A stretch of 52,380 nt of DNA from Gammaproteobacteria bacterium (GCA_051275005.1 JBNMOP010000003.1:1-52380); one strand, 5' to 3'; positions 1 to 52,380 are shown, counted from the stretch's first letter. Translations and numbers: made by a program. Notes: generated by a model not told the origin, from the letters alone.

Positions 1-1
1 T

Positions 2-361
2 ATAGCTGGCCTACTGTTCGGAATGGGATTGGCTATCTCAAACATGACCGACCCCGGACGAGTAACAGATTTTCTTGATGTCACTGGTATGTGGGACCCG
101 ACGCTACTCCTGGTTATGGGCGGCGCATTAACTATAACTCTGCCTGGATTTATTTTGGTTCAAAAACGTCCATCTCCATTCTTTGCAGAAAAATATTTTC
201 TGCCCACAAAAAAAGATCTGGATGCTTCGTTAATTTCTGGGGCCATACTGTTCGGTATTGGATGGGGTATAGCAGGGTTTTGTCCAGGGCCAGCAATTGC
301 TTCACTGGTCTCACTTAAAGTTGAATCAGTTATCTTTGTTACAGCAATGATAGGCGGATAA
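2..361 (+). CDS. YeeE/YedE-like (DUF6691-type) small membrane protein, 5'-truncated by window edge
   Basis: Frame is open from position 2 (IAGLLFGMGLAISNMTDP). Motifs FLDVTGMWDPTL and LFGIGWGIAGFCPGPA are typical of the family. TAA at 359-361 may be premature (see findings). Confidence 0.8.
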   Translation: MAGLLFGMGLAISNMTDPGRVTDFLDVTGMWDPTLLLVMGGALTITLPGFILVQKRPSPFFAEKYFLPTKKDLDASLISGAILFGIGWGIAGFCPGPAIASLVSLKVESVIFVTAMIGG

Positions 362-432
362 TTTCTGGCGATACTGGTTGAACAAAAACAGTAGTTTTCT
401 TTCAATTTATATTTCTCATCGGACATTAGTTC

Positions 433-855
433 ATGATTGAGTTAATTCAATCCAATCCGGTCATAGCAAAATGGATATTTGCTATTTCATTTTTAATGTT
501 TATCGGGACTATTGTTTTAGTTCCCTATCTAATTACCTTGATACCGGACGATTATTTCAGTCATGACAGACCCGAAGCAAGGGACTTTTCCGCGCATCAC
601 CCGATGATTCGCTTAATGCTATTATTTTTGAAAAACCTGGTGGGATATATCCTTGTTATACTTGGCGTTGCCATGCTCGTATTGCCTGGTCAGGGTATTC
701 TTACTATCGTTATAGGTTTAATTCTTGTGGATTTCCCAAAGAAGTATCAACTCGAACGTTGGATAGTAAGCCGTTCTCGTCTATTAAGGACAATGAACTG
801 GTTTCGAAGACGTGCTAGTAAAAACCCACTAACAGTAACAAGTCACACTAATTAG
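433..855 (+). CDS. PGPGW-family putative transmembrane protein
   Basis: Hydrophobic helices with MLVLPGQGILTI motif and a basic C-terminus. Confidence 0.7.
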   Translation: MIELIQSNPVIAKWIFAISFLMFIGTIVLVPYLITLIPDDYFSHDRPEARDFSAHHPMIRLMLLFLKNLVGYILVILGVAMLVLPGQGILTIVIGLILVDFPKKYQLERWIVSRSRLLRTMNWFRRRASKNPLTVTSHTN

Positions 856-860
856 AGTAA

Positions 861-2201
861 TTATCCCATTATGGTCTTCCCATCAAAATAACCATGTAAT
901 GCCTCAGGTATCCTGATTCTTCCATCCTCTGTCTGATAATTTTCCATAATGGCAATTAATGTGCGTCCGACTGCAAGTCCAGAACCATTTACTGTATGCA
1001 ACAACTCTGGCTTATCAGTTTCAGGGTTCCGCCATCGTGCCAACATTCGCCTTGCCTGAAAATCTTCAAAATTACTACAGGAAGAAATCTCACGGTATTT
1101 GCCCTGACCTGGTAACCATACTTCAATATCGTAGGTCTTGGCCGCAGAAAATCCCATATCACCACCACATAAGTTAACTAGTCGGTAGGGTAATTCAAGT
1201 TTTTTGAGTATGGATTCGGCATGACTTGTCAGCTCTTCAAGTGCTTCATAAGAATTTTCTGGATGAACCATCTGCACGAGTTCCACCTTTTCAAACTGGT
1301 GTTGGCGAATTATGCCCCGGGTATCCTTACCATAAGAGCCGGCTTCACTCCGAAAACAGGGTGTATGACAGACATATTTCAGTGGCAATTCTTCGGCTGC
1401 GATAATTTTATTACGCACCATGTTAGTAACCGGCACCTCCGCCGTTGGTATTAAATAGAAACTATCGTCCAGTTGACTTAATTGATTTATTTCATTTCCT
1501 GATGATTTTTGATTTTCATCATGAATATTTTTATGTCTTGGGATCTTAAAAAGATCCTCTTCAAATTTTGGTAATTGCCCAGTACCAAATAAACTATCTG
1601 AATTTACAATATAAGGAACATTCAGTTCTGTATAGCCATGTTCTCGAGTATGTACATCAAGCATAAATTGTATCAGGGCCCTATGAAGCTGTGCCAACAC
1701 CCCTTTCATCACTACAAACCTTGAACCAGTAATTAATCTAGCCGTCTCAAAATCCAGTAATCCTGATAATTCTCCAAGGTCGATATGATCTTTGACCTGG
1801 AATGTAAATTCTGAAATCTCTCCCCATTTTCTAATCTCCTCGTTAGCAGCTTCTGTTTTTCCATAAGGCACAGATTGATGGGGTGCATTGGGGATATTGA
1901 TAAATATATTGTGCAAATCATACTGAATAATCGATAAATCAGATTCCCTGGATTTGAGTTGGTCACCAATTACTGCGACTTGATCCAGTAATGATTGTGC
2001 ATCCCCTCCTTCTTTTTTAACCTGGCCTATTTCCTTAGATAGTTTATTTCTTTTGGCTTGTAGATCCTGGGTCTCTACCTGAATTTCTTTTCGTTGTAAT
2101 TCAAGTTTTTCAATTTTTGAAATATCCATAGTGAATCCCTTCTTATCAAGAGATTTTTGAATTTCTTCAAGGTTATTTCTGAGTCTGTATGGGTCCAGCA
2201 T
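861..2201 (-). CDS. serS: Serine--tRNA ligase
   Basis: N-terminal coiled coil; [51 protein letters not shown]. Confidence 0.98.
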
Positions 2202-2362
2202 GGTTACTATTTCCTTCTCTTCTATTATTACTCTGGCAGGCCAATTAATTATATTGCACTGCTTTTAATTCTATCACTACTGGACATTTCAGATAATCGA
2301 ATAATTAACTGGTTATGATGTATTTTGAAATCATAGTCTGCCGACTTGAATTTACCTGGCAA

Positions 2363-2737
2363 TCATATTTGTTTTCCCAATGCCATACCTACCCAGCAAC
2401 CAATCAGACACAAAGTAACGCTAAGAATTACATTCAGGACTGCCTTAAACTGTTGCCCTGATTGGATTAGGGTAAGTGTTTCCAGGGAGAAGGATGAGAA
2501 TGTAGTGAATGCGCCGAGTAAACCAATTATCAAACCTGCTCGTAACTCTACGTTGGCGGTAAAGCGCTCTACACTCACCACATAAAGCATCCCTATAGCA
2601 ATTGATCCGATGACATTGACTGATAAAGTCCCATAAGGAAAATCACGACCAAAGATATTATGCATCAGTGATGACATCCAATATCTCAATAGTGCCCCCA
2701 CAGCACCGCCTCCAGCTATATAGATAATATTCACCAT
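2363..2737 (-). CDS. crcB: Fluoride efflux channel CrcB/FluC
   Basis: GGAVGALLRY, FPYGTLSVN, GLLGAFTTFSSF; usual position between rarA and serS. Confidence 0.96.
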   Translation of the reverse strand: MVNIIYIAGGGAVGALLRYWMSSLMHNIFGRDFPYGTLSVNVIGSIAIGMLYVVSVERFTANVELRAGLIIGLLGAFTTFSSFSLETLTLIQSGQQFKAVLNVILSVTLCLIGCWVGMALGKQI

Positions 2738-2762
2738 TGTTTAATATTACATATATGCAACA

Positions 2763-4064
2763 TTAGTTTTTGTTCTTATCCATTTGCCTGAGTTTCTCAA
2801 GTTTAGCTGCAATAGTCTGCTCTAGCCCACGATCTACCGGGTTATAATACTGCTTGGGTTGCATTCCATCCGGAAAATAATTTTCACCCGCAGCGTAGGC
2901 ATCAGGTTCATCGTGTGCATATCGATAGTTTTTGCCATAATCCATTTTTTTCATCAACTGGGTCGGCGCATTACGTAAATGTAGTGGCACATCCAATGAT
3001 CCGTTGCTACTGACATCCGCCCTGGCCTCGTTAAATGCCTTGTAGACAGCATTACTTTTTGGGGCACAGGCAAGATAAATTATTGCCTGCGCAATTGCGA
3101 GCTCTCCTTCAGGCGACCCTAATCTTTCTTGAACATCCCATGCATCCAGTGCAATACGTAGCGCCCTGGGATCAGCATTACCTATATCTTCTGATGCCAT
3201 ACGAACCACCCTGCGAGCGATATACAAGGGATCGCAGCCAGCATCTATCATACGCATAAACCAGTAAAGTGCAGCATCGGGTGACGAGCCCCTGACTGAC
3301 TTATGTAATGCCGAAATCTGGTCATAAAAGACTTCCCCGTGTTTATCGAAGCGTCTGTTTTGTGCCCCAGAAATAATCTCCAGCACGAGATTATTGGTTA
3401 CCCTCTTATTCTCTGCAAGGTCCGATAATATTTCAAGAACATTTAACGCGCGTCTGGCATCGCCATCGGCAAATTCCGCAAGGCTATTAATGGCATCTTC
3501 ATCTATTGTTAAACCTAATTCACCTAATCCTCGTGACTCATTAGCGATTGCATTCTTTAATACAGCAACAACATCTACCGTAAGTAAGGTTGTCAATACA
3601 TATACCCTGACCCGTGACAGTAATGCGTTGTTTAATTCAAAGGAGGGATTTTCCGTGGTAGCCCCAATAAAGATAATGGTGCCATTTTCTATATGAGGTA
3701 AGAAAGCATCTTGCTGTGCTTTATTAAATCGATGTACTTCATCAACAAACAATATCGTATCTCGATTAAAAGCTTCTCTGTCATTTCTGGCAGACTCAAC
3801 TGCTTCTCGAATATCTTTAACACCACTTAATACCGCTGATAGAACGACAAAATTCGCATCTGCAGTTGATGCAATTATTTTTGCGAGTGTAGTCTTACCT
3901 GTTCCCGGCGGTCCCCAGAACACCATTGAATGAAGTCTACCTGACTCAATAGACTTTTTTAATGTCTTATCGTTTCCGAGTAAGTGTTGTTGACCAACAA
4001 ATTCATCTAATGACTGCGGCCTCATACGTGCGGCGAGTGGTATAATTGTCTCAATATCACTCAT
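2763..4064 (-). CDS. rarA: Replication-associated recombination protein A (AAA+)
   Basis: [41 protein letters not shown]. Confidence 0.97.
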
Positions 4065-4093
4065 AGTGTCATTTTATTTTGGGTTTACAGTTA

Positions 4094-4750
4094 CTATTCC
4101 CTTGTATCAATGATATCAATCCCTGCGGGTGGAACAAATTCAAATAACGATTTATCAAATATTTTATCACGCAAAACATCGTTAAAATGAAGTTCAGAGG
4201 TTTGTCCTAAATTATCAAATAATACCATTCCACTGAGTTCGCCTTGAATAAAACCAAGTCTAATAGCATTAAATTCAGTATCTGTATGATTTGAACGAAG
4301 TTCAATCCAGTCAGCATCCTCTAGTGGGCCTAAATCAGTAACGATATAGTTACTTTCTATGTCCATCTCTCCGCTCAATAACGCAGCGGGGGAGTTTTGA
4401 GCATTTCGGTCAATCTTGTTTATTGTTACTTGTTCAAGGTCTTCATCATATATCCATATTGATTCACCATTGCTAATTAAATACTGACGATAAGGTTGCT
4501 GATAGACCCAATAAAATTTTCCTGGTTTTTGCAACCTGACTATCCCATATGAACTTTCCAAAACGGTACCTGATTGTCCATAAATTGACTGCTCAAATGT
4601 TGCTTCAAAAGAATTTAATGATTGAATATATTCTTTAAGAAGATTTAAGGCAGCTTCATTATGTTGCGAACTATAAGCTGGATTTTCCATTATAAAAAGA
4701 CAGCTAGTGAAAATTATTATACGTAACAATTTTATGGAGAATTTATTCAA
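4094..4750 (-). CDS. lolA: Outer-membrane lipoprotein chaperone LolA
   Basis: Signal peptide; KPGKFYW, IWIYDEDLEQVT, FEFVPPAGIDIID; ftsK-lolA-rarA synteny. Confidence 0.93.
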   Translation of the reverse strand: MNKFSIKLLRIIIFTSCLFIMENPAYSSQHNEAALNLLKEYIQSLNSFEATFEQSIYGQSGTVLESSYGIVRLQKPGKFYWVYQQPYRQYLISNGESIWIYDEDLEQVTINKIDRNAQNSPAALLSGEMDIESNYIVTDLGPLEDADWIELRSNHTDTEFNAIRLGFIQGELSGMVLFDNLGQTSELHFNDVLRDKIFDKSLFEFVPPAGIDIIDTRE

Positions 4751-4790
4751 CTTTTATATTCTTGAAAATAATATCTGAAAATTTAAACAA

Positions 4791-7094
4791 TTAGTCTTTT
4801 GGCGGAGGTCTTGCCAGTACTTCCCGACTGCCATTTGATTCCAATGCGCTAACCAATCCGCTATTTTCCATTTCTTCTACCATGCGTGCTGCTCGGTTAT
4901 AACCAATTTTCAATCTCCTCTGAATATAGGAAATTGATGCCTTTCTCGTTTCAGTTACTATCCGTACAGCCTCATCATATAATGGATCGATATCATCTGA
5001 GCTAGTTTCTATTCCAACTATTGAGTCTGCACCGCCATCGTTAGGGCCACGTATTATTTCTTCCATGTAGTTCGGTTCACCTCTGGCCTTAATATTTTCA
5101 ACAACTTTATGTACCTCATGATCATCTACAAAAGCCCCATGTACCCTGACAGGCAAACTGGTACCGGGTGGCAGGAATAACATATCACCATGCCCTAACA
5201 GGTTTTCAGCACCCATTTGATCAAGAATAGTCCTCGAATCAACTTTAGATGAAACTTGAAAGGCAATCCGAGTTGGGATATTTGCCTTGATAAGGCCAGT
5301 TATGACATCTACAGAAGGCCTTTGTGTTGCAACAATCAGATGTATTCCTGATGCCCGTGCTTTTTGAGCAAGACGAGCAATCAATTCTTCAACTTTTTTA
5401 CCTACTGTCATCATCATATCGGCTAATTCATCAATAATTATCACAATAAACGGTACTTCTACGAGCTCAGGTATTTCATCATCTTCACTAATTGGCGTAT
5501 AAAATGGGTCAGGTATTGGACTTTTACGTTCAACAGCTTCACGTATTTTACGGTTATAGCCAGCTATATTTCTGACACCTAAAGCGGCCATAAGTTTATA
5601 TCGTCGTTCCATTTCTGCTACGCACCACCGCAATGCATTTGCAGCTTCTTTCATGTCAGTAACAACCGGTGTTAATAAATGAGGTATACCTTCGTAAACA
5701 GATAATTCCAGCATTTTAGGATCAATCATAATTAATCGAATATCACTGGCAGTAGCCTTGTATAAGAGACTTAATATCATTGCATTCAGCGCAACGGATT
5801 TTCCTGACCCTGTTGTTCCTGCTACCAATAAATGTGGCATTTTATTGAGTTCTGTCACGATTGGATTGCCACTAATATCTTTACCCAGTGCCAGGGCTAA
5901 TGGTGTCTCAACCAAATCATATTCACGTGAATTGAGTATCTCACCCAGAGTCACTAATTCTCTATACTCATTAGGTATCTCAAGGCCAATCACTGACTTT
6001 CCTGGAATTATATCGACTACACGTACACTCACCACAGAAAGCGACCTTGCCAAATCCTTCGACAGATTACTAATTTGATTGACCTTTACCCCCGGGGCTG
6101 GTTCCAATTCAAATCGAGTTATTACTGGCCCTGGGTTAACGGCAACTACTTCAACCTCAATCCCAAAATCCTTAAGTTTTAATTCCACCTGACGAGACAT
6201 GGCGGACAATGCTTCTCTTGAAAGTCGTCCCTTTGCAGGTTGTGGGCCATCAAGCAAATTTAGAGGAGGCAGGAATGAATCTGCTGGTGGTAAAAAAAGA
6301 TGCTCTTGACGCTCCCTATCGGCGCGCTCTCCTTTTGGAAACTCTGAAATGATTGGTTCAATCCTTGGTGGGGGACGTTTGTCTACTTTTTCTATTTCTT
6401 CCTTGATGACAGTTTCACGTACTTTTTTAAGTTTTTTTCCTTCAATTCTTTCTCGCAGCTCATGTTGGTAGTCCATTAGTGACTCACTGAATCTAAGTAC
6501 CCAATGCCCTGTACTATCTATGATCCACAGCCAGGAAAGACTTGAATATAAAGTAATACCAATGAAGAAAAAACTAAGCAGTACCAATGTGCTGCCCACT
6601 GAACCAAACGTGGTAAGAAATATTGAGCTAACCCCATCACCAAATACACCCCCTGCCCCAGGGATTGCTGCAGGAAGATAATTGCCTGTACTAAAATGAA
6701 TTTTTAAAAGCCCACATCCACCAATATAAAACATAATGAACCCTGATATTCTTGAACTGATACGATAATAGTTTATCGGGGTTTGATATTGTCTGGATTG
6801 AAACAATCGTATCCCATCAAAAACACAAATGACCGGAATTAGATACCCGAAAAGTCCAAATAAATACAACAATAAATCAGAAATCCACGCGCCGACAATT
6901 CCGCCACTATTATGGATCACATCAGCACTTGTAGCCTGGGACCAACCTGAATCTGCTGGATGGAATGTATATAATGCGATAACCAAATATATGGCTATCA
7001 TTGCCAAAAATATAAAACTTATTTCTTTAACATTACGGACCACCTTATGGCTTGCCGGAACAAACTTCATCTTCTTTTTTGATGCCTGACTCAA
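4791..7094 (-). CDS. ftsK: DNA translocase FtsK
   Basis: N-terminal 4TM domain; [34 protein letters not shown]; C-terminal gamma domain ([14 protein letters not shown]); TTG start. Confidence 0.98.
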
Positions 7095-7323
7095 TGTTAA
7101 TCCTGATTATTTGATTATTGCTATATAGTTCTGTTTATTAAGGAAAGATTATAGCATATATCCTACTATATTTTTATACTTGAGGTAATAATAAAATTTA
7201 TAATGTGTAGTCTATTACCCTAGAATAATGAATTTATATGACAATTATGAACATCTTTAAATATAAATACGAGTATCGAGTATATGGTAGAATTTACTCT
7301 ATAGTTCACTCAGTATTAAACAC

Positions 7324-7662
7324 ATGTCTAAAAAACCAATTTATAAGATAATTTTTTACAATCAGGGCAAGGTATACGAAATTTACGCCCGAAGTATCCA
7401 CCAGGGTGAAATGTTCAGTTTTATTGAAATTGAACAATTAATTTTTGGCGAAAGAAGCTCTGTCGTTGTAGACCCATCTGAAGAAAATTTAAAATCAGAG
7501 TTTTGTGATGTCAGTCGAACATATATACCATTGCATTCTATTATACGAATAGATGAAGTGAACAAAAAAGGTACCTCGAAAGTAACCGAGGCAAGTAGTA
7601 AAGCAGGTAACATCATGCCTTTTCCGGTATATTCACAAGGTCATGCAGAGGATCCGAAATAA
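7324..7662 (+). CDS. DUF1820-family protein
   Basis: IYKIIFYNQGKVYEIYAR ... VVVDPSEENLKSEF ... IPLHSIIRIDEV matches my recollection of this family. Confidence 0.75.
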   Translation: MSKKPIYKIIFYNQGKVYEIYARSIHQGEMFSFIEIEQLIFGERSSVVVDPSEENLKSEFCDVSRTYIPLHSIIRIDEVNKKGTSKVTEASSKAGNIMPFPVYSQGHAEDPK

Positions 7663-7796
7663 CCTATTAATATAATCTGCGGGCACTATTCACCATTTCA
7701 TGGATTTTATTGAAAGTAATAAAACTTATGATTAATCATCAAATATTCCCATTTCGCATAACAGATCGGTGTTGCATATTTATCAAACTGAATTCC

Positions 7797-8303
7797 ATGC
7801 TTTTACTAGCTATATTTATTTTTATACTTTCTAGTCCCACTGTCAGCTTTGCTCAATGGGCTGTAGCTGCAGACACAAAAACACCTAATGATGAACCAAG
7901 ACAGGTTGCCTATACTACTAATTCAGAGGGATATACGCTGGAAATATATATGGACAGCAATATGATGATTCGTAGTAGATTTATCTTAAAGGAGGGAATG
8001 CTTAAACTTGAGGAGAAATCATGCCCAACCTATCAAATTGATAATGGTATGGCGAATAATAATTCGATAAATGGTGATACCTGTCTTTCTAATCACCAAT
8101 GGGCTGAATTTATTTTTGGCAATATACAAAATGGCACGATTAATTCATCGATACTATTAGCATTTATGGATGGAATCACATTAACTTTTAGATTTAGATT
8201 GGAAAATGGTGATTATCGAGAAACAAAGTTTTCACTAAGTGGCTCAAAAAGATCTATGACATCTATAATCGGGGACAATGTCATAGTTAGAACTCAACTG
8301 TGA
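7797..8303 (+). CDS. Exported hypothetical protein (ORF open from 7710; likely start ATG 7797)
   Basis: Hydrophobic signal-peptide-like segment ending SFA-QW; three Cys-free beta-rich stretches with a Cys pair; C-terminal FSLSGS...M weakly recalls IalB-like proteins. Confidence 0.55.
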   Translation: MLLLAIFIFILSSPTVSFAQWAVAADTKTPNDEPRQVAYTTNSEGYTLEIYMDSNMMIRSRFILKEGMLKLEEKSCPTYQIDNGMANNNSINGDTCLSNHQWAEFIFGNIQNGTINSSILLAFMDGITLTFRFRLENGDYRETKFSLSGSKRSMTSIIGDNVIVRTQL

Positions 8304-8362
8304 ATCTAGGCGATTAAGCGGTTAATCTCGCTACCTACAAAGATTTACCCCTAAGGAACGAT

Positions 8363-9502
8363 TTGTCCCAGGAATACTCAATAAGACGATTAACCAGTCT
8401 GTCTGCTGTATCAGCAGAAGACTGGAATCATCTGACAGATAAATCTAATCCCTTTGTCCGTCATGAATACTTGTATGGACTAGAAAAATATGACTGTCTA
8501 ACGAGTCATGGATGGACACCCTGTCACCTAACTGTCTATTCAGGAAATAATCTGACTGGGGCAATGCCACTTTATATGAGAAATAATTCATATGGTGAAT
8601 TCGTCTTTGATTGGGCCTGGGCAGATGCTTACGAACGTGCAGGAGGAAAATATTATCCTAAGTTAGTTACAGCTATTCCATTTGCACCAGTAATAGGTCC
8701 TAGACTTTTAGTACATTCGGATACCCCTGAATATATTAAGATAAAACAACTACTAATTGAAAATGTATTGAGATTAGTCGATGACAATGATCTTTCTTCA
8801 TATCATTGTCTGTTTACGGACAATGCCGATCAAACTATATTTTATGAAAATAAACTACTTACAAGAAGCACATGTCAGTTTCATTGGCACAACAATCATT
8901 ATCGGGATTTTAATGATTTTCTGGAATCATTAACCTCAAAAAAAAGAAAACAAATTAAAAGAGAAAGAAGGAAGGTAGAAAATGATGGAATTGAAATTGA
9001 AATTTTACTTGGAAATGAAATAACAAATGAACAATGGCAAGCTTATTACCATTTCTATTGCACTACATTTTATACTAGGTGGGGAAATCCTCGCTTAACA
9101 CTAGAATTTTTCATGTCCTTAAGTGAATCTATGCCTAACAACACCTTGCTTATTCTTGCTAAATTTCAAAATGAATACATTGCAGGTGCATTTCTAATGA
9201 AAGGAAATGATACGTTGTACGGCAGGCATTGGGGTTGTTCATCGCAGTTTCCCTTTTTGCATTTTGAACTATGCTATTATCAGGCTATCGAATATTGTAT
9301 TAAAAATAATATACAAAAACTTGATGCAGGTGTTCAAGGAGAACATAAATTATCCCGAGGATTTCAACCCTATTTAGCAATTTCGCACCACTGGATCCAA
9401 CATGCTGGATTTAGAAATGCTATAGCAGATTATTTGGTGACAGAAAAAAAAGAAGTTGAGCAGCATGTTGAAATTTTGAAATCTCATCTGCCATTTAAAT
9501 GA
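8363..9502 (+). CDS. DUF482 / FemAB-like double-GNAT protein
   Basis: SYGEFVFDWAWADAY, YYPKLVTAIPF, LYGRHWG, LHFELCYYQAIE, AGVQGEHKLSRGF. Confidence 0.88.
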   Translation: MSQEYSIRRLTSLSAVSAEDWNHLTDKSNPFVRHEYLYGLEKYDCLTSHGWTPCHLTVYSGNNLTGAMPLYMRNNSYGEFVFDWAWADAYERAGGKYYPKLVTAIPFAPVIGPRLLVHSDTPEYIKIKQLLIENVLRLVDDNDLSSYHCLFTDNADQTIFYENKLLTRSTCQFHWHNNHYRDFNDFLESLTSKKRKQIKRERRKVENDGIEIEILLGNEITNEQWQAYYHFYCTTFYTRWGNPRLTLEFFMSLSESMPNNTLLILAKFQNEYIAGAFLMKGNDTLYGRHWGCSSQFPFLHFELCYYQAIEYCIKNNIQKLDAGVQGEHKLSRGFQPYLAISHHWIQHAGFRNAIADYLVTEKKEVEQHVEILKSHLPFK

Positions 9503-9520
9503 TATTTGATACATTAGATT

Positions 9521-10219
9521 ATGACGCTATTAACGAATAATCAATCAAGTCACAACAAACTATATTGGGTTGCTGATAATGTTATTGCAGATACCTTCCC
9601 ACCTGTGGAAACTGCATTGCGTGACCCAAATGGATTATTGGCGATAGGAGGAGACTTATCAGCAGATCGTTTACTAGATGCATATGGCAAAGGCATTTTC
9701 CCATGGTACAGTCAGGGACAACCTATATTATGGTGGTCTCCTGATCCAAGGTGTGTATTAATACCAAATGAAATACATATTTCAAAAAGTCTTAAAAAAC
9801 TACTACGAAAAAATGACTTTATCATAACCAACAATAAAGCATTCAACGAAGTTATTAGCAAATGCGCTGAACCAAGAAATGGCAATCCTGACACATGGAT
9901 AACAAATGAAATTCATGATGCATATAACGCATTAAATAAAAACGGAAAAATATTATCTATTGAAGTATGGCAAAACAATCATCTTGTCGGCGGGCTTTAT
10001 GGCGTTGTGTTAGGAAAAATATTTTTTGGGGAATCTATGTTTAGCAATATATCAAACGTATCAAAAGTTGCGCTTGCACATTTAGCTGATTTGTTAAAAA
10101 CAAATAATTTCAAACTAATTGATTGCCAAATCTACTCGAAACATCTCCAATCACTTGGTGCAAAACCAATGCAACGTAATTTATTTATAAATACACTTAA
10201 ACATTACTGCAATTTATGA
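9521..10219 (+). CDS. aat: Leucyl/phenylalanyl-tRNA--protein transferase
   Basis: GLLAIGGDL, GIFPWY, ILWWSPDPR, LVGGLYGV, FFGESMFS, IDCQ. Confidence 0.97.
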   Translation: MTLLTNNQSSHNKLYWVADNVIADTFPPVETALRDPNGLLAIGGDLSADRLLDAYGKGIFPWYSQGQPILWWSPDPRCVLIPNEIHISKSLKKLLRKNDFIITNNKAFNEVISKCAEPRNGNPDTWITNEIHDAYNALNKNGKILSIEVWQNNHLVGGLYGVVLGKIFFGESMFSNISNVSKVALAHLADLLKTNNFKLIDCQIYSKHLQSLGAKPMQRNLFINTLKHYCNL

Positions 10220-10947
10220 CATCAACACAAAAATTGGGTTTTTATTCTACCCCACCACATCAATGCAGTTATCTTCCTGAACAGCAAGCCATCACACTTT
10301 TTGCGGATCCCCAGTTTCCAAAAAACATGCGTATTTACTCCACCCTCATGAACAATGGATTTCGACGTAGCGGATCTCATTTATATATACCTAATTGTAA
10401 AAATTGCAGCGCATGTATTTCTGTAAGAATCCCTGTAGATAAATTTATGCCTACTAGAATACAAAACAGAATACTTAAAAAGAACAAAGATCTGATTATT
10501 AATGAGACAGCTGCAGAATTTAATATTGAACATTTTAATCTATACAAAAAATACATTTCAATGAGACATGCCGGTGGTGGCATGGATAATCCAACCCCAG
10601 AAAATTATATGGAATTTTTAACGACAAAATGGGCAGATACAGTATTTTTTGAAATGAAAGTTGACAATAAACTTGTAGCTGTTGCTGTCACTGATATACT
10701 ACACGACGCGCTATCTGCGGTTTATACCTTCTTTGATCCCGATCTTAAATCTAGAAGTCTAGGAAAGTTTGCAATTATATTTCAAATAATAGAGGCAAAC
10801 CTACGTGACCTAAGTTGGCATTATCTTGGATATTGGATTAAAAGCAGTGATAAGATGAAATATAAATCAGAGTTTCAACCACAACAGTTTTTTTATAATA
10901 ATTGCTGGAATAATCATCCACTCGACACCGATATGAAAATATTGTAA
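10216..10947 (+). CDS. bpt: Bacterial ATE1-like transferase (Bpt, Asp/Glu leucyltransferase / putative arginyltransferase)
   Basis: CSYLP, GFRRSG, CxxCxAC, RHAGGGMD, LSAVYTFFDP, YLGYWI, KMKYK; overlaps aat by 4 nt. Confidence 0.92.
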   Translation: MTSTQKLGFYSTPPHQCSYLPEQQAITLFADPQFPKNMRIYSTLMNNGFRRSGSHLYIPNCKNCSACISVRIPVDKFMPTRIQNRILKKNKDLIINETAAEFNIEHFNLYKKYISMRHAGGGMDNPTPENYMEFLTTKWADTVFFEMKVDNKLVAVAVTDILHDALSAVYTFFDPDLKSRSLGKFAIIFQIIEANLRDLSWHYLGYWIKSSDKMKYKSEFQPQQFFYNNCWNNHPLDTDMKIL

Positions 10948-11009
10948 ATGGAATTTCACAGATCATTATAAATATGGCATTATTACTTCGTTTAATCTAA
11001 AGGTTTATT

Positions 11010-11228
11010 ATGGCAAAAGAAGATCAAATTGAAATGGAAGGTACGATTATCGAAACCCTTCCAAATACTATGTTCCGTGTAGAGTTAGATAATGGCCACG
11101 TTATCATTGCTCACATATCCGGAAAAATGCGCAAAAATTATATACGGATATTAACAGGTGATAAGGTAACGATAGAAATGACACCTTATGACCTTTCCAA
11201 AGGAAGAATTACTTACCGAGCAAGATAA
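11010..11228 (+). CDS. infA: Translation initiation factor IF-1
   Basis: [11 protein letters not shown]...[18 protein letters not shown]...[11 protein letters not shown]. Confidence 0.99.
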
Positions 11229-11246
11229 ATTACTTAGGACTTCCAA

Positions 11247-11987
11247 TTATAAAACCATTCTTGCTTTATTCAAATCATCTTCTGTATTGATCTCAATCCC
11301 TTCTTTTTCAGATATTAGTTTCACATAAATTTTATAGCCATTGTATAAGGCTCGTAATTGTTCTAGAGATTCTTGTCTTTCTAATGCAACTTTTGGAAGA
11401 GTAGAAAAATGTTTAATAAAACCGGTTTTGTAAGCATAAATACCGATATGTTTATGTACTTCTATATTTTCAATTGCGGTATCACCATTTGTCCAGGGGA
11501 TAGGAGAACGACTGAAATATAATGCAAAATTATTTTTATCCAGTATTACTTTTATTGAATTTGGATCATGATATATATCTAAATTAGATATTTTTTGACA
11601 TAGGGTCGCAATACTTGAGTCTGGATTATAACTAAGAGCTTCTGCTGCTGAATTTATCAACTTAGGTTGAAGACCAAATTCATCTCCCTGTACATTTACT
11701 ATCACTTTATCATCAGGATAACCAAGTATTTGCAGAGCTTCTGCAATGCGATCAGTCCCCGTCATATGAGTTTCGGATGTCATTACTACTTGTGCACCAA
11801 AAATTTTTGCAGATTTTTCAATTTCTTTGTTATCTGTTGCAATCACTACCTCTGAAGCATCACTCAGACTTGCAGCATCATAAACATGCTGAATAAGGCT
11901 TTTCTTGCCAATTTGCAATAGTGGCTTGCCGGGCAACCTGCTAGAAGCAAAACGCGCTGGTATAATAATACTGAAATCAAGTTTCAC
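11247..11987 (-). CDS. kdsB: 3-deoxy-manno-octulosonate cytidylyltransferase
   Basis: IPARFASSRLPGKPL, GTDRIAE, NVQGDE, ALYFSRSPIP, ESLEQLRAL. Confidence 0.96.
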   Translation of the reverse strand: MKLDFSIIIPARFASSRLPGKPLLQIGKKSLIQHVYDAASLSDASEVVIATDNKEIEKSAKIFGAQVVMTSETHMTGTDRIAEALQILGYPDDKVIVNVQGDEFGLQPKLINSAAEALSYNPDSSIATLCQKISNLDIYHDPNSIKVILDKNNFALYFSRSPIPWTNGDTAIENIEVHKHIGIYAYKTGFIKHFSTLPKVALERQESLEQLRALYNGYKIYVKLISEKEGIEINTEDDLNKARMVL

Positions 11988-11989
11988 TA

Positions 11990-12181
11990 TTATTTTTTTA
12001 AAATATTGTATTGTTCGTCTGACAATTCTCTTGCTTCAGACTCCAGCATTACAGGAATTTCATTACGTATAGGATATGCAAGTCTGGCAGCAAGAGAAAT
12101 TAATTCTTGATTTTCTTTGTCATAAATTAGTGATGATTTCGTAACTGGGCATACGAGTATATCAAGTAACTTTTTATCCAT
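11990..12181 (-). CDS. ycaR: Trm112-family protein (YcaR)
   Basis: [11 protein letters not shown]...[13 protein letters not shown]; sits between lpxK and kdsB. Confidence 0.93.
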
Positions 12182-13166
12182 TACATACCTCCCTAACTAA
12201 TTTAGTAATTCTATGATTGAACACCTCATTAAACTCAACATAAATCGGTAAATACCAACTATTTTCAATTGAAAATCTTTTACATTTTACAGCATCTTTT
12301 TCCGTCATCACGATAGGGAACTCATCATCAAACTGTAAATCTTGTAGTTTATATTTATGATGATCTAAAAAAACATGTTTAATTAAAATCATGCCCTGCT
12401 GTTTTAAAAAGGCATGAAATCGTTCTGGATTAGCGATCCCTGATACTGCATGGATTGTCATATTATTAAATGATGATGGTTGAATATTATTATTAGCATT
12501 ATTGACAGAAATCATATCTTTATATTTATATTGCATAAGATGCTCGTTTTTTCCTGCTCTATGCTTAGCTACTATTAAATCTACAGAAGATAACCGACTC
12601 TTAGGCTCTCTCATTGGTCCAGCAGGCAAGCAATTTCCATTACCGAACCGTCTGTCTCCATCTATAACAGCAATCTCCAGGTCTCTTTCTAATGATAGGT
12701 GTTGCAATCCGTCGTCACACAACAATACATTACATTCGGTATATTCAAGTAATTGAATTGCAGCAAGGTAACGATTTGGCGATACTACTACAGGTCTTCC
12801 CGTTCGCTGAGCTAACAAGACGGCCTCATCTCCGACAGAATAAGGATCACTGTCCACTCTGACCTGCTGAGGCCACTTGGTTGTAGTACCGCCATATCCT
12901 CGGCTAAGTATCCCTGGTTTATACCCTTGTTCCATTAACTTATGACACAACCAAATTACCAATGGTGTCTTACCAGCACCTCCAACGGTAATATTTCCGA
13001 CAACAATAACTGGCACATTTACTGATTCTTTTTGCAAAAGTCCTATCAAATATGCAAGATTTCTGATTTTCACGCAAATACAATAAAGCCAACTGAACGG
13101 TAGGAGAATTATGGATATAGGGTGATTACCATACCAAATACGATCAATGAATCTCTGTTCAGACAT
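12174..13166 (-). CDS. lpxK: Tetraacyldisaccharide 4'-kinase
   Basis: [46 protein letters not shown]. Confidence 0.97.
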
Positions 13167-13203
13167 AATTTACCAGTGCTAGTAAATAATGTAATTGATT
13201 GGA

Positions 13204-13623
13204 TTATTCTTCCTCATATACCTGGGTAGAAAAAGTTATCCTCGTTAATGATAACTGCCGTGCAGCATCCATAATTTTTACGACTGATTGATGTGTAGCA
13301 TTCGCATCAGCGCTAATAATTATTGTCGGCTCATTCATTCCTTCAACATATTGCTTAAGTGTTTCACGAATCGTACTTAACTGGGAATTAATAATTTGTA
13401 TATCATTAATAAATATTTGTTCTTGCGCATCAACAGAAATTGATACTGTATCCACATTAATCTCTTTCGCCGCATCTGATGCTTTTGGTAAAGTAATAGT
13501 AATTTCTGAATTTCGTTCGAACGTTGTAGATACCATAAAAAATATAAGTAATAAGAAAACCACATCCACTAATGGCGTTATATTGAGCTCAAGCTCTACC
13601 TTATGTTTTGGACTCAGATTCAT
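13204..13623 (-). CDS. exbD: ExbD/TolR biopolymer transport protein
   Basis: NITPLVDVVFLLLIFFMVSTTF. Confidence 0.92.
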   Translation of the reverse strand: MNLSPKHKVELELNITPLVDVVFLLLIFFMVSTTFERNSEITITLPKASDAAKEINVDTVSISVDAQEQIFINDIQIINSQLSTIRETLKQYVEGMNEPTIIISADANATHQSVVKIMDAARQLSLTRITFSTQVYEEE

Positions 13624-14258
13624 TGAGAATTATTATCTGTGCTTGTTTCTCGTTCACGTTGACCATGCATTACTTCTATCATTTTCAGCGCTTCTTGCTC
13701 CATATTGATCACAATCCCATCAATTTTTCCATGGAAATACCTATAAAACATAAGTGAGGGTATCGCTACTGTTAAACCCGCTGCTGTTGTAATCAATGCG
13801 ACTGAGATGCCTTCTGCCAGCACAGCTGGGTCGCCTAATCCCAAGGTGGTAATTACTGTAAATACTTTTATCATTCCAATAACAGTACCTAATAATCCTA
13901 GCAATGGAGTAATAGAAGCAATGGTGCCCAATGTAGTTAAAAACTTACCCAGTTCATGTACGACATGACGTCCAACTTCTTCAATACTTTCTTTCATAAT
14001 TTGACGTTCGTGGTGACGGTTTACCAGACCGGCAGCCAGGATACGGCCGAGTTGCGAGCTATTTTTTAACGATAAAATTCGTTTTGCATCAAGCTGCCCT
14101 TTTCTGTTCCAGTCCCAGACCTGTGCCACAAGGTTTTTGGGACATATTTTGTTGTTTTGTAAGGACCAGAATCGCTCAGCAATAATCGCCAAAGAGATAA
14201 TAGAACATAACAAAATAGGCCAAATTAATATCCCACCTGCCTTGATCAATTCAAGCAC
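13620..14258 (-). CDS. exbB: MotA/TolQ/ExbB proton channel protein (likely start GTG 14258 after GGAG)
   Basis: PLLGLLGTVIGMI, GISVALITTAAGL; overlaps exbD. Confidence 0.9.
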   Translation of the reverse strand: MLELIKAGGILIWPILLCSIISLAIIAERFWSLQNNKICPKNLVAQVWDWNRKGQLDAKRILSLKNSSQLGRILAAGLVNRHHERQIMKESIEEVGRHVVHELGKFLTTLGTIASITPLLGLLGTVIGMIKVFTVITTLGLGDPAVLAEGISVALITTAAGLTVAIPSLMFYRYFHGKIDGIVINMEQEALKMIEVMHGQRERETSTDNNSQ

Positions 14259-14291
14259 ATATTTCTCCAATATTATAAAATAATTTAATAG

Positions 14292-16601
14292 TCATTTTTT
14301 AAAGTTCCAGAATTTTGAGGATACTTCACGTTCACTTACCACCGAAAATTCTCCTTTAAAATACTTTACAATGATGGCCCCATCAGTCGCCGTATTAAAT
14401 ATATTTGCGCCACTCGACCTGTACTTATCGATTATATCCTGATTTGGCAATCTGAAGCGATTCAGATATCCAGATGAAATTATCACGTCCTTTGCGGAAA
14501 CTGCTCGTATAAAGCTAGCACTGGATGACGTCAAACTACCATGATGCGGAACTATAAGTACACTTGCCTGCAGATTATTAACCTTTTTTGCAAGTAAACT
14601 GTACTCTGCCTCTGCTTCAATATCTCCAGTCAGTAATATTGAGTCCTTGCCAATCCCTACCTTAAGTACACACGAAGCGTTATTTCCACTAAAACTTTCA
14701 GGTTTATCAGGATGTAATATTTCAAAAGATACATTATCCCAATTCCAGGTTTGACCTGTTAGACAAAATTTCGAGGCAATATAATTAATCTTTTCCGGCA
14801 CACTACTAATAATACTAACAACTTCAATTCTCGATAATATATCAACTAATCCACCAATATGATCATTGTCACCATGACTTTGAACTATTTTATCAATTTG
14901 TTTGTAGCCTAAGTGTTTTAGATAAGGAATTACTACCGATAAACCTGCATTATTTCCTGCGCTTGAGCCTGGCCCTGTATCGTACAATAAAATATGATTT
15001 TGTGTGCGAACAATGATCGACAATCCTTGCCCCACATCAAGTACGTTTACATCAAAATCACCAGAATCAGGTGCATTGTTTAATGGAAAAATTAGTGGTA
15101 ACAGCCAGACAGATGCAATGAATCTACCAGGAAAGGATAATGGCAATAGCAATATTATGAGACCAAACAGGGCTGTGAATAGTATCCATACTGAGGGTGT
15201 AGCTAAAACATAGCTAAAAGTATCAAAACTCGCCAAATATTCGAGGTAATACCAAATTATATTTAGAGAATATAATCCGGCGATATATAGCCATGAAGCA
15301 ATACTGGCGTTAATAAATATTAATATAGCGCTTAAAAGTAACAATGGCATAGTAATCATTGTTACCCATGGAATAGCAATCAAATTTGCAAAAATGGATA
15401 GCACCGGAATCTGATTAAACATCAATGCAAGAACAGGGATAAGAGAAATATATAAAAATAATTGAACCCGAAACCAATTGCGGGCTTTATAATAAACTGT
15501 CCGAGTGATATTTATATTTACAGAAAACATTATTATCGATACGGCTAAAAATGACAGCCAAAATCCGTGTGAAAGTACAGCCAAAGGATCAATGCATATT
15601 ACAATAATTAATGAAATTGCCAGGAGATTTGTTTTACTAATTTTTCTATTTGTTAATACATATAAAAGCATTACGGACAGCATAATCAATGCTCTTTGTG
15701 TTGGTATAGTGAATCCTGCAAGTAAAGCATAGACCAAAGCTGCAATAATTGAGCACACTGAAGCCACATTCTGGGCTTGAAACAAATGAGCAAACCGCCA
15801 TGTTAGTGGCCATAACCACCTCACTATAAAAAAAGCAAAGCCAGCCATTAAACCTATATGCAATCCGGATATTGCCAACAAATGATTAGTGCCCGTTATA
15901 GCTAAAACTTCTGAATCCCGTTTAGTAATTTTACTTCGGTCTCCCAGGATCAAAGCCAGTGCTAAATTGGAAGAGTTCCTATGTTCTTTAGTAATTCGAT
16001 TTAACCTATCTCGCATCTGAAAACGAAAATAATGAATGGAAAATCGCAAGCTGTTATTTTTTTCAGTTATATTTATTTTTCGAACATATCCGGTAGCTCG
16101 AATTTTTTCTTTGAATAACCATGCCTCATAGTCAAAACTTCCTGGATTAACGAATCCATGTGGTGATTTTAATCTAACAACCAGATTCAGGTGCTCACCA
16201 GGTTTTATTTCTGCGTATGGAGAATACCAATACAATCTAACTTTCCCCGGATTTTGTCTGGACAGACCGTTTGCATCTGTTAATTCAACAATATCGAAAT
16301 TAAATCGAATATATCTATCAAATTCTGTCGGCAAAGAATCCACATATCCTGAAACATGTACATCAACACCTTCAATTTCAGGATCTAAAGATTTGGAGAT
16401 AATCCATGTGGAAGAAACCAAAGCCCATATAAACCCTATAACAAACCAAAGAGCATAGTTAAAGATCCCTATTCCATTTAGAATAAAGAGTAAGGTCAGG
16501 ACTGGAATCACATAGACTAGTGGAGGTAACACACTAAACTGAAAGACGGAAACTGTGCCCAGCAAAAATAAACAACTTCTTAAACGCATATACAAATCCA
16601 T
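14292..16601 (-). CDS. comEC: DNA internalisation competence protein ComEC/Rec2 (start 16601 or 16589)
   Basis: NPGSFDYE, HLLAISGLHIG, PTQRALIM; metallo-beta-lactamase domain DVGQG, SHGDNDHIGG, PHHGS. Confidence 0.95.
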   Translation of the reverse strand: MDLYMRLRSCLFLLGTVSVFQFSVLPPLVYVIPVLTLLFILNGIGIFNYALWFVIGFIWALVSSTWIISKSLDPEIEGVDVHVSGYVDSLPTEFDRYIRFNFDIVELTDANGLSRQNPGKVRLYWYSPYAEIKPGEHLNLVVRLKSPHGFVNPGSFDYEAWLFKEKIRATGYVRKINITEKNNSLRFSIHYFRFQMRDRLNRITKEHRNSSNLALALILGDRSKITKRDSEVLAITGTNHLLAISGLHIGLMAGFAFFIVRWLWPLTWRFAHLFQAQNVASVCSIIAALVYALLAGFTIPTQRALIMLSVMLLYVLTNRKISKTNLLAISLIIVICIDPLAVLSHGFWLSFLAVSIIMFSVNINITRTVYYKARNWFRVQLFLYISLIPVLALMFNQIPVLSIFANLIAIPWVTMITMPLLLLSAILIFINASIASWLYIAGLYSLNIIWYYLEYLASFDTFSYVLATPSVWILFTALFGLIILLLPLSFPGRFIASVWLLPLIFPLNNAPDSGDFDVNVLDVGQGLSIIVRTQNHILLYDTGPGSSAGNNAGLSVVIPYLKHLGYKQIDKIVQSHGDNDHIGGLVDILSRIEVVSIISSVPEKINYIASKFCLTGQTWNWDNVSFEILHPDKPESFSGNNASCVLKVGIGKDSILLTGDIEAEAEYSLLAKKVNNLQASVLIVPHHGSLTSSSASFIRAVSAKDVIISSGYLNRFRLPNQDIIDKYRSSGANIFNTATDGAIIVKYFKGEFSVVSEREVSSKFWNFKK

Positions 16602-16654
16602 TTTGTTAATTGCGTGATAAAATCCTTTTCTCAATCAAGCATAACTGGAAATCT

Positions 16655-17179
16655 ATGCGAATTAAAAGTTTTTTTGCAAGTATTATGCCTGACAAGCAAA
16701 AAATACAGCAACATACGTATTTTAGGGTGATTCAGGCCACCCTACTAGATCAGGGTCTATTTCATTTAAGCAGTCGTTCTGTTGCAGGAGGGATATCAAC
16801 CGGCATGTTTATTGCCTTCCTTCCTGTACCTGGACATACACTATTAGCAATACTGTTCTCTTTAGTATTCAGGGTAAATCTTCCACTGTCTGTCTTAGCT
16901 GCCTGGACGACAAACCCATTAACAATCGCACCTATTCTTTACATAACATACAAGACTGGTGCAATTGTGCTAGGAAGGCCCATGCAAACTCTAGAATTTG
17001 AAATGACATTTGAATGGTTTGGCGGAAGTCTCATAGAGATATGGCCATCATTAATTACAGGCAGTATAATTTTTTCTATCGTAACATCCGCCACAAGTTA
17101 TATTTTGATTCGAATATTATGGAGGATGGCTGTTATAAACAAATGGAACAAAAGAAACAAAAGAAAATCTGCTACTTAA
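16655..17179 (+). CDS. DUF2062-family membrane protein
   Basis: RSVAGG..G.F.AFLP.P, RVNLP, WTTNPLT; adjacent to comEC and lolD. Confidence 0.85.
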   Translation: MRIKSFFASIMPDKQKIQQHTYFRVIQATLLDQGLFHLSSRSVAGGISTGMFIAFLPVPGHTLLAILFSLVFRVNLPLSVLAAWTTNPLTIAPILYITYKTGAIVLGRPMQTLEFEMTFEWFGGSLIEIWPSLITGSIIFSIVTSATSYILIRILWRMAVINKWNKRNKRKSAT

Positions 17180-17237
17180 CTAATAAAATTAACACTATTA
17201 TCGATATCTCTATAATTAAATCTGCTGAAAAAAAGAT

Positions 17238-17921
17238 TTAACCTGTAACTAAAAGTCCGTCGTGTAATTTTCCAATCAGATCAAATTGATTCGCCAAAAT
17301 ATTATTATGTGTAACCATAATTACACTGACCCCCATATCCCTGTTTAGCTCCATCATCACATCAAAAACTTGCATCGCTGTTTTTTCATCCAGATTTCCA
17401 GTAGGTTCATCTGCCAGTATGCACTTTGGTTCTGTTACTAATGCTCGAGCTATTGCAGCTCTTTGACGCTCTCCACCAGACATTTCTCCGGGTTTGTGTT
17501 CTGTTCTATTTTCCAGACCAACTTTATTCAGTATTTCATTTGATTTTATAATCGCCTCACTTACAGGTGTATTATTAATTAATAACGGTAAAGCCACATT
17601 TTCTAATGCTGTAAATTCCGCTAATAGGTGATGAAACTGATAAACAAAACCCAAGGAAGCATTTCTCAATTTTCCTCGTAACAATTCAGACATTTTTGAC
17701 AACTGTTCACCACAGATGAACACTTCACCTGAGCTGGGATGATCCAGTCCACCGAGCAAATGCAATAATGTACTTTTCCCTGAGCCTGATGTGCCGACTA
17801 TGGCCATACATTGCCCCTGCTCTAACAGCAAATTTACACCATTAAGAACAGTAACATTCAACCCGCCCTGGGAGTATGTTTTATGTAAATTTATACAATT
17901 AATTACGGCATGTTCATTCAT
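17238..17921 (-). CDS. lolD: Lipoprotein-releasing ABC transporter ATPase
   Basis: [28 protein letters not shown] (LolD motif), [16 protein letters not shown]. Confidence 0.96.
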
Positions 17922-19158
17922 ATCTTAATGCCTCAGCTGGCTGAATATTTGCAGCTCTCCATGCAGGAAAAATAGTTGCGAGCAAGCAGAAAAAAAACGA
18001 AACAAGCCCTATCATCAAGACATCCTTCCAATGCAAGTCAGAAGGTAAATCACTTATATAGTAAACATCAGGAGATAAAAATTTCATACCAAACAGCGAC
18101 TCTATGGCCGGCACCAGGGTCTCGACATTCATCGCTAACCAGACACCGGATACGATTCCCATTAATATTCCGATTGCACCTATGATTGTGCCCTGAATCA
18201 TAAAAATCCTCATTATACTGCCCGGGCTTGCCCCGATCGTCCTTAATACAGCAATATCAGCTTGTTTATCAGTTACCATCATTACCAGAGTAGATATTAT
18301 GTTAAAAGCTGCAACCGCAACGATTAACGTAAGAATTACAAACATTACGGTTTTTTCTGTTTTTAATGCGCGAAAAAAATTTGCATGCTGCTGAGTCCAA
18401 TCAATTACGCCATAATTTCCTGGCATTTTATTTATTATATTTCGGCTTACCTGAGGAGCAGACATTAAATTAGTTGTTTTTATTCTCAGTCCATCAGGTG
18501 ATAGTTTTCGGAATAATTTTGCAGCGTCGTCCATATGCATCAGCACTAAAGCACTGTCATATTCATGCATACCAATTTCAAAGATACCAACTAAAGTAAA
18601 TTGCTTTAGCCTCGGTATTATACCAGCTGGGGTAGCGTTTGCTGTGGGTGCAACGACCGTTATCTTATCGCCAATAATAACGCCTAGTATTCGGGATAAC
18701 TCCGAACCTAATACAATACCAAACTCCCCAGGCTGAAGGTTATCAAGACTGCCTTCAATCATTTTCGTTGATATTACCGATACGTTTGATTCTTCATCGG
18801 GCAATATCCCCTGAATCACCGTGCCTTTGACGCGCTTTTCATATACCACCATTCCTTCGGCTTCAATATAGGGTGCAGCACCAATAATTTCTGGCTGCGT
18901 CTCTAATCTTTGTTGCACTGGTCGCCAATCTCTCAGGCTATCGTCATACCCTATAACCATCGCATGAGAAACCATGCCAAGAATTCTATCCGTCAATTCC
19001 TTTTCAAACCCATTCATAACAGACATAACTGTAATGAGTGCCATAACACCCAAGGCAATACCTGTCATTGAGATCATGGAAATAAATGAAATAAAGTGAT
19101 TTCGTCTTTTTGCCCGGACATAACGTAATCCGATAAATGCTTCAAATGGACTATACAT
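17914..19158 (-). CDS. lolE: Lipoprotein-releasing ABC transporter permease (single LolC/E-type, LolF-like)
   Basis: [45 protein letters not shown]. Confidence 0.9.
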
Positions 19159-19255
19159 TCCTGCATTATAAGCTACCCGTTACCTCGTACAAACAACATG
19201 TTAAAATTATTTAACATTATTTATTTATACATAGTCACTTTATCAGGTAAGTTAT

Positions 19256-19921
19256 TTGAAAATATTGGCATTAGATACCGCAACTGAGGCATGTTCCGCC
19301 GCCATTTATGTTGATTCCGAGATATCCGAAAAATCTTTGATTGCACCAAGACGCCACGCTGATCTAATTTTATCTATGATTGATGAATTGCTCAATGAAT
19401 CAGGTGTTACGTTATCAGCGTTAGACGCCATCGCATTTGGTAGAGGACCAGGGGCTTTTACAGGGATTAGAATTGCAGCAGGAATTGTGCAGGGACTTGC
19501 ATATGGTGCTGATTTACCAGTCATTCCTGTGTCAACTCTCGCAGCTTTAGCTCAAGGTACCAAGGTTAACTCAGAATTTATAATTAGTGCAATCGACGCT
19601 CGCATGGGTGAGATTTATACAGCCATATATAAACGTGATAATTCAGGCCTTGTAATTGCAATTACGGATGAATCTGTTATGAAAGCTGATAACTTATCAA
19701 TTACTGGCGAAGGAACCTATTATGGTGTTGGCACAGGATGGGCGACGTATCATGATGTAATAAGTGTAAAATTCGGAAATAAACTTATTGGTTATAATGG
19801 GGAGTGCTACCCCCAGTCCAGAGATATCTTGTTACTTGCCATACGTGAGTATGAGATGGGTAATTTAGTAAAACCTGAAGAGGCTATACCTGTATATATA
19901 CGTAATAAAGTCACTAGTTAG
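19256..19921 (+). CDS. tsaB: tRNA threonylcarbamoyladenosine biosynthesis protein TsaB
   Basis: ILALDTATEACS, GRGPGAFTGIRI, IDARMGEIY, PVYIRNKV. Confidence 0.96.
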   Translation: MKILALDTATEACSAAIYVDSEISEKSLIAPRRHADLILSMIDELLNESGVTLSALDAIAFGRGPGAFTGIRIAAGIVQGLAYGADLPVIPVSTLAALAQGTKVNSEFIISAIDARMGEIYTAIYKRDNSGLVIAITDESVMKADNLSITGEGTYYGVGTGWATYHDVISVKFGNKLIGYNGECYPQSRDILLLAIREYEMGNLVKPEEAIPVYIRNKVTS

Positions 19922-19946
19922 ACAGCAGCCATACAACTTAAGATAA

Positions 19947-22844
19947 TTAAGAATAACTATCCATTGGCAAACAACTACAAAACAAATTTTTATCCCCATA
20001 AAGATTATCTATCCGACTCACAGGTGGCCAGTACTTATCATCTCGTGAAGTTTCCAAAGGATAATATGCTTCTCTTTTTGAGTATGGTGACTTCCAGTCA
20101 TCTGCCAACAATAATTGATAGGTATGTGGGGCATTTTTAAGGACATTATCCAATTTATCAGCGTCACCTTTTTCAATAGCTGAAATTTCATTTCGAATAG
20201 CTATCATTGCATCACAAAAGCGATCTATTTCCCGTTTATTTTCACTTTCAGTTGGTTCAATCATCAATGTATCTGCGACTGGAAATGAAACAGTAGGGGC
20301 ATGAAATCCATAATCAATTAAGCGTTTTGCAACATCATCAACCATGATTCCTGTCGTTTCTTTAATCTGACGTAAATCAATTATACACTCATGGGCAACC
20401 ATGCCATTTTTACCGGTATACAGGACTGGATAAAACGACTCTAGGCGCTTGGCTATATAATTGGCATTCAGGATTGCGACCACTGTCGCCCGACGTAATC
20501 CCTTCCCACCCATCATGGCAATGTAAGCCCAGGATATGGTTAATATACTTGCAGACCCCCATGGTGCTGCTGAAACAGCGCCTGTCGTGCCATGCTTGCC
20601 GGCAACCGGATTAACGCCCTGCACTACGGGATGATCTGGCAGATAAGGAGATAGATGTGATTTGACGCCAATAGGTCCCATCCCAGGCCCCCCTCCACCA
20701 TGAGGAATACTAAACGTTTTATGAAGATTTATATGCATCACATCTGCACCAAATTCTGCTGGTTTGCAAATTCCTACAAGTGCATTCATATTAGCGCCAT
20801 CAAGGTAAACCTGACCGCCATGAGCATGGACTATCTGACAAATTTCCTTTACAGAACCTTCGAATACACCATGTGTAGACGGATAAGTAATCATTAATAC
20901 GGAAAGCTGTTCAGAATACTTTTCTGCCTTGGATTTTAAATCTTCCAAATCAATATTTCCGTTTTTATCGCACTTTATAACAACCACATCCAGACCAGCC
21001 ATGGCTGCACTTGCAGGATTAGTCCCATGGGCTGAGGCAGGGATTAAACAAACATTACGGGTCCCTTCACCATTCACTTCCTGATATTTTCGTACAACCA
21101 GTAAACCGGTATATTCACCTTGTGAACCCGCGTTCGGCTGCATAGAAAATGCGTCAAATCCAGACAAGTCGCAAAGCATTTCCTCCAGCTCTGTAATTAA
21201 CTGATGATATCCTTGAGCCTGATCAGATGGAACAAACGGATGGATTGCATTAAATTCCTGATATGAGAGTGCTTGCAATTCAGTAGCAGCATTTAGCTTC
21301 ATTGTACATGAACCTAAAGGAATCATAGCTCGATCAAGTGCGATATCTCTCCGAGCTAACCAACCCATATAACGCATCATTTCAGTTTCGCTATGATATA
21401 AATGAAAAACATCATGCGTTAGAAAGTTGGATTCTCTTAATAAATCTGCTGGTATATTCTCTTCGATGGCATTATCAATTGAGACTAAATCAAGTTCCGC
21501 GCCATGTTTTGCTGAAAAAACTTGCCATAGAGTTATTAAATCTTCTCTGCTAGTAGTTTCATCGAACGCTATTCCTACATGATTAAGATCAATTACTCTG
21601 AGATTAATCTGGAATTTTCGTGCCAAAACGGCCAAATTATTAGCTCGATTTGGAACATGCACTTTAATAGTATCAAAAAATGTTTCGTTTAAAATTTCGA
21701 ACCCAAGTTGTCTAAGTCCGTGAGCAAAAATAAGCATCAATCTGTGTACCCGTCCTGCTATTAATTTTAACGACTCTGGTCCATGATATATTGCATAGAA
21801 ACTGGCGATGACAGCAAGTAGTACCTGCGAAGTACATATGTTACTGGTAGCTTTTTCTCGCCTAATATGTTGTTCTCTTGTTTGCAAGACCATTCTTAAT
21901 GCATGTTTGCCGTATTTATCTTTTGAAACGCCAATGATTCGTCCAGGCATCTGCCTGATAAAATCATTTTTAGTTGCAAAAAATGCTGCATGAGGACCAC
22001 CGAAGCCCATAGAGACTCCAAACCTCTGCGAATTACCCAGAACTATATCAGCGCCCATCTCACCTGGGGGTTTTAACAAGACCAGACTGAGTAAGTCGGT
22101 TGCTACCGTGACTAATGCATCAATTTTATGTGCTTCGATAATTACTGATTCAATATTTTGCACGCTACCGTATGTGCATGGATATTGAATTAACACACCA
22201 AATAAATCCTGGTTATTTATTTCACTGAAGGGGTCTCCAATAATTAATTCAATATCAAAATATCTGGCTCGAGTTTGTACTACTGCAATAGTTTGAGGAT
22301 GACAATTTTTGTCTACAAAATAAATATTACATTCTTTTTTGCTGAGTCGTTTTGACATCGCCATGGCTTCAGCGGCTGCAGTAGCTTCATCAAGTAACGA
22401 TGCGTTTGCTAGCTCCATTCCGGTTAAATCTGTCACCATTTGTTGGAAATTTAGCAATGCCTCAAGTCTTCCTTGACTGATTTCAGCCTGATAGGGTGTA
22501 TAAGCGGAATACCAGGAAGGATTTTCCAGTATATTTCGTTTTATTACAGCAGGCATTAATGTGCCGTAATAACCCATACCAATCATCGTCTTGAATACTT
22601 TATTTTTTTCACACATTGTGCGCAAAATGGATATTACTGCCCTCTCACTTATTGTATCTGTTAGAGACAGCAAGTCTTTTGACAATATTGATTCTGGCAC
22701 AGCCTTGTCGATTATTTCTTCTGCATCATCTATCTCCAGGAAATCACATATTTCTTGAATTTGTTGAGCATTAGAACCAATGTGTCGGCGAATAAAATCA
22801 CCTCGCATTTCGAGCATTTCCAGGGATTTTTTTTCGACTACCAT
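19947..22844 (-). CDS. gcvP: Glycine dehydrogenase (decarboxylating), P protein
   Basis: [50 protein letters not shown]. Confidence 0.98.
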
Positions 22845-22926
22845 GCTAAATTATCCTTAATGGTATAACACTAGTGCTACTAGAGTTATCTCTATAAAAT
22901 AATTGAAAAAATATAAAATTCAATTT

Positions 22927-23304
22927 TCACAATTTTTCAATATATTCGTTATATTCCGACTCACTCATTAAATCATTCAAATCGTCGATGTTATCTGCAG
23001 TCATGCGAATGAACCACCCGTCTCCCATAGGATCAGTATTTACCAGTTCGGGTTCATCGACCAATCGGGAATTAACCTCAATTATTTCACCAGAGAGAGG
23101 AATCTTGACTTCACCAGCAGCCTTAACAGACTCAACAACTGCCATATCTGTGTTTGAAATAAAATTAGCGCCGACTTCAGGTAGTTCTACATAAACAATA
23201 TCTCCTAATTGGTCCTGCGCATATTCAGTTATCCCAACTAAGAGTGTTCCATCATCGTCTTGCCTTAACCATTCATGATCATCTGTGAATTTTTCATTAC
23301 TCAT
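22927..23304 (-). CDS. gcvH: Glycine cleavage system H protein
   Basis: HEW, GITEYAQDQLGDIVYVELP, lipoyl-Lys motif VESVKAA. Confidence 0.97.
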   Translation of the reverse strand: MSNEKFTDDHEWLRQDDDGTLLVGITEYAQDQLGDIVYVELPEVGANFISNTDMAVVESVKAAGEVKIPLSGEIIEVNSRLVDEPELVNTDPMGDGWFIRMTADNIDDLNDLMSESEYNEYIEKL

Positions 23305-23333
23305 AAATTTTTCTCTATACTTATCTTAATTAA

Positions 23334-24458
23334 TTATTTTATGTGATAGCGGTGTTTAACGAATGGCAAACGAACCTGGTCCAAGGTATAGGTCTTATTG
23401 CGGATATTTACCTTGTATCCATCATTATCTTTAGATGTAGTATTTACATATCCCATTGCTATGGGTCCACCTATAGTCTGCCCGTATCCACCGCTACTAA
23501 TTATACCCACTTTTTCGCCGTCACTATCAAATATCATTGATCCTTCTCTAACCAGTATTTTTCCTTCCGGTTTGAATCCTCGACGAATTCTAGAGGGGCC
23601 TTCTGAGATTTGCTGTAGAATATTTTTAGCACCAGGAAAGTTAGCGCGAACAGGATTATCAGAACGATATTTTTTAGCGATTATCCAAATTAGATCTGCT
23701 TCTACAGGTGATATAGATTCGTTTAAATCGTGCCCATATAGACAAAGTCCTGCCTCAAGACGCAAGGAATCTCTTGCACCAAGTCCTGCAGGCATTAGCC
23801 GTTTGTCAGTTAGTAGAATTCTTGCCAATTCCTCAGCTTTTTCTGCTGATACAGAAATTTCAAAACCATCTTCACCGGTATAACCACAACGGTGAATTAA
23901 ACAATCAATCCCAGATAGTCTAAATTGACCTACAGCCAGAAAGGGTAAATCGTCAATTGCAGCCAGATAGGCTGACAGAATTGATACAGCTAATGGTCCT
24001 TGTATCGCTAATAATGCCTTATCTTCCAACATGGAAATATTATTTTTATTGCCTAATGTTGATTGTAAATATTTATAATCATCAAGTTTACCTGCTGCAT
24101 TTACCACTAAAAAAAAACTATCCGGCAATCTGGTTATCATTAAATCATCGATTATGCCGCCAGATTCATTGGTAAATACGGTATATCTTTGGCGGAAGGG
24201 TGGTAAACTTTGAATATCACCTGGTACTAATTTTTCTAGACTAATATCTATATTTTCCCCAGTAATACTTATCTGTCCCATATGAGAAATATCAAAGATA
24301 CTTGCTTTATTTCGCGTATGTTCATGTTCTGCTCGAATGCCGGTGGGATATTGTACTGGCATCTCATATCCAGCAAATGCCACCATTCTTGCATCTAATT
24401 CTTTATGCAATGAATATAACGGAGTCCTATTATCTTCCGCTCTTTGAACCTGGTTCAT
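23334..24458 (-). CDS. gcvT: Glycine cleavage system aminomethyltransferase T
   Basis: FAGYEMPVQY, FDISHMGQ, GYTGEDGFEI, GLGARDSLRLEAGLCLYG. Confidence 0.97.
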   Translation of the reverse strand: MNQVQRAEDNRTPLYSLHKELDARMVAFAGYEMPVQYPTGIRAEHEHTRNKASIFDISHMGQISITGENIDISLEKLVPGDIQSLPPFRQRYTVFTNESGGIIDDLMITRLPDSFFLVVNAAGKLDDYKYLQSTLGNKNNISMLEDKALLAIQGPLAVSILSAYLAAIDDLPFLAVGQFRLSGIDCLIHRCGYTGEDGFEISVSAEKAEELARILLTDKRLMPAGLGARDSLRLEAGLCLYGHDLNESISPVEADLIWIIAKKYRSDNPVRANFPGAKNILQQISEGPSRIRRGFKPEGKILVREGSMIFDSDGEKVGIISSGGYGQTIGGPIAMGYVNTTSKDNDGYKVNIRNKTYTLDQVRLPFVKHRYHIK

Positions 24459-24559
24459 TACTTTCTTGCCCCTTTTATTTCTGCTAAGTTACATATTCAT
24501 TTAAAGACAAAACCAGTGATTGTATTCTTCATCAACAGTCTGATTTTTAGGATAAACAA

Positions 24560-25945
24560 ATGACTCAAAAATTACGTATATTGGATTTACTCAACGCAGA
24601 TTATAGCATGCCTGTCATCAAAATTGAGGGATGGGTACGAACTCGCAGAGATTCAAAGGACTTTTCATTTATTGAACTAAATGATGGATCGTGCCTGGCG
24701 AATATACAGGTGATAGCCGACACTGGAATTACAGGTTATGAAAATATACATGAATTCTCAACAGGAAGTTCAATTTCCGTTAAAGGAGAATTAGTTGAAT
24801 CACCTGGAAAAGGACAGAGATGGGAAATAAAAGCACTTGAAATTTCAATTATAGGTTCCGCACCGGATGATTTTCCATTACAAAAAAAGCGTCATTCAGA
24901 TGAGTTTCTACGTAGTATCGCTCATCTGCGCCCAAGGACAAATAAGTATGGAGCAATGTTTCGGATACGGTCCGAAATTTCCATGGCAGTGCATAAATTT
25001 TTTGAGAAAAAAGGTTTTTTCTGGATACATACTCCCATTATTACTGGTTCAGATTGTGAAGGTGCAGGGAATATGTTCCATGTTACAAATCTGGATCTTG
25101 CTAATATTCCAAAGAAAAATGGACAAGTGAATTATAGTGAAGATTTTTTCGGTAAAGAGGCCAATCTTACTGTTTCAGGTCAGCTTTCTCTAGAGGCCTA
25201 TTGTTTAAGTCTTGGAAAGGTTTATACATTTGGTCCAACTTTCCGTTCTGAAAATTCCAATACCAGCCGTCATATTTCTGAATTCTGGATGATAGAGCCT
25301 GAAGTGGCTTTTGCAGATATAGAAGATAATATGCGACTTGGAGAGGAATTGATTCAGTATTTAGTCAATTACGTATTAAACCATTGCATAGATGACATAG
25401 AATTATTTACAAAATTTATAGATAAAACCTTATTTTCAAGACTAGAAAATATTGAGAAAACTGAATTCATAAGACTCTCATATACAGAAGCTATCAATAT
25501 CCTCGAAAAATCTTCGCAAACGTTTGAATATGAACCTGCATGGGGCAAGGATCTACAATCAGAACACGAACGTTACCTTACAGAACATCATTTTAAACAG
25601 CCTGTTATTGTCATAGATTATCCTAAAGAAATAAAAGCATTCTATATGCGGCAAAATGATGACGAGAAAACAGTCGCTGCAATGGATATACTTGTCCCTC
25701 AGATAGGTGAAATTATTGGCGGAAGTCAAAGGGAAGAACGGTACGATAAACTCATTTTACGTTTAAATGAAATGAACTTAAACGCGAAAGATTATTGGTG
25801 GTATTTGGACACTAGAAAATATGGTAGCGCGAAACATTCCGGCTTTGGGCTCGGTCTAGAACGATTCTTAATGCTGGTAACGGGCGCAACCAATATTCGT
25901 GACGTAATTCCCTTCCCGAGAACCCCAAAACATCTGGAATTTTAA
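24560..25945 (+). CDS. asnS: Asparagine--tRNA ligase
   Basis: [64 protein letters not shown]. Confidence 0.97.
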
Positions 25946-25958
25946 TATAACGCTAAAC

Positions 25959-27644
25959 ATGAAAGCATTAACTTACTTGACCAGGCTCGAAAAGCTAAAG
26001 ACAGCATTTGGAATCAATCAAGAAATCAGCAAAGGCAAACTATTAAAAAAACTTCAAAACAGGCGTTTAACCAGCGTTAGTCAAGTAATTCGTTTGCATG
26101 ATGTCTTGTGCTTCATGTATGCATATCCTGATAGCAATGAAAGTTTTCTGACGACAAAATCAATGCTTGATTCATTTTCTAAACGTTCTGATCTTATTGC
26201 ATTTAAAAATAAACTAATAAATTCCGGCATTGCAGGAACAGACATTCATTATCAATTTTTCTGGCCAATGGCTTGCTGGATTGCAGATAACTGGCCTGAG
26301 TTTTTCTATATTTTATGGGACGATATTGAGAACGAAGAAAAATTGTTGAAAATAATTCCATTCATGGTGACTTCATCTGAATCAGGAATTTTTGATGAAT
26401 ATGATTTTGATGCAAAAGAATGGTTAAATAGATTAAAAAATATAAAGGAAACAGAGGCGGAGTTTTTTGTATTACGATTAAAACAAACTTATGCTACTGA
26501 TCTTGAGCGTGAGGCTTTCCATGACGATCTTAATCTGAACTATACGCTGCAATCTTCTCAAACCACTCCTAATATTAGTAACTCAGTCTTTAGTAAAAGT
26601 CGAATAACATTCCATAAAAACGCATTAAACACTAAACGTCCAGCGTTAAAATCTGCTATTAAAAATACTGATTTTAAAGTTAAAACACCGTCTACAAAGG
26701 ATTGTAATTTACTAGTTAGTCTCGCACGTAAAACAATGCTGACTCACGAACGTGATCTCGATTCATTCTCATACGGCAATGCTCGAGATATAAAACTAAT
26801 TGATTTTGATGATGGTTACCAGATTGCATGTATAGGAATGATACCTGAGAGAAGATACCTGCTACACACTACTTATGGTTTTCTAAATATGAAAAATGGT
26901 CTACCTATCGGTTATTTTCAAATTAGCAGCATATTTAACTATGCGGAAGTTGCGTTTAATTTATTTTCACCATTTAGAGGGGCTGAAGCATCACTAATAT
27001 TTACGAGAAACATGTCTGTTGCACATAAAATATTTGACGTAAATTCATTCGTATTAGACCCTTACCAATTAGGTCACGATAATCCAGACGGACTAAAATC
27101 CGGAGTCTGGTGGTTTTATAATAAGCTCGGATTTAAACCGATGAAAGTAAGGATTCAGAAAATTCTTCGGCAAGAATTACAAAAAATGAAAAAAAATAGC
27201 AGCTACCGATCAAACTTAACTATTTTGAACGATCTAGCTTCAGATAATATGTTCTACAATCTAAATGACAATGAAAAAGACTATCATGTTCTCGGGAACA
27301 TTGGTTATGTCTCTATAGCAATATCCCAACACCTTGCATCTAGATATGGAGCGCGTCGCGAATTCGGATTAAATATATGCTTGAAAGATACCCTTGCTAT
27401 AACTGGCACAAAAAATAAATATAATGCAATGATTCAATCTGAAAAAATTGCATGGCAACGTTGGTCTCCTTTAGTCAGCAGTTTAGGCAAAATAAACAAG
27501 TGGACTACCAAGGAAAGAAAACAATTAGGTGAAATAATTAGCGCTAAAGGGCAAGACGATGAACTTGTTTATTTAAAAAAAATAAATAACCATAGAAAAC
27601 TTAAGAATAAAATCCTGTCAACAGCAAACAAACATACTTCTTAA
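25959..27644 (+). CDS. Hypothetical 561-aa protein with a probable cryptic GNAT acyltransferase domain
   Basis: Long ORF starting 13 nt after asnS. NGLPIGY...EVAFNLFSPFRGAEAS resembles GNAT beta3-beta4/motif A; N...GVWWFYNKLGFKP resembles motif B. Confidence 0.6.
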   Translation: MKALTYLTRLEKLKTAFGINQEISKGKLLKKLQNRRLTSVSQVIRLHDVLCFMYAYPDSNESFLTTKSMLDSFSKRSDLIAFKNKLINSGIAGTDIHYQFFWPMACWIADNWPEFFYILWDDIENEEKLLKIIPFMVTSSESGIFDEYDFDAKEWLNRLKNIKETEAEFFVLRLKQTYATDLEREAFHDDLNLNYTLQSSQTTPNISNSVFSKSRITFHKNALNTKRPALKSAIKNTDFKVKTPSTKDCNLLVSLARKTMLTHERDLDSFSYGNARDIKLIDFDDGYQIACIGMIPERRYLLHTTYGFLNMKNGLPIGYFQISSIFNYAEVAFNLFSPFRGAEASLIFTRNMSVAHKIFDVNSFVLDPYQLGHDNPDGLKSGVWWFYNKLGFKPMKVRIQKILRQELQKMKKNSSYRSNLTILNDLASDNMFYNLNDNEKDYHVLGNIGYVSIAISQHLASRYGARREFGLNICLKDTLAITGTKNKYNAMIQSEKIAWQRWSPLVSSLGKINKWTTKERKQLGEIISAKGQDDELVYLKKINNHRKLKNKILSTANKHTS

Positions 27645-27647
27645 TAG

Positions 27648-28676
27648 TCATATCCTTGAAGTTTCTGGGATGTATTTAAGCCCATTGTTGATAATTTTTT
27701 GTAAAAGCTGCTCGTAACTAATGTTAGCTAATTCAGCTGATGTTGATAACTCTTCTTGAAACCCAATATCGGGATTTGCATTCGCTTCTAATACATAAAT
27801 TTTGTTGTCTTCTGTCAAACGAAGATCGATTCGAACATATCCACTTATTCCAAGGATTTTATATATGCGTTTACCTAGTGCGTGTAATCTTTTAATTAAT
27901 TTTTCATCAAGGTTTTTAGCAGCGACTAGATTTATCTTGTGAACTTTTTGATATTGCCAATCCCACTTTACTTTAGAAGTTGCAATATTATGTGCATCAC
28001 TTGGCATGTCTCCAAATTCCAATTCCAACAAAGGTAATGTTTGCAGTCTGCTATTACCGACTATAGATATATATATTTCTCTACCCTCTATAAATTCTTC
28101 GGTAAGAACATGGGTATTTAACTTAGTATGCAAGTAATGCACCCTTTCCAGCAATTTCTCCTTTGTATTAACAACTGAAGCCTGTGATAGACCATAAGAC
28201 CCCTCTTCCACCAATGATTTTACAATTAATGGAAATCGTAATGATTTCGGGATCCTTACTTTAGTGTCGAGTGGAAAAACACAAAAACGAGGAGTATTTA
28301 TTCTATGAAACGTAAAAAGTTTTTTGCTAAGGGCCTTGTCATGCGCAATCATTAAGCCTCGAGGGTTGCAACCTGTATAGGGTAGTTTCATTAGTTCCAG
28401 ATAACTCGCAACATGGTAGTCATATAAGGAGTTACCGTGGAATTCCTCAAGAAGGTTAAAAGCAATATCCGGTTTATATTCATTAATTGCCCTCCTTATA
28501 ACACCTAAATCATCAAATACTCCTACAGGTATTACCTCGTGACCCATACGTTTTAAAGTTGAAACCACATCAAATTCAGTTTTCCATTCGACTATTTCTT
28601 TATCTGAATGACCCTTCTTGGATTCTGGAGGCACAAGATCTTCATGCATTAACACGAGTATTTTGAGATTATTCAT
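27648..28676 (-). CDS. ATP-grasp ligase, D-Ala-D-Ala-ligase-like but non-canonical
   Basis: LPYTG, DKALSK, FPLIVK...GSYG, EEFIEGRE, GYVRIDLR, VLEANANP; lacks the Ddl GGxSxE and HGxxGEDG motifs. Confidence 0.85.
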   Translation of the reverse strand: MNNLKILVLMHEDLVPPESKKGHSDKEIVEWKTEFDVVSTLKRMGHEVIPVGVFDDLGVIRRAINEYKPDIAFNLLEEFHGNSLYDYHVASYLELMKLPYTGCNPRGLMIAHDKALSKKLFTFHRINTPRFCVFPLDTKVRIPKSLRFPLIVKSLVEEGSYGLSQASVVNTKEKLLERVHYLHTKLNTHVLTEEFIEGREIYISIVGNSRLQTLPLLELEFGDMPSDAHNIATSKVKWDWQYQKVHKINLVAAKNLDEKLIKRLHALGKRIYKILGISGYVRIDLRLTEDNKIYVLEANANPDIGFQEELSTSAELANISYEQLLQKIINNGLKYIPETSRI

Positions 28677-29707
28677 ATAGCTATCCTATGACTTATTCGT
28701 TGCCTAAAATTTTGTGTTTGCATGACGATATATATCGCTACATCTATTTTCGCGTCCTCATTAGTCTTATATAGAGAAAGTTTTAATTCTCTACACCTCA
28801 CTATCATATCTTGCAATATTTGTGCGATATCATATGGGTACATGCCGGCACCTCGTGAGCAAATTTCACATAACTCCGAATGATATTTTTTTAAAAAAAT
28901 TGCTGCGGATCCTCGTCTTTTAGTATCATCGTTAAATCTTTTAAATAGACGAATTAATTCACTGTCATATACATGAGGAAGATTCACGCCATAGTGACTT
29001 CTTTTTTGTTGATAGTGTTCTCGTAAGCTTTTATTAATTTTTGAGATTGGATCGACATAACTACGGTTACTATTGATTGGCTTTTTATATTGAATATCTG
29101 CCATTATTTCTTCCACATATACAAGCTTTTTTATGACGGTCCAATCTTCATATTCTTTTCTCCATTGCGATCGTGGTTTTAGCCAAACTGCAAATGTTTC
29201 TGCAAAATCTTCTGCAGGATGACTTTGCGCATACCACCAATCAAGATGCATGACATAATTTTTACTTTTAGGATTTGGCCTATAATACTTTGGATATGGT
29301 TTGTTAAATCTACCAAACAATTGCTTGAATTTTTTGCGTCGGTATAACTGATATGCAGTGCAAATAGCATGCCCCGCTTCATGTCTTAAATATTGCATAC
29401 ATGCTCTATCAGTTCCTCCTTCAACTGCATAAACCTGTTGGGCCTCTAATTTGGTCAGTTTTAGATGCGATAGATAAAAGGGAATGGCAATGCCGGGAAC
29501 AGCATCTGGTGAAAACCATTCGTCCGATAACCAGCAATGCGGTTTAAAATTTATATTACGTTGATCTAACTCATCATGTAACTGCCCAACAAAATATTCC
29601 AATGATGAATCTGCAATATTTATTTTTAAATCTTTAAATCGTAAATCTAATAATTCATCAATACTATAATTTATCCAGAATGGTATCTTTCTTCGCTTTC
29701 TTGCCAT
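28673..29707 (-). CDS. Putative zinc-binding metallopeptidase (zincin)
   Basis: HEAGH zinc motif plus YAQSHPAEDFAETFAVWL; 4-nt overlap with the ATP-grasp gene. Confidence 0.82.
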   Translation of the reverse strand: MARKRRKIPFWINYSIDELLDLRFKDLKINIADSSLEYFVGQLHDELDQRNINFKPHCWLSDEWFSPDAVPGIAIPFYLSHLKLTKLEAQQVYAVEGGTDRACMQYLRHEAGHAICTAYQLYRRKKFKQLFGRFNKPYPKYYRPNPKSKNYVMHLDWWYAQSHPAEDFAETFAVWLKPRSQWRKEYEDWTVIKKLVYVEEIMADIQYKKPINSNRSYVDPISKINKSLREHYQQKRSHYGVNLPHVYDSELIRLFKRFNDDTKRRGSAAIFLKKYHSELCEICSRGAGMYPYDIAQILQDMIVRCRELKLSLYKTNEDAKIDVAIYIVMQTQNFRQRISHRIAI

Positions 29708-29838
29708 CTGATAAGTTTATCTTAGCTTCAGTTAATTGCCAGCTTGATATAGTTACGCATAATATATAAATATTTTTGTCACGCCAGGATGTAAAATACA
29801 GTATATGCATTACAGCAAACTTATAACTATTTCAATTT

Positions 29839-30684
29839 ATGCTTAAAATTAGTGTAATTATCCCAACGTACAATCGTTTAGAGTCTCTATTAAGGGCGCT
29901 GGAATCAGTTCAAAGTCAATCATATCAAGCTACTGAAATTATTGTTATTGATGATGGCTCAACTGATCAAACTGCTGAACATATAAAACGTAATTTTTCT
30001 AATGTAAAATACATATATCAGTCCAACGCAGGTGTTAGTACTGCCAGAAATGCCGGAATTGAACATTCTTCTGGAGATTGGCTGGCATTTTTGGATAGTG
30101 ATGATAAATGGCACAAAGATAAATTAATGCATCAATCAACGCTTTTAGCAAATAATCCAGAATATTTAATTATACATTCAGATGAGATATGGATAAGGAA
30201 TGGAATACGTATAAATCAGAAAAAAAAGCATCAAAAAAAGTCTGGTTATATCTTTCATGATTGTTTGCGTTTATGTGTAATTTCACCATCGTCAGTAATA
30301 ATACATAATTCTATTTTTAAAGATATTGGGTTGTTTAATCAATCTTTACCGGCATGTGAAGATTATGATTTATGGCTAAGAATTTGTTATAAATATCCAG
30401 TTTTATGCGCTAACAGAAATTTGGTCTACAAATATGGTGGGCATAACGATCAACTATCTCAAAAGTATTGGGGGATGGATAGATTTAGAATCAGAGCGCT
30501 AGAAAATATTATTAAATGTGGACAGTTGCAGAATAAAGAACTCCAATTAGCAATTTTAACTATGCATGAAAAAATTAAAATTTATCAGGATGGCGCCATA
30601 AAACGCAATAATCATAAATCTGCCACTGAATTTCAACATTTACTTGAAGAATATCCAATTAAATTAATGGCAACAGAGCAATGA
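29839..30684 (+). CDS. Family 2 glycosyltransferase
   Basis: SVIIPTYNR, IDDGSTD, ARNAGI, FLDSDD, CEDYDLWLR. Confidence 0.92.
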   Translation: MLKISVIIPTYNRLESLLRALESVQSQSYQATEIIVIDDGSTDQTAEHIKRNFSNVKYIYQSNAGVSTARNAGIEHSSGDWLAFLDSDDKWHKDKLMHQSTLLANNPEYLIIHSDEIWIRNGIRINQKKKHQKKSGYIFHDCLRLCVISPSSVIIHNSIFKDIGLFNQSLPACEDYDLWLRICYKYPVLCANRNLVYKYGGHNDQLSQKYWGMDRFRIRALENIIKCGQLQNKELQLAILTMHEKIKIYQDGAIKRNNHKSATEFQHLLEEYPIKLMATEQ

Positions 30685-31511
30685 TTAATTTATTTTGCGC
30701 ATTACCATGCGAAGCCAAGTCGATAATTCATCATTACAAACTTAAGCATCATCCACGTTCATATCTTTACAGTACATATGTAAATAAACAACATTCAATT
30801 TCATTAACTATAACCGGTATAGGTAAACAATGTGCAACGGGAGGAGTCATTCACGCATTCATGTTTTTATCAGCCAGCAAATCTGATGGCTGGATAAACA
30901 TTGGAATTGCAGGGCACTCCACCTTGCAACCAGGCACTCCAATACTAGCAACTAAAATAATTGACGATTCAAGCGGACGATGTTGGTATCCACAAATTGT
31001 TTTCAACAATGAAATCTTGACAGAAACGATTATGACAGTAGATAAGCCTTCGTCTAACTACCAGGAAGATAATGCCATTGATATGGAAGCGTCAGCTTTC
31101 ATTGAATCTGCAAATAAAACCGGATCAATAGAGCTCTCGCATAGTTTGAAAATAATTTCAGACAACAAGAACAATTCTTATAAAAAAATCAACAAAGCAT
31201 ATGTAGATAAGTTAATAAATTCAAATCTGCCTGTTATCGATAAATTAGTTGAAGAAATTACATTACTTACCGAGATATTACAAAAACCTGATGAGATGGA
31301 TGATATGTTCAATAAAATCATTTGTATCAGGCATTTTACTCATAGTGAACAATTAATATTAAAAACATTACTGAGGAGGTGGAATATATTATTTCCAGAC
31401 TCCGTGCCAAAAATTAACATTATTGAAACGTTATTAAGCAGTAAAATTATTCTCAACTATCTCGACGATTTTCTGGATAACGCTATAATAAATTTTGAAG
31501 AAGTAAATTAA
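30681..31511 (+). CDS. Nucleoside phosphorylase / MTA-SAH nucleosidase-fold protein with C-terminal extension
   Basis: ALPCEA, TGIGK, INIGIAG, DMEASAF, KIISDN; ATGA overlap with the GT2 gene. Confidence 0.78.
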   Translation: MINLFCALPCEAKSIIHHYKLKHHPRSYLYSTYVNKQHSISLTITGIGKQCATGGVIHAFMFLSASKSDGWINIGIAGHSTLQPGTPILATKIIDDSSGRCWYPQIVFNNEILTETIMTVDKPSSNYQEDNAIDMEASAFIESANKTGSIELSHSLKIISDNKNNSYKKINKAYVDKLINSNLPVIDKLVEEITLLTEILQKPDEMDDMFNKIICIRHFTHSEQLILKTLLRRWNILFPDSVPKINIIETLLSSKIILNYLDDFLDNAIINFEEVN

Positions 31512-31515
31512 TACA

Positions 31516-32514
31516 ATGTTCAAACATATATATATAGAAGAGAAAGTCAGGTCGCACCCGAGGGCTATCAAGATTTGTGAAAACAATCCTGATGCAAAAA
31601 TTATATATTGTGATAAATATTCTGAAATATTTAATAAAAAATCACAGAATTTCCGTTTGCAAAAATTAAATCCGGCATTAATTCTTGCAAACAAAGAACA
31701 TAATTTTGTATTACCTGCTCCAGGTGAATTCAGTATTGGTGGCGATATAAATTACTATTTTTCACACATGTTAAATTGTCTGTATGACTGCCGTTACTGC
31801 TTTTTACAAGGAATGTATCGTTCTGCAAATTATGTGTTATATGTGAATTACGATGATTTCATACATGAAATTAACAATATTTCCACCAAACACCCTGATA
31901 AAGGAATACATTATTTCTCCGGATACGATTGCGATAGCCTGGTATTTGACCCCATAACAGAATTCACTAAATATTTTATTCCAGCATTTACCAATCTACC
32001 AAATTCACTACTGGAATTACGTACTAAAAGCACACAAATACGGACGTTGCTATCAATGACGCCTGTTCCTAACTGTATAATTGCTTACAGTCTTAATCCT
32101 GATAAAATTGCTAGCGCTTTGGAACACAAGGCCCCTAGTATCAAAAATCGGCTGGTGTCACTGCAAAAATTACAACGACATGGCTGGAATATCGGCTTAC
32201 GATTTGATCCGCTAATTTATGACTCAGATTATAAAAATATTTACAGCAAGTTATTTAAAGATGTTTTTCAGCTGCTTAATATTGATCTTATCCATTCAAT
32301 CAGCATAGGTACATTTCGTTTGCCTAAAACTTATTTTAAAGAATTATCAGAAAAATATCCTGAAGAAAAATTGTTTTCTTCACCCTTAAATGAAAGTCAA
32401 GATATAGTTCAATACAAGCCATCAATACGCACAAATTTGTTAGATTATTGTTACAATGAATTATTAAGCTATGCACCAGAGCATAAAATCTATCCTTGTG
32501 AACCGTTGGTATAA
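31516..32514 (+). CDS. Spore photoproduct lyase-like radical SAM protein
   Basis: NCLYDCRYCFLQ (CxxxCxxC), YVN, DSL, LELRTKS, SLNP, RFDPLI. Confidence 0.85.
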   Translation: MFKHIYIEEKVRSHPRAIKICENNPDAKIIYCDKYSEIFNKKSQNFRLQKLNPALILANKEHNFVLPAPGEFSIGGDINYYFSHMLNCLYDCRYCFLQGMYRSANYVLYVNYDDFIHEINNISTKHPDKGIHYFSGYDCDSLVFDPITEFTKYFIPAFTNLPNSLLELRTKSTQIRTLLSMTPVPNCIIAYSLNPDKIASALEHKAPSIKNRLVSLQKLQRHGWNIGLRFDPLIYDSDYKNIYSKLFKDVFQLLNIDLIHSISIGTFRLPKTYFKELSEKYPEEKLFSSPLNESQDIVQYKPSIRTNLLDYCYNELLSYAPEHKIYPCEPLV

Positions 32515-32670
32515 TGTAAAACAATTGCTCTGATAATTATTATTCATCAACTAACACGCTACACATATTCAGTTAGATTATGTCAACGTAAAACCGTTAA
32601 GTTAGAGGGTGTTACATAGCATTTAGAGTTTCTTAACAAATGATTACAATAATATTTATGGCGCAGCAAC

Positions 32671-33930
32671 TTGAATACAGAAACTGATAATTACTCAACA
32701 TTAGATAAACACAAAATTGATGCGCTAATAAGCCAGGCTCAAGTTGCAATATCTATGGGGACTGTCGCGGCATTATTTATATTTATTGTTTACTGGAACT
32801 CATCCATAAGATTTGCCATAACTATCTGGTTCGGTATATATCTATTAATATATATTCTAAGATATTTTATAGTAAAAAGATTTAACGCTTCGCAGCAAGA
32901 CAAGCAAAATTATATCCTTATCATGCGTTTTCATATTATAAGTTCTGTAGTTGCTGGATTATTATGGTCTGCTATCTGTATTTATTTATTTTATGTTTAT
33001 AACACAGTTGAAAGCCTCTATGTCCTACTAGTTCTTGGTGGATTGGTAGCAGGAGCAGTCGCCACAAATATAATTTTAATGTCGGTGTATTACTCGTTTG
33101 TTTTGCCTGCAACATTACCAATTATAATATTTTTATTGACTCACAACAGCAACCAAATGAACGTGTCGGGAATTATTTTGTTACTATTCGTAATATTTAT
33201 CACTTCCTGTGCATACAGATTAAACAAACTCGTATCAGATTCACTTTCTTATCAATTTGATAATTTACAATTATTAGATGACCTGGAAAAAGAAAAAATT
33301 CAAGTCACTCGTTTGTATTCTAATCTAGAGTCTAACCTAGCAAAGCGCAAAAAAGCAGAAAAACAACTAATACTTGAAAAAGAGAAAGCAGAGGATTTAG
33401 TCAAGTCATTGTTGGCTATTTCTACTCTGGATGGCCTCACAGGAATACCGAATCGTAGACATTTTGATTCAATATTAGCTAAAGAATGGAATCGTGCAAG
33501 CCGTAGCAAAACATCAATATCACTAATCATGTGTGATATCGATTATTTCAAACCATACAACGATCACTATGGACATCAAAAAGGTGATAATTGTCTAATA
33601 CAGGTTGCTATCATGCTACAGGAACTTGCTCGTCGAGATGATGATATGGCTGCAAGATATGGAGGCGAAGAATTTGCAGTAATTTTGCCAACCACAACAA
33701 TTGATAACGCTAAAGATATCGCTGAGCAAATGCGTTTAGCTATACAAGAAACATGTATACCGCATAAATATTCACTTACTGACAATATAATAACAGTGAG
33801 CTTTGGTGTAGCGACTGTCATCCCTCAACGCGAACAATCATCTACTATACTTGTATCATTTGCAGATAAGGCATTATATAAAGCAAAACAACTTGGCCGT
33901 AACCGCGTAGTTGATTATTTGCATGAGTGA
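32671..33930 (+). CDS. Membrane-bound diguanylate cyclase
   Basis: About 6-7 TM helices, coiled coil, DGLTGIPNRR, DIDYFKPYND.YGH, RxxD I-site (RDDD), RYGGEEF. Confidence 0.93.
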   Translation: MNTETDNYSTLDKHKIDALISQAQVAISMGTVAALFIFIVYWNSSIRFAITIWFGIYLLIYILRYFIVKRFNASQQDKQNYILIMRFHIISSVVAGLLWSAICIYLFYVYNTVESLYVLLVLGGLVAGAVATNIILMSVYYSFVLPATLPIIIFLLTHNSNQMNVSGIILLLFVIFITSCAYRLNKLVSDSLSYQFDNLQLLDDLEKEKIQVTRLYSNLESNLAKRKKAEKQLILEKEKAEDLVKSLLAISTLDGLTGIPNRRHFDSILAKEWNRASRSKTSISLIMCDIDYFKPYNDHYGHQKGDNCLIQVAIMLQELARRDDDMAARYGGEEFAVILPTTTIDNAKDIAEQMRLAIQETCIPHKYSLTDNIITVSFGVATVIPQREQSSTILVSFADKALYKAKQLGRNRVVDYLHE

Positions 33931-34783
33931 ATCATGCAAATAATAATTATACTGATACATATTTTGTTTATTATACAGCCGGATCGAATACTGTCATATA
34001 AGTAAAATGACACGTAGTAGGACTTCATAATCTCACAATTTTCTTTAAATTAAGTATAGCAAAAATTTTCCTTGTGATGGGACAGGCACAACTTAGCTAT
34101 GGTAGCGCCTCCCCTGGGTCTATTCATGTTAGTCTGTTAACTGTGAGTGAGATAAAAGGTAACCACATACCAGCGCGGTATCGTAAAGTAATCTACACCC
34201 TGCTCTCCCTGAACAAATAAAGTTTCTGCCTCATCATCGGCTCAATTTATGGGTGATTAATTTTAGCGAAAAATATTGTCCTACCTACTGTGATTTCATC
34301 TTAAACAAATTCTGGCATTACAAAATCAGATTAATTTGCACCAAGACCCATACATGCATGTGGCATTGCAATGGCTGATATTCACGTATCAATATCAAGG
34401 GTACTAACGCCATTTCTGGCAGTGTACATCTGTATCACATATGATTTTTCTTTGCTTTTATGGACAGCCTCAGTGTTATAAAAGATAGGCTTTACAATAG
34501 TTTATAATTCAATTTTTGCGTGCTAGATGAAATACTAAACTGTTCAATTTTCACCGTCTCCAGCCACTTCTTAATCTGGCTTTTATATAGTGGGAGATTA
34601 ACCTTTTTGAATATGAACTCTAAAAGCTGGATCTATTCTGGATCAGTTGTTACGTGGCGCGTATCTGATACAAACAAAATACAAAAGACCAGGCAACACG
34701 TTACTGACATCTAGTATTGCAAAAATGTCTACAAAGCCAAATATTTTTGCTAGACTGTGCCAACTGCTCTATTTATTGGGGCA

Positions 34784-34870
34784 CTACCTAAGGGGCGGCT
34801 TTAAAGCCTGAGACATCAAGACGATGAACCCTGAGAACCTGATCCGGATAATGCCGGCGTAGGGATAGGA
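34784..34870 (+). ncRNA. TPP riboswitch
   Basis: CCTA-AGGGG...CTGAGA...ACCC..GAACCTGATCCGGATAATGCCGGCGTAGGGA-TAGG matches the THI-box consensus with P1 CCTA/TAGG; lies upstream of thiamine uptake genes. Confidence 0.95.
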
Positions 34871-34940
34871 CTAAATTGTTACTTTTTTGTTCTTTCATAC
34901 GCTCCGGATCTCATTTAGTGACATTGATTCTGGAGGCTTT

Positions 34941-37052
34941 ATTAAACATATAATCTTTACCTATACGTTGGTGTTTATTCTTTGTTCGAGCACCAGCTAT
35001 ACCCTACATGCGAGTGATGCTATCGAGGAAGTGCTAGTCACGGCAGGATTTCGCGACGATGAACTGATGAAAAGCGCTGGCAGTATCAGCGTACTTGATG
35101 AACAGTTGATACGGGATCGCGTGGCCCGTCACTTCGATGAAACGGTCAATATTCTTCCTAACGTAACCTTCTCCGCAGGTGGTGCGCGTGCGCGCTTTGT
35201 GCAGATTAGAGGTGTCGGTGACCTTGAACAGTTTGTAGACCCGAAACACTTTCCATCGGTCGGAATCACTATAGACGATATCGAGGTCGGTACCACGGCC
35301 ACGGGTGCGGTGTTAATGGATGTAGCACAAATTGAATTGTTAAGAGGACCACAGGGAACACAGTTTGGCGCAAATGCTCTTGCGGGCATTATCAATATTC
35401 GCACCCACGAACCCTCCGAAGTTTTTACAGGGAATATTGAAGCGTCTTACTCAAATTTTGATAGCTGGCTGGTAGGCGCTAATGTGAGCGGTCCTTTGTC
35501 TGACTCAATTGGTGGCAGACTATCGATTCAACAGAATATGAGTGATGGATATTATTCGAATGATTTTATCAAACGAAATAATACCAATAAGCGCGATGAG
35601 TTATCTATGCGAGGCAAACTACGTTGGACCAATAGTAATGCTGCAGAAATAAACCTTATTGCTTCTTATGCCGACCTAGATGGTGGCTATGATGCATTTT
35701 CCCTGGATAATGTACGCAACACTATTTCTGACAACCCAGGTAATGATAAACAAGAAACCGTTGCGCTGGCTATCAAAGCAAACTGGCCAATGCTACAAGG
35801 AATTAACCTAGAAACTTTATTGAGTTGGCGAGACAGTAATGAAGATTACGCCTTTGATGAGGATTGGGTTTTTTCAGGTTTCTGTGATGGTGTTCGTTGT
35901 GACCCCCTGTTCGAATTTTCCAGTACCGATAAGTTGTTACGCCAGAGCGATGTAGTCGCTGTTGATATTCGTTTGAAGTCCGATCCTGCGCGCTTTGCAT
36001 GGGTTGCTGGTGTGTATGCACAAAAACGCAACGAAGATCTACAACGTCAGCATTTTGGTACATTCTCCAGTGACTACCAAAGCAATCGTTATGCGATCTA
36101 TGGACAGGTACAGCTGGATATAGCTGAGAACTGGAATGTTACTGCGGGTCTACGTTATGAATATTTTGAAGACAAGTACAGTGACACTAACAAACTGACT
36201 ACCAGGTCCACTGACGGTTACTGGAGCGGTCAGTTTACTGTGGAGTATTTATTTGGGGAGAATACCCTCATTTACGGTACATTAGCGCGTTCAGTGAAAC
36301 CAGGTGGCGTCAATACAGAAACCAGCTCTAACTTTCCTGTCATCAATCGCTTGTTTAAACCCTTTCTGCAATCACGCCAGCAATTCGCTGCAGAAACACT
36401 GTTTAACAAAGAAATCGGCGTAAAGTCCAGCTATATTGATGACAAACTTACATCGAGACTTGCCTTGTTTCACATGGACCGAGCTAATGCTCAGCTTGAA
36501 AGTTTTATATGGGATGCCAGCACCTTTATTTTCACTGGTTTTCTCGATAGCAGCAGTAACGCAGAGAATTATGGTGCAGAACTTGAGATCACTTATCAGT
36601 TAACAACGAATATAGATTTATTTAGTAATATTGGTTATCTGGAGACCCGAGTTGTTGAATTGACTGTGTTTGATTTGGATAGCAGTCAATTTATCACTCG
36701 AAATAATCGGAACCAAACCAAGGCACCTAACTGGCAATACAATCTCGGCATTAATATGAACTTTACGGAAAAATTACACGGACGCTTAGAGGTAGAGGGA
36801 CAGGACGATAGCTTCTTCGGTTATTATCACGATGGAAAAATTGATGCTTTCACCCTCACTCATGCCAGTGTGGATTATCAAATAGGCAAGGTCAAATTAC
36901 AGGCATGGGTTCATAACATCTTCAATGAACAAACTCAGATACACGGCTTATACTTTGCCAATGACCCCCGTGATGGCTTTGCAATTAATCGTTCTTACTT
37001 TCAACATGGAGAACCTAGAGTTTATGGTGCGAATTTTAATTATTCTTTTTAA
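34941..37052 (+). CDS. TonB-dependent receptor, probably for thiamine (ORF open from 34887; proposed ATT start at 34941)
   Basis: Signal peptide, TonB-box-like EEVLVTA, IELLRGPQGT, C-terminal ANFNYSF; under the TPP riboswitch. Confidence 0.9.
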   Translation: MKHIIFTYTLVFILCSSTSYTLHASDAIEEVLVTAGFRDDELMKSAGSISVLDEQLIRDRVARHFDETVNILPNVTFSAGGARARFVQIRGVGDLEQFVDPKHFPSVGITIDDIEVGTTATGAVLMDVAQIELLRGPQGTQFGANALAGIINIRTHEPSEVFTGNIEASYSNFDSWLVGANVSGPLSDSIGGRLSIQQNMSDGYYSNDFIKRNNTNKRDELSMRGKLRWTNSNAAEINLIASYADLDGGYDAFSLDNVRNTISDNPGNDKQETVALAIKANWPMLQGINLETLLSWRDSNEDYAFDEDWVFSGFCDGVRCDPLFEFSSTDKLLRQSDVVAVDIRLKSDPARFAWVAGVYAQKRNEDLQRQHFGTFSSDYQSNRYAIYGQVQLDIAENWNVTAGLRYEYFEDKYSDTNKLTTRSTDGYWSGQFTVEYLFGENTLIYGTLARSVKPGGVNTETSSNFPVINRLFKPFLQSRQQFAAETLFNKEIGVKSSYIDDKLTSRLALFHMDRANAQLESFIWDASTFIFTGFLDSSSNAENYGAELEITYQLTTNIDLFSNIGYLETRVVELTVFDLDSSQFITRNNRNQTKAPNWQYNLGINMNFTEKLHGRLEVEGQDDSFFGYYHDGKIDAFTLTHASVDYQIGKVKLQAWVHNIFNEQTQIHGLYFANDPRDGFAINRSYFQHGEPRVYGANFNYSF

Positions 37053-37108
37053 TTCGCGAGAGTAAATACCGCCAAACTGACTACCAGAAAAAGCAAAGTG
37101 AAATCATT

Positions 37109-37357
37109 ATGAAAATTACCGCTGAAATAAGTATGTATCCCTTGCACCAGGAATTTCTTATTCCCATTAAAGCTGTTATCAATAAACTAAACAGCTTTGA
37201 AGGTATACAGGTAAGAACTTTCACCACGGCCACTACCCTTATCGGAGACTATGACATTGTGATGAATGCAATTAAGGAGACGCTGGCCTGGAGCTATGAA
37301 AAGCATGGCACTGCTGTGTTCGTTACCAAACTAATACCTGGATACGATCCGGATTAA
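37109..37357 (+). CDS. YkoF/DUF77-like thiamine-binding protein
   Basis: AEISMYPL...T.L.GDYD.VM, small ferredoxin-like fold pattern; operon context. Confidence 0.75.
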   Translation: MKITAEISMYPLHQEFLIPIKAVINKLNSFEGIQVRTFTTATTLIGDYDIVMNAIKETLAWSYEKHGTAVFVTKLIPGYDPD

Positions 37358-37362
37358 TAGAG

Positions 37363-37983
37363 GTGGATATCCTTCAATTCATCGTCTCACAATTTCATGA
37401 GACTTCCGCATGGGAAGTTATTGCCGTTTTTTTAGCCATAGCCTATTTACTCTTGGCTGTACAAGAAAATATCTTATGCTGGTACTGTGCATTGTTTAGT
37501 ACAGCAATTTTTATCTTCCTGTTCTGGAACGTGAGCTTACTGATGGAATCAGCGCTTAATGTATTTTATCTCATCATGGCGATCTATGGTTGGCAACAAT
37601 GGAAATACGGCGGCACCAAAAAGAGTGGTGTACTTATCTCTACACTTGAAATAAGACAGAACGTTATAATCATTGGCGTCATTCTGGTAATAACGCTCGT
37701 TTCCGGCTGGTTGCTAGCACAGCATACAGAAGCGGCCTGGCCCTATGTGGATTCTTTTACCACCTGGGCTAGTGTAATCACGACTGTCATGGTTGCAAAA
37801 AAAATCCTGGAAAACTGGCTGTACTGGCTAGTCATTGATAGTGTCTCCATCCCTCTGTATATCGATCGCGGTCTTCATCTTACGGCCTTTCTATTTCTGG
37901 GCTACCTGGTCATCGTCATCTTCGGCTACTTTAAATGGCGAGGGCACTTATCCGAGCAACAAACTCTTGCAGCACCTGCCTGA
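37363..37983 (+). CDS. pnuC: PnuC-family transporter (PnuT-type thiamine transporter by context)
   Basis: YGWQQW, PYVDSFTT, KILENWLYWLVID. Confidence 0.9.
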   Translation: MDILQFIVSQFHETSAWEVIAVFLAIAYLLLAVQENILCWYCALFSTAIFIFLFWNVSLLMESALNVFYLIMAIYGWQQWKYGGTKKSGVLISTLEIRQNVIIIGVILVITLVSGWLLAQHTEAAWPYVDSFTTWASVITTVMVAKKILENWLYWLVIDSVSIPLYIDRGLHLTAFLFLGYLVIVIFGYFKWRGHLSEQQTLAAPA

Positions 37984-38761
37984 AAATCCCCTGCAACATT
38001 GGCCTAACTGGGACACGCCATTTTCAAATATGCCAAGGATAGTTCGTAAACTTAGTATTGGACGCACTAATCAGAGTTACCTTATTGAGGTAGATTGCCA
38101 GTTATCGGTACTTCGTATCAATGCCAGAAATAGTGCAGAGCTCGGCATTGACCGACATCGTGAGCTTAAAATTCTCGAACATGCCAGCGCAGCGGACGTA
38201 GCACCAAAGCTATTTTATGGGTCCGTTGAACATGGCGTATTGATTACTGAATTCGTTGATGGCCAGCATTGGCAGCCAAATCTATTGGCAGACCCTGATA
38301 ACTTATCTCTAATTGTAGATGGCCTGAAGCGTATCCATGCACTCAACGTATCAATAGCACCTTTCGACTATAGACAGCATGTTGAAAATTATTGGCAACG
38401 ATTACTGGAAAGGAATATTAACATCACCGATACGCTCTATCATAAAAGAGAAAAAATACTGCCACTGCTAGCAAACATCCCCCGTGCGAATGTTATCTGT
38501 CATCAGGATCCCAATCCGATTAATATTGTTGTAACGTCGGACAAGGTCCAGTTTCTCGACTGGGAGTATGCTGCACTGGCCTGGCAGGCCTTTGACTTTG
38601 CTGCATTTTCAATTGAATGGGCTATTTCAACGGAAAAGTTGTCAGTCCCCAATAACATTAGTACAGAAGAGATTGATCTGGCAAAAGACTTGTATATTTT
38701 TCTTTGTGAATTGTGGACGTGTTTACAGTACAAATCTGACGGGTCAAAGTCGAACGAATAA
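37967..38761 (+). CDS. Choline/aminoglycoside-kinase-fold phosphotransferase, probable thiamine kinase (ORF open from 37835; start uncertain, TTG 37967 proposed)
   Basis: GRTNQSY, GIDRHRE, CHQDPNPIN (HxDxxxxN), LDWEYA. Confidence 0.8.
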   Translation: MQHLPENPLQHWPNWDTPFSNMPRIVRKLSIGRTNQSYLIEVDCQLSVLRINARNSAELGIDRHRELKILEHASAADVAPKLFYGSVEHGVLITEFVDGQHWQPNLLADPDNLSLIVDGLKRIHALNVSIAPFDYRQHVENYWQRLLERNINITDTLYHKREKILPLLANIPRANVICHQDPNPINIVVTSDKVQFLDWEYAALAWQAFDFAAFSIEWAISTEKLSVPNNISTEEIDLAKDLYIFLCELWTCLQYKSDGSKSNE

Positions 38762-38774
38762 TTCACATTATATT

Positions 38775-39083
38775 TTATGCCTCATAACTCTTGAGAATAA
38801 ATAGTGTATCAATTCCAAAGCCAAATTTTTCCTTAAATTCATCTATCACTGTTCCCTGGGGATAATCCTCGGTATCTTCAGGAAATTCCGGTTTCACAAT
38901 CTCCAACACCTCATCTGAGTTATTCTCACACTCATCATCAAAAATTATATTTGTCTTTCTCAGATAATCTTCTTCAGATTCCATTAAATCAGTTTCAGGG
39001 TTAGAATTTGACCCTAATGTGTATGCTAGGATAATCTCATCGGCTTTTGCGTTTTCATGCTGAAATTCTGGCACTGCGCTTAT
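38775..39083 (-). pseudogene. Acidic ORF whose N-terminus resembles ThiC; probable thiC remnant or derived gene
   Basis: ATA-SAVPEFQHENAKADE follows an SD hairpin and a degenerate TPP aptamer; the rest has no ThiC motifs. Confidence 0.5.
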
Positions 39084-39139
39084 TTCGTGCACCTTTTAGT
39101 TGATATTAAGGTGCGTCAGGATTACTCATATAACGTGCT

Positions 39140-39212
39140 CAGTTTCCTTCATTGAGACTAATTGGATCAGAATCAGAGGTTCTTCTCAGCCTAAAAAAGT
39201 GCACCCCTTCAT
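39140..39212 (-). ncRNA. Degenerate TPP riboswitch
   Basis: Minus strand reads AGGGGTGC-acttttttag-GCTGAGA-aga-ACCt-ctga-ttCTGATCC-aattagtctcaat-GAAGGAA. Consensus blocks are in order, but the P4/P5 pairing is lost. Confidence 0.7.
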
Positions 39213-39279
39213 ACAATCGTTATTATATAATGTCAGGAATAATCGTATAATTTTAGTGAATTACAACCTGGTGGATACT

Positions 39280-39933
39280 ATGGATTACGAACAAGCACGG
39301 TTTAATATGATTGAACAACAAGTAAGGACATGGGAAGTACTGGATCAACGAGTGCTGGACATGTTGTCCTTAGTACATCGAGAAGACTTTATTCCGGCTC
39401 CTTTTAAGAAACTGGCACTTTCAGACGTAAATATACCACTCGCCCATAATCAGATTACGATGCAACCTAAGGTTGAAGCAAGAGTAATTCAATCCCTTAA
39501 CATTACCAATCAGGATAAAATATTGGAAATTGGCACAGGTTGTGCTTATTCGACTGCAATTTTAGCAAAGTTTTCTAAAGAAGTTATCAGTGTTGACATA
39601 TTTCCTGAATTCACAAATGCAGCCAATATAATTTTAGAAAAAAATACTATACAGAATGTCAATGTGATCCAGGGAGACGGTATTAATGGATGGCCAAGTA
39701 TGGCTCCTTATAATGTAATTGTAGTGACAGGTTCACTGCCTTTAATCAGTACTGATATTGAAAAACAATTAGAGATTGGCGGTCGTTTATTTGTAATTTT
39801 TGGTGTATCGCCTGTAATGGAAGCAACCCTGGTTACCAGAATTAGTGAAACACACTGGACACGCGAAACATTATTTGAAACAGATTTACCCGCATTAATA
39901 GGGACAAAGGTCTCAAATAAGTTTATTTTCTGA
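39280..39933 (+). CDS. pcm: Protein-L-isoaspartate O-methyltransferase family protein
   Basis: Start ATG 39280 (MDYEQARFNMIEQQVRTWEV), LEIGTGCAY, PYNVIVVTGS, LFETDLPAL. Confidence 0.9.
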   Translation: MDYEQARFNMIEQQVRTWEVLDQRVLDMLSLVHREDFIPAPFKKLALSDVNIPLAHNQITMQPKVEARVIQSLNITNQDKILEIGTGCAYSTAILAKFSKEVISVDIFPEFTNAANIILEKNTIQNVNVIQGDGINGWPSMAPYNVIVVTGSLPLISTDIEKQLEIGGRLFVIFGVSPVMEATLVTRISETHWTRETLFETDLPALIGTKVSNKFIF

Positions 39934-39938
39934 CAATC

Positions 39939-40259
39939 ATGGAATCAATTAACGTTAACACGCTCAATCAATGGATTACTGCCAAAAAACCCCAGCTGCT
40001 ATTGGACATAAGAGAAGAGTGGGAATTTAATCACTGCAGTATAGATGGAAGCATAAATATACCGATGAGTCTAATCAGTGAACGACTAGAAGAATTAGGG
40101 GAAGATAACAATATCATTGTAATTTGTCATCATGGAGCAAGAAGCCTGCAAGTTGCATACTACCTGGAAGATTCCGGCATAAAGAATAAAATTATGAATC
40201 TTGAAGGTGGTATTGATGCATGGGCAGATCAAGTTGAAAACCAAATGCCCAGATATTAA
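39939..40259 (+). CDS. Single-domain rhodanese / sulfurtransferase
   Basis: LLDIREEWE, CHHGARS, NLEGGIDAW. Confidence 0.92.
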   Translation: MESINVNTLNQWITAKKPQLLLDIREEWEFNHCSIDGSINIPMSLISERLEELGEDNNIIVICHHGARSLQVAYYLEDSGIKNKIMNLEGGIDAWADQVENQMPRY

Positions 40260-40378
40260 TCTTTAAAAACTTATACACGTTGTAGCAGATAAATCTAATT
40301 CAATATTACCTACCATCTGAATTCGTTTTGTGCTCAGTTAACTTTGTAAATAAAATACGTTTGAGGATATAAAATTAA

Positions 40379-41740
40379 ATGATCAAAATTAATATTAGGA
40401 TTACAAAATTTTGTAATCTCATTTTTTTATCAATTTTTGTATTCCTGTCTCCAGTATGTTTTGCTGTAGATTTACTCGAGGTTTATCAACAAGCATTAAT
40501 TAGCGACCCTCAATTTCGACAAATTGCTGCCAATAAACGAGCCGTATTAGAAGAAAGACCACAGGCACTAGCAACACTATTGCCATCTGTTGCACTTTCA
40601 GCTGATGTTGCAGGTTCAAGTAGTAAACGTACTGGCTCAAACTCTGTAGGATTTGGTAGTGATCGTGAACTTGTTGATTTATCAAGATCTAATTCAGATT
40701 CACGTGGTTATACACTAAGTCTTACCCAACCAGTATTTAGAAGTGATAGGTATTTTAGACTAAAGCAAGCTGACAAGTCGATTAAACAGGCAGATGCAGA
40801 ATTATCATCAGCTGAAGTTGGACTTGGTATTCGTGTTGCCAGTACATATTTTAATGTCTTGGCTGCGATTGATAATCTTAATTTTGCTGCAGCCGAAAAA
40901 CGATCGCTCAGTCGACAACTTGAACAGGCCAAACAACGCTTCGAAGTAGGATTAACAGCAGTTACTGATGTTCAAGAAGCACAGGCTGGATATGATCGTG
41001 CATATGCTGATGAAATACGTGCAATAAACGAGATTGATAACGCTAAAGAGGCATTACGAGAAATTACCGGAATTTATTTACATGATCTGACTGGATTATC
41101 AGACACTATGCCTCTGGTATCACCCGACCCTGATGACATTGAAGCGTGGTCAAAAATGGCTGTAATAGAAAATCTTACTGTTATAGCAGCAGTCCATGCT
41201 GTAGATATAGCCAGAGATGAAATAAAAGTTCAAAATGCGGGACATATGCCTACCGTTGATCTTAGTGCAAGACGTTCATATAGTGAGAGTGATACCGCCG
41301 GTGATAGCGAAAATACAAATAGTAGTATTTCCCTCCAGTTAAATGTACCTATCTATTCAGGTGGTGCTGTATCCTCACGCGTTAGAGCGTCCACAGAGAG
41401 ACTCGAGCAGCAGTTAGAACGACTTGAACAGATCCGTCGTCAAGTACATCGGGAAGTCAGAGAATCATATCTAGGTGTAATGTCAGGAATTAGTCAGATT
41501 AAAGCCTTACAACAAGCAGTTCATTCAAGTGAAGTAGCGCTGGAAGCGACACAGACTGGATTTGAGGTAGGTACACGTACCGCCGTTGACGTAGTGCAAT
41601 CTGAACGTGCAACTTTTCAAACAAAACGCGACCTGGCTCGTGCCCGGTATGATTACATAGTAAATTCGCTAAATCTAAAGCAAGCAGCCGGAATACTTTC
41701 TGTGGACGATATTAAAGATGTAAATGGGTGGTTAAATTAA
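40379..41740 (+). CDS. tolC: TolC-family outer membrane channel
   Basis: Signal peptide, [32 protein letters not shown]. Confidence 0.92.
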
Positions 41741-44286
41741 TTATTAATTGTAGAGTTCGTTTGTGTAATTGTTTGAATGCATTTAATTAACACAGATTTT
41801 TTTACAGGTTTACTCAAGTGCGCATTACAGCCCGCATCTATACATAATTCAACTTCTTCCTTGATAGCATGCGCTGTTAAGGCAATTATTGGAATTAAAA
41901 TTTCACCTTTTTGACTCTCCCACTCCCTAATTTTACGTGTTGCTTCCCGCCCATCCATAACCGGCATTTGTACATCCATTAATACCACGTCAAATTTACC
42001 GTTAATATACATAGACACAGCTTCTTCACCATTTTCAGCCTCATCCACTATATAGGGTAATTTTTTCAAATAGGCCTTTACCAATAACCTGTTATCAGGA
42101 TTATCATCCACTAACAAAATATGTAATGGCTTAATTTCGATATCATCCTTATCGACGATCGTTCCATTAAACGCATGATCCGTACCATACAAGACAGTAT
42201 CGACCAACCTGTATAATTCCATCATTTTTATAGGTTTGGTCAAAAATATCTGTTGATTTCCTGTCAAATCCAGATTTTTCTGATTTTTATTTAATGTAGC
42301 AGGATTCAACATCATAATAGCTGGCGTGGTATTTCTGACTTTTCTTAGCTGTCGTATTAAAGAGAAGCCGTCCTCGCCGGGCATCTCCGAATCAACTAGC
42401 AATAATTGAATCTTGCTGTGATTATTGTCCTGATCATTTAGTAACTGAAAGGCTATATCAATGTCATTTACGGATGAAGACTTCGCACCAACTGCAGATA
42501 AATACGACATAAGCACATCACAATAATGTTTATTATCATCGACAATTAATATTCCACCCGTCTCAGGCTTAACTACTAACTTAACATTATTTTTTTGCCC
42601 TTCTGTAGCAGGCATTATTATTCGTGAAATAAACTTACTTCCCTTGCCTAATTCACTTTCGGCCCAGATTTTACCACCCATCATTTCTACCAAACGCCTG
42701 GAAATTGTAAGACCCAATCCTGTACCACCATATTTTCTTGTAGTTGACGAATCTTCCTGGGAAAAACTTTCAAATATTTCTTCGAGCTTATTCTTAGAAA
42801 TGCCAGTACCTGTATCACTTACTGATAATTCAATTATGTTATTAGTGTCGACTACTTTAGATTTAACAGCAACAATGATTACACCTTCCTCAGTAAATTT
42901 GAGTGCATTACTTATAAGGTTTAGTAATATTTGTCTTAATCTAGTCGGATCACCCAACCTGAGAGGGAGAATATCAGGTTGAATATCGCATATAATCTCG
43001 ATAGATTTCTCAGCTGCTTTGAGTGCATAAATTTCTACTGATTCTTCAATTGTATCAATGAGATTAAACTCAATTTCTTCGAGAGATAGTTGATCAGCCT
43101 CTATTTTTGATAGATCAAGTATATCATTCACCAGGCTTAATAATGTATCACCGGCTTTTTTAAAGACTGCAACATATTTTTTTTGCTCAAAATCAAGCTT
43201 GGTTTCAGCCAATAAATCTGACATGCCAATTATTGCATTTAATGGCGTTCTTATTTCATGGCTCATGCTTGCAAGAAAAGAAGATTTCATTAATGAAGCA
43301 TCCAAAGCCTGATCTCTAGCCTTCGCCAGCTCTTTAGTCTGCGTAAAAACCTGATCTTCGATAACTGCATTTCTATCCCTTAGCTGTTGTTCCTGCTCAT
43401 TCTTTGATTTAACTAATGCTACCAACAATAAGGTAATACCCGCACCAATCAGCATGGAAATAAATAACATGGTTTTATCAAGTTCTTCCCATGGCACATT
43501 TTTGGACATTGTTACCCTGACTGAGTAAAAAGGAAATTGTGTAATTCCTTCCGCAACAAAACCTGTCGCTAACCAGGTTTTATCAACTACTTCTTCATTT
43601 TGATACAGCAAGCGTCTACCGCTAAGACTTGCGGAATCACTAAGTAACGTGACCGATAAATTTGTATCATTGATATTGTTACCAGCAAGCTGTCTTGTAT
43701 TAATCAATATCGCCACAAATCCAAATTTATCCTGCATTTGTGTCTGATAGGGTTGCGGCTCGACTGCGTGAAGTATCCAATAAGACCTCCAGTCATCACT
43801 GGTAAAATTAGAGCTCAGGGCAATAATTGAATCTGATTCAAATATAATATTTATAGCATTATCATAGGCATTATCACCTAACAATTCCTGTTCGGAAAAT
43901 ACAGCATCATTAGATCGGACACTTTGATAACGGACTGAATACGGTCTGTCTGAAGTATTACTTTGGTTTATACTCGTGACATAAACTACACTTTCAATAT
44001 ATGGGTGCAGACTTAGAATTGATGAAGTGATTGAGGAATATTGTTGTTGATCGAGATCTGGATTAACTGCCAGAAACGAAGATAGACTGTTGAGAGAATC
44101 ATTGGCTGTCTGTACATTTCTAGTGACTGAGTCTTTTGTTGAGTTTGATAAAAGTTCAAATTCACGTGACTTAGACTCTTTTGCATTATCCCACGTAATA
44201 AAAAACAGGACCAGAGAAAATGTTATACCTAATAATGTTGTGACGGCATAATATAACCAAGTTAATTTTGGTTTATCTAAACTCAT
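41737..44286 (-). CDS. Membrane hybrid sensor histidine kinase with two receiver domains
   Basis: Two TM helices flanking a periplasmic domain; [36 protein letters not shown]; REC motifs DSEMP and DVQMP. Confidence 0.95.
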
Positions 44287-44301
44287 TTCAGAATACAGTA
44301 T

Positions 44302-44610
44302 TTATTCGTATATTATCTCTAGCTGGCCAAGATAATCTTCCATGTTCTTAATCAGCTCGTCTATTCCATTTGTGACACCAGATTTTGCCTTGCTCTCAAT
44401 CTCTGCACCAATTTCAGACAACCTATGAAAACCATAACCACCACCAACACCTTTTAGACTATGACCGATAGACTGCAATGTTTCGAGTTTAGCATTTATT
44501 AATGCCTCTTTAAGTGAGACAACGTCTTTATTTCTATTTACCAAAAAACCAGGTATTAGATCTTCAAGATCACTATCTATCGTAACGATAATTTTATCTA
44601 ATTCTGTCAT
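44302..44610 (-). CDS. Stand-alone Hpt phosphotransfer protein
   Basis: GHSLKGVGGGYGF. Confidence 0.9.
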   Translation of the reverse strand: MTELDKIIVTIDSDLEDLIPGFLVNRNKDVVSLKEALINAKLETLQSIGHSLKGVGGGYGFHRLSEIGAEIESKAKSGVTNGIDELIKNMEDYLGQLEIIYE

Positions 44611-44628
44611 ATGAATAACCTCTATGGT

Positions 44629-45999
44629 TTACTTAAACGATTCTGATTTTGCATCTTTCCTGAACTTCGATGGCTCTAAATTATGCTGGTTCAAAAGTTT
44701 ATAAAACTCTGTCCTGTTTCTACCTGCAATAGTGGCCGCATTGGCAACATGACCATTGGTGATCCTTAATATACTAATTAAATATTTTTCCTCAAATTCT
44801 TGCCTTGCCTTTTTCAAGGTCTGAATTTTCCCAGGCTTACTCTGCAACGCTTTTTTTATAAAGCTAAGAGGTATGATATCTGTTTTGCATAAGGTTGCAC
44901 ACAGATCAACCACATTCATTAATTGTCTGATATTTCCCGGCCATTCGACCGACAACAAGTACTGCATTGCATCCGGTGAAAATCTTTTATCCTCTTTTTT
45001 ATTTGCAGTGGCGTATAGATGTAAAAAATGTGCTGCGAGCAGTGGAATATCCTCTCTACGTTGAGACAATTTAGGAATAACGATAGGAACTACTTTCAAT
45101 CTATAATATAAATCTTCTCGAAATTCGCTATTTTCCACTTTTTTTTCAAGGTCATTATGGGTCGCAGAAATTATCCTGACATCAATAGGAAAGGATTTTG
45201 TTGATCCAACAGGTCTTACTTCAAAATCCTGTAAAACCCTAAGCAACTTTACCTGTAATGTCAGTGGCATATCACCAATCTCATCGAGGAACAATGTTCC
45301 GCCATTTGCTGCCTGGAATAGACCTTCATGTTTACTAATTGCCCCGCTGAACGCCCCTTTCTCATGCCCAAACAATTCAGATTCTAGTAACTGTTCAGGA
45401 ATCGCGCCACAATTTATAGCAATAAACGGATGGTTCTGGCGTGGACTAGCATCATGGATTGCCCTGGCAATTATTTCCTTACCTGTACCAGTTGCCCCTG
45501 TGATTAATACAGTTACATTGCTTTCAGCAACGGTATGTGACAATTCGAGCAGCTTTGCCATTACCTTACTCTGGAAGATGATATTTTTACTGAACGTATC
45601 CTTCGCGGCGGGATCAGAGGAAAGACGTAAATAACGTCTGACATTTGATAGTAGCTCAGTCTTGCCGATAGGCTTAGTCAGAAAGGCCGATGATCCCAGA
45701 TGGGTTGCCTTGACTGCGTCAGGAATTTTTGCCTGACCACTTAATAAAATTACCGGCAATAACGGATCTTCTCCGTGTATAGCAGCAAGCAAATCGAGTC
45801 CGCTCATACCTGTCATAATTAAATCGGTTATTACAAGTGAGGGATTCAAGTTGGATAATTTTTCAAGTGCCTGTTCACCCGAACTGGAAGTGATTACCTC
45901 AAAATCTGCCTCATTTAACCATATAGAAAGTAGATCAAGTATCTCTTGATCATCATCAACAATCAGTATCTTAGATTTTTTATTTTCATTAACTGGCAT
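44629..45999 (-). CDS. Sigma-54-dependent response regulator, GlrR/QseF-like
   Basis: REC + AAA+ (GATGTGKE, ESELFGHEKGAFSGA, LFLDEIGDMP, WPGNIRQL) + HTH ending AGRNRTEFYKLL, the GlrR-type tail. Confidence 0.88.
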   Translation of the reverse strand: MPVNENKKSKILIVDDDQEILDLLSIWLNEADFEVITSSSGEQALEKLSNLNPSLVITDLIMTGMSGLDLLAAIHGEDPLLPVILLSGQAKIPDAVKATHLGSSAFLTKPIGKTELLSNVRRYLRLSSDPAAKDTFSKNIIFQSKVMAKLLELSHTVAESNVTVLITGATGTGKEIIARAIHDASPRQNHPFIAINCGAIPEQLLESELFGHEKGAFSGAISKHEGLFQAANGGTLFLDEIGDMPLTLQVKLLRVLQDFEVRPVGSTKSFPIDVRIISATHNDLEKKVENSEFREDLYYRLKVVPIVIPKLSQRREDIPLLAAHFLHLYATANKKEDKRFSPDAMQYLLSVEWPGNIRQLMNVVDLCATLCKTDIIPLSFIKKALQSKPGKIQTLKKARQEFEEKYLISILRITNGHVANAATIAGRNRTEFYKLLNQHNLEPSKFRKDAKSESFK

Positions 46000-46006
46000 C
46001 TGCTAC

Positions 46007-47836
46007 TTACTCAACAGTGACTGACTTTGCAAGATTTCTTGGTTTATCTACGTCGGTACCCTTAACTAAAGCCACATGATATGCAAGTAACTGGAATGGT
46101 ACACTGTATACAATAGGAGTCAGGTCGGAATGAACACGAGGTAATTTCAGATATTGACTATCCTCGTTTCCGTCCATTGAAACCCTCTCATCTGCAAAAG
46201 TAATTAATTGTCCACCTCTCGCTTTAACTTCTTCCAGATTGGATTTCAGCTTTTGTAATAACGCATCATTTGGTGCAACACTCACTACCGGCATTTTCTC
46301 ATCGACCAGGGCAAGTGGTCCATGTTTAAGTTCACCGGCCGGATATGCCTCTGCATGTATATAGGAAATTTCTTTCAACTTAAGTGCACCTTCAAGCGCT
46401 ACGGGATAATGTATGCCACGTCCCAGAAACAAAGCATGGTGTTTGTCAGCAAAAAGAGTAGCGATGTCAATAATCTTATCTTCCAGTTTCAGCACCTCTT
46501 CTACTTTTGATGACAGTTCACGTAATCCTGATACACCATCTGCTTCACGCTCGGCAGTTAGTCCATTATATTTCGCAAGCGCCAAGCAGAACCAGTATAA
46601 CGCAGTCAACTGTGTGGTGAAGGCCTTGGTCGACGCGACACCGATTTCTGGTCCCGCATTCGTCATTAACCGAAGTGTAGAGTCACGCACCAAAGAACTA
46701 CCAGGAACATTACATAATGCTAGCGTCCCAAGGTATCCAGCATCTTTAGCGAAAGACAATGCAGCCAAAGTGTCGGCGGTTTCACCAGACTGAGAGATAG
46801 CTATAAACAGCGTATTCTCCTGTACCAAAACTTTTCTGTACCTATATTCACTCGCTACATCAACGGCACATGGAATGCCGGCAATTTCTTCAAACCAATA
46901 ACGAGCTATCAACCCAGCATGGTAGCTAGTTCCGCAGGCTACAATCTGCAACTGTTTTACATTTGCTAGCAAGGAATTAGCCTCCGGGCCCAATGCCTCA
47001 GGCAATACGTTATTTACGCCAAGTTTTCCAGCCAGAGTATCTATAATGGCACGTGGTTGTTCATATATTTCCTTGTGCATAAAATGACGATGGCCATCGG
47101 TGTCTGCGGTAAAATTTGCGTACTCATATCGTTGAATATTCGCCGTTGCAACGTTACCCTTTGAGTCCAATATTTTGACGCCATTAACATTAATTATTCC
47201 GTGCTCTCCGTCTTGCAGATAGATGAATTGGTCAGTTACTTGCAATATTGCAAGTGGATCCGATGCAATATAGTTTTCACTCTTTCCAACGCCTATAACT
47301 AATGGACTGCCTTTTCTTGCAAAATATACAGAATCAGGGTCAGCACTGAAAATAACGCCCAAGGCGTAGGACCCTTCTAATTCATTGAGTACCTTTTGAA
47401 ATGCCAACAGTATTTCCTGACTATCATTGATATAGAAATGTAAAAGGTGTGCTATGACTTCGGTATCGGTATCCGAATTAAATTCATACCCCGCATCCTC
47501 CAATCGTTTACGCAAGGACTGATGATTTTCAACAATTCCATTATGAACAACAGCGACACAATCATTTGATACATGTGGATGAGCGTTATTTTCAGTAGGA
47601 CGACCATGAGTGGCCCACCGGGTATGTGCAATGCCAAGCGTTCCAGATATTGTCTGTGCATTGAGCATGTTAGATAGATCAGATACTCTTCCAGCTGTCC
47701 GTAGCCGCTTTATCGAATGGTCATGCATGAGAGCAACCCCCGCCGAATCATAACCCCTGTATTCAAGGCGAGACAATCCTTCTACTAGAATCGGGGTTAT
47801 ATCGCGCATTGCAGCACCACCTACAATTCCACACAT
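46007..47836 (-). CDS. glmS: Glutamine--fructose-6-phosphate transaminase (isomerizing)
   Basis: MCGIVG, LEYRGYDSAG, HTRWATHG, SQSGETAD, VASTKAF, PRNLAKSVTVE. Confidence 0.98.
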   Translation of the reverse strand: MCGIVGGAAMRDITPILVEGLSRLEYRGYDSAGVALMHDHSIKRLRTAGRVSDLSNMLNAQTISGTLGIAHTRWATHGRPTENNAHPHVSNDCVAVVHNGIVENHQSLRKRLEDAGYEFNSDTDTEVIAHLLHFYINDSQEILLAFQKVLNELEGSYALGVIFSADPDSVYFARKGSPLVIGVGKSENYIASDPLAILQVTDQFIYLQDGEHGIINVNGVKILDSKGNVATANIQRYEYANFTADTDGHRHFMHKEIYEQPRAIIDTLAGKLGVNNVLPEALGPEANSLLANVKQLQIVACGTSYHAGLIARYWFEEIAGIPCAVDVASEYRYRKVLVQENTLFIAISQSGETADTLAALSFAKDAGYLGTLALCNVPGSSLVRDSTLRLMTNAGPEIGVASTKAFTTQLTALYWFCLALAKYNGLTAEREADGVSGLRELSSKVEEVLKLEDKIIDIATLFADKHHALFLGRGIHYPVALEGALKLKEISYIHAEAYPAGELKHGPLALVDEKMPVVSVAPNDALLQKLKSNLEEVKARGGQLITFADERVSMDGNEDSQYLKLPRVHSDLTPIVYSVPFQLLAYHVALVKGTDVDKPRNLAKSVTVE

Positions 47837-48111
47837 AAAAGAATCGTTCCTTATATTTTGTGTCTAACCAGTTACCAGATTGAAATTAACGATTGATTAA
47901 AATTTTTCACGCAAAAATTTATTGCTGTACGCTTTCAACCGACCCAACCCAATCCCATATTATATGATTATATTCTGAATTTTTAATTTTAATTGTAACT
48001 AACTAATATATATTAAAAATTTGACGTGACTATGTACAGAATATATAGCGGCAAGTTAATGAGAAAAGATATTAATCTTTATTTTTCTTAAAATTATTGT
48101 GCAGTTTTTAT

Positions 48112-49392
48112 TTAAAACCTTAATAACTTTATCCCTGATGGAATCTGTTTTCTATCCAGAACTCCCTGTACATCAAAAACAATCCCCTCGCCCGCTTTAA
48201 GAAGATTTTGTATAAAAGTCCAACCCTGTTGACTAAACTCAGAGTGTGCGACAGCGAGTATCACTGCATCAGATTCTTTTACTTCATCTCTGTCAACGAG
48301 AGTAATGCCATAATGCTGTAATGTACTCTTTGGATCAGCAACGGGGTCATGCACCTGAACGGTTACACCAAAATCTTTTAAATAAGACACGATATCTATC
48401 ACCCGGGTATTGCGGGTATCTGGTACGTTTTCCTTGAATGTAAAACCAAGAACCGTGACCACTATATTTTTAAAGGATCCCCCACCTCTAGCCAGTTCAC
48501 GAATAATTTTCGACGCGACGAAATCACCCATACCGTCATTGATACGTCTGCCAGATAAAATTACCTGAGCACTGTAACCAAGAATCTCGGCCTTGTGAGT
48601 TAAGTAATAAGGATCCACACCAATGCAATGACCGCCAACCAACCCCGGACGGAAAGATAGAAAATTCCATTTTGTTGCCGCCGCGGCAATGACATCACCG
48701 GTATCAATATCCATCCGATCAAATATCAACGCCAGTTCATTAAACAGGGAGATATTGATATCACGTTGAGTATTTTCAATTACTTTTGCGGCTTCAGCCA
48801 CCTTGATGGACGGGGCTTTATGGATACCCGCTATCACTACTGAACCGTATACCTGTGCAACAATTTCCAGAATTTCGGGTTGCTGTGCAGATACCACCTT
48901 GGTGATTTTGGTAAAGGTATGTTCTTTATCTCCAGGATTGATTCGTTCTGGGGAATAACCGACATAAAAGTCCTTTCCTGCAACAAGCCCTGATTTCTCC
49001 TCAAGTGTGGGGAGACAGACTTCTTCTGTGGCGCCGGGATATACTGTTGATTCATAAACCACAATATCCCCCGTTTTTAGTATCGCACCGACTATCTCAC
49101 TGGCGCTGATCATGGGCGACAAATCCGGCTTCTTAGCTTCATCAATGGGCGTGGGAACCGCGATGATATGAAAATCTGCCTGTCTGAGGTCATCTGGCTC
49201 GGATGTAAATTTAATTTGTGACCCTTCCAATGTCTGCCGGTCAACTTCACCCGTACTATCCTGGCCTTGCTCAAGTTCAGCAATACGCGATTTATTGATA
49301 TCAAAACCAACGACGCGGCCAATGGTAGAAAATGCCACGGCAGCAGGAAGTCCCACATATCCAAGCCCCACTACAGAAATTTTTCTATCCAT
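48112..49392 (-). CDS. UDP-N-acetylhexosamine 6-dehydrogenase (TviB/WbpO-like)
   Basis: GLGYVGLP, YESTVYPGATEE, SPERINPGD, AKVIENTQRD, GGHCIGVDPYYL. Confidence 0.92.
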   Translation of the reverse strand: MDRKISVVGLGYVGLPAAVAFSTIGRVVGFDINKSRIAELEQGQDSTGEVDRQTLEGSQIKFTSEPDDLRQADFHIIAVPTPIDEAKKPDLSPMISASEIVGAILKTGDIVVYESTVYPGATEEVCLPTLEEKSGLVAGKDFYVGYSPERINPGDKEHTFTKITKVVSAQQPEILEIVAQVYGSVVIAGIHKAPSIKVAEAAKVIENTQRDINISLFNELALIFDRMDIDTGDVIAAAATKWNFLSFRPGLVGGHCIGVDPYYLTHKAEILGYSAQVILSGRRINDGMGDFVASKIIRELARGGGSFKNIVVTVLGFTFKENVPDTRNTRVIDIVSYLKDFGVTVQVHDPVADPKSTLQHYGITLVDRDEVKESDAVILAVAHSEFSQQGWTFIQNLLKAGEGIVFDVQGVLDRKQIPSGIKLLRF

Positions 49393-49397
49393 GTTCT

Positions 49398-50408
49398 TTA
49401 TTTCTCAGCATAGTAATCCTGATACCACTCAATAAAATGTTTTATCCCTGTCTCGATCGTGGTGTTGGGTGAAAAATTAACATCCCGTATCAAGTCATCC
49501 ACATCCGCAAATGTCGCAGGCACGTCACCTGGCTGCATGGGTAAAAAGTTTTTTATCGCCTTTCTCCCCAAACAATTCTCAATGATCTCAATAAAATGCA
49601 TTAATGGCACAGGTTCATGGTTACCAATATTGTATAGACGATAAGGCGCCAGGCTACTGGCTGGGTCAGGCACATCACCCGACCATTGCTGATTCGGTTC
49701 GGCAATTTTATCGAGCACATGAACAACCCCTGAAACAATGTCATTGATATAGGTAAAATCACGACTATGGTGCCCCTCATTGAAGATATCGATCGGTTCT
49801 CCAGCCAATATTTTTTGGGTAAAGATAAATAATGCCATGTCTGGTCTGCCCCACGGACCGTATACAGTAAAGAATCTGAGCCCGGTTGTTGGCAGATTAT
49901 AGAGGTGGCTATAGGAATGGGCCATCAACTCATTTGATTTTTTGGTTGCACCATATAATGAATAAGGATGGTCAACATTACTATGAACTGAAAAAGGCAT
50001 ATTGGTATTCCCGCCATAGACAGAGCTAGACGATGCGTAAACCAGGTGCTCAACCAGGTGATGCCTGCACCCTTCAAGTATATTAAGAAAACCCGTCACG
50101 TTTGAATCAATGTAGGCGTGAGGGTCAGTTATGGAATAGCGCACACCCGCCTGGGCAGCCAGATGCACCACCCGTTGCGGTCTTTCATCGCGAAATAGCG
50201 CGTCACAACCCTCTCGGTCCGCGATATCCAATTTTACGAATTTAAAATTATCCTCACCTTCAATCTCTGCCAGACGGTCCATTTTTAGTTTAACATCGTA
50301 ATAATCATTCAGATTATCAATACCAATGACATTATCCCCTCGTTTCAGTAGCGCCTTTGCCACTGTTGACCCAATAAATCCCGCGACCCCTGTTACTAAT
50401 ATCTTCAT
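49398..50408 (-). CDS. NAD-dependent epimerase (UDP-glucuronate 4-epimerase / CapI-like)
   Basis: [40 protein letters not shown]. Confidence 0.92.
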
Positions 50409-50812
50409 AGTTTTGAAATTTCAGAAAGTTAACTTGTTCTATTTAAGTTTGATTTAATAATGCTATAGATGGAAATCCTATCATATAGGATGCATAGCAA
50501 ATAGTAGTGGGAATTATAAAGAATGTGGCTATAAAAAGTTTGGATAATTGAGGGCATTCATCACAGATGAGTGCAAATTCATTTTGCTGGATATTCTTAC
50601 AGGTTATGTCAATAACAAAAGGTACCGATTTAAATATTTATGCTCTGCTTCCTGGTTATACGTGGTTGTTTTAAACAATATATTCCTTCTTAATTGTTAT
50701 TGAAGAAAAATTTCCTGAGGATCTGGCTATCTTAGAGAAAATAGTACGGAATAGTGTTTCATGTTTCTACTAGAGGATGACGTCAAATATTCTACAAAAA
50801 TCTCAATGTCAA

Positions 50813-50859
50813 AATAAAACAGGGTTGACGGAGGATACATCCGTCAACCCTGTTTTATT
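50813..50859 (-). terminator. Intrinsic terminator after the PEP-CTERM gene
   Basis: Perfect 20-bp inverted repeat AATAAAACAGGGTTGACGGA / TCCGTCAACCCTGTTTTATT with a 7-nt loop and T-rich tails on both strands, 34 nt past the stop codon. Confidence 0.9.
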
Positions 50860-50893
50860 AAGTTAATTTCAGTTTTAGTGCAGTTTCTACAAT

Positions 50894-51625
50894 CTATGCA
50901 CCTTTGCGTTTCGAGCTTAAGAAGACCGCCAACAGACCCATACCCATTAAGGCAAGCGGTGCAGGCTCTGGAACATTGGTTTGAGCATCATGAGATAATG
51001 GTGCTTTAGAAACAAGAGTTCCATCAGCTGATGAAATTTCATAAAGGTCAAAGTGCAAGCCAAAATTATCGTTAAGCCCTGAAGCATCGAAACCAAATGT
51101 AACAAAATAGAGGCCACCAAGGGGATCTAAATTTAAGAGAGGATCGCTCCCTGTAACACTTTGGGTATCGATAGCGTCACGGGTCTGACCCTCATCAAAA
51201 ACGAATGCAACTTCTGTATAAAGTGTAGGAAACACACCATGATTTGGCAGCTCCGCGTCTGGATGTGCTGTTCCAAAGACCAAATCGCCATTTTGGTATG
51301 TCGTCGTACCAAACTCAAATGATCCGAAATCGGTGAGTAAGGCTATATCGTCTCCTTCGTTATTATCATATTTAAACAGGGAAACACTAACAAAGAAATT
51401 ATTATCAGTATTTATCGTATCACCACTACCATTATCGTTTTGCCCATATGCTACCAAGGTACCTGAATCACCCTCAGAAAGTATTGTTTCACTCTCAGCG
51501 ACACTGTAAGTACCACCAATGATATCTAACTGCAGAGAGGGAAAAGCATGAACATTTGCCGTTAACAGGGCAAGTAACGCGCCTCCCATAAAAGTTGCTA
51601 CTAATTTTTTATTTATCTTAACCAT
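50894..51625 (-). CDS. PEP-CTERM sorting-domain surface protein (resembles choice-of-anchor N family)
   Basis: Signal peptide; acidic body with PSLQLDI, HGVFPT, LHFDLY, SHDA; C-terminal VPEP + TM helix + basic tail (KRK). Confidence 0.9.
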   Translation of the reverse strand: MVKINKKLVATFMGGALLALLTANVHAFPSLQLDIIGGTYSVAESETILSEGDSGTLVAYGQNDNGSGDTINTDNNFFVSVSLFKYDNNEGDDIALLTDFGSFEFGTTTYQNGDLVFGTAHPDAELPNHGVFPTLYTEVAFVFDEGQTRDAIDTQSVTGSDPLLNLDPLGGLYFVTFGFDASGLNDNFGLHFDLYEISSADGTLVSKAPLSHDAQTNVPEPAPLALMGMGLLAVFLSSKRKGA

Positions 51626-51675
51626 TTACGTATCCTCACATTCATGAACTAATTTAGTTCTCCTGCTTAAATATA

Positions 51676-51692
51676 AGCAATACTCGTGCCAA
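51676..51692 (-). promoter_or_regulatory. Sigma-54 (-24/-12) promoter of the PEP-CTERM gene
   Basis: Minus strand TTGGCACGAGTATTGCT matches TGGCACG-N4-TTGC, about 50 nt upstream of the start codon. Confidence 0.88.
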
Positions 51693-51876
51693 AATAATTA
51701 ATTCAATAAATACAACGAGTTAAATAAAACCACATCGATAAAGTTTAAATTAGTGTAAGAAAACAGACGACATAATCGGTTAATCACAACATTAGGCAGC
51801 AGCATAAAGTAATAAAATATCTATAAATTCAATAAGTTAAACAATAATTACTTGCTATTATATGCTAATCAAGATT

Positions 51877-51893
51877 TGTAAAGATTACCGACA
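51877..51893. promoter_or_regulatory. PEP-CTERM-box-like enhancer (TGT-N11-ACA)
   Basis: TGTAAAGATTACCGACA upstream of the sigma-54 promoter; a degenerate copy at 51754-51772; IHF-like sites at 51710-51722 and 51827-51839. Confidence 0.7.
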
Positions 51894-52027
51894 TCTTCGT
51901 CAACGAAAGGCTTACCACACGCAATCACATACCGACAAATCACAATAATAGTTAACCTTCATCTCTTTCTTATGAATTACTAAATAGAAGAATATTTGTC
52001 GGGTATACATCACGTTTGGTACTTAGT

Positions 52028-52378
52028 TTAAGGTATTTCCTTGAATTCCTCATTAGAAAACTGGCTTTCAAGGCCCACATTACCAATCGCAGTGATCTCG
52101 AAAAAACGTGGCCCCGATGTAAATCCCACGGTCCATTCTGTCGCGGTCGCATCGGTTATATCAATAACCTCTGCCCGGCTTCCGGATGTAGGGCCGTGAT
52201 ACACCTTGAATGCTTCAAGTACTAATCCCGACCCATCTTCGGTGAGCGTCGGCGCGGTCCAGGTAAGCCGGGCGGCTTTTACGGGCAGTAGTTTGATGTC
52301 AATACTGGAAGAACCTGCAAGACCATTGCAATTGACCTTAACATCAAACACATCGGACGCCACGTTGTCGCCAGGGGA
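52028..52378 (-). CDS. C-terminal part of an extracellular protein ending in a fibronectin type III-like domain (5' end outside window)
   Basis: LTWTAPT..EDGS.L....KVYHG, FFEITA...GLESQFSN; frame is open to the window edge. Confidence 0.75.
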   Translation of the reverse strand, partial: SPGDNVASDVFDVKVNCNGLAGSSSIDIKLLPVKAARLTWTAPTLTEDGSGLVLEAFKVYHGPTSGSRAEVIDITDATATEWTVGFTSGPRFFEITAIGNVGLESQFSNEEFKEIP

Positions 52379-52380
52379 TA

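Follow-up and report, generated by a model that had tools for sequence, protein, structure and literature searches.

Four closely packed genes occupy positions 24560 to 29707 of the window, by which we mean the whole 52,380-nucleotide stretch of gammaproteobacterial DNA that was analysed. On the plus strand, asnS (24560..25945) encodes an asparagine--tRNA ligase of 461 aa (675.7 bits against NF003037, cut-off 414) and is followed, 13 nt after its stop, by a gene (25959..27644, plus strand) for a basic protein of 561 aa in which fold matches place a GNAT-fold core, at residues ~251-439, between helical domains. On the minus strand, a gene for a 344-aa, M34-like gluzincin (28673..29707), hereafter the zincin, is the first of an operon in which a gene for a Ddl-like ATP-grasp ligase of 342 aa (27648..28676) is the second. 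The initial annotation of this DNA had read the zincin, the ligase and the GNAT-like protein as one system for peptide tagging or peptide synthesis, possibly dependent on Asn-tRNA. An ORF listing of the window confirmed all of its gene coordinates, and the raw sequence bears out the junctions that it described: the 13 nt after asnS, the convergent stops of the ligase and 561-aa genes, which lie 3 nt apart, and a 4-nt overlap on the minus strand (28673..28676) in which the zincin stop and the ligase start share the letters ATGA. This overlap indicates that translation of the zincin and the ligase is probably coupled. The operon is also, as far as tested, remote from mur and fts genes, as had been proposed; none of the genome's seven Mur_ligase_M matches falls on the window's contig, and tblastn matched neither E. 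coli MurC (its C-terminal part) nor E. coli FtsQ anywhere in the window.

Between the zincin start and a divergent GT2 gene lies an intergenic region of 131 nt (29708..29838), which presumably holds the promoter of the zincin-ligase operon. Promoter-like hexamer pairs in this region occur on the plus strand only, at 29736-29765, and Rfam has no family there or near the operon. Judging from the coordinates, the region contains no gene for a precursor peptide and has no room for one. The stretch, or part of it, is present in four DNA sequencing runs labelled ice metagenome, three of which contain 78-95% of the words sampled from it and may cover the sample of origin; no RNA sequencing runs containing the stretch are listed.

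The zincin and the ligase travel together. Among 61 relatives, all 16 strong zincin matches have the ligase directly downstream on the same strand, and in 12 of the 16 the zincin match ends within 3 nt of the point at which the ligase match begins. The ligase is likewise directly downstream of the zincin in all 61 metagenome loci whose downstream sequence reaches 900 nt or more, 57 of which were scored by our filter, the other four having been missed where stop-to-stop ORFs ran upstream. The view of the peptidase and the ligase as a linked pair is therefore well supported. Even diverged, paralogous zincins (score at least 240 bits) are accompanied by their own diverged ligase at 9 of 11 loci. 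The pairing is not obligate, since a ligase orthologue is found in 17 of the 61 relatives, namely the 16 zincin holders and one 98%-complete genome (G033) from which the zincin is absent, and since two zincins (L203 and L212) stand without a ligase, next to unrelated genes among which no alternative ligase was found.

The pair has no conserved third partner: no neighbour family appears in more than 4 of 35 lineages. The most frequent neighbours, encoding HhH-GPD (20 loci), NlpC/P60 (18), CxxCxxCC (16) and deoxyhypusine-synthase homologue (14) proteins, were each considered as a third partner and rejected because their occurrences group by lineage. Fusions of zincin and ligase were absent from the best 150 of 2763 representatives, which range from 187 to 459 aa in length, and prediction of a complex between the two proteins gave a score of 0.00 in both runs, a result that carries no verdict in either direction. 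The pair is common and well conserved, with at least 929 clusters (50% identity) at E values up to 1e-30. It occurs in roughly one in four of the genomes sampled from Acidobacteriota-type and Planctomycetota phyla, and 120 further genomes from each of two phyla gave 27 holders apiece. Pairs from Gammaproteobacteria and Planctomycetes are 50-60% identical. Source annotations call the ligase 'D-alanine--D-alanine ligase'; the zincin is entered there as 'hypothetical' or 'putative zinc-binding metallopeptidase'.

Ddl and Van proteins are the best-scoring family of the ligase in both NCBIfam and the PDB, and the Pfam model PF07478 (Dala_Dala_lig_C) recognizes it with 86.7 bits against a cut-off of 24. 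Under the Ddl models themselves it falls short (132.7 bits against 243 for NF002378, 111.4 against 245.65 for TIGR01205), and its scores for all Van and Ddl equivalog models of NCBIfam lie far below cut-off. It is 25% identical to E. coli DdlB, as against 48% for the canonical Ddl of the same genome, which is encoded on a separate contig (C23; 190.5 bits) between murC-like and ftsQ-like genes and after four Mur ligases, in a dcw context. Mapping of the window ligase and 40 aligned family members onto E. coli DdlB showed that the ATP, Mg and catalytic residues K97, K144, E180, E187, K215, R255, D257, E270 and N272 (DdlB numbering) are kept, as are the three-domain build and the lid loop. The substrate pocket is different. 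Relative to DdlB, the window ligase carries E15K, S150G, Y216W, G276D, S281E and L282E, and the changes run through the family as E15K, S150G/A, Y216W, G276D/N/Q, S281E and L282E/D, whereas the genome's own Ddl agrees with DdlB at all of these positions, E15, S150, Y216, S281 and L282 included. From structural work on DdlB (2DLN), we take these last five to be D-Ala-binding residues. Position 15, whose residue binds the first D-Ala by its amino group, has become Lys; Gly/Ala and Trp stand in place of the Ser and Tyr of the lid triad; and acidic residues have entered the loop that binds the carboxylate of the second D-Ala.

Read from these residues, the ligase is an altered relative of the housekeeping D-Ala-D-Ala ligase and not that enzyme itself. 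It shares with DdlA, DdlB and VanA the ATP-grasp fold, the Dala_Dala_lig_C domain and the ATP, Mg and catalytic residues, but differs in lying outside the dcw cluster, in its coupling to a zincin, in the replaced pocket residues and in scoring below every Ddl/Van cut-off. The initial annotation was thus right to call the ligase non-canonical, and the replaced pocket argues that it does not simply make D-Ala-D-Ala. We are highly confident both of the two-gene architecture and that the ligase is not a Ddl.

The zincin contains the motif LRHEAGHAI, in which HEAGH provides H109, E110 and H113, and its HExxH, Y159 and E166 are invariant in 15 zincins from Gammaproteobacteria to Planctomycetes. Y159 and E166 lie 7 residues apart, and they are candidates for the catalytic Tyr and for the Glu that serves as third zinc ligand, an assignment by the Tyr-x6-Glu spacing seen in M34 and not by superposition of side chains on an M34 structure. 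In sequence, the protein matches PF15887 (Peptidase_Mx) with 35.7 bits (cut-off 27) over profile positions 84-165 only (82 of 236), and in the ESM Atlas it falls with Peptidase_Mx clusters only; single-sequence and profile searches of the PDB found no solved structure, a designed protein at E 0.21 aside. The AF2 model (pLDDT 81.4), which includes a helical C-terminal domain, aligned with the catalytic domain of lethal factor (Z 9.8, rmsd 3.2, 137 residues aligned), PPEP-3 (Z 8.1) and 4l7a (Z 6.3), and Foldseek matches were weak (E at least 0.28). The zincin thus models as an M34-like gluzincin, with middling fold matches. With M34 peptidases (anthrax lethal factor; PPEP-1, -2 and -3) and the Peptidase_Mx protein 4L7A it shares HExxH and, putatively, the downstream Tyr and Glu, and it differs from them in its predicted cytosolic location without a signal peptide, its added C-terminal helical domain and its ligase partner. 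Both the zincin and the ligase appear to be cytosolic, since neither has an N-terminal hydrophobic stretch. The zincin is strongly basic (median pI 9.5), and its homologues were absent from a plasmid collection.

On balance, and with moderate confidence, we lean towards a self-contained two-gene operon, zincin then ligase, as the functional unit, whose products would make and break an amide bond. The ligase would be an ATP-dependent former of amide bonds, descended from D-Ala-D-Ala ligases and predicted to be active, with a rebuilt substrate pocket. It would activate a carboxylate that lacks a free alpha-amino group, most likely the C-terminus of a peptide or protein, and may join it to an amine with a positive charge, for instance a polyamine or basic amino acid; this cationic-amine reading uses side chains mapped by alignment, not a model of the ligase. 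The zincin, an M34-like metallopeptidase that is also predicted to be active, would cut the linkage made by the ligase and so act as its eraser, or might alternatively prepare the acceptor end. The proposal that this DNA encodes a system for making and breaking amide bonds therefore survives in part: it is still a fair reading of the two-gene pair, as inferred from sequence, and it loses the GNAT-like protein as a capping member.

Such a cycle would resemble the tyrosination and detyrosination of tubulin, or RimK and its peptidase. Cycles of ligase and hydrolase are known from tubulin tyrosine ligase and vasohibin, RimK and RimB, glutathionylspermidine synthetase/amidase, and VanA and VanX. 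By analogy, and not by membership, the pair would share with these amide-bond cycles the logic of ligase plus hydrolase, and it differs from them in ligase clade and peptidase fold. We know of none among them that couples a Ddl-like ligase with an M34-like zincin.

Whether the acceptor is a peptide or protein, or the product instead a free small molecule, divides the evidence, and we hold the two to be equally plausible, each falling a little short of an even chance. A rival reading of the operon takes the second course: the pair would be a small-molecule module that tags no protein. The ligase product would be a free molecule (a dipeptide, an amide of a polyamine or amino acid, or a short homopolymer), for example a compatible solute or storage compound, and the zincin would turn it over. 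We regard this as a serious contender, though not the likelier one. A free small-molecule product is favoured because the characterized relatives join small molecules (the solved relatives found with the ligase sequence, 34 of 34, are Ddl/Van-type ligases that act on small molecules) and because the ligase has kept the three domains and lid loop of that build. Further points on this side are the presence of several paralogous pairs in one genome with differing pocket residues, a usual pattern where amino-acid ligases vary in specificity, and the ligase that stands alone in G033. However, the folds closest to the zincin belong to endopeptidases that act on proteins, and its length of 344 aa, extra helical domain and strongly basic character also speak against this reading. 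The pair has no conserved transporter or additional biosynthetic gene next to it, and sequence constraint across phyla is unusually high, with mean column identities of 68% for the zincin alignment and 75% for that of the ligase.

If the preferred make-and-break operon does act on proteins, the pair could be an undescribed bacterial cycle in which a conserved protein or peptide of the cell gains and loses a residue or amine. A basic amino acid or polyamine would be placed by the ligase on a C-terminal or side-chain carboxylate and removed again by the zincin, in a prokaryotic parallel to the tyrosination cycle of tubulin. We offer this more specific scheme as speculation that is rather unlikely to hold in full; an acyltransferase role for the 561-aa protein, taken up below, is a separate idea.

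It is highly unlikely that the pair remodels the cell wall in the manner of VanA and VanX, with the ligase making D-Ala-D-X and the zincin destroying the normal dipeptide or trimming stem peptides. Ddl and Van proteins are the nearest sequence family of the ligase, a cytosolic ligase and a zinc peptidase in one operon would fit van logic, and an NlpC/P60 gene follows the pair in 18 metagenome loci. Yet the residues for both D-Ala substrates are replaced, with acidic side chains where the carboxylate of the dipeptide should bind; the zincin fold is M34-like and not VanX-like; the pair has no linked mur, van or regulator genes; and NlpC/P60, like the other frequent neighbours, does not spread across lineages (at most 4 of 35).

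Least credible is the original trio, in which zincin, ligase and GNAT-like protein would form one peptide-tagging or peptide-synthesis system, possibly via Asn-tRNA. In its favour are the tight packing of genes in the window, the same gene order in three other genomes (G005, G006 and G033) and, with the 561-aa gene as a pseudogene, in a fourth (G002), and the position of the 561-aa gene after asnS in seven genomes of the window's family (G000, G001, G003, G005, G006, G008 and G033). One locus from a distant lineage (L056) also holds all three within 10 kb, a proximity slightly above chance expectation, but there genes for GH97, MCP and ferritin-like proteins separate the 561-aa gene from the pair. 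Across phyla, co-occurrence breaks down: this is the only one of 80 loci of the 561-aa gene with ligase and zincin within 10 kb, and none of 80 metagenome loci holding the zincin has the 561-aa gene or asnS. The three families are also decoupled among the 61 relatives. The 561-aa gene is missing from 10 of the 16 that hold the pair; two others (G008 and G024) have it without the pair; and in G002 it is a pseudogene with nine stops beside an intact pair. In other phyla, 4 of 13 genomes with the 561-aa gene have a zincin anywhere, which is not above the background of 27 in 120 for each of two such phyla. Only one of 80 loci across phyla has asnS beside the 561-aa gene, and that locus comes from the window's own genus. 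Since asnS adjacency is confined to this lineage, nothing supports the use of Asn-tRNA. Linkage of the 561-aa gene to the pair does not extend beyond the window's genus and one neighbouring genus; the gene and asnS are both bystanders, present through lineage-specific synteny.

The 561-aa protein belongs to a separate and widespread orphan family, with 75 relatives and at least 583 genomic loci. It matched no Pfam or NCBIfam family, GNAT models included, and no PDB sequence at E values up to 1, even in a profile search, and the ESM Atlas groups it with clusters of hypothetical proteins only. Its description as GNAT-like holds at the level of fold and does not extend to any GNAT sequence family. 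In the AF2 model (pLDDT 93.0), residues ~251-439 match SpeG and other GNATs with Foldseek probabilities of 0.97-1.00 (E 0.01-0.05), and VIA-align of residues 251-439 with GNATs gave Z scores of 7.4 (125 residues aligned) and 7.3 (130 aligned). The model has a single beta-sheet core (~273-366, with flanking helices) and is otherwise helical, with ~250 helical residues before the core and ~120 after it. An invariant FYxKLGF stretch resembles GNAT motif B. The canonical acyl-CoA-binding loop of GNATs reads Q/R-x-x-G-x-G/A and is not evident here; the stretch aligned with it, YQLGHxNxEGLxSG, in which Q370, G372, N375 and G382 are invariant, departs from that spacing. Fem-type aminoacyl-tRNA-dependent transferases have two tandem GNAT domains, whereas the 561-aa protein has one core and no conserved linkage to an aminoacyl-tRNA synthetase, a further point against the trio. 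Its GNAT fold and its basicity (median pI 9.4), a common trait of RNA-binding proteins, would suit the trio. Independently of the pair, the family might represent a novel class of basic acyltransferases with a GNAT fold that act on RNA or tRNA. At most 8 of 80 loci share any neighbour of its gene, and these loci form one related group. Clusters for graspetides of the microviridin type combine an ATP-grasp ligase, a GNAT and a peptidase, and the three kinds of protein in the window are alike in this respect. Here, in contrast, a precursor-peptide gene is lacking, the GNAT-fold gene is unlinked to the pair, and the ligase is Ddl-like, not MdnB/C-like.

In the literature searched, we found no description of the zincin-ligase pair. 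Iyer and colleagues reportedly surveyed ATP-grasp amidoligases in 2009; that survey lay outside the search and may describe the pair. In PMC4431377, metallopeptidases, zincins, peptidases and D-Ala are mentioned nowhere but in the reference list. PADLOC matched none of the zincin, the ligase and the 561-aa protein, and PHROGs returned a single sub-threshold match (E 0.009).

Altogether, this analysis disposes of the trio with Asn-tRNA as a false lead and draws attention to another uncharacterised family, that of the 561-aa GNAT-fold protein, for which Pfam has no model. The name 'D-alanine--D-alanine ligase' is very likely wrong for this ligase subfamily, a point of weight for cell-wall annotation in phyla whose peptidoglycan has been debated. 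Once identified, the substrate of the ligase would point to a new metabolite or a new post-translational modification.

In this analysis, we show that the zincin and ATP-grasp ligase genes form a translationally coupled, strictly co-occurring operon in which both catalytic centres are intact, in a genome that also holds a separate housekeeping ddl gene. The ligase ORF (27648-28676, minus strand, 342 aa) carries a Dala_Dala_lig_C domain (PF07478; 86.7 bits versus a cut-off of 24), and the zincin ORF (28673-29707, minus strand, 344 aa) carries the motif LRHEAGHAI and matches Pfam Peptidase_Mx (35.7 versus 27) over just 82 of the 236 profile positions. In the raw sequence, the zincin stop and the ligase start share the tetranucleotide ATGA. 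Facing the operon are asnS (24560-25945, plus strand, 461 aa), identified unambiguously by NF003037 at 675.7 bits (cut-off 414), and, after a gap of 13 nt, a gene for a 561-aa protein (25959-27644, plus strand) that nothing matched in Pfam and NCBIfam scans; its stop lies 3 nt from the convergent stop of the ligase. The initial annotation had placed these four ORFs correctly, as its coordinates match the ORF listing exactly and its junctions agree with the raw sequence.

Divergent from asnS is a glycine-cleavage operon, gcvT-gcvH-gcvP (19947-24458, minus strand; PF01571, PF01597, PF02347). On the other side, divergent from the zincin gene, three tightly packed genes occupy 29839-32514 on the plus strand; the first encodes a family-2 glycosyltransferase (GT2; PF00535, 115.2 bits), and the others a PNP_UDP_1/nucleosidase-like protein, matched weakly at 24.4 bits, just short of the 25.1 needed, and a member of the spore-photoproduct-lyase family of radical-SAM proteins (PF20903, 62.5 bits). 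Both the GT2 gene and the nucleosidase-like gene adjoin the pair in three same-genus genomes (loci L087, L088 and L090), and the GT2 gene also lies beside the ligase in the related genome G033. Among 80 metagenome loci with the pair, the GT2 gene occurs in one and the nucleosidase-like and radical-SAM genes in none. Further on are a membrane-anchored GGDEF diguanylate cyclase (32671-33930) and a TPP riboswitch (34781-34882, plus strand; RF00059, 78.3 bits versus a gathering score of 54.3), the sole Rfam match in the window.

Linkage of the two genes extends well beyond this genome. A strong zincin match (E up to 8e-81) was found in 16 of 61 relatives, and in all 16 the ligase lies directly downstream on the same strand, with at most 3 nt between the end of the zincin match and the start of the ligase match in 12. 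Ligase orthologues occur in 17 of the 61, namely the 16 zincin holders and G033. This genome, a single contig that is 98% complete, has the order GT2, ligase, 561-aa gene and asnS as in the window, yet the zincin is absent from the locus (L190, 1-520) and from the rest of the genome, and only about 190 nt separate the GT2 gene from the ligase at the would-be zincin position. In 61 of the 80 metagenome loci the sequence continues for at least 900 nt past the zincin gene, and every one of these has the ligase there; an automatic filter scored 57, the other four failing solely because stop-to-stop ORFs ran upstream. In multi-copy genomes of Acidobacteriota type or of Planctomycetota, nine of 11 zincin copies with scores of 240 bits or more come with a ligase of their own, and two (L203 and L212) have none. 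A second, diverged pair type occurs alongside the main type in five genomes (G525, G509, G524, G551 and G513; loci L202, L205, L207, L209 and L211), and at L211, a weaker zincin copy, the order is reversed, with the ligase upstream. No third conserved gene accompanies the pair: when the 80 loci were grouped at 75% zincin identity into 35 lineages, neighbour families appeared in at most four, and the frequent neighbours were not among the families spread across lineages. No zincin-ligase fusion was found among the best 150 of 2763 zincin representatives.

Those 2763 representatives were recovered at E up to 1e-3 from a library clustered at 50% identity, with 1992 at 1e-10 and 929 at 1e-30. The zincin is present in 15 of 60 relatives besides the window's own genome, in three of 400 further genomes drawn evenly from the same phylum (all three of one genus), and in 28 of 121 genomes in each of two other samples, from the phylum of G456 (a tally that counts the centre genome and the unpublished G492) and from that of G464 (counting the centre genome). 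A 53%-identical zincin, P0187, occurs in a Planctomycete isolate. A search of a plasmid collection did not find the zincin.

The ligase is named 'D-alanine-D-alanine ligase' or 'ATP-grasp domain-containing protein' in source records, and it falls below every NCBIfam Ddl/Van model, the best being NF002378 at 132.7 bits versus 243. The genome holds five PF07478 matches. The top one (190.5 bits), on contig C23, shares 48% identity with E. coli DdlB across 306 residues, compared with 25% for the window ligase; it is flanked by murC-like and ftsQ-like genes, with four Mur-ligase genes upstream of it on C23, and a genome-wide search placed no Mur ligase on the window's contig. We aligned the window ligase and 38 family members from the loci with the genome's own Ddl and DdlB, repeating the alignment for better placement of the lid loop, and took the roles of DdlB positions to be those known from its structural literature. 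The ATP, Mg and catalytic set (K97, K144, E180, E187, K215, R255, D257, E270 and N272 in DdlB numbering) is kept across the family. The first D-Ala site and lid triad is changed (E15 to mostly K, S150 to G or A, Y216 to mostly W), as is the second D-Ala carboxylate loop (G276 to D, N or Q, S281 to E, L282 to E or D), where the stretch after N272 aligns without gaps (ANPDIGFQEEL versus TSPGMTSHSLV). The genome's own Ddl equals DdlB at all these positions. Because the catalytic residues are kept and the D-Ala pocket is changed, the window ligase should be active but is predicted not to join two D-alanines. Loss of the E15 glutamate points to a donor whose carboxylate comes with no free alpha-ammonium group, and the acidic pocket residues, which in the window ligase are D303, E308 and E309, together with two invariant lid tryptophans (W238 and W240), point to a second substrate that is a cationic amine. 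The diverged pair type has another pocket (G276 to Y or W, S281 to S or A, L282 to E), and the existence of two types suggests that the pairs diversified together and have distinct specificities.

The zincin, recorded as hypothetical or as a 'putative zinc-binding metallopeptidase', has a mean column identity of 68% across 15 sequences from Gammaproteobacteria to Planctomycetes, among which H109, E110, H113, Y159 and E166 are invariant; the Tyr-x6-Glu spacing is, we assume, that of M34 enzymes. For an AlphaFold model (pLDDT 81.4) we used the cluster representative P0076, which differs from the window protein by one residue in the alignment. Foldseek returned no significant match to the model. 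VIA-align matched it to the catalytic domain of anthrax lethal factor (Z 9.8, rmsd 3.2, 137 aligned), to PPEP-3 (Z 8.1) and to the Peptidase_Mx structure 4l7a (Z 6.3), with the next unrelated rows at about Z 5; thus, on the model, residues ~30-210 are assigned to an M34-like gluzincin domain. The C-terminal part (residues ~260-344) is a helical domain whose fold matches were all unspecific. The protein is strongly basic (median pI 9.5), and its N-terminus is not hydrophobic. A 631-codon open frame in G592 (L218, 1624-3516, plus strand) has its Peptidase_Mx region at residues 375-453, preceded by a long N-terminal stretch that matches no Pfam family, and no ligase adjoins the frame.

Our model is that the ligase would phosphorylate a carboxylate lacking a free alpha-amino group and then pass it to a cationic amine, and that the zincin would either hydrolyse the linkage so made or prepare the acceptor. 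We narrowly favour a C-terminal cycle of addition and removal, with a peptide or protein as a tentative acceptor, to which we give a little under an even chance. The zincin's endopeptidase-type fold and size speak for such an acceptor, and we also counted its strong basic charge, the very high conservation and the lack of linked transport or biosynthetic genes in that direction. That the product is instead a free small molecule is possible, with a probability likewise somewhat short of one half, since all characterized relatives of the ligase join small molecules, the lid loop is kept, pockets vary among paralogous pairs and G033 retains the ligase alone.

The proposal that the 561-aa protein completes a three-gene tagging or synthesis system beside asnS is not supported, given that the pair lies near its gene in one of the best 80 loci and asnS in another one, and that presence is uncoupled among relatives. 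The single locus with ligase and zincin within 10 kb (L056) has a GH97 glycosidase, a chemoreceptor and a ferritin-like gene in between, and the single locus with asnS (L008) is from the window's own genus; neighbour families recur in at most eight of the 80. Among the 61 relatives, ten have the 561-aa gene, G002 in the form of a pseudogene: it adjoins the pair in three (G000, G005 and G006), adjoins the ligase without a zincin in G033, lies on a different contig from the pair in two (G001 and G017), and occurs without the pair in three (G003, G008 and G024). Ten pair holders lack it. In the same-genus G002 (L197/L199, C3, ~715354-716664), a pseudogene with nine stops inside the match (one TGA, two TAG and six TAA) sits beside an intact pair, and in G032 asnS directly follows the ligase, with no 561-aa gene found between. 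The zincin occurs anywhere in four of 13 further genomes of other phyla with the 561-aa gene, no more than a background of about 23% accounts for. The 561-aa gene follows asnS in seven genomes of the window's family, which is the synteny of one lineage and not a set of independent events. The 561-aa protein is therefore a bystander to the pair. Within the genus its identity between species is 43-49%, far below that of the zincin (69-71%) and the ligase (74-81%), which means that its gene either is changing far more rapidly than the genes around it or was replaced through transfer.

Of the 75 relatives that the 561-aa family has in the protein collection, none carries a Pfam domain or a functional name, and at least 583 loci of the family were confirmed across species-representative genomes from many phyla. 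In the model of the 561-aa protein (pLDDT 93.0, pTM 0.92), N- and C-terminal helical domains flank a core with the GNAT fold at residues ~251-439; Foldseek matched many GNATs (probability 0.97-1.00, E 0.01-0.05), and VIA-align gave Z 7.4 and 7.3. An invariant WWFYxKLGF stretch presumably resembles GNAT motif B, and with a median pI of 9.4 the protein is basic. Fem-type tRNA-dependent transferases have two GNAT domains, whereas this protein has one. Judging by the model, it may at most be an acyl-CoA-dependent acyltransferase, possibly with an anionic substrate.

Several systems are known in which a ligase is paired with a hydrolase that acts on the same bond. In literature covered mostly at the level of titles and abstracts, we came across no account that pairs a Ddl-like ligase with an M34-like zincin. 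Altogether, the 561-aa family stands apart as an orphan that merits its own study, and the zincin-ligase pair is a real, widespread and uncharacterised form of the known ligase/hydrolase logic.
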